Part shown: positions 1 through 32,000 of the stretch, one piece after another
Layout of the letters: each line of letters starts with the position of its first letter
Position numbering within the stretch: position 1 is the first letter of the stretch
Source: Candidatus Saccharimonadota bacterium
GTDB lineage: Archaea; Micrarchaeota; Micrarchaeia; Micrarchaeales; Micrarchaeaceae
Length of the DNA stretch: 32,000 nt
Direction: 5' to 3'
Assembly (NCBI GenBank): GCA_963705375.1
Contig: OY970071.1
Span: 360,001-392,000, forward strand
The notes under the pieces: model-generated
What the model was told of the DNA's origin: nothing
The model's input: only the letters and a program-made list of their open reading frames with translations
Database searches by the model: none
Program-made: the position numbers and the translations under genes

Positions 1-576
1 CTTCGTGCCCCTCCTGCTTTGCTCCGCAGATATGCTCTCAAGAGGATTCCAGGGATTAGAAATCGGTTCATCGTAGAGCAGATCAGAGTATCTGTATGAT
101 ACGAAGTCTGTCAAGTGCTTCTCATTCGGAGGCATGAGGCCTTTATTGCATTTTGAGAGTATCGGCCTTAGATCAGAGATTATTCTTATAGCTTCGGCCC
201 TGCTTGGCACATAAATCGTCAATAGTTTTCCTTGCTGGACAGTGCCATCTTGGGGCATCGGTACGCTTGGTTTCCATATTTTAAAAATGGCATTCGCTTT
301 TCCAAGCGCAGGTACTGCTTCTTTAAGGAAATTCAGGGTATCCTGTTCTGAAACATTAACATGTAGTTTGTAGCCAGATGATCGGTCTTGTAGGATCTCT
401 GTATTGTCAGAATGAATGAAAGCGTCAGTCGCGCTTGCGATATATTCGATTTTCATTCCTCCGATGCCTTGCTCGAATATATTAATCACTTCGATGTCGC
501 TTACCTTGCTATAAGGAGTGATCCCGTCCATATCATCACCAACATATTCGATCTCAGAAATGATATATATTACCAT
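1..576 (-). CDS. hypothetical protein (N-terminal 192 codons; the 3' end lies beyond the window edge)
   Basis: Own minus-strand translation. ATG at 576-574 is preceded by an in-frame TAA (594-592), and the frame stays open with no stop down to nt 1 (MVIYIISEIEYVGDDMDG...SGYKLHVNVSEQD...NAIFKIWKPS...QQGKLLTIYVPSRAEA...). It is absent from the ORF track, presumably because no stop lies inside the window. Confidence 0.55.
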   Translation of the reverse strand, partial: MVIYIISEIEYVGDDMDGITPYSKVSDIEVINIFEQGIGGMKIEYIASATDAFIHSDNTEILQDRSSGYKLHVNVSEQDTLNFLKEAVPALGKANAIFKIWKPSVPMPQDGTVQQGKLLTIYVPSRAEAIRIISDLRPILSKCNKGLMPPNEKHLTDFVSYRYSDLLYDEPISNPWNPLESISAEQSRRGTK

Positions 577-632
577 GTGTAGGGCATTATTTTAACCTTT
601 CTTGGCCATTTTCAGAAAAAATTCAGTGCTCC

Positions 633-714
633 CTTTGGATTTGAATCTGAAGTAAGTAGCAATTAAGATATTTAAGCAAGCATGGTTGAATTCTTCTGAG
701 TTCGAACCCGAAAA
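633..714. repeat. dispersed ~83-bp repeat, copy A (partner at 1846..1928)
   Basis: ctttggatttgaatcYgaagtaagtagc..ttaagatatttaagcaagcatggtt(c)gaattcttctgagttcgaacccgaaaa aligns with 1846..1928 with a few substitutions and one 1-nt indel. Confidence 0.85.
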
Positions 715-776
715 TTTATTTCCTATTACGTGCCTTGGTCCTACATCTAAATACTTTCCAGTAAAATAAACGCATA

Positions 777-1508
777 ATGGAGAAAACGACAGAGCACCCG
801 ACGATACTTGATCAGAAAGGCCAACTAAGTATTCCTATCATTTCCAGTTCTGAAAAGTACAAATCTCTAGAACAGTTATATGAGAAGGCGATGAGTGAAC
901 TTGACGCCTTCTTCGAATTGAATTGGACAAATGATCGTCCAAGACTAATCGTAGTCCGTGACCGGGAAACGATAGACCAGCTCAAAGGGTATGAAACAAA
1001 GGAATGGCTCAGAGCCTGGATTGACAATGGTGACGTTTATATTCTGGATAAGGACCGTCTCGCCAAGGAAAGGTTCCACGGGTACTTGGACGAAAAACAG
1101 TTGAATGATGAATATTTCAAATTGATAAAACATGAATTAGCTCATTTGTTCTCTCAGCGTCTTGCAGGTTCTTCTAATTCAGAACCTCATCGGGATGCGG
1201 GACCTCTCTGGCTCTGGGAGGGCATTTCTATCTACCTTGCCGGGCAGATTTCTGATATGAAAACTAATCTGAGCACTTTCCTAGAGTATTATAATAAGAG
1301 CGGGGATAGTATGTATACTGAAGGAGGTCTTGCAGTAAAATACCTTGTTGAAAATCATGGGAAAGACAAGTTGTTAGAGCTCATCAGATCCATGAACACG
1401 ATCAATTCTGAAGATGAGTTCAAAAAGACATTCAAACAGATTTATGGGTTTGAGTTAGATTATAGTAGCTTTACAAATACAGACAAAACACTTACAAAGA
1501 AGAATTGA
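777..1508 (+). CDS. putative zinc metallopeptidase (HExxH, peptidase-MA-like)
   Basis: 243-aa ORF with HELAH (HExxH) followed by WLWEGISIYLAG, a W-x-EG-x-x-x-Y pattern typical of MA-clan peptidase-like domains. The region is visibly more AT-rich than the core genes. Confidence 0.6.
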   Translation: MEKTTEHPTILDQKGQLSIPIISSSEKYKSLEQLYEKAMSELDAFFELNWTNDRPRLIVVRDRETIDQLKGYETKEWLRAWIDNGDVYILDKDRLAKERFHGYLDEKQLNDEYFKLIKHELAHLFSQRLAGSSNSEPHRDAGPLWLWEGISIYLAGQISDMKTNLSTFLEYYNKSGDSMYTEGGLAVKYLVENHGKDKLLELIRSMNTINSEDEFKKTFKQIYGFELDYSSFTNTDKTLTKKN

Positions 1509-1618
1509 TGCAAATTCTGCAATATCTCTATGGCCTGGCAGGCTCGCCATGAAAGATTTTGCGCTGTGCCGCATTTTCTCATTGAGGCCCGGTAATTATC
1601 TCAACAAGCGCTCAGTTT

Positions 1619-1681
1619 TCCTTTCGCCCAACGCGTTCGCCCCGGTCATGAGGGGCGTTGCGGCAACACACCTTAAGCTTT
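1619..1681. repeat. diverged dispersed repeat, copy A (partner at 2798..2873)
   Basis: tcctttcgccca(a/g)c(g/a)cgttcgc ... ccttaagcttt is shared with 2798..2873. The flanks match and the centre carries indels. Confidence 0.6.
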
Positions 1682-1716
1682 TCAGGTAGATTCGGACTCG
1701 GGATTGTTGAAGAAAG

Positions 1717-1782
1717 AATCAGATGCTCCCAACGGAATTTGGATCCGTGTTTCGAGCGTGATAGGCTCGCGTCCTTGACCGG
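1717..1782. repeat. 66-bp copy of the 3' two-thirds of tRNA-Glu plus 7 nt of downstream flank (att-like direct repeat)
   Basis: 65/66 identity with 3972..4037 (constant offset 2255). It covers the tRNA from the D-loop to the discriminator plus aatcaga, and lacks the 5' acceptor and D-stem. Confidence 0.9.
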
Positions 1783-1845
1783 TTTCAGCGTTGTTTTCCA
1801 GCTTCATTTTATCGCCGCACTTCTGCGCAAAGCCTTAAGCATTTT

Positions 1846-1928
1846 CTTTGGATTTGAATCCGAAGTAAGTAGCGTTTAAGATATTTAAGCAAGCATGGTT
1901 CGAATTCTTCTGAGTTCGAACCCGAAAA
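1846..1928. repeat. dispersed ~83-bp repeat, copy B, containing an 8-bp-stem hairpin
   Basis: Aligns with 633..714. It has an internal inverted repeat, ggttcgaa (1897-1904) with ttcgaacc (1915-1922). Confidence 0.85.
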
Positions 1929-1990
1929 GTTGGATATGCTATTCGGGATTTCGAACACTTTTGAGATGAAGGAGAAATGACACTCCGAAA

Positions 1991-2512
1991 TTAATTCTTT
2001 GACTTCTGTATATTCCTCGGTGCAGTTCTCAGAAATTCCATCGCTTTATTTAGTGTTTCTGCGTCTGTAATTTTCCCTGAAGCTGCGAGGTTTTCTAGAG
2101 TTAAAAAGGATTTTGCATCGTCTGGTATCTGAGCAGTAGTCAGCGTTACATCATATTTGCCCTCAAGTACAAGTGCCTCTTGCAGGGGAACGGCATGGGC
2201 GGCACCGACAAAAACTAACACAAAAACACCTTCGCGTTCTTCAAGAATGCCATTTATGTTTTCTAACATCGTTTTGTTCCTTATTCTATCGAAGGCGGCA
2301 GATAACTTTAGATACATCACTTTATCAGAGACTGTTCCGGATTTCTCGTCCAGCTCTGTCATCGCCTTATTAACGATACCAAGATCTCTCCTCGCTTCAG
2401 GATTTTCAGTACCGACATCTATCGGGTAGATTTCAATATTTGATGCTTGTTTATAATTGGAAAGTACAGAAAGCAAAGCACGTAGTGAGGGATATCTGCT
2501 CCGTTGCGACAA
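1991..2512 (-). CDS. TraB/GumN (Tiki-like) family protein; the annotated TTG start is probably not the true N-terminus
   Basis: The C-terminal part has VFVLVFVGAAHAVPLQEAL (GAAH-type motif). The frame stays open 70 more codons upstream (to 2722) and encodes IRIFPSTHTNIDEAEEVRTILFDTITEGRPGIVLLELS, which looks like the TraB N-terminal G-T-x-H ... V-x-L-E-L region. That extension contains no ATG, GTG or TTG. Confidence 0.5.
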   Translation of the reverse strand: MSQRSRYPSLRALLSVLSNYKQASNIEIYPIDVGTENPEARRDLGIVNKAMTELDEKSGTVSDKVMYLKLSAAFDRIRNKTMLENINGILEEREGVFVLVFVGAAHAVPLQEALVLEGKYDVTLTTAQIPDDAKSFLTLENLAASGKITDAETLNKAMEFLRTAPRNIQKSKN

Positions 2513-2797
2513 TTTTTCTATATTTTCCGGTGAGTCTAAGGCATTGAATTCAGTCTGCCAGTTCTCGTTTTTTGAAAGTTCTAACAGGACAATGCCCGGT
2601 CTACCCTCAGTTATTGTGTCAAATAGGATAGTTCGTACTTCTTCCGCTTCATCTATATTTGTATGAGTGGAAGGAAATATCCGTATTGTTGTTTTAGCAT
2701 CTTCCGTATAATCACTTTGAATTTATGATTTCACAGATATATATGCATGCCTTTTTCCGGCAGTTTATTTGCGAAAGTTTGTGAAAATGTAACACCA

Positions 2798-2873
2798 TCC
2801 TTTCGCCCAGCACGTTCGCTCTCGCTTCGCTCAAGCTCACGTGGGGCTACGGCAGCCACCTGCCTTAAGCTTT
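2798..2873. repeat. diverged dispersed repeat, copy B (partner at 1619..1681)
   Basis: See 1619..1681. Confidence 0.6.
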
Positions 2874-3030
2874 AGCAATCTAAGGAACCTTTCTGTCGCC
2901 CCGACGCCGAGCGGAGCGAGGCGTCTGGATGGCGACTTAATCTGTTTTTAGGACTTGCAGCCTGTAGAACTAATGGTAAGTGGCTCTCTCGACAAAAATT
3001 CAGGCTCGAAATCCTGTCGAGGAAGGCTTT

Positions 3031-3090
3031 CTTAATCTGATTCTGAAATGCCAGATTAAGTGGCAATTTCAGATTAAGTTCAGATTAAGT
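3031..3090. repeat. cluster of a 9-10-bp motif CAGATTAAG(T): three direct copies plus one inverted copy
   Basis: Direct copies at 3052-3061, 3070-3079 and 3081-3090; inverted copy cttaatctg at 3031-3039. 3031-3039 and 3052-3060 can form a 9-bp stem. The last copy overlaps the integrase stop codon. Confidence 0.8.
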
Positions 3091-3987
3091 GCGCGCTAAC
3101 TTGGCTTTCAAGCGTATAGCTTGGCTAACTGAGAAGGTATTATCAATTTCTTTATACAGCTCTTCCTTGCTTGTGCTTATGTAGGTCATTGTCGTTATAG
3201 GATTTAGATGCCTTGCAAACTTGCTTGTCAGCACCACATTGCCGTTTGTCTGCCTGGAGAAGCTCGTTATTGCATAATGCCTGAGGCTATGCGTGGTAAG
3301 CCTGTGAAGCTTCCTTGGCGTTCGATCATAGTTTTATTCGGCACTCGCGTCATAAGTCTGATCTAAGCCAGCCATCTGGACATACCGCCTGAACCTGATT
3401 CTTACATAGTCTGAGTCAAGCCAGGGCTCGCTTCTGCCACTGTGCTTGCACCCATCTTTGAAGAACAGGTAACCTTGTGACTGCTCTATCGCTGCATTGT
3501 TGAGCCGAATGTGCTCAACAGTCAGCCTGAAGAGCGGAATAGGTATCAATACTGAGTTGAGGACCTTCGATTTCTCAGTCTTTATTGTAAGTTCTCGTGT
3601 CTGGAAGTCTATGTTCTTGATGTTCAACTTTACCACCTCACCTATCCTCAACCCCAGTTGAGCCTGATAAGAGAACAATAGAAGGAGCTTGGGAGTGTCC
3701 ACGGCCGCAAAGAATGCTTGAAGCGCCTTGTCTGTAAAGCCTTTGTTCAAAGTCCCATACTTTGGAGGCTGGTTCTTCGCGAACTTTCTTAGGAACTGCT
3801 TGTGGACTACGCGTTTGATCTCTTTTATCTGGCGATGAGACAGTTTTGGAAGGAGCTGTTCCAGGTCGCATATAAACTTTTCGAATTCAGATTTGTGAAC
3901 GGGTTCGAATCCGTTAGGCTTAGATGCTTTCTCTTTCTCCACAGATTTGAATCCGGGTCCGACGTCGGAAAAATCAGATGCTCCCAA
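3085..3987 (-). pseudogene. tyrosine recombinase/integrase interrupted by an in-frame TAA at 3334-3336
   Basis: ORF 3334..3987 carries the Arg-I box (LGLRIGEVVKLNIKNI). Reading through the TAA in the same frame gives NYDRTPRKLHRLTTHSLRHYAITSF...ARHLNPITTMTYISTSKEEL...*, which contains the HxLRH and catalytic-Tyr boxes. The total is 301 codons in one frame. Confidence 0.8.
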
Positions 3988-4053
3988 CGGAATTTGGATC
4001 CGTGTTTCGAGCGTGAGAGGCTCGCGTCCTTGACCGGGCTAGACGATGGGAGC
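3979..4053 (-). tRNA. tRNA-Glu (anticodon CUC), 75 nt, no encoded CCA
   Basis: Hand-folded cloverleaf: GCTCCCA TC GTCT AGCCCGGTCAA GGAC G CGAGC CTCTCAC GCTCG AAAC ACGGA TCCAAAT TCCGT TGGGAGC A. All four stems pair. The T-loop is atypical (see findings). Confidence 0.85.
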
Positions 4054-4079
4054 TTGCAGATATTATGATGCAAATATAA

Positions 4080-4871
4080 TTAGCGCTGAGCCTTTCTTAT
4101 TAGTTTGTGCATCCTTGCAGATTTTATGCTCTGCGTTTCAAGTTTCTCTGAAATCGCGTCAAGAGCGTTCGCATAGTGCGACTCTGAGAATGCCATCGCG
4201 CTCTGTATGAATGACTGCTTCAGCACTTCGTCGCTCTCGGGAGTCATCTTGCCGTGCTCCATGGATTGTATCCTTGAATCGAGCTTTGCGAGGCTCCTGG
4301 TGAAATCCGCAATCGCCGCTTCCGGGAAGCGTTCGATGGCAGTCTGTTGCCTGAAGCGCATGATCTGCAGCGCGGAGCTGCTCGCATCATAGAGCATCTG
4401 GAACGGCTTCTTGTAGAGTGCGATCTCTATGTTAGATATCACCATGCGTTTCGGCTTGCCCTCGCTCGCCATAACGGCAGGCACAAGCAGCAGGTTCTTC
4501 TCATTCTTGACGCCATGAAGCACGTTCGCAGATGCAGTGCATATGTAGTTGCTGCGCTCCTTGTCGCTCATTGAATAGAAGAGGTTGACGTAATTGCTCA
4601 CTGCAAGCCTTGTGTTCAGGTAAGAAAGGGTGGAATCGACTTCTATCGAAGACTGCAGCAGCTTTGCCAACGCCTTGAGCGTGTTGAGGTTGGCGAGAAG
4701 CTTGCGCCTGTACAAACCGGAAGGAGATCCCCTTTTCGTCTTTGCGCTGAGCCTAACGTAAGAAATAGCATATATCATCGACTGGAAAGGCACAAGGCTT
4801 ACCTGGCAGCACAACTCCTTGAATATCGCAGTTCTGCTCTTGTTCAACTGCAATTGCTTGGTTCTCTCCAA
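4080..4871 (-). CDS. hypothetical protein
   Basis: 263-aa ORF, co-oriented and last in the 6481->4080 gene string. No motif recognised. Confidence 0.55.
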   Translation of the reverse strand: MERTKQLQLNKSRTAIFKELCCQVSLVPFQSMIYAISYVRLSAKTKRGSPSGLYRRKLLANLNTLKALAKLLQSSIEVDSTLSYLNTRLAVSNYVNLFYSMSDKERSNYICTASANVLHGVKNEKNLLLVPAVMASEGKPKRMVISNIEIALYKKPFQMLYDASSSALQIMRFRQQTAIERFPEAAIADFTRSLAKLDSRIQSMEHGKMTPESDEVLKQSFIQSAMAFSESHYANALDAISEKLETQSIKSARMHKLIRKAQR

Positions 4872-4956
4872 TGTGTCGCCCCGCTACTGGATTGCAGGAA
4901 GAGGGTATTTGAATGGAAAACTTTTTAAGCACTCCCAAAGGCAAATGCAGAGGGCA

Positions 4957-5430
4957 CTACCATCTGTTGGCCTTCTTGCCGGTTATGGCCTCGCTTATCG
5001 AGTACTTCCTCAGGACTTTGGCCTTTATCTCGTCGACGTTGGGAATGCCGCTCATGGCAGCTATGCGCTCGGCCTGCTTCAGCTTGTTCGCGAACGCGTG
5101 ATACGCGTGCATGGCGGCAAAGTACGCGTCGCGTTCATGTATGTCGCGTATGGTCCCGTTCTTCGAAACGGCACGCTTGTCCTTTGCGCTGAATTCGTAT
5201 TCCGGTGCATAGAGTCGGGCATTGAACGCAGCATTCACCTTCTTTATGAGATCTCCAGGCACAGGCTTGTCCGCGGCTACGACTACAGGAGTCCCTATGG
5301 CCCTGATTTCCGAGATTATGCTCTCAGTACCGGCAAACCTTTCATGGAAGTGCGCCAGTAGCCTGCCGTTGAGATCTACGCACACCACACCAACAGTCTT
5401 GCCAGTATCTATCCCAACAAGTATGTCCAT
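4957..5430 (-). CDS. small RNase H-fold protein resembling the N-terminal domain of archaeal DUF460/COG2433 proteins
   Basis: MDILVGIDTGKTVGVVCVDLNG ... VVVAADK ... IHERDAYFAAMHAYHAF matches, from memory, the I-x-G-I-D-x-G and N-x-H-E-R-D-A-x-x-A-A pattern of that family. At 157 aa it is much shorter than typical members. Confidence 0.5.
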   Translation of the reverse strand: MDILVGIDTGKTVGVVCVDLNGRLLAHFHERFAGTESIISEIRAIGTPVVVAADKPVPGDLIKKVNAAFNARLYAPEYEFSAKDKRAVSKNGTIRDIHERDAYFAAMHAYHAFANKLKQAERIAAMSGIPNVDEIKAKVLRKYSISEAITGKKANRW

Positions 5431-5431
5431 A

Positions 5432-6481
5432 TCAGCCCTTGGTTTGGGTCAGCGAGTAGTTTATCGCCATGTTGAGCGTTTGCGGTATTGTCGCATACTT
5501 GCAGTTAACCACGAACTCTGGCGTTGTAGCGACATCGTACAGGCCTGCCACTTTCGCTTGATTGTCGAGAGACACTGTCGAGTTGGCGATGCACGCGTTA
5601 AGCGAACTGATGTTAAGGCTTGAGCCCTGCGCCACGTCGTAGAGAGTGCTGTTGTACAGGGGCACACCCTTGTATGCTATGCTGAGGTTCGAAAGGAACG
5701 CATGGAAATTGCTCTGCCGGGATGCGCAAGAAAGGTACCGGCCAAGGAGCTGTGTGGTTTCGGCACCATAGCCGCCGTAGAAGTTGATTGCGCTGCTTGT
5801 GAATACGAAATAGTAGCTCATGTTTATCTCATTGTTGAAATGTTTGCTTGCGTTGATGGCGCTGTAGAGTGCAGACATGGACCCCGCAGAGTACGGATCG
5901 GTTATCATATAAACAGGAATCGGTCTTGAGGTCGTACAGAGAGTGCCTTTGTAGATGCTCACGACGCCTTGCGCAATCACCGTGTTGTTGGTGTACATCG
6001 CGGGTTTTAACATCTGCGAGAAAGAGTTCTCGAGCGACAGGTTTGAGTCTGAGAGAAGCATTGAGAAATTGAATATCGTGTTGCTCATGAACGGGTCAAC
6101 ATAAGGCACCATGACAAACCATGCGATCTGGTTAGGCAGGTATGAGACACTTGATTCGTTCACCAGCGCATAGTAGGGCAGCAACGAGAAAGAGGTGTTA
6201 ACTGTGGCATATGACGCTATGATCCGCTCTGCGGCCAAGAGCGCTTGCGCACTGCTATGCGCCGGCTCGGTGCACGTGCCATTAACGATACCGTACGCGC
6301 AGTTTTGCAAGACAGTGCCCTGCTTGAAATAGGCCAGTGCAAAAGCCAGCGCTATGAGTATTACGACTATCGCCATGAGCTCTATGTGCAGATAGTCAAG
6401 TCCATAATTCTTGAACGCCGGTTTCAATATGAACACAGGCGCACTCTCTTTCTTTGCCATGGTCTTTTTCTTTTCGGGCAT
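5432..6481 (-). CDS. membrane-anchored extracellular protein rich in N-glycosylation sequons
   Basis: One N-terminal TM segment (LHIELMAIVVILIALAFALAYF), then an N/S/T/Y-rich ectodomain with 13 N-x-S/T sequons counted by eye. A 1-nt gap separates it from the downstream gene. Confidence 0.6.
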   Translation of the reverse strand: MPEKKKTMAKKESAPVFILKPAFKNYGLDYLHIELMAIVVILIALAFALAYFKQGTVLQNCAYGIVNGTCTEPAHSSAQALLAAERIIASYATVNTSFSLLPYYALVNESSVSYLPNQIAWFVMVPYVDPFMSNTIFNFSMLLSDSNLSLENSFSQMLKPAMYTNNTVIAQGVVSIYKGTLCTTSRPIPVYMITDPYSAGSMSALYSAINASKHFNNEINMSYYFVFTSSAINFYGGYGAETTQLLGRYLSCASRQSNFHAFLSNLSIAYKGVPLYNSTLYDVAQGSSLNISSLNACIANSTVSLDNQAKVAGLYDVATTPEFVVNCKYATIPQTLNMAINYSLTQTKG

Positions 6482-6491
6482 TGTATCATCA

Positions 6492-6603
6492 CGGGCTCGG
6501 CGGGAATCTCTTAAACTTTAAAACCAATAGTCTAAAGTTTATTTTGAACCCGCGACCTTCACCTTAGGAGGATGTCGCTCTATCCAAACTGAGCTACGAG
6601 CCC
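6492..6603 (-). tRNA. tRNA-Arg (anticodon CCU) with a 37-nt intron in the T-loop (position 59/60)
   Basis: Exon 1 (6603..6543): GGGCTCG TA GCTC AGTTTGGATA GAGC G ACATC CTCCTAA GGTGA AGGTC GCGGG TTCAAA. Intron: 6542..6506. Exon 2 (6505..6492): T CCCGC CGAGCCC G. Only after removing the intron do the T-stem, the 7-nt TTCAAAT loop and the acceptor stem form. The junctions sit in a BHB-like fold. Confidence 0.8.
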
Positions 6604-6624
6604 GCGCCTAATTGGAATAAGGAT

Positions 6625-6632
6625 TATTTATA
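6625..6632 (-). promoter_or_regulatory. TATA box (TATAAATA) for tRNA-Arg
   Basis: The minus strand reads atgTAAggTATAAATAatccttattccaattaggcgc|GGGCTCG. The box ends 21 nt upstream of tRNA nucleotide 1 and directly follows the argS stop codon. Confidence 0.5.
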
Positions 6633-6634
6633 CC

Positions 6635-8533
6635 TTACATTTTTCTTGGGGCATCTATGCCGAGAATGCTGAGCACGCGCGCCATGGTACTTGAGAACGC
6701 AGAAGTAATAGCGAGCCTTGCGCTGCGCTGCTTCTCGTCCTGCGCTTTCAATATAGGGACATTCTCGTAGAATCCGCTGAAAGTGGATGCCAGGTCGCTG
6801 GCGTATTCCGCCAATGCATTAGGCCGCAGCTCTTTGCATGCCTTTTCTACCACAGGATTGAGTAGCGATATCTGCCTTATGAGCGCAAATTCGGGATCTG
6901 AGCATGCTAAAGAGAAGTCGGCATCGAGTGCATCGACATTGTTGAAGCGACCGTCTTCCAAAAGCCGGATGGCCCTTGCGTGCATGTACTGGCAGTACGG
7001 TCCGGAAGCGCCCTCGAAGTTAAGCGCGCGCTCCCATGTGAACTGGAACTGCTTTTCAGGAGAAAAGCGTAGATATTCGAACTTTATAGAGGCTATCGCG
7101 ACGCTCTTCGCTATCTTTTCAGCCTCTTCGTGCGACAGCGTAAACTTCGACCCCATCGCAGACCTCGCCTTGACAGTCGCCTCTTCCAGGAGATGGTCGG
7201 CAGTATAGCCTTCTAGCCATGTGCCCTTCCTTCCAGAAAGGCCACCCTCAACCTCGACGTTGCCGTAGCTCATGTGGACTATGCTGCCCACATCATGGTC
7301 CGCACTTATGAGCTTGAACGCGAAAGATAGTATCATTTGAGGCAGCGCCTGCCTTGCGTCAATTATGTTTATCGCAAGCCTAGAACCGCCGAAGCCCATG
7401 CTCTTGCCCTCTTTCGACGTCGTATAGATGGGCTTGCCGTCAGGACGCTTCACCATGAATTCCGAATACTTGAAAGTGTTCGCCAATATTCCAAGTTTCC
7501 ACATATGGTGCGCGATGTCCTTGCCGAGATACGTCGGCGTGCCATCGCTGCGCACTATTACACGGACATCCTCGCGCAGGCCGGCCAACGCGGGAGGCAG
7601 GTCTTTGAGCGCATTGATGTTGATCACTACACAGCCTGCATATTTGCCGTCCTTCGGCCTTTCAATGACCTTGAGCTTTTCAAGCGCAGAAAGGGCCTTG
7701 CTCACCAGATTCTCACGTATGATATCGCTTTCCCAGACCAGCAGGTCATGGCTGATGTTGTAGTTGAAAGAGGTTTCGTACTGCGCGGCAAGGCACCGGG
7801 ACGCGAGCTGTCGCGCGAGTTCAGCCTCGTATGTCCCATCCTGCTCCATCAGGCTGGAGACTTTTGCGACTTCAGCCTTGACTTTCTCATCGCTCTCTAT
7901 CGCCTTGTTAACTTCGACATACTGCTCTCCGAGCCAGTAGTCGAACTTGCCTTTGGCCTTGTCGCTCAGGCGCATGTAACCCCAAAGGCTCTCGGCCACC
8001 TGTATACCAAGATCGTCGATATAGTTCTCGCGCACAACATCATAGCCGCACGCACGATGCATGTTTGAGACGACATCGCCCAGAATGGCGTTCCTCAGAT
8101 GTCCGACGTGCCACGGTTTGTTCGGGTTGATGCTTGGCGATTCTACGCATACCTTGGTGTGGTTGCCGAATTCCGCCACGGTATCGCCAGCAGAAATGGC
8201 AGAAACCACCACTTTCTTTGAGAAGGATGACCTGTCAAGATGGAAGTTCAGATACGAATTTTCTACTGTGACTTTGTTGACGCATTCCGGCACATTCATT
8301 CCGTTTTTGATTTGCGTTGCCAGCTCAGTCGGGTTTTTCTTGTACCTCTTTGCAAGACTGAACGCCACTGACGAAGAGATGTCCCCGAATGCTTTGGACA
8401 TACCTATGGTCGATTCTAGCGCTTCGCAGTAATACCCCATCTTTGCTATTGATTTTGCCAGAGCTTCGGATATCTCTACCATTGCGCCTTCGTAAGGCGA
8501 TTTCACCACATTATCGTTACGGTCCATACTCAC
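6635..8533 (-). CDS. argS: arginine--tRNA ligase
   Basis: 632 aa. It has a class I HIGH-type motif (PNKPWHVGHLRNAILGD) and the overall ArgRS layout with a C-terminal anticodon-binding helical domain. Confidence 0.9.
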   Translation of the reverse strand: MSMDRNDNVVKSPYEGAMVEISEALAKSIAKMGYYCEALESTIGMSKAFGDISSSVAFSLAKRYKKNPTELATQIKNGMNVPECVNKVTVENSYLNFHLDRSSFSKKVVVSAISAGDTVAEFGNHTKVCVESPSINPNKPWHVGHLRNAILGDVVSNMHRACGYDVVRENYIDDLGIQVAESLWGYMRLSDKAKGKFDYWLGEQYVEVNKAIESDEKVKAEVAKVSSLMEQDGTYEAELARQLASRCLAAQYETSFNYNISHDLLVWESDIIRENLVSKALSALEKLKVIERPKDGKYAGCVVININALKDLPPALAGLREDVRVIVRSDGTPTYLGKDIAHHMWKLGILANTFKYSEFMVKRPDGKPIYTTSKEGKSMGFGGSRLAINIIDARQALPQMILSFAFKLISADHDVGSIVHMSYGNVEVEGGLSGRKGTWLEGYTADHLLEEATVKARSAMGSKFTLSHEEAEKIAKSVAIASIKFEYLRFSPEKQFQFTWERALNFEGASGPYCQYMHARAIRLLEDGRFNNVDALDADFSLACSDPEFALIRQISLLNPVVEKACKELRPNALAEYASDLASTFSGFYENVPILKAQDEKQRSARLAITSAFSSTMARVLSILGIDAPRKM

Positions 8534-10092
8534 ATCTCTGCTGCAACAGGCACCTCTCCGTATTTAGCATCCTTGTCGATAACATCAAAAGTCTTGAGCA
8601 CATCAGGTATCGCATCGACAACGTCTGTAGCCGTTATATGGATGCCTTTCTGCGCAGACAGAATGTCGCCAGCACTTGCATGCGCATGCACCGCAGCCAC
8701 TGCGCATTCGAACACGTTCTTGTGCTTTGAAAGATAGCTTGCAATCATGCCTGAGAGAGCGTCGCCCGTCCCCATCGTTGCGAGCGCAGGGCTTGCCGCC
8801 TTGTTGATCTTCAGCAGTTTACCGTCGGTAATAATAGTATCGTTGCCCTTCAGAACCAGCGTACAGCCATAAAAGCCTGCGAACTTTACCGCGGTGCGTA
8901 TGCGCTCGTGCAGCGGCGAATTGTCAAGCTTTATCCCAGTAAGCGCCTCGAATTCACCCTCATGAGGCGTGAGAACCATGCGCTCTCCGAGCACAGATTT
9001 GTCAAGTGCAGCAGCTCTAAGTGCAGCAGCGTCAAGCACGATCGGCGTGTCGCAGCGCCGCAGTATCTCCAATATTGTGTCGAAACTCTCCTTTGTAGGA
9101 GACATGCCAGAACCGATGGCCATGCTATCGTGCCTTATGCGTAAGATTGTTTCGACATCGTCGCGAGTAATTGTATTACCTGGAAGCGTCCTGACGGCTA
9201 GATTCGGCGATTCCTTCTTGAGCTTTATAGCGGCAATCTTTGGCGCTGCAAGCGTCACGTAGCCCGAACCGGTACGCAGCGCAGCGAACGCAGAAAGCAG
9301 CGGCGCTCCGTGGTATTCCGCACTGCCACCGACAACAAGCACCGCACCAGTGTCATATTTGTTGGCCCTCATGGACCTAGGCTCTGTAGCCAGCATCACA
9401 TCGCCAGGACCGGCCATCAGCTCCATGGCAACAGGAATCCCGACGTCCATCACACAGGACTTGCACTTTGGTTTTTTGCACAGCAAAGATGTCTTTTTGT
9501 TCTTGTGTATGGTGAAGACCTCGTCAGCGCTTATGCTTGGATTGTTGGGTATGCCAGTATTCGCGTTTACGCCTGCAGGCACATCTATCGATACGATGTG
9601 TCTTGCGCGGCTTGTGGCCTTTATGACCTCTCCAAGAAACTTGGATGGTTTGCCTTTCAGGCCTATGCCTATCAACGCATCGACAACGACATCAGCCGAT
9701 TTCACGAGTTTTTCGAGCTCGCCTATGCCGTTCTCATCGATGTCATGCACAGGAGCCAGGGAACTGAGCAACTCGTAATTGAAAGCGGCAGCACTGTTCT
9801 TTATCTCGGACCCGTTGCGCGCAACGGCGATGCTGACGTCCGCGCGGTCCAGCATGTGCCTTGCCACGCTCATGCCAATGGCACCCTTGCCGCCTTTGCC
9901 GCACACGAACAGGAGCTTCTCGCCATCGTAGCTGCGCAGCGCGTGCGCGACAGCCGAGCCGGCATTCTCCACAAGAAGCTTCTCGTCGATGCCCAGTGCG
10001 TCCAGGTTAGCCATCAGAGCGTACACGTCCCTCGGGGCCAGAGTGCCCTTGGTGTACTTTGTAAACTCTTTAAAGCTTTGCACCATCTGCAT
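8530..10092 (-). CDS. nnr: bifunctional NAD(P)H-hydrate repair enzyme (YjeF_N epimerase + ADP-dependent dehydratase)
   Basis: 520 aa. The N-terminal half has LLFVCGKGGKGAIG (YjeF_N-like). The C-terminal half is a carbohydrate-kinase fold (VLVVGGSAEYHGAPLLSA ... GTGDALSGMIA). Its stop overlaps the argS start by 4 nt. Confidence 0.85.
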   Translation of the reverse strand: MQMVQSFKEFTKYTKGTLAPRDVYALMANLDALGIDEKLLVENAGSAVAHALRSYDGEKLLFVCGKGGKGAIGMSVARHMLDRADVSIAVARNGSEIKNSAAAFNYELLSSLAPVHDIDENGIGELEKLVKSADVVVDALIGIGLKGKPSKFLGEVIKATSRARHIVSIDVPAGVNANTGIPNNPSISADEVFTIHKNKKTSLLCKKPKCKSCVMDVGIPVAMELMAGPGDVMLATEPRSMRANKYDTGAVLVVGGSAEYHGAPLLSAFAALRTGSGYVTLAAPKIAAIKLKKESPNLAVRTLPGNTITRDDVETILRIRHDSMAIGSGMSPTKESFDTILEILRRCDTPIVLDAAALRAAALDKSVLGERMVLTPHEGEFEALTGIKLDNSPLHERIRTAVKFAGFYGCTLVLKGNDTIITDGKLLKINKAASPALATMGTGDALSGMIASYLSKHKNVFECAVAAVHAHASAGDILSAQKGIHITATDVVDAIPDVLKTFDVIDKDAKYGEVPVAAEM

Positions 10093-10178
10093 GAAAACTC
10101 CTAATTACTTCTCACTTCCCTTTAATAAATAGTAGGAAATTGACAAGTTAAAGCTTCTTGCACGTGCACTTCGTAAAC

Positions 10179-10388
10179 TCACGGTTTGAGCTCTCCGTTC
10201 GCTATGCGTTCATCAGCTTCGCGCAGATAATTCTCCCAATAGTAATGATCGTCTTTGAAATCGGCCTGAATTTCCGACCTACGTAGTTCTATCCGCTTGT
10301 TATCTTGTAGGTTAGTATGTAGAGTCTGTGTTGGCTTTCCTGTGTTCTCTTGATTTGTCGGAGTTTCTTTTTTACAGTGAGGCATCAT
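10179..10388 (-). CDS. small hypothetical protein (69 aa)
   Basis: It is the only sizeable ORF in this spacer and has a charged, non-repetitive composition. No motif recognised. Confidence 0.3.
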   Translation of the reverse strand: MMPHCKKETPTNQENTGKPTQTLHTNLQDNKRIELRRSEIQADFKDDHYYWENYLREADERIANGELKP

Positions 10389-10685
10389 ATCACTGTATGT
10401 TGCATCTAATCTTTTGGGTATATATAACGTTTGGCTTTTTCTAGGTTGTTTGTTTTCAAGAAGTTGGGGTTATGTAAAATTTTGTGTTGTGCAATCAAAG
10501 GCATCCTGACATTGAAGAAATGATCAAGATTGCAAGAAAAAGACGTTGCGCCTTCTATGATTCGCACAAAAAGGCCATCAAGACATTGCCCATGGCCTAG
10601 TCCCAAGAAGGCTTTCCGGGCAGTGGCGTCTTAAGGCTTTTAAGCTTTGCATGCGAGTCCTTATGCGTAAGCCGAAAAGCTTGCT

Positions 10686-11606
10686 GTGGGTGTTGAAATC
10701 TCAAAAGTGTATAAGCTCAATAACAAACTTGTCATAAACATCCCGTACGATGTTGCGACGTCTCTAGGAATAACCGAAGGCGACGATGTCGACTTCTTCC
10801 AGTATTCCGGGAAGAGCTTCCTTTTCACTAAGAAGGCGGATGTTGCTGAACTGCTTGTGAAATTGAAAGGACAGGGCCAGCCGCAACAGCAAGCGCAACC
10901 GCAACAGCAGCACGAGGCAAAAGGCAAAGAAACTGAACCAGACCAGCGCGAACTTTTGCTGCTCAAGAAACTTGACACGATACGCTATGGCGAGCGCACA
11001 AAGACGAAGGTAGACGGCATGCTGAATCCAGAAGAGAAGGACACGCTACAGAAGCTGCTCAAGAAAGGCTTTGTCACACTGTTCAAGAAGAGCAATGAGA
11101 GCGAATTCAAGTACGGAATAGAGAAGCACATATACGATATGTTCCTATTCGGCAAGCGCACCTATCCAGGAAAGCAGGGAGCACCTGCAAAGCCGCAGAT
11201 GCCAGCATTCAACACACAGAGGCAGGCGGTGCAAAGACAAGCGGCGCCGGTGCAGGCACAAGGAAACAGCAACGAGTATGTGAACATGCTGGAATCTAAA
11301 GGCTATCTTGTGCTGAAAAGCGAGGCAGAAGCGGCAAGCGTGTCCGCAGCCATGGAGCTGAGCATAAGGCAGGGGCTAGTTGTCGGCACGCGCGGTTTTG
11401 ACAAGAAGTTCTACATCGCTCTGCGCGACTTCATAAGCAGGAACACACCGAAGCTCTTGAAAATAATCGACAAGAAGAGCGTCGGCATAGATGACATCGC
11501 TAAAGAGGCAGGCATAGACGAGGACGGAGCCAAGGCGGTGCTAGTCTTACTCGCGGAGAGCGGCGAGGTCACAGAAGTACGGAAGGATGTTTTCAGGGCA
11601 GCATGA
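10686..11606 (+). CDS. putative DNA-binding protein: AbrB/SpoVT-like N-terminus, Q/P-rich linker, C-terminal winged-helix-like region
   Basis: N-terminus: KLVINIPYDVATSLGITEGDDVDFF (looped-hinge-helix pattern). Linker: QGQPQQQAQPQQQ. C-terminus: IDDIAKEAGIDEDGAKAVLVLLAESGEVTEV. GTG start. Confidence 0.5.
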   Translation: MGVEISKVYKLNNKLVINIPYDVATSLGITEGDDVDFFQYSGKSFLFTKKADVAELLVKLKGQGQPQQQAQPQQQHEAKGKETEPDQRELLLLKKLDTIRYGERTKTKVDGMLNPEEKDTLQKLLKKGFVTLFKKSNESEFKYGIEKHIYDMFLFGKRTYPGKQGAPAKPQMPAFNTQRQAVQRQAAPVQAQGNSNEYVNMLESKGYLVLKSEAEAASVSAAMELSIRQGLVVGTRGFDKKFYIALRDFISRNTPKLLKIIDKKSVGIDDIAKEAGIDEDGAKAVLVLLAESGEVTEVRKDVFRAA

Positions 11607-11662
11607 AGCACTCTAGTTCTTGAAATGCAGAAGCGACTCTAATGCGTGCCGATGCTAAGCAG

Positions 11663-12619
11663 TCATGCTTCCACAGGACAGCCGACGTCGACATCGTAAA
11701 TCTTTTCTTTCGCGGGCAGACGTCCACTCAAATCGTCTATTTCTATTCTATCAGCAGTTAACACTGCGATGTACGGTTTGTCTCCAGGATACGCGTCGGA
11801 TAATGTCGTCTGAATGGAGAAGACACAGGTCTTGGCATCGTACACAAAGCCACCGCGCCCGTGCTGGTGCGCCCTTAATACGGCGTTCAGATGATTCTTT
11901 TCGATGAACGCGGCAGCTTCGTCCTGTCCGAAAAGGTATCCGGCACCTCTAGGGCTTTCGACATGGCCCGCCATATTGTTGGGATCGTTCCACAAGCACT
12001 GAAGCACCTCTTCATTGTCTGCAGGATCCGCAAGCCTGGGCAATTTGCGCAGCGCGGCGATCTTTGGCGCATCGATAGGGATTCCGCCATGGACCGCAAA
12101 ATATTCCTGGACCTTCTTGCCTGAGCGGTCTAGAACGTTTACATCCGCGGCTACCGGAAGCTCCTTGAAAAGAGCGGAATATATGAGCGCTAGCGCCTTC
12201 TTGTTTCCGACCTTATGCTCGAATTCGTCAGGAAAGTCCTGCGGATACAATGAGCCTATCGGAGACTCGTGGTCGCCTCTTAGCAATATGACAGACTCAG
12301 GATTTCTCATCTTTTCAATCAGTAGCACAGCCAGAAGCTCGCTGCAGGTGTCGCTTCTGTCCACATAATCTCCAAGAAACACGAGGACGAAACCATCAGG
12401 GCCATCTGTGCTCTTTGGAGGATACGCAACAAGTATCTTATTGAGAACGGAAATGCAGCCGTGCGTATCCCCTATCACAGCTATCCTCTGACCTGCAACT
12501 GTAGGTAGCAGAGGTTCCTTCTTGAAGAGCGTGATCGCTTTGTTCAGGTGCTTGTCGTAGAACTCATTTAGCGCATTTTCTTCGCAACGCATAATACGGT
12601 CCTCGAGCTCTTGCAACAC
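11663..12619 (-). CDS. PPP-family serine/threonine protein phosphatase (metallophosphoesterase)
   Basis: The metallophosphoesterase motifs appear in order: GDTHG, GDYVDRS, LRGDHE (a variant of GNHE), then HGG. Confidence 0.8.
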   Translation of the reverse strand: MLQELEDRIMRCEENALNEFYDKHLNKAITLFKKEPLLPTVAGQRIAVIGDTHGCISVLNKILVAYPPKSTDGPDGFVLVFLGDYVDRSDTCSELLAVLLIEKMRNPESVILLRGDHESPIGSLYPQDFPDEFEHKVGNKKALALIYSALFKELPVAADVNVLDRSGKKVQEYFAVHGGIPIDAPKIAALRKLPRLADPADNEEVLQCLWNDPNNMAGHVESPRGAGYLFGQDEAAAFIEKNHLNAVLRAHQHGRGGFVYDAKTCVFSIQTTLSDAYPGDKPYIAVLTADRIEIDDLSGRLPAKEKIYDVDVGCPVEA

Positions 12620-12794
12620 ACCACAACATTATTGCAAACATTGCACACGAGAAATATTTATGAGTTGCTGATTTTTTCACTAAGATCGCAGGAGAACGTT
12701 TCGTAATCAAAATCACAAATCTGTGCAAGTAAACCGCAACAAAAAAGAAGGCATAAGTATCAGGAAATTCCAAATACATAGGTAAGATGGTACC

Positions 12795-13166
12795 GTGATG
12801 TGCGATAAGAGCGTAGAGCCGACTGCTAGAGATCTCAAAAGCGCCGCGAAAATAATGGATCTGGCGAGCCAGTATAAAGAGCTCAGCAACAACGAAAAAA
12901 TATATTATCTGTTGTCGCAGAGACCAACATATATGTTCGTAAGGAGCGGTGATGGATTTAAAGCATATCTTGTCCTCTCAATGGCAATGGTACTAGCGGA
13001 CAGAAACTTCGTGAGAAATTACAACACAGACAGCAACATCGGAGGAAACATAACTTCAATGCTGCGCGTGGATTCGGACCGTGAAAGCTACCCAGGGCAT
13101 AACCAGGAGAGCAGTAGATTCTATGCTGCATTTGCAAGCTACATGAGACAGCGCATCGACGGATGA
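12795..13166 (+). CDS. hypothetical protein
   Basis: 123-aa ORF with a GTG/ATG start. No motif recognised. Confidence 0.45.
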   Translation: MMCDKSVEPTARDLKSAAKIMDLASQYKELSNNEKIYYLLSQRPTYMFVRSGDGFKAYLVLSMAMVLADRNFVRNYNTDSNIGGNITSMLRVDSDRESYPGHNQESSRFYAAFASYMRQRIDG

Positions 13167-13602
13167 CAAGAGGAGTTCAACCAGCACAGAATCAGACTGT
13201 TCCTATCAAGCCAAGAAGTGGTCTACGATCACGACAATCAAGGCGAACACGACAACAGACAAAAGCACCAGCTTCGGCCCCAGCTTCGGCCCCTTTGTAG
13301 GCGCATCATAGAAGCTCATCACGCCCGCTTGCTGACGCGGCGATTGCAATCCCGGCATGCATACACAATATTAACAAAAATATAAATACTGTTGTGCGAC
13401 GGAAGCACCGGAACTTTACCATACGCATATTGAGCTTGTGGCGGTGTTGTGTATTGAAAGCACCAACGCTAGCAAAGAAGCAAACATGGCAGAAATGACT
13501 AAGATCCCGCACCCATACGTCATGAGACACCCATTGCAGATCACGCTCTGATCAGCATAGGAGTTACACTTAGGGATTTCATTATAAAACATATTAACGG
13601 GT

Positions 13603-15546
13603 TCAGGTCAGCGCACCGTAGCTCACAGTAGGCATTATGTTGTTTGGAGGATATGTGCGTGCGCGTATCCAGTATGCATAGGTGTCTGCAGTGCACGTTC
13701 CTGTCGCGCTGCCCACATATATGTCGGCGTAATTAACCACTGGCGTTGTTTGCCAGCTTGTTGCAGTCGTCAGGCCACTGTACACTCCAGACTCATACGG
13801 TGTGTCTGTTTTGGTCGCATAATTCATAGTTATGCTCGTTGGTGCCACAACAACCTGCGAGAACAGATAATAATTAGCTGCGCTGTATGGCATCTTGTTA
13901 GAAGACTGTGACTGGCCAACCTGGTTGTAAATTATGCCTGGCAAAAAGCCCGGATACCAGTACCATTCATACGCCGCGTAATAGCCGTACAAACCAACGG
14001 GTTGGTAGCCACCTCCGTTACCCCACACTCCAACTCCAAAAGGAGCGCCTTCGGGTGCAGGGCCGGAATTATAGAACCCTACTCCAATATCATCTGCAAA
14101 ACAGCCACCATCCTGCCCGTATGAACCGCTGAACTCGATCACTGTTGGCATTGTGGTAAACCCATCATAATAGACTGAAGCGTGTTGTCCATTCAGGTAA
14201 CCACCCTGTCCATGCATCAGCTGGACACCGCCAGTCGATGATGTGCCTCCGTTGAATTGCGCCAGACCCTCAAGCAACCATCCGCTTGGCAGCGAAGCTC
14301 CTTGGAAACCGGCATACAGTAAAAACACACTGACCCCGTTATCGTACTCTCCGTATGTGCTAGAAAGTTGCGGTGCCTCTCCGGAATATCCTCCAGTCCA
14401 TGCAAAAGGCGTAGCTGGAGCACCATACTCTATCCTTATGCTGTTATAACTCGAACCGCTTGCAATGCTTGCCGGCAGTTTTATCCAAAGGCTTGTGGCT
14501 GATTCTGCCCACGCATATACAGGTGTATCTGTTGCAGTATCATAGACGAGCCAGTTCCCTGCAAGGAATGTACCTGATGCAGGCGTTATGTCTATGGCAC
14601 CCAACTGGAAGCCAGGGCCTGTAGCTCCAACCTGTGTGTTGATCACATTTACGCTCTGACACGATGTGATTGCCACAGCGCCATAATTCGACAGCGCACA
14701 GAGCGCAGTGCTGGCGAACTCTGCATTCTCACTGGCGTCCTCTAAAGGCATGGTGAACGTCCACGGGTTCATGCTGTTTGTAGGATAGTAGCCGACCCAT
14801 TCAGAGAATGCAAAACTATCTGACGCTGTTGCCGTGAGTGTGATTGTGGCTCCAGAAAGATAGTTTCCTTCAGGGCAACCTGGCGAATTAGCCGGAGATG
14901 GATCAACACTAGAACCTCCTGTGCCGTATGAGAGCGAGAGAGGATAGCAAGTTGAAGAGGGAATTGTTGTTGTAGCAGAAATTGTTGTGGTAGATGGAAT
15001 TGTTGTAGTGGCAGGGGTTGTTGTGGTGCTTCCACTGCCTCCACCGCCACTTCCTTGACCTGTGACTGTGGCACCTACAGATGCAGCCTGCGTTACAAGA
15101 CCAGATTGGCCACCCTCATCGTACCTCAGCCAGAGGGTTCCAGAAAATGGAGTGCCTAGTGCATTCGAAGATAGTGGACAGGGGAAGTCGACATTCTGCT
15201 GCGCACCTGCAGCAAGAGCAATATTCGCAGGGCTGAAACTGGAAGGCGCGGAAGAGCCGCTAGAGCATGCGACGCCGGTAACAGTCATCTGTTGGGAAGA
15301 TCCTATTGTTGTTGACAACAAACCATTGGAAAGCAGAACAGGATTGGAGCAGAGATATCCCACACGGGATGAACACGATGTACTCATAGCAGCAGTGCGA
15401 GTGTTGAACACACCCAAAGAGAACAATGCAGCAAGCACGACAGCGATGATGAGAATTGCCCATCCGTATGTCATGAGGTATTCCATCGCAGACTGTGCAT
15501 GCTTTTTTTTAGCACTCTTAATCACGGATCGCTTGCCGCCCTTCAT
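13603..15546 (-). CDS. class III signal peptide (type IV pilin-like) surface protein with a Thr/Gly linker, one InlB-B-repeat-like unit and a DUF2341/LamG-like C-terminal region
   Basis: N-terminus: MKGGKRSVIKSAKKKHA|QSAMEYLMTYGWAILIIAVVLAALFSLGVF. A ~150-aa module is shared with 17577..20966. Linker: GSGGGGSGSTTTTPATTTIPSTTTISATTTIPSS. One CYPLSLSYGTGG...GC...F.F.EW.G unit follows. The C-terminal part has WIKLPASIASGSSYNSIRIEYG and AYWIRARTYPPN, a DUF2341/concanavalin-like pattern recognised from memory. Confidence 0.8.
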   Translation of the reverse strand: MKGGKRSVIKSAKKKHAQSAMEYLMTYGWAILIIAVVLAALFSLGVFNTRTAAMSTSCSSRVGYLCSNPVLLSNGLLSTTIGSSQQMTVTGVACSSGSSAPSSFSPANIALAAGAQQNVDFPCPLSSNALGTPFSGTLWLRYDEGGQSGLVTQAASVGATVTGQGSGGGGSGSTTTTPATTTIPSTTTISATTTIPSSTCYPLSLSYGTGGSSVDPSPANSPGCPEGNYLSGATITLTATASDSFAFSEWVGYYPTNSMNPWTFTMPLEDASENAEFASTALCALSNYGAVAITSCQSVNVINTQVGATGPGFQLGAIDITPASGTFLAGNWLVYDTATDTPVYAWAESATSLWIKLPASIASGSSYNSIRIEYGAPATPFAWTGGYSGEAPQLSSTYGEYDNGVSVFLLYAGFQGASLPSGWLLEGLAQFNGGTSSTGGVQLMHGQGGYLNGQHASVYYDGFTTMPTVIEFSGSYGQDGGCFADDIGVGFYNSGPAPEGAPFGVGVWGNGGGYQPVGLYGYYAAYEWYWYPGFLPGIIYNQVGQSQSSNKMPYSAANYYLFSQVVVAPTSITMNYATKTDTPYESGVYSGLTTATSWQTTPVVNYADIYVGSATGTCTADTYAYWIRARTYPPNNIMPTVSYGALT

Positions 15547-15574
15547 AATATCATAAAACTATCAACAAAAAGAG

Positions 15575-15582
15575 ATAAATAA
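15575..15582 (-). promoter_or_regulatory. TATA-like box (TTATTTAT) upstream of 13603..15546
   Basis: The minus strand reads acTTATTTATctctttttgttgatagttttatgatattATG. 28 nt separate the box from the ATG, which is compatible with a very short leader. Confidence 0.35.
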
Positions 15583-15695
15583 GTGCTTAAGGCACGAGCG
15601 TGCAGATGCTATATGTGTGGATGACACTTTGCAAGGAAAAGGCAGATCATCGCAAGATATATAATCTGTCATATTGATAGTTAACTGGTGCTGCA

Positions 15696-16187
15696 TTGAG
15701 CGCGACTGATGGCGCAGAAAGCGCAAGGATGGCAAACCGGGAGGACCTTAGCCTTTTCGGACCGTTAGTGCTATGGATCTCCATACTGATCATCGGCACG
15801 GCACTCGCTGTTTCGTCAACATATATAGCACAATACAGCCTCAACATTGCAGCATACATGAAGAAGACAGCAGATTACCTACTCTACATGCCAGGAGGAA
15901 TTGTGCTGCCCCTTGTCGCATCGTTGTGGATCGGGATACGCGCAGGCAGGATCAGCAGGAAGCCCAAGGTCGTATTTTATGCGGCTCTCGTGAACGCGAT
16001 CTACGTGCTGATAATCTATCTCATAGCGATATCAGTGGCATACCTGGTGGTATGGTACGCCAACCCTGATGCGATCGCAAAAATAACGCTCAACTTATTC
16101 CTGCAATACCTAGTGGCGGCACCTGCAGCGATAATAATCATACTGGTGCCTCTGCTTTCGACGCTCTCGGCAATCCGGCGCGCTTAA
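15696..16187 (+). CDS. integral membrane protein (about 4 TM segments), unknown function
   Basis: Hydrophobic stretches: LVLWISILIIGTALAV, IVLPLVASLWIGI, AIYVLIIYLIAISVAYLVVW, AAPAAIIIILVPLL. The track start is TTG; an ATG at 15729 (MANRED...) is an alternative. Confidence 0.6.
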   Translation: MSATDGAESARMANREDLSLFGPLVLWISILIIGTALAVSSTYIAQYSLNIAAYMKKTADYLLYMPGGIVLPLVASLWIGIRAGRISRKPKVVFYAALVNAIYVLIIYLIAISVAYLVVWYANPDAIAKITLNLFLQYLVAAPAAIIIILVPLLSTLSAIRRA

Positions 16188-17360
16188 TCATTTTGCTGCG
16201 CTCACGATCCGTATAACGTCGTTGTCCTTCAGCACATATTCCCTGTCAAGATGCTTCTTCGTCCTTGCGTCTATCGCGTAGAGCATGTTCTTTGCAAGAT
16301 CGGTGTGTATCCTTCCTGCAAGCTCGATCGCAGTGGTGCCTTGCTTGACCAGCAGGGCGTCAGGCAGCACAAAACCAGCATGGTCGGCGTACTTGCGTTC
16401 GTCCTCGACAGGATACACCACTATGTTCTTGGCAGTCTCGAAGACAGCTTTGTCCAGCAGCGCCTGTATGTTTGTGCCGGTCCGTTGCAGGAAGCTTCGC
16501 ATGTAATTGAGGGCAGCAGCCTGCTCTTGAGGAATGCTTTCTTTCAGCACTTTGAAGTCTCTCGAACCGGGCGCATAGTCGACAAGACCCTGCTTTGCGG
16601 CACGCCTCAGCGCGAGCTCGATGGCCCCGGAGCAATCGATCACACTATCAGCACCGAACTCGGACCTCAGCTTTGAGACATTCGCCTCGGCCTCACGGGC
16701 ATCGGACTTGTTTGCAGCAACAACCATCGGCTTGCTGCTCTTCATCAGCTCTCGCACGAATTTCATCATGTCAGCTTCGCCCCAGACCTTGAAGCTTGAA
16801 GGCAGGAAGCCAGCATCGAGCGCAGCACCTATCTGGACCTTTGTAACGCTTAGACCTGTAAGCACCGTGGCGAGAGCATCAACGCTGTCATGGCTTTTCG
16901 CTATCGCACCCTCATGCCTTTTTATTATGGAGAGCAACCATTCTGCGATCTCGCTTGTGACCATGCCGATGTCTCCGGAAGGATCGTACTCAAGGCAATG
17001 GTTGCCTCCTGCATCGGTCTTTCCGCTGGCATCGACAACCACGATCAGCGCATCCGCGCTTGCCAGATCATTGAGGAACTGGTTGCCCATCCCTTTTCCA
17101 AGATGCGCACCTTCGACCAGGCCCGCAACATCAACAAGATTCACAGGTATGTGCCTGATGCCATTCACGCATGTCGAGTTCCTGGCGTTGCACTTGACAT
17201 TGAACTCGCCGTCAACGCACCTTTTCGTTGCGTATGCTATCCCAAAGTTCGGATTTATCGTTGTGAAAGGATAGTCCGCGATCTCTACATCGTTGAGAGT
17301 CATCGCTGAGAAAATGGTGCTCTTGCCCTTGTTGGGCGCCCCGACCAAACCGATAAGCAT
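16188..17360 (-). CDS. YchF/Obg-family GTPase with a C-terminal TGS domain
   Basis: P-loop GLVGAPNKGKST, G2 YPFTT, G3 DVAGL, G4 ANKSD. The C-terminus (VLKDNDVIRIV) is TGS-like. Confidence 0.8.
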   Translation of the reverse strand: MLIGLVGAPNKGKSTIFSAMTLNDVEIADYPFTTINPNFGIAYATKRCVDGEFNVKCNARNSTCVNGIRHIPVNLVDVAGLVEGAHLGKGMGNQFLNDLASADALIVVVDASGKTDAGGNHCLEYDPSGDIGMVTSEIAEWLLSIIKRHEGAIAKSHDSVDALATVLTGLSVTKVQIGAALDAGFLPSSFKVWGEADMMKFVRELMKSSKPMVVAANKSDAREAEANVSKLRSEFGADSVIDCSGAIELALRRAAKQGLVDYAPGSRDFKVLKESIPQEQAAALNYMRSFLQRTGTNIQALLDKAVFETAKNIVVYPVEDERKYADHAGFVLPDALLVKQGTTAIELAGRIHTDLAKNMLYAIDARTKKHLDREYVLKDNDVIRIVSAAK

Positions 17361-17576
17361 CGAATCACACTCTAATAATCAAACGCACGCCAGGACAGTA
17401 ACAGTAGTACCTGCCACAAAAGCGCCGCATGCGACTATGGATTGCACGTAGATTGTATTAGGAAAATAATAAATAGCAATGATGTGGTAGAGCAAGCGCT
17501 ATGGAAGGCCAGAGCGCTCGCAAGCCGGCACCATCGCAAGATGATCGCTTTGTTCATATGGTGTTAGAGAGTCACA

Positions 17577-20500
17577 TCATGGCGATAGCGATGCGTATTG
17601 GACAGTGGTTATGTCAGGGTAGCCCCCCATGCAGTAGATGTAGTTGTTCGCCGTGACGCAACTGCCAATGGATAGTCCAGCTGCAAGCGTATGGGTGCTT
17701 TGTACCCATGCGGATGTGCCGCCGCCGCTCAGGATCTGCGCGTATTGGACAACCGTGGTATCCTCAGTACCACCCATGCAGTAGATGAAGTTGTTCGCCG
17801 TTACGCAGCTACCTCCGTTGGCTCCAGATACAAGCGAATTGGTGGTTTGCCATGTAGAAGTTGGGCCGCCACCGCCTGGAATCGACGCGTATTGGACAGT
17901 GGTATCGCCTGAACCACCTCCGGCCATGCAGTAGATGTAGTTGTTTGCCGTGACGCATGAGGGGGCATACTTTGCAACAGCAAGCTGAGTGCTTTGCGAG
18001 GTCCATGAAGAAGTGGCACCTCCGCTGCTTGATGCGTATTGGACAACTGCGGGGCCAGTGACACCACCCATGCAGTAGATGTAGTTGTTCGCAGCTACGC
18101 AGCTAGGCTCTTCTTCCGAAACAGCAAGCTGATTGCCTTGGGAGGTCCAGCCAGAGGTATAGCCTCCACTGGTTGATGCGTATTGGACGAAAGGTTCGGA
18201 GCCCGAGGGATATCCTCCACCCATGCAGTAGATGTAGCCATTTTCTGTGGTGCAGCTATGCCACCATTCGCCTTGGGCAAGTTGATTGCCTTGGGAGGTC
18301 CACGGTGAGGTGGCACCGCCTGGAATGCCGATCGACGCCAATTGGACAACACGGAAATCAGTTTCACCACCCATGCAGTAGATGTAGTTGTCTAAGGTGA
18401 CGCAGCTATGCTCCTCAGTAGGATATACAAGCTGTGTATCTGAGCTTTGCGAGGTCCATGCAGAAGTGTCACCGACGCGTACGAAGGTTGCAGTCTCAGT
18501 AGCCGCGCTTGAGGGCATTGTGAACATAGACCAAGGATTAAATGGTGATGAAGAAGTGCCAGTCCAGTTCGAGAAGCCATATCCCGAACTCGCTGTCGCA
18601 GTGATAGTGATTGACACTCCGGACAAATAGTTTCCAACAGAACAACCAGCAGAGTGAGTTGGAGAAGCTATAACATTAGAGCCTCCTGTGCCGTATGAGA
18701 GTGAAAGAGGATAGCAGAGGGAGAATGTTGCACTCTCTGTCGCCGGACCTGAAGGCATAAGGACGGAAATTTGGTTTGAAGGTCCAGGTGGCATTGGCCA
18801 ATTACCTGCCCAAGCTGAGAAGCCATACCCTACATTCGCTGTTGCAGTAATTGAAATCATGCCCCCTGGAATATAGTTGCCGGTAGAGCATCCGATCGAA
18901 TTGTCAGGAGATGCCGAAACAGAACCACTGCCCGTATGGGAGAGTGTAAGAGCATAGCACTGGGTGAAGGTCGCTTGCTCGTTCATGCCGGGTACTTGCA
19001 TATAAAAGAGCCATGGATTTTCTGTAGATAGATATGTGCCCATCCAGCTGTAGAAGGCATATCCCGGACTTGCTATCGCATTGAAAGTGATAGGCGCCCC
19101 GTGCACATAGTTTCCAGTAGAACAACCAGGCGTGTTGGTTGGGGAAGCGCTGACAGAAGAGCCGCCTATGCTGTTATATGAGAGTGTAAGAGGGTAGCAT
19201 AGATCAAAGTTCGCTTGCTCGACAATATTGTCAGGTATGTTGAAGGTCCATGGATTGAGCGTGTTTGAAAAGGTGCCCGTCCAACCTGTGAATCCATATC
19301 CCGAACTTGAAGTGGCCGTAACGGTTATAGGAGTCCCGGCATAGAAGTTGTCAGCAGGGCATCCGACAGAATTGGTTGGATAAACGCTGACAAAAGCACC
19401 TCCTGTGCCGAATGAGAGGGATAGAGGCCAGCAAGTTCCGCCGCCGCCTCCGCCGCCTCCGCCGCCGCCTCCGCCGCTGCCTCCGGATCCTGTGCAAGTG
19501 TACCCTGCCTGGCACTCCACCACGGAACCAGAGCCGGTGTCTGCCCAGTAGACGTTGCCGCTGCTGTCGACAGCTATGCCCGCAGGTGCATTCTGCCCTG
19601 TGGCTATCGATGTGACCGTGCCGCTAGAATACTTCATCACGTTGCCGGAGCCAAGGTCAGTCCAATATATGTTGCCTCTGCTGTCCACCACTATTCCGAA
19701 AGCGCCAGTCTGTCCTGTCGCAAGGGTCCTCACTGTATTGGAACTTACAACATATTCCAGCACGTCAGCAGATGAGCTTCCAACGTTATCTAAGCTGCTC
19801 AGGTGAGTGTTTATCCAATAGACGTTGCCGCTGCTGTCGACCGCAATCAAAAGCGGGCCATCCGCTGTCGCTATTGTTCGATCAGAGCTGCCAGAATGCT
19901 CCCGGATTTCACTTGAACCAAAGTCAGTCCAGTAGACGTTGCCGTTGCGTGCAGCTATGCCGAGAGGCTCGCCCTCTCCATGCACAAGAACACTGGCCAC
20001 ACTACCAGGGTACACCATCACGTTGCCGTCTCCAGCGACAGTCCAGTAGACGTTGCCGTTGCCGAAAGTTATTCCAATAGGCGATGATAGTCCAGAAGCG
20101 ATATTAGTCGTCCCACCAGAAGAATGCTTCGCCACGTTACCAGAGGCCATATCGGTCCAGTAGACGTTGCCGCTGCCATCTACGGCTATAAAGGCCGGAT
20201 TGTCACCATTGAGATCGGTAGCAAGCGGCGTCACAGTATTCGTACTTTTGACATACTTCATCACATTAGCATTGTCTTGCGTGGACTCTGTCCAGTAGAC
20301 GTTTTCACTGCTGTCGACGGCTACTCCGAATGCGCTGTTCTGCCCTGAAGCCAATATTATCAAATTTTCGGATTGAGAGCCGCCACCACCGCCTCCGATT
20401 GTTGTGGTGCCGCCACCGCCTCCGCCACTTCCAGAACCAAAGGCAGCGACCCTGGCATTCACCGACGCGATCTGCGCAACAAGACCGGTTTGGCCGTTCT

Positions 20501-20966
20501 GCGAGTACTTCATCCATAATGTTCCGGCGAAAGGCGTGCCCAGCGCATTAGAGGATAAAGGGCATGGGAAGTCGACATTCTGCTGCGAGCCCGCGCCTAG
20601 CGCAATCCCGTTTGCTATAGTAGTATAACTTGAACTTGGAGGGGCAGCAGAGTCGCTTGAACATGCGATACCCGTAACGTTAACCGCTTGTGAAGAGCCC
20701 AAGGTTACTGCCAGCACGCCGTTTGATATCAGGACTGGATTGGTGCACAGGTATCCGATCTGTGTTACACAAGAGGTGCTTGAGGCTGCGCCAGTGCGAA
20801 AGACGCCCAAGCTGAACAGTGCGGCAAGCACGACAGCGATGATGAGAATCGCCCATCCGTACGTCATTAAATATTCCATAGCGGACTGCGCAGCATGAAC
20901 TCGTTTATGTCCTTTTTTACTTCTGTTAGAAATAGTAATGCAAACACCACACACAAGCATGCACAC
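17577..20966 (-). CDS. giant class III signal peptide (pilin-like) surface protein: pilin module, 7-blade YWTD/NHL-type propeller, 4 InlB-B-repeat-like units, 6-blade Kelch-like propeller
   Basis: ...KRVHAA|QSAMEYLMTYGWAILIIAVVLAALFSLGVF, followed by the shared ~150-aa module and a Gly linker. Then 7 x ~40-aa repeats ending GN(V/I)YW(T/A/I)(D/E/V/N), a 13-Gly tract, 4 x ~80-aa C(Y/W)(P/A)L(S/T)LS...GC...GY(G/A)F..W.G..(N)PW units, and 6 x ~49-aa N(Y/F)IYCM(G/A)G...VQYA...W units. The exact start codon is uncertain. Confidence 0.85.
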   Translation of the reverse strand: MCMLVCGVCITISNRSKKGHKRVHAAQSAMEYLMTYGWAILIIAVVLAALFSLGVFRTGAASSTSCVTQIGYLCTNPVLISNGVLAVTLGSSQAVNVTGIACSSDSAAPPSSSYTTIANGIALGAGSQQNVDFPCPLSSNALGTPFAGTLWMKYSQNGQTGLVAQIASVNARVAAFGSGSGGGGGGTTTIGGGGGGSQSENLIILASGQNSAFGVAVDSSENVYWTESTQDNANVMKYVKSTNTVTPLATDLNGDNPAFIAVDGSGNVYWTDMASGNVAKHSSGGTTNIASGLSSPIGITFGNGNVYWTVAGDGNVMVYPGSVASVLVHGEGEPLGIAARNGNVYWTDFGSSEIREHSGSSDRTIATADGPLLIAVDSSGNVYWINTHLSSLDNVGSSSADVLEYVVSSNTVRTLATGQTGAFGIVVDSRGNIYWTDLGSGNVMKYSSGTVTSIATGQNAPAGIAVDSSGNVYWADTGSGSVVECQAGYTCTGSGGSGGGGGGGGGGGGGTCWPLSLSFGTGGAFVSVYPTNSVGCPADNFYAGTPITVTATSSSGYGFTGWTGTFSNTLNPWTFNIPDNIVEQANFDLCYPLTLSYNSIGGSSVSASPTNTPGCSTGNYVHGAPITFNAIASPGYAFYSWMGTYLSTENPWLFYMQVPGMNEQATFTQCYALTLSHTGSGSVSASPDNSIGCSTGNYIPGGMISITATANVGYGFSAWAGNWPMPPGPSNQISVLMPSGPATESATFSLCYPLSLSYGTGGSNVIASPTHSAGCSVGNYLSGVSITITATASSGYGFSNWTGTSSSPFNPWSMFTMPSSAATETATFVRVGDTSAWTSQSSDTQLVYPTEEHSCVTLDNYIYCMGGETDFRVVQLASIGIPGGATSPWTSQGNQLAQGEWWHSCTTENGYIYCMGGGYPSGSEPFVQYASTSGGYTSGWTSQGNQLAVSEEEPSCVAANNYIYCMGGVTGPAVVQYASSSGGATSSWTSQSTQLAVAKYAPSCVTANNYIYCMAGGGSGDTTVQYASIPGGGGPTSTWQTTNSLVSGANGGSCVTANNFIYCMGGTEDTTVVQYAQILSGGGTSAWVQSTHTLAAGLSIGSCVTANNYIYCMGGYPDITTVQYASLSP

Positions 20967-21081
20967 GCAATATTTAAATTAGTTTACTCAATGCGAAAGA
21001 AGACCAAGCCTTATGTTCAAAAAGATGAGTGTAGGGATCTGATTTCTGAGCACGCTTGCACTATATTGGGCATTGAGCCAG

Positions 21082-22134
21082 TTACGCGCACCCCTTCCTA
21101 CTCCAGACAAAATAGAAGGGGTCGTGTATAATGTAATCCACCACATAGTATAAGTTTTTTGGAATGTGCATGAGTGTTCTTGGCGCGCCGCCCATCTGCT
21201 CTTTCATCTTTTTGCCGTCTACCCTTTGTATTGTGTGGATAACGGTTCGGGCCTGCCGCATCATGCCGTGCAGCTTGCCTACCTTAAAGCTTTCGACCCA
21301 TTCCAGGCCGTTCTGGACAGCAAGCTTTCTCCATTGTCCTGCTTTCGACCCCATCCCATTCTCAACGAAAATGACCGATCCGTTATCGTTAAGGAATTTT
21401 TTAACCATCCTGTAGAAATCCTTGTGTATGCTCCAGTCCGGGTCAAATATGCGCATATCCCCACCCCATTCCGACACGGAGCCTCCAAAGTGCGGAGGGT
21501 TGCTTACTACGAGATCCCACCGTTCGGTACTCGGAACCTTTTTCAATCCGTCACTCAGATAGACACTAACCTTGTCTTCGAGGCCATTTTCCCTAATCGT
21601 CTTTCTTACAAACTTTATCGCTTCTGGATTTATGTCGATTAGAGAGAGTGAGTCGCAAAGGCCGTTGGCAAGAAGAGAGAACCCGATGAATCCGGGGCCG
21701 GAGCCGAACTCGCAGACTTTTCCCACCTTACCAAGTTTTTCCCGTACTATGGGTATGAAGTCCTGACCGAAGTCCCTACCCCCACCGTCAAGGCGAGGCA
21801 GATAACTGACCGCTATGCCGGCATACCTCACTTTGGATGTCTTTTCGCCGTCTTTATATTGAGTTATGAACTTGTAGTCCTTACGTATCGCCCTGGGATT
21901 CAGAAATGGATTATCGTTTATGCAAAGCACCGTTTTAGTACATATCTTATCGGGATTATCTGGGTAAATATAAAATTCTGATGGGTCTAGAGTGCCCTGT
22001 GCGCATTTTCTGCTTTCTGAGCCACCATAGCGAACCTTAGGGCACCGTAAGGCAGTTTCATCGCCCAAGCAGACTAAAGATGCTATAAATTCGGAAGGTA
22101 TAAAACCATAGGGCACTAAAAGATTAGCGAACAT
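21082..22134 (-). CDS. class I SAM-dependent methyltransferase (NPPH motif; N6-adenine / N5-glutamine type)
   Basis: Motif I CEFGSGPGFIGFSLL and motif IV DLVVSNPPHF. I moved the start to the ATG at 22134 (MFANLL...) because the track start at 22161 would overlap tRNA-Leu. Confidence 0.7.
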   Translation of the reverse strand: MFANLLVPYGFIPSEFIASLVCLGDETALRCPKVRYGGSESRKCAQGTLDPSEFYIYPDNPDKICTKTVLCINDNPFLNPRAIRKDYKFITQYKDGEKTSKVRYAGIAVSYLPRLDGGGRDFGQDFIPIVREKLGKVGKVCEFGSGPGFIGFSLLANGLCDSLSLIDINPEAIKFVRKTIRENGLEDKVSVYLSDGLKKVPSTERWDLVVSNPPHFGGSVSEWGGDMRIFDPDWSIHKDFYRMVKKFLNDNGSVIFVENGMGSKAGQWRKLAVQNGLEWVESFKVGKLHGMMRQARTVIHTIQRVDGKKMKEQMGGAPRTLMHIPKNLYYVVDYIIHDPFYFVWSRKGCA

Positions 22135-22137
22135 TGT

Positions 22138-22222
22138 GCAGGGATAGCAAAGCCTGGTCAAATGCGGCAGGTTCAGGGCCTGCTCCCTTAGGGGTTCGAG
22201 AGTTCAAATCTCTCTCCCTGCA
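22138..22222 (+). tRNA. tRNA-Leu (anticodon CAG), class II with a long variable arm, 85 nt
   Basis: GCAGGGA TA GCA AAGCCTGGTCAAA TGC G GCAGG TTCAGGG CCTGC TCCCTTAGGGGTTC GAGAG TTCAAAT CTCTC TCCCTGC A. The T-loop is canonical. No CCA is encoded. Confidence 0.9.
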
Positions 22223-22309
22223 TTTCAGGAATATCTTAAACATTCTAAACTTGTGCTCGTCGAGGCGTAGGGCATGCGCAGGTGTTTCGTGCGCGGCGAT
22301 TACTTCGAT

Positions 22310-22825
22310 TCACTCACTGCTTTCTCCAGAGCCTCTGATATTTTTAATCTTTAATGTCAACACATTCATACCCTTTAACACGCGTATTTGTGCATCCTGC
22401 GCAGTCTTTAACGCATCTCTCATAGAATCCAGGTCGTCCAAGTTGACACCCGCAATATCCTTAATTTGACTCAAGATTTCATTTTCATGTTTAAGTTTTT
22501 GACGCGCTTTGTCGAATTCTTCACGAAAGCCTGCTCTCCTAAACTCCTTGAGGACATCCAACTCATCTTGGGATTTTTTAGAGTTCAGAGTCCCATTTTT
22601 CCGTGCTTCTTTCAAATCAGCTACAACTGCTTCTCGTGCATCCAGTGCACGTTCTATGATACGCTGCGCCATGCCATTTATAGTATTTTGCGTTTTTGAT
22701 AGTTCAGCCCACATCAATTGATTCTGCGTTTCTATTGCGCGATGCTCACGAGGAGGACTAGCAAGAATATCAAAAGCCTGATTGATTCTCTGCATTGATT
22801 CTTGTTCCATCGACTTAGACGACAT
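22310..22825 (-). CDS. hypothetical coiled-coil protein
   Basis: 171 aa, highly charged (E/K/R/Q/D-rich) with heptad-like character. No enzymatic motif. Confidence 0.5.
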   Translation of the reverse strand: MSSKSMEQESMQRINQAFDILASPPREHRAIETQNQLMWAELSKTQNTINGMAQRIIERALDAREAVVADLKEARKNGTLNSKKSQDELDVLKEFRRAGFREEFDKARQKLKHENEILSQIKDIAGVNLDDLDSMRDALKTAQDAQIRVLKGMNVLTLKIKNIRGSGESSE

Positions 22826-22976
22826 ACGATCACGAATGTTGTATAGGAAAGGAGGTATTTATTCATTTCTTTTGTACAGATGACAGAGCAAACAGAAAAG
22901 GCGTATCCCAGAAGTGCAGGAAAAAAGATAGACACAGACCTTTAGAGTTATAAATCCTGGATGGGATAAGCACATC

Positions 22977-23338
22977 ATGAAAACCAGCGGAAACACAATA
23001 CTAATAACAGGAGGTGCGACAGGAATAGGATTCGCCCTTGCCGAGAGGTTCGTCAAGCTTGGGAACAAGGTAATCGTATGCGGAAGGAGGGAGAACAAGC
23101 TTGCGGAAGCATCAGAGAAACTGCCAGGAATATGCACGATCAGGTGCGACATATCGAATGAAGCGGACAGGGAGTCGTTGGCAAAAAGGATCGCGATTTC
23201 AAAGAGCTGAACGTATTGATAAACAATGCAGGGATACAGCGCAGAATAGACCTGAAGGCAGGGATCGAGGAGTTTATTAAGAATGATCAGAATGAGATTG
23301 ACATAAATCTGAAGTCGCAGATCATCATACGCCGTTGA
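22977..23338 (+). pseudogene. short-chain dehydrogenase/reductase (DltE-like SDR) fragment, frameshifted and 3'-truncated
   Basis: Frame 1: MKTSGNTILITGGATGIGFALAERFVKLGNKVIVCGRR... (TGxxxGIG Rossmann motif), with a stop at 23208-23210. The sequence continues in another frame as ELNVLINNAGIQRRIDL...EIDINL (NNAG motif) and ends at 23338. The catalytic YxxxK region is absent. Confidence 0.75.
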
Positions 23339-23468
23339 TGCGCTCAGGACCGTGATACTGAAAACGCCGACTGGCTTCGGGCTATGGAAGGATTTCGTAG
23401 TGGTAACCGCGTTTGCGCTCATCATGGTTGCGATAGGAACGCAGGCACTGAAGAGAATGCAGGTCTGA
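23331..23468 (+). pseudogene. orphan C-terminal fragment (~45 aa) resembling the last TM segment of an ABC-2-type permease
   Basis: Own translation: AVDALRTVILKTPTGFGLWKDFVVVTAFALIMVAIGTQALKRMQV*. It has no start codon and no upstream coding body, and it abuts the SDR fragment. Confidence 0.4.
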
Positions 23469-23475
23469 CCAGATA

Positions 23476-24303
23476 TCAGGCGCTTTCAGCGCTTGAACCG
23501 GCAGAGGACGCGCCAGAAACGGCCGCACCTGAACCGACGGAGAACGTGCCTGCCGGCAACCGCACCATTACCGCGTCGATGTTTTCGTAGCCCAGAAGGC
23601 GCGCTATCCTTTTGGCAGCATCGGACTTTATGGAGTCACCAGGAGTCAATCGCACGCACTTCTTGTTCTCATGGCCAGGTTTCTCGAATGCTTTTGAAGG
23701 CAGAGTCACAAGTTTGCCGTTTTCAACGAGCAGCACGAGTTCCAGCCTCATGCTCCGGTACCATTCCCTTTCGCCTTTGAGAAGGAAGCTTCCTTTGCCG
23801 AGGTAGCCTTCTTGCGTAGATTTGCTGACCTGATTCCTGCGCATCGCATACACATCGACAGCACCTAGCATCTGCTTCCATGCGCTTGAATAGCATGCGG
23901 CAAACTGCGCCACCTCTTCTCGTGCAGCATTGTCCGAATTCACCCCGTCCTTAAGGACGACAACAGGTGCGCCAAATATGTCCGCATGAAAGAAGAGGTC
24001 ATTCTCATAGAAGTGTTTGGAGTTTATCATTTCATTCTGCTGCGCGTCCCTTCCACCTATCGCAAGCATGCCGCCGCTCGTGAAGAACCAATGGAACTTC
24101 TCGTACCACTCCGGCTTTGCCACCTTGACGATTTTATGAACCTGCAGCTCGCCTTTTTTGTTCTTTGCGGACTCGAGCTTCTTCTGCAGGTCCTTGATCG
24201 CTTCCTCGGCACCGGCTTTCTTTGCGAGAAGTCTTTTTGCCTTCTTGAAGAGCTCATCCGCATTGTCCTGCGCAGACTTGGTGAAGTCTATCCTTACTTC
24301 CAT
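23476..24303 (-). CDS. NFACT-R (DUF814) domain protein, a short Rqc2/FbpA-family homologue lacking NFACT-N
   Basis: A coiled-coil N-terminus is followed by WYEKFHWFFTSGGMLAIGGRDAQQNEMI...FFHADIFGAPVVVLK, the hallmark NFACT-R block. It is only 275 aa. Confidence 0.7.
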   Translation of the reverse strand: MEVRIDFTKSAQDNADELFKKAKRLLAKKAGAEEAIKDLQKKLESAKNKKGELQVHKIVKVAKPEWYEKFHWFFTSGGMLAIGGRDAQQNEMINSKHFYENDLFFHADIFGAPVVVLKDGVNSDNAAREEVAQFAACYSSAWKQMLGAVDVYAMRRNQVSKSTQEGYLGKGSFLLKGEREWYRSMRLELVLLVENGKLVTLPSKAFEKPGHENKKCVRLTPGDSIKSDAAKRIARLLGYENIDAVMVRLPAGTFSVGSGAAVSGASSAGSSAESA

Positions 24304-24309
24304 AAAATC

Positions 24310-24504
24310 TCAGATGGGCAAAGTACCGGATATGATCAGCGACACTATCACTGATATGATAAAGCCCAAGAAGCCTACGATCAAGATGCCCAGTATTATG
24401 ACCTTAGCGCTCTTGTTGAACTCGTCAGGGCTGGGCCTGTAGCTCATGCTCATGACATGCTTGGCATCCGAAATAAAGCGTTTTAGCTTGTCAATTGCTC
24501 CCAT
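24310..24504 (-). CDS. secE: protein translocase subunit SecE / Sec61-gamma
   Basis: 64 aa: an amphipathic N-terminus (KLKRFISDAKHVM), then RPSPDEF, then a single C-terminal TM segment (AKVIILGILIVGFLGFIISVIV). This is the typical archaeal SecE layout. Confidence 0.75.
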   Translation of the reverse strand: MGAIDKLKRFISDAKHVMSMSYRPSPDEFNKSAKVIILGILIVGFLGFIISVIVSLIISGTLPI

Positions 24505-24582
24505 AAAAATTCACTAGAATATGGACCTGACAGGTTTTATACCTTCCGAATTTGCGTGGCGCAGGACGCGCCCTGTGCCTGT

Positions 24583-25095
24583 TTAGTCAGCAGCATTGTC
24601 GTTAACAAGCCCTGTTGCGCGCATGTGCTGTCCGAGCAGCGAGCAGGTCATGTCGTCCAATGCACGCCTAACATTCTTGGCCATAGACAGTATGTAATCG
24701 CCGGAGTTATGCTTGCGCAGGAAGGCGATTAGCTGATCAATGCCCAATGACTCGTCAACGCAGGACATGATCGATTCTACAAACACGGGGCCGGCATCGG
24801 GCCTGCCACCCTGTTTGCAACCCTTGATAGCCTCTTGTAATTTGGCCGTAGACGAATCTGCGCCTGTTTCGTCTCCAGCCAATCTGTACAGCACGGCAGA
24901 GACTGCAAATAAACCTTTATCATCCATATACTCTGACTTCGCAGCTCTCTTGAATTCGTCCGAGTATGCCCCCGCTCCGCCCGCAGTGGCACGCAGCAAT
25001 GCCGCAGCAGCCTTTTGACCGTGATTTTCAAACGCCTCAGCCTGGCGCAGCATCGATTTGTTTACGTTCGCTGAGACGTCTTTCTTGTTTTCCAT
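24583..25095 (-). CDS. hypothetical protein
   Basis: I moved the start to the ATG at 25095 (MENKKD...). The track's longer version (to 25209) would run into the IS inverted repeat and the transposase 3' end. Confidence 0.5.
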   Translation of the reverse strand: MENKKDVSANVNKSMLRQAEAFENHGQKAAAALLRATAGGAGAYSDEFKRAAKSEYMDDKGLFAVSAVLYRLAGDETGADSSTAKLQEAIKGCKQGGRPDAGPVFVESIMSCVDESLGIDQLIAFLRKHNSGDYILSMAKNVRRALDDMTCSLLGQHMRATGLVNDNAAD

Positions 25096-25163
25096 AAAGG
25101 TACGGATTGACTCACTTTTAGGAGATATATATGCTTTTTGAGCGTGCGGCTTTGGGACAAAAG

Positions 25164-26159
25164 TCAACCACAACCCATTCTGAAAAGGTTGTGTAATAAC
25201 GCAATGCAACTTATCGCGGTGTCAACCCTCTCGTCCAGTTTCTGCCATATTTTCCAACCCACCATTCTTTTGTCTGTGGAGAAACCGCTTTCTGATTTCT
25301 CCCTTCTATAGTATTCAATCAGATGATGGATGGGATCGTTCATCAATCCTCGAAATATGTTTCTCCATCTCGAAGTGCCGTTTATTCGTGTGTTGCTCTT
25401 TGGAAGTATATATAAGATTGTTTTGTCGTCGAAATACTTCAAAGTGGATTGATAACTGTAATACCGGTCTAATCTTGTGCTATTAACCATTATCCCTGTG
25501 GTCTTCTCTACTTTCCGTAACATCTTGATTGCATTCTCGAACGCTTCTTTTTCAGACCGCACGCCTGAACCGTAACAGACGTATAATCCCGTCTTAAGAT
25601 CCATGAGATCAAATGAATACACAAATTTCCTGTATCCTTCTTTATCGACTTCAGTTCGGTAGTGTTTCGTCACCGTGAGCGTGTAGCCTGTAGCGTCACC
25701 TGTCGTGTCAACTCTCTTGTCGCATTTTCGTTTTACGGTCAGAATAAACATGTTGTGAAGAGTCATCCGTACAAGTTCATCCGAATACAATCTTTCAATC
25801 GTCTTGTAACTGATGTCAATACCACAAAACGCTCCGAAAAGTGACATCAGTCCGGCCATAGGTCGGTTGTTCTTCGAAAATATGGACTTGAGAAGCAGGG
25901 CAACGACCTTCTGTTGTAGAGACATCTTCACAGGCCTTCCAAAATTTGAGGTTTTGATATCGATAAGGTCCGTCGCGGATTTTGCAAGACTACGCAACTC
26001 TCTTGCGACATATCTTATTCTGCCGGCATATTCTCTTTCGTATTCTTTCCAATCAACAGATGTTTTTGTCGATAGTTCACCATAGATTTCTGTCAGCGTC
26101 CTGAACTCTTTGAAAAACCTTCTGAACTGTCTGTTCGTTAGTCTTTTGTTCCTTTCCAT
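25164..26159 (-). CDS. DDE transposase with Y(2)R(3)E(6)K signature
   Basis: 331 aa. YYRREKSESGFSTDKR fits the YREK signature of the IS4/IS5/ISH3-type families. Candidate acidic residues lie in VDTTGDATG and STRLDRYYS. Confidence 0.8.
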   Translation of the reverse strand: MERNKRLTNRQFRRFFKEFRTLTEIYGELSTKTSVDWKEYEREYAGRIRYVARELRSLAKSATDLIDIKTSNFGRPVKMSLQQKVVALLLKSIFSKNNRPMAGLMSLFGAFCGIDISYKTIERLYSDELVRMTLHNMFILTVKRKCDKRVDTTGDATGYTLTVTKHYRTEVDKEGYRKFVYSFDLMDLKTGLYVCYGSGVRSEKEAFENAIKMLRKVEKTTGIMVNSTRLDRYYSYQSTLKYFDDKTILYILPKSNTRINGTSRWRNIFRGLMNDPIHHLIEYYRREKSESGFSTDKRMVGWKIWQKLDERVDTAISCIALLHNLFRMGCG

Positions 26160-26187
26160 CGTATTACTATTTAACAGGAATATATTT

Positions 26188-26209
26188 ATAGTTATCTATA
26201 GATAACTAT
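26188..26209. promoter_or_regulatory. 22-bp perfect palindrome between the divergent IS genes
   Basis: atagttatcta|tagataactat lies in the 64-bp spacer between the transposase ATG (26159) and the small-ORF ATG (26224). Confidence 0.5.
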
Positions 26210-26223
26210 TATAGAGTGAATAA

Positions 26224-26409
26224 ATGCCTAGAAAAATAGAACTTAAAAAAGGAAACCTTACACTTACAGAAAAGAAAATAGAGGGTTTCTTAGAACGTGT
26301 GGTGACTCCGATAGGCACATCGGCTAAGGCAGACGTACCTAGAAGATACATTGGAAGACGGGTTTATGTTGTAATAACTAAGAACAAAAGGACTTCCGTG
26401 AAAGATTAA
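26224..26409 (+). CDS. small IS-borne protein, AbrB/SpoVT-like (resembles the 'putative transposon-encoded protein' DUF2080 family)
   Basis: 61 aa. ERVVTPIGTSAKADVPRRYIGRRVYVVI matches the V-x-P-x-G-x-S-x-x-V-x-V-P-x-x-W-x-G-K-x-V pattern I remember for that family. It lies inside the IS boundaries. Confidence 0.45.
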   Translation: MPRKIELKKGNLTLTEKKIEGFLERVVTPIGTSAKADVPRRYIGRRVYVVITKNKRTSVKD

Positions 26410-26612
26410 GATTGCTGACTTTTGTCCCAGAGTCGAGCGTGCGGTCGCGCACGCATTGCATTCTGTTTCGAAAGTAGGGAAGACGCGCCAAACGAACGCA
26501 GCGTAGGCACGATAATCTGCGGTTCGCCCACAACCGCATTTTGCCAGCCAGTAATACCATTATATGCGTTCCGTGAGAAATGCTTTCATAAACAGATGAG
26601 TGGAAGCACAGG

Positions 26613-27770
26613 ATGATTTGCGTGTTCAAATACAATGACATTGTAATACACTTTGGCGAAATCTGGCTGAAGGGGGAGAACCGGCGGTTCTTTGTGGACA
26701 CACTCCACAGGAACATGTGCGACGCACTCTCCAGCGAGAGCTACAGCTCGCTCGAGAACATGCGCGACAGATTTTTGCTGCACATGAACGGGCAATCAGA
26801 CATGCGATCCATACTTGACAAACTAGGTTATGTGTTTGGAATAAGCTGGTTCGCGCCGGTCGCAGTTACAAAGAACAGCATACCGGACATCATAGAATGC
26901 GCAAGCAAGATCGTCGACAAGGGATCGATGGTGAGGATCGTAGCGCACAGGAGCATCAAGAGCGTCAGCTTCTCGTCCAAGGACATAGTCGATTCGCTAC
27001 TGGCCAAATCGAAGAGGTTTGGGTTCGAGCTCGACAAGAAGGCGAGAAAGAAGCTCTATGTGAATGTGACAAGCAATGGATCGTTCGTTTACGTCAGGAA
27101 GATCACAGGACTTGGAGGGCTGCCTGTCGGCACCTCTGGCAAGGCAGTGATACTGCTTTCTGGCGGCATAGACTCTCCAGTCGCTTCGTTCTACGCGATG
27201 AAGCGCGGACTGGCGCCGATATACCTTCACGTGCATGCATTCCAGAGCAACGAAGATGAGCGCCTATCGAAGATAGGAGAGCTGACAAAGGTGCTATCGA
27301 GATATTACAGAAAGCAGGAGACATACCTAGTTCCAGGATACATGTTCCAGTCCTGCGCTATGAAGGAGAAGATAAAGTACAGCAATCTGCTGTTCAAGCG
27401 CTTCATATACAAACTGGCGGAGAGCATCGCCAAGAAAGAAAAGGCGTCGTGCATTGTGACCGGAGAAAGCCTGGGCCAGGTCGCGTCTCAGACTGCGGCC
27501 AACCTCAGCGCGACCACGCACAACATAGGACCGTTCATCATGAGACCACTCATAGGCCTCGACAAGCAGGAGATAGTGAACATCGCAAAGAAGCTCGGCA
27601 CATTCGATATCTCAATCAAGGAGTACAAAGACATATGCCAGACAAACTCAAGGAAAGCGGTGCTGATGGGTGATGCAAAAAAGTTGCAGGCACTCTATAG
27701 TGCTGCGAAGCTTAGCACTGCGATGCGCATGACAATGAAGAGAGCCAGCAAGTTCACTCCTTACGAGTGA
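26613..27770 (+). CDS. thiI: tRNA 4-thiouridine synthase / tRNA sulfurtransferase ThiI
   Basis: 385 aa. N-terminal ferredoxin-like/THUMP region (HFGEIWLKGENRRFF), then PP-loop VILLSGGIDSPVA and GESLGQVASQT. Confidence 0.85.
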   Translation: MICVFKYNDIVIHFGEIWLKGENRRFFVDTLHRNMCDALSSESYSSLENMRDRFLLHMNGQSDMRSILDKLGYVFGISWFAPVAVTKNSIPDIIECASKIVDKGSMVRIVAHRSIKSVSFSSKDIVDSLLAKSKRFGFELDKKARKKLYVNVTSNGSFVYVRKITGLGGLPVGTSGKAVILLSGGIDSPVASFYAMKRGLAPIYLHVHAFQSNEDERLSKIGELTKVLSRYYRKQETYLVPGYMFQSCAMKEKIKYSNLLFKRFIYKLAESIAKKEKASCIVTGESLGQVASQTAANLSATTHNIGPFIMRPLIGLDKQEIVNIAKKLGTFDISIKEYKDICQTNSRKAVLMGDAKKLQALYSAAKLSTAMRMTMKRASKFTPYE

Positions 27771-28530
27771 CGAAGTCCATGACGTCCTCGATGTTCCTCA
27801 CAATGCCGTAGTGTTTTAAGAAATAATGAAGTACGTTCTCAACATCGCGGCGGAGGAAGCGCATCGCGTTCGGATGCCGCAGCACAACAGCCTGTCCGAA
27901 GTCTATAAAGTACGGTTCGTTGCCTTTAATGAGCACATTGTACTCGCTGAGATCCGCGTGCACAAGTTCGTGAAGGTACAGGCGGTGCACATTCTGCACT
28001 ATCGCGTCCAGGACATGCTCAGGCTTGTCAAGCATGACGTCTTTAAGCTGCGGGGAAGGCACGCCCTCGTCGCTGCCTATGAATTCCATCGCAAGTATGT
28101 TGCCGTTGAACATGTACGGTGTCGGGGCATTTACGCCAGCGATGTGCGCGATCTGGAGATTGCCGTATTCCTTCTTGCACCACACATCGATCACGGCGTG
28201 CTTGTTACGGCTGACTTTCGTGAACCTAGGATCTCCGAATATGTAATCAGTCATGTTCAGGAAAGACGAGGTCTCGACCCTGAAGAACTTGATTACGAGG
28301 TACTTGGCACCCTTTATGACTTCTGCATCGCCCGGCTCTGCCACGTAGACCTCCGCTTCCTTTCCACGCGCGATTATGAAGCGCAGCCTCCCGATGACGC
28401 CCTTGTTGTAGAACTTGCTGAGGTACATCATCGTCTGGTCGTCGAATATGCCGGAGTCTATCTTCAGCTGCTCCTTCAGCATGTGCTTCTCGCGGAGCGG
28501 TCGCTTCTTCCTTCCCAGACGTCTTGCCAT
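27754..28530 (-). CDS. rio1: RIO-type serine/threonine protein kinase (Rio1-like)
   Basis: ARGKEAEVYVA (a variant of STGKEANVY), LVHADLSEYNVL (catalytic loop) and DFGQAV (metal-binding loop). Its 3' end overlaps the thiI 3' end by 17 nt. Confidence 0.85.
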   Translation of the reverse strand: MARRLGRKKRPLREKHMLKEQLKIDSGIFDDQTMMYLSKFYNKGVIGRLRFIIARGKEAEVYVAEPGDAEVIKGAKYLVIKFFRVETSSFLNMTDYIFGDPRFTKVSRNKHAVIDVWCKKEYGNLQIAHIAGVNAPTPYMFNGNILAMEFIGSDEGVPSPQLKDVMLDKPEHVLDAIVQNVHRLYLHELVHADLSEYNVLIKGNEPYFIDFGQAVVLRHPNAMRFLRRDVENVLHYFLKHYGIVRNIEDVMDFVTRKE

Positions 28531-28705
28531 GCGGTCACCAATGATTAACAGAATTCAGCGTTTCAATGCTTCAGATGCCCAGACAGCAGGGACTTTGACA
28601 CCTGCGCCCCGACAGGGATCCGCATCAAAACGCGTACAAGCAATGCTCATTGCACTCTGTGACATACTCCCACCCCTGAAGGGTGTGGGCTTCTTGGTTC
28701 CTTGA

Positions 28706-29809
28706 CTACCCATTGGTATCTCCCCAAGCGTGACTTCCCGTCTGCCCGACGGTAGTTGCTTTGTGCAATATATTCACTGCTGCGTTTATGTCCCTGTCCG
28801 TGACTGAACCGCAGTTATCACAGACGTATGTTCTTTCATACAGGGGCATGTCCTTCTTGTTTCCGCAGACATGGCATGTCTTTGTTGTATCTTTTGCGTC
28901 CACGAACACCACTTGACAACCAGCGTTTTCAGCTTTGTATGTCAGCATGTTCGCAAACCTGTTCCAACCAGCATCATTTATCTGTTTTCCGTATGCCTGT
29001 TCAGCCATTTCCTGTGATTGAAGTCTCTCTATTCCTATCAGAGAATAGGAATTTACCAACTGTATTGATGTCTTATGAAGGAAGTCATCCCTTGAGTTCT
29101 GGATTTTCTCATATACTTTTGAAACCTTCCTCTTTGCCAAGAACCTGCTTCTGCTCCCTTTCTTCTTCCTTGATATGTTCCTTTGGCGTTTCGCAAGCAT
29201 CTTCTCCCACTTCGCAAGATGGCGAGGATTGTCTATCTTCGTTCCATTAGACAATGTTGCAAAGGTCTTCAGCCCCAAGTCTATCCCTATCTGTGCTTTG
29301 TTGTTTGATACAAAGGGTTTGGCTTCCTGTTCTACTGTGAAGACCGCGAACCATTTCCCTGAAGATTCCCTTTTCAGAGATAGAGTCTTTATCGTGCCTT
29401 CGATTGGTCTGTGCGGCTTTATGTTGATTTCTCCGAATGGTGTAACCTTGAGTTTCTTCCCGATGATGGAGAACCCGCTTTGTGGATAATAGATTGACTT
29501 TGCCCTGTCTATGTTCTTGAAGCGTGGGAATCCTGCCTTCTTTCCACGTTTCCGCATTATGAAGCATCGGAGAAGAGCCTTGTGCAGCCTATGGGAGACT
29601 TCCTGCGCAGATTGGGAATACATACCCGTCTTCTTCGTCTCGGATTGAAGTTGGGATTTCGTGGAAAACTTTCCTGTTTCATCATATCTTTTTATGGCAA
29701 ATTCGAGGAGTTGGTTCCATAGATTTTTGGAGAGGTATCTGTGTGTGTCGAGAGCCTTCTCCTGCGCCTTTGTCGGATACAGCCTGAATTTGTATGCCTT
29801 GTCCATCAC
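28706..29809 (-). CDS. tnpB: TnpB (IS605 OrfB-type RuvC-like, RNA-guided-nuclease family)
   Basis: 367 aa. RuvC-I IGIDLGLK, RuvC-II LIGIERLQ, zinc ribbon CHVCGNK...CDNCGS, RuvC-III DRDINAAVNI. All are intact. Confidence 0.9.
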   Translation of the reverse strand: MMDKAYKFRLYPTKAQEKALDTHRYLSKNLWNQLLEFAIKRYDETGKFSTKSQLQSETKKTGMYSQSAQEVSHRLHKALLRCFIMRKRGKKAGFPRFKNIDRAKSIYYPQSGFSIIGKKLKVTPFGEINIKPHRPIEGTIKTLSLKRESSGKWFAVFTVEQEAKPFVSNNKAQIGIDLGLKTFATLSNGTKIDNPRHLAKWEKMLAKRQRNISRKKKGSRSRFLAKRKVSKVYEKIQNSRDDFLHKTSIQLVNSYSLIGIERLQSQEMAEQAYGKQINDAGWNRFANMLTYKAENAGCQVVFVDAKDTTKTCHVCGNKKDMPLYERTYVCDNCGSVTDRDINAAVNILHKATTVGQTGSHAWGDTNG

Positions 29810-30205
29810 ATCCCTTTTTGTTCATCTATGTATCTCTTTATGAGCGCATCGGAGATATGTCCATGCGTTGAAACGAAATAACTCCTTGTCCATAAGGTAG
29901 GAAGGCTGAGGCGTAGGATCTGGAAACTCTTCCCGAAGCTGATGTGAAGTGAATCCTTTTATCTGACCTATGATATAGTTCGGAGTCATTATAGGACTTC
30001 CTACTATGAAGAGATGAACATAGTCTGGCATGATTTCGAGTGCGAGGACTTCGCACTCCATAGTCTTCGCCTTCTCCTTTATCAGTTCCTTTAGTCTTTT
30101 TTCCACGTTCCCGACCAATACCTTTCTCCGATACTTCGGACACCAGACGAAATGATACCCATGAAATGAACACTTGTTTCTAGAAGCGTTATATCCTTTT
30201 GGCAT
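29806..30205 (-). pseudogene. tnpA: IS200-type Y1 (HUH) transposase TnpA, frameshifted before the catalytic tyrosine
   Basis: The first frame is MPKGYNASRNKCSFHGYHFVWCPKYRRKVL...DYVHLFI (HUH)...HQLREEFP, after which it diverges. The canonical tail QILRLSLPTLWTRSYFVSTHGHISDALIKRYIDEQKGM* is in another frame (shift near 29918-29926) and ends at a TGA overlapping the tnpB start. Confidence 0.8.
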
Positions 30206-30433
30206 GATAATATATGGGCATACTGCATATATATACTTATCGGCACTATACATCAGTTCGCTTTCATCCCACCGCTAAAGCATGTGGGATTTCCCGCTCA
30301 CATTGTTAAAGCCTTTTGAGTGTGACGATAGATTTACACAGAAAGGCAGGCGAATGTTGCAAACACTATCCTTTTGGAAGGATTACCTGTACCAGATACA
30401 TAGGTTACAATATCACAAAAGGCAGCAAACAAA

Positions 30434-31099
30434 ATGACACAAAACCGAACGTATAAGTATTTGGAACAAGGAACAGGAACTATAGAAACATATATCGTGG
30501 GAAAGATGACCGAGAGCCGCCAAAACAAGAACGTGCCAAAAGAGATAGAGCGCACAGAGATTCTGCGTACCGAGCCCATGCAAAGCCCCCCGGACTTGGA
30601 GAAACTTTGTGATTTAGAAGACGGCACAACATTATGCAGGGAACCATCAGAGAAACTATCCGAATTAGATCAATTTAAAGAAGCAGTAAAAATATCATTA
30701 AAAGAGAAACAATTAGAAAAAGAGCTGCATCTGAAATCGCAGAGGAACACAGACATCACAATCGAATACGTATGCGGCGGGATATTGTGTACTGCGAATG
30801 GGATGTATGATCGCATAGATGATACTTTTGTTGTTATTTGTAAGGATGGCACCAAGTACATATATCCCATAGGTCGAGATCCTTTCCGGGAAGACTTGGT
30901 GGAAGGAGACGGCATTAGAGCGATCAGCCTTACCTCAAACCCAGAGGTCCTCTTATATTTCAACCCCAAGATAATGCCCAAACCTCCTGAAACACGGAAA
31001 GCGTATTATATTCCTGATCCCGAAGATAAGGATGCAGTTGAGCGAGTTAAGCAAATCGAAAAGCAAAGATGGGACGAGTTAAGACGCATACTTGAATAG
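30434..31099 (+). CDS. hypothetical protein
   Basis: 221-aa ORF, charged and AT-rich. No motif recognised. Confidence 0.45.
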   Translation: MTQNRTYKYLEQGTGTIETYIVGKMTESRQNKNVPKEIERTEILRTEPMQSPPDLEKLCDLEDGTTLCREPSEKLSELDQFKEAVKISLKEKQLEKELHLKSQRNTDITIEYVCGGILCTANGMYDRIDDTFVVICKDGTKYIYPIGRDPFREDLVEGDGIRAISLTSNPEVLLYFNPKIMPKPPETRKAYYIPDPEDKDAVERVKQIEKQRWDELRRILE

Positions 31100-31235
31100 C
31101 AGTTGAAGCTGGAAAGGCAGGTAGGTTGTCGGACAGAAAGATCTCGGAGAAGATGCGTGCCCGAAATATATTTTACACTTGAACGGGGAGATATACCTTT
31201 TTATGCTTTTGCTTTTTATATACGCACGTGATTAA

Positions 31236-31514
31236 ATGCCTAAAAGAAATATGGAAGGCTATCCGATAAACCCTACTCTCGAATACGAGCGTATGTTGAG
31301 CTACAAGGAGAAGCACAGCATGTGGTATCTCTTTGAGACACTGTACTGGGGCATATTCCTGCTTTCAGAAGGAATACTACTAGTAAAATACGTCACCGCG
31401 GGCATGACCCTTGCGACGTTCTTCGGGTGGTCGTTCATCCTTGCGTCTATATTCGTAATAATATACGGCATAAGCATGACGCTGCACCTAAAGCTGATGA
31501 AAAGATATGCCTGA
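31236..31514 (+). CDS. small membrane protein (2 TM segments), unknown function
   Basis: 92 aa. Hydrophobic stretches: WYLFETLYWGIFLLSEGILLV and LATFFGWSFILASIFVIIYGI. Confidence 0.5.
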   Translation: MPKRNMEGYPINPTLEYERMLSYKEKHSMWYLFETLYWGIFLLSEGILLVKYVTAGMTLATFFGWSFILASIFVIIYGISMTLHLKLMKRYA

Positions 31515-31525
31515 TTGATTGAATT

Positions 31526-31556
31526 GGGCCCTACGGGCCCATCCTATTCCTTTTTT
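31526..31556 (+). terminator. GC hairpin followed by a T-run downstream of 31236..31514
   Basis: gggccc-tac-gggccc (31526-31540), then atcctattccTTTTTT (T6 at 31551-31556). Oligo-T is the archaeal termination signal. Confidence 0.5.
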
Positions 31557-31581
31557 ATATTCTTTCTGCACAATTGGTTTG

Positions 31582-32000
31582 ATGGCAATAAACATCTATG
31601 AGCTCAAGCACTACAGGTTACTGTTAGTGATACCGATAATGCTGATGCTCATCGGGATATACTTCATACCGAAGATGCAGCTTGATTCCTCGCTGAAAGG
31701 AGGCATAAACCTTCAGCTGCAGACTAACGCCACGCTTGACGTTAGGCAGCTCACGACACAGATAGACTCCAAGATCCCAGGGGCGCAGGCCAGCGTCTCG
31801 ATAGCGCCGGGAGGCATCTCCGTGGTGATAGCGACAAATGCGAGCATAGCCGGCGCAGAGTCATCTCTGCTCGACATCTACAACACCTACGGCAACTATT
31901 CGAAGGCATCTGTCAACATCACAATGCTGCAGGGCGAGATAAATTCGCATCCTGACAACACGACGTTGCAGGGCAAGCTCTCCAATGCACAAACGGCACA
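31582..32000 (+). CDS. SecD/SecF-family protein-export membrane protein, N-terminal part (continues beyond the window)
   Basis: Own translation: MAINIYELKHYRLLLVIPIMLMLIGIYFIPKMQLDSSLKGGINLQLQTN... It has an N-terminal TM segment, then the L-x-GG-I-x-L block and an extracytoplasmic domain. There is no stop before nt 32000. Confidence 0.5.
   Translation, partial: MAINIYELKHYRLLLVIPIMLMLIGIYFIPKMQLDSSLKGGINLQLQTNATLDVRQLTTQIDSKIPGAQASVSIAPGGISVVIATNASIAGAESSLLDIYNTYGNYSKASVNITMLQGEINSHPDNTTLQGKLSNAQTA

Follow-up and report, generated by a model that had tools for sequence, protein, structure and literature searches.

In ARMAN-2 (Candidatus Micrarchaeum acidiphilum), 56% of the tRNA genes are disrupted, as reported by Fujishima et al. 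in 2011 (PMC3239211). Among these genes, that of pre-tRNA-Cys(GCA) is split between tRNA positions 59 and 60 by a 13-nt intron with a relaxed hBH motif, and that of pre-tRNA-Pro(GGG) has introns at 53/54 and at 59/60 with strict motifs. In vitro, the three-unit epsilon2 endonuclease of this organism cuts the 59/60 Cys intron as well as the canonical Ile intron (PMC3239211). The broad specificity of the enzyme was shown by Hirata et al. (2012) to be due to an ARMAN-specific loop and its K161, and the A. fulgidus EndA barely cuts a T-loop intron unless this loop is grafted into it (PMC3488258). In the crystal structure of ARMAN-2 EndA with RNA, published in 2025, the ARMAN-specific loop touches the bulge, and cleavage falls between bulge nucleotides 2 and 3 (A14/A15, A15 being the "third bulged nucleotide") (PMC12397907).

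The DNA analyzed here, called the window, is a stretch of 32,000 nucleotides. It carries on its minus strand (6603..6492) what is very probably a functional Micrarchaeota tRNA-Arg(CCU) gene with a 37-nt BHB intron between positions 59 and 60. Because 59/60 T-loop BHB introns and the enzyme that removes them have been published for Micrarchaeota, the intron is of a known kind, and its novelty had been overrated in the initial annotation, since such introns and their cleavage by the epsilon2 enzyme have been in print since 2011 (PMC3239211). The locus resembles the ARMAN-2 tRNA-Cys gene in its phylum, in the 59/60 T-loop site, in the use of the T-stem as the outer helix, in its relaxed motif, and in the need for a broad-specificity enzyme. 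It differs in that the tRNA is Arg-CCU and not Cys-GCA, and the intron is 37 nt and not 13 nt long. The ARMAN-2 tRNA-Cys intron is of the hBH/BHL type without an inner helix, whereas that of the window has both bulges and a long inner helix and loses one pair of the central helix (A57). The ARMAN-2 tRNA-Pro gene is likewise a Micrarchaeota tRNA gene whose T-loop is interrupted at 59/60 by an intron with both bulges. Unlike that gene, the window's is interrupted only once, by an intron whose central helix is relaxed; 21 of the 27 distinct orthologous introns described below do resemble the Pro case in having all four central-helix positions paired.

The likeness also extends to the canonical 37/38 intron with its hBHBh' motif. 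Both have a 5-bp stem, four loop nucleotides that pair with the intron, 3-nt bulges that lie 3' of the central-helix strand on both strands, a cut between bulge nucleotides 2 and 3, and a third 3'-bulge nucleotide that is the first nucleotide of exon 2. The site 59/60 in the T-arm corresponds exactly to 37/38 in the anticodon arm, as each lies a 5-bp stem and six loop nucleotides along its arm (53+6 = 59; 31+6 = 37). Unlike the canonical intron, the one in the window sits in the T-loop and not in the anticodon loop, and the 3' end of introns at this site (UGAA-AA) is nearly constant because the central helix takes its exon strand from the near-universal UUCR and not from the anticodon. The introns of the Thermoproteales and other archaea with (alpha-beta)2 EndA are similar in lying outside 37/38, in often having a relaxed BHB motif, and in co-occurring with a broad-specificity endonuclease (PMC4033280, PMC4090602). 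They differ in belonging to another phylum, and their (alpha-beta)2 enzyme with a CSL loop is of independent origin from the epsilon2 enzyme with its ASL loop. Thermoproteales-type introns are also described as recently transposed, whereas the intron of the window holds one position across its phylum. In a search of the literature that covered only part of it, no published description of phylum-wide conservation of a tRNA-Arg(CCU) 59/60 intron was found.

Gene structure, detection and lineage

The coordinates of the gene and its neighbors are collected in Table 1. In the 5' to 3' direction, from 6603 down to 6492, the 112 nt of the gene read GGGCTCGTAGCTCAGTTTGGATAGAGCGACATCCTCCTAAGGTGAAGGTCGCGGGTTCAAA / ATAAACTTTAGACTATTGGTTTTAAAGTTTAAGAGAT / TCCCGCCGAGCCCG. 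Exon 1 also contains the D-arm, an anticodon arm with the loop CUCCUAA and a 5-nt variable loop, and CCA is not encoded in the gene. The initial annotation had placed a 37-nt intron at 59/60 of this tRNA-Arg(CCU), and its position and boundaries are confirmed by the sequence, by ARAGORN and by the orthologues. Once the exons are joined, the T-loop reads UUCAAAU, the T-stem is formed by GCGGG/CCCGC and the acceptor stem by GGGCUCG/CGAGCCC, as had been claimed, so that removal of the insert yields a full cloverleaf with a canonical 7-nt T-loop.

Table 1. Features of the tRNA-Arg(CCU) locus and its flanks, listed 5' to 3' along the minus strand (positions are those of the window)
Feature	Position	Strand	Basis or remark
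argS, arginine-tRNA ligase	6635..8533	-	NCBIfam NF002447 523.7 bits; Pfam tRNA-synt_1d, DALR_1, Arg_tRNA_synt_N
TATA-box-like TATAAATA	6625..6632	-	about 25 nt upstream of tRNA position 1; directly after the argS stop codon (6637-6635)
Exon 1, tRNA positions 1-59	6543..6603	-	61 nt; sequence, partial Rfam tRNA match, ARAGORN on joined exons
Acceptor 5' strand (exon 1)	6603-6597	-	sequence
Anticodon CCT (exon 1)	6568-6566	-	sequence
T-stem 5' strand GCGGG (exon 1)	6553-6549	-	sequence
T-loop nucleotides 54-59, UUCAAA (exon 1)	6548-6543	-	sequence
5' splice-site region: U54 U55 C56 A57 (6548-6545), bulge A58 A59 (6544-6543)	6543..6548	-	predicted cut 6543/6542
BHB intron at 59/60, 37 nt, AUAAACUUUAGACUAUUGGUUUUAAAGUUUAAGAGAU	6506..6542	-	sequence, orthologues, pair counts
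Intron nucleotide 1 (A), third nucleotide of 5' bulge	6542	-	junction fold
Intron inner helix h', 9-11 bp, loop 8-12 nt	6541-6531 pairs with 6522-6512	-	fold
Intron AGAG, central-helix strand, pairs with U54-C56	6511-6508	-	junction fold
Intron AU, nucleotides 1-2 of 3' bulge	6507-6506	-	junction fold
Exon 2	6492..6505	-	14 nt; sequence, identical or near-identical 3' exons in orthologues
U60 (exon 2), third nucleotide of 3' bulge	6505	-	junction fold
T-stem 3' strand CCCGC (exon 2)	6504-6500	-	sequence
Acceptor 3' strand CGAGCCC (exon 2)	6499-6493	-	sequence
Discriminator G (exon 2)	6492	-	sequence
Conserved downstream ORF, 349 aa	5432..6481	-	starts 10 nt past the tRNA 3' end

The claim that the continuous gene has no proper 3' end was borne out by the gene finders. 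ARAGORN called no gene on the unspliced sequence, and the exon-joined 75-mer was called as tRNA-Arg(cct). A search of the whole window with Rfam at its gathering threshold did not match the locus. In a permissive local scan, the Rfam tRNA model aligned with 6603..6545 only, with 26.6 bits against a gathering score of 29, and the T-arm and the acceptor 3' strand were misplaced in this partial alignment. An ARAGORN run on the window with relaxed thresholds was discarded, as most of its 57 calls were absurd. Larger catalytic introns of group I or group II were rejected given the 37-nt length of the insert, and Rfam found in 6440-6660 nothing beyond the partial tRNA and chance-level hits. A split or permuted tRNA gene was likewise rejected, since the exons are collinear on one strand and lie 37 nt apart.

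A chance control was performed in which every N5-TTCRAN site was taken, a complementary T-stem strand was sought 8-89 nt downstream, the sequence between was deleted, and ARAGORN was run on the product. Twenty shuffled windows gave 754 candidates and no positives. The real window gave the tRNA-Arg(CCU) locus and artefactual calls on a tRNA-Leu that is already intact, and nothing else. The pattern of a tRNA-Arg(CCU) with an insert is not due to chance.

The ArgRS encoded directly upstream of the tRNA on the same strand was searched against one genome per GTDB species. The relatives at the 25 closest loci are nearly all labelled Candidatus Micrarchaeota or Micrarchaeia, with best identities of 74% and 68%, and the complete Candidatus Micrarchaeum sp. 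A_DKE genome is among their sources. The exceptions are three loci labelled Acidiferrales, Acidoferrum or Methanothrix, which are taken to be mis-binned contigs, and two labelled Candidatus Marsarchaeota. The earlier suggestion of an ARMAN-type ultrasmall archaeon agrees with these relatives, and on the evidence of ArgRS and local gene order the window is assigned to Candidatus Micrarchaeota. The order argS, tRNA-Arg, downstream ORF, tRNA-Glu(CTC) is common to the window and related loci, and argS followed by tRNA-Arg is found in about 10 of them.

The flanks of the gene are conserved in part. A block, AAGGTATAAATAATCCTTATTCCAATTAGGCGC, is kept upstream of the tRNA in two of the related loci (L001 and L029), and in L001 it is present although the tRNA is not adjacent to argS. 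The TATA-like element is a putative archaeal promoter of the tRNA gene itself. No T-run follows the tRNA 3' end. The protein encoded by the downstream ORF is Lys-rich at its N-terminus, has a single hydrophobic helix and carries many N-x-S/T motifs in its ectodomain, and it matched no known family; an ORF with a similar Lys-rich N-terminus lies 3' of the tRNA in most orthologous loci. In most loci, GGTG- or GTGAT-like motifs are found between the tRNA 3' end and the ATG of this ORF, so co-transcription of the ORF with the tRNA may be possible.

A relaxed BHB motif at the splice sites

The two strands of the junction are GCGGG-UUCA-[AAA]-UAAACUUUA and UAAAGUUUA-AGAG-[AUU]-CCCGC, and they form helix-bulge-helix-bulge-helix as the initial annotation had described. 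The outer helix h is the 5-bp T-stem. The inner helix, formed by the intron, has 9 bp and can be extended to 11. In the central helix, the pairs are U54-G, U55-A and C56-G, and A57 is opposed by an A, so that 3 of the 4 positions are paired, one of them as G-U. The 5' bulge consists of A58, A59 and the first intron nucleotide (AA|A), and the 3' bulge of intron nucleotides 36-37 and U60 (AU|U). The A opposite A57 in effect turns the 5' bulge into a 4x1 internal loop.

The strict hBHBh' motif, with two 3-nt bulges exactly 4 bp apart, is thus absent from this intron. The features of a relaxed BHB motif, namely the 3-4-3 register, bulges at both splice sites and the helices h and h', are all present, A-U-U60 makes a canonical 3' bulge, and the orthologues with a strict motif have the same register. 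The label "relaxed BHB", with its A/A mismatch in the central helix, was therefore the right one.

In the unconstrained minimum-energy fold of the 112-mer, the acceptor, D and T stems are formed and the intron makes a hairpin of 11 bp. The precursor folds with z = -3.67, and none of 200 shuffles folded as well. In this fold, the central helix, which is weak in this copy, is open as a 7x7 internal loop, and imposing the central helix costs about 2 kcal/mol (-14.3 vs -16.5).

If the enzyme of this organism follows the rule that the cut falls between bulge nucleotides 2 and 3 (PMC12397907), then the predicted cuts are at A59/A(i1) and U(i37)/U60, and the T-loop that results is UUCAAAU. This agrees with the earlier claim that cleavage after the second bulge nucleotide yields the mature junction. 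On paper, other 7-nt loops could be formed, because the 5' junction lies in a run of A (UUCAAA|A) and the 3' junction has UU, and a real intron whose junction lies one nucleotide away, at 58/59 or 60/61, would leave UUCAAUU or UUCAAAA. We consider such an offset very unlikely. The bulge rule leads to 59/60, with the 3' bulge A-U-U60 adjoining the T-stem; in most orthologues any register yields UUCAAAU; and UUCAAAU, the loop given by the predicted junction A59-U60, is also the loop of all four orthologues that have no insertion.

Conservation of the intron among orthologous genes

The comparison included 34 tRNA-Arg(CCU) genes, which came from the ArgRS-relative loci of GTDB genomes, from 14 JGI metagenome loci that were found by scanning contigs with a 29-nt stretch of exon 1, and from the window. 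Thirty of them are interrupted at exactly 59/60, after GYGGG-UUCAAA and before U-CCCRC, by insertions that are 14-43 nt long and represent 27 distinct sequences. The other four (L006, L008, L013 and L022) are uninterrupted, have the loop TTCAAAT, and reach 59.4-67.8 bits against the Rfam tRNA model RF00005. These intronless genes serve as proxies for the joined 75-mer of the window, from which they differ at 6-9 positions (6 of 75 in L013). When the exons were joined, ARAGORN called all 34 genes as tRNA-Arg. Among the 30 interrupted genes in their unspliced form, 28 were not called, and the remaining two were mis-calls with a wrong 3' end.

The features needed by the endonuclease are constant across the 27 distinct introns, and the rest of the intron varies. 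The strand that faces U54-A57 pairs at all four positions in 21 introns (UGAA in 19, UGGA in 2), and at three positions with A57 free in the other 6 (AGAG in 3; AGAA, GGGA and CGAA in one each). The strict 3' end UGAA-AA is found in 19 of the 27. Most introns (24) have AA|U as their 3' bulge, two have AU|U and one has AG|U, and the first intron nucleotide is A in 22, U in 4 and G in 1. The inner helix is unrelated in sequence between clades and keeps its pairing, as in UAAACUUUA/UAAAGUUUA, UCGG/CCGG and UGAACUUUUA/UAAAGGUUUA. At the short end of the range, the 14-nt intron of L011 has no inner helix and is of the bulge-helix-loop type, and the Micrarchaeum genome A_DKE (L016) has a 21-nt strict version of the intron.

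Pair counts were made on ten distinct junction constructs in which the two sides were joined by an artificial GCAA linker. Standard pairs filled 93.3% of the cells, compared with 42-58% when the 3' partners were slid by 1-3 columns. The covariation score was 0.241, compared with 0.115 in shuffles, and none of 500 shuffles reached the observed value. Two-sided changes were found in the inner helix and the T-stem. The central helix is limited to one-sided changes (U-A to U-G) because its exon strand is the invariant T-loop sequence. Taken together, our data demonstrate the structure of the gene, its fit to the BHB motif, and the conservation and covariation of the motif across relatives.

The introns most like that of the window are those of L001 (ArgRS identity 74%), L029, L026 and L002 (68%). 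All four have the A-UAARCYUUA start of the window's intron, an inner helix of 10-11 bp and an unpaired A57. That this form of the central helix is common to the four loci indicates a trait of the subclade and not damage to the window's copy. The more similar the ArgRS, the more similar the intron, a pattern that speaks for vertical inheritance under constraint. Two points may be added to the initial annotation from these sequences. The alignment suggests that the tRNA-Arg(CCU) intron has kept its position throughout Micrarchaeota (30 of 34 genes) while its sequence and length have turned over extensively, and that in the subclade of the window an unusually long inner helix accompanies a degraded central helix.

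The same comparison bears on whether the locus is a pseudogene, that is, a tRNA-Arg gene that lost its function when 37 nt were inserted into its T-loop, AGG being read by another tRNA. The imperfect central helix of the window's copy and the rejection of the locus by standard detectors would fit such a reading. In addition, tRNA-Arg(UCU) could in principle read AGG and so cover these codons, and the tRNA-Arg(CCU) gene is for this reason not proven to be essential. The pseudogene is nevertheless highly improbable. The 30 interrupted orthologues share the position of the insertion and have nearly invariant exons, the insert always keeps the BHB frame, and the promoter block is conserved. The joined exons of the window and of the interrupted gene of L002 differ at only 1 of 75 positions, whereas their introns differ at many. 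Moreover, AGG is the most used Arg codon in the genes of the window (58 of 175).

A functional RNA that retains the insert, either as a variant tRNA or tRNA-like RNA with an extended T-arm or as a host for a separate small RNA, was weighed in the same way. The stable 9-11 bp hairpin of the insert would be expected under such a reading. Retention would disrupt the tertiary interaction of the T-loop with the D-loop, the insert ranges from 14 to 43 nt without conservation of sequence between clades, and four lineages have no insert at all. A C/D-box sRNA or another RNA within the intron was rejected, as box motifs are absent from the insert and its Rfam hits are at chance level (E 2.3 or worse). 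The constant features are exactly those that an endonuclease needs. Retention of the insert is thus extremely improbable, and a functional gene from which the intron is removed is the reading that we follow below.

Proposed maturation, endonuclease and implications

From the fold and the known enzyme, the following course of maturation is proposed. The gene would be transcribed from its own TATA-type promoter, and the precursor would fold into a cloverleaf with an extended T-arm, in which the 5-bp T-stem stacks on U54-U55-C56 paired with intron G-A-G, A57 is unpaired, and the intron hairpin of 9-11 bp follows the central helix. A58-A59-A(i1) and A(i36)-U(i37)-U60 would then be presented as bulges on opposite strands, 4 positions apart. 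The splicing endonuclease would cut each strand between bulge nucleotides 2 and 3 (6543/6542 and 6506/6505), which would excise the intron in vivo. A ligase, presumably of the RtcB type, would join A59 to U60 and restore the UUCAAAU loop, and CCA would be added later. The spliced 75-nt product is predicted to contain the junction ...GGGUUCAAA|UCCCGCC....

By analogy with ARMAN-2, the enzyme would most likely be a three-unit epsilon2 EndA with the ASL loop. Domain searches found no EndA domain in the substantial ORFs of the window, and tblastn with the EndA of ARMAN-2 and of M. jannaschii (the latter query agreeing with PDB entry 1a79) gave no match in the window or the tRNA loci. The window likewise contains no splicing ligase gene. 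The only match to EndA in Logan (P0015) was set aside since it came from a run other than ERR11594402, the run whose short contigs encode YchF and ThiI of the window.

In metagenomes, relatives of the ARMAN-2 EndA catalytic unit were found as proteins of 91-226 aa. On three environmental contigs (L040-L042), the alphaN, alpha and betaC units succeed one another in this order over some 390 codons, the GTYK loop motif is kept, and all of these EndA genes are broken by frameshifts. A split of the epsilon EndA into two genes was considered and rejected, as the units are collinear and frameshifted and RadA is likewise fragmented in L041; the pattern points to indel errors in the assemblies of one study. 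On L040, a 59/60 BHB insertion is also present in a tRNA-Lys(CUU)-like gene that lies about 700 nt from the EndA gene. It is plausible that the intron acts as a functional constraint on the host endonuclease.

The intron reveals no new mechanism and is ordinary for its lineage. The two additions made above bear on the age of non-canonical introns and on the tolerance of the endonuclease. It is possible, and we put it forward as a tentative reading, that the 59/60 intron of tRNA-Arg(CCU) is an ancestral trait of the whole of Micrarchaeota that has been vertically inherited and kept by selection, and is not the result of recent transposition. If this is the case, selection may have acted, for example, through the interruption of the T-arm, which would remove the usual attachment site of integrases, or alternatively through an ordered maturation step that depends on the intron. 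In the subclade of the window, the central helix would have decayed as the inner helix grew to 10-11 bp, in co-evolution with a more permissive endonuclease. An ancestral intron would contradict the common view of non-canonical archaeal tRNA introns as young, and the BHL, strict and central-helix-mismatch introns would form a natural set of substrates with which the specificity of epsilon2 EndA could be mapped.

The finding also has consequences for the annotation of these genomes. Since ARAGORN and Rfam at default thresholds miss the gene, genomes of this phylum seem to be without tRNA-Arg(CCU) unless an intron-aware search is used, and the missed gene affects estimates of completeness and codon capacity for DPANN genomes. 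A well-supported case, backed by thirty comparative examples, now joins the small set of T-loop introns, and the mismatch in the central helix offers a natural variant for gauging how far an ARMAN-type endonuclease tolerates departures from 3-4-3. Across the phylum, these genes indicate that one non-canonical intron position can persist while the sequence of the intron turns over.

Gene order and anticodon stem of tRNA-Arg(CCU)

The order argS (arginine-tRNA ligase), tRNA-Arg(CCU) and a 349-aa ORF (window 5432-8533, minus strand) is repeated in many Micrarchaeota, including L002, L016-L024 and others, with tRNA-Glu(CTC) following about 2.5 kb farther along in this recurring arrangement. At the related locus L001, argS is located elsewhere, yet the pair of tRNA-Arg(CCU) followed by the ORF is retained. 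The ORF begins 10 nt past the tRNA gene and matched no family; its sequence looks like that of a single-pass membrane protein with numerous N-x-S/T sequons. Within the tRNA, the first anticodon-stem pair, 27/43 (window 6575 and 6559), is an A/A purine-purine mismatch. Most orthologues have G/A or A/A at this position, and an ordinary A-U pair is found only in the L006/L008/L009/L022 group. Because it is conserved, the mismatch is not a sign of decay.

Location of the features
Feature	Location	Strand	Remarks
tRNA-Glu(CTC)	window 3979-4053	-	
Tyrosine-recombinase (Phage_integrase) ORF	window 3334-3987	-	
95-nt direct repeat	window 1688-1782, 3943-4037		two copies
tRNA-Leu(CAG), class II	window 22137-22223	+	ARAGORN
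Large protein, 647 aa	window 13603-15546	-	
Large protein, 1129 aa	window 17577-20966	-	
IS200/IS605-type element	window 28706-30253	-	
Y1 transposase TnpA	window 29822-30253	-	part of the element
RNA-guided TnpB	window 28706-29809	-	after TnpA; NCBIfam guided_TnpB, 275 bits
Epsilon-type (alphaN-alpha-betaC) splicing endonuclease genes	L040 2446-3615; L041 2020-3210; L042 2379-3555		ENA assemblies ERZ250394xx
tRNA-Lys(CUU)-like gene	L040 ~4147-4348	-	59/60 BHB insertion

A putative integrated element at tRNA-Glu

Two copies of a 95-nt direct repeat, 85% identical overall and near-exact across the portion that overlaps the 3′ ~59 nt of tRNA-Glu, enclose about 2.25 kb that contains the Phage_integrase ORF, the start of which lies inside the 3′ end of the tRNA gene. 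The GC content of this stretch is 0.42-0.44, compared to ~0.51. The stretch looks like a small integrated element whose attachment site would be the uninterrupted tRNA-Glu, in contrast to the interrupted tRNA-Arg 2.5 kb away. An 85-nt direct repeat (window 633-717 and 1846-1931; 95-97% identical, spacing ~1213 nt) adjoins the putative element.

Endonuclease contigs and tRNA detection

In ORF calling, frameshifts split the epsilon-type endonuclease genes of the environmental contigs L040-L042 into two or three short ORFs each, and RadA is broken up in the same manner on L041. The 91-226 aa database entries of this family are therefore mostly fragments, and a new two-unit architecture was rejected. 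On L040, the tRNA-Lys(CUU)-like gene lies ~700 nt from the endonuclease gene, with the junction GGGGG-UUCG-AA/U ... UGAA-AU/U-CCCCC (slashes mark the breaks). Only 3 nt of its acceptor 3′ strand pair, so it may contain a second interruption.

tRNA-Leu(CAG) was missed by Rfam in both whole-window scans (gathering mode and E-value mode) and scored 50.1 bits in a scan restricted to 200 nt; it is a genuine tRNA dropped by the Infernal speed filters. For the unspliced genes with 21-nt introns (L016 5977-6053, L024 5978-6054), ARAGORN reported a tRNA-Arg of 77 nt whose 3′ half is wrong, and automated annotation of those genomes may therefore carry mis-bounded tRNA-Arg genes.

Other genes of the window

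In addition to the IS200/IS605-type element, the window encodes two large proteins that contain Kelch/beta-propeller repeats and the InlB B-repeat (Flg_new_2); they are probably surface proteins of this host-associated archaeon.
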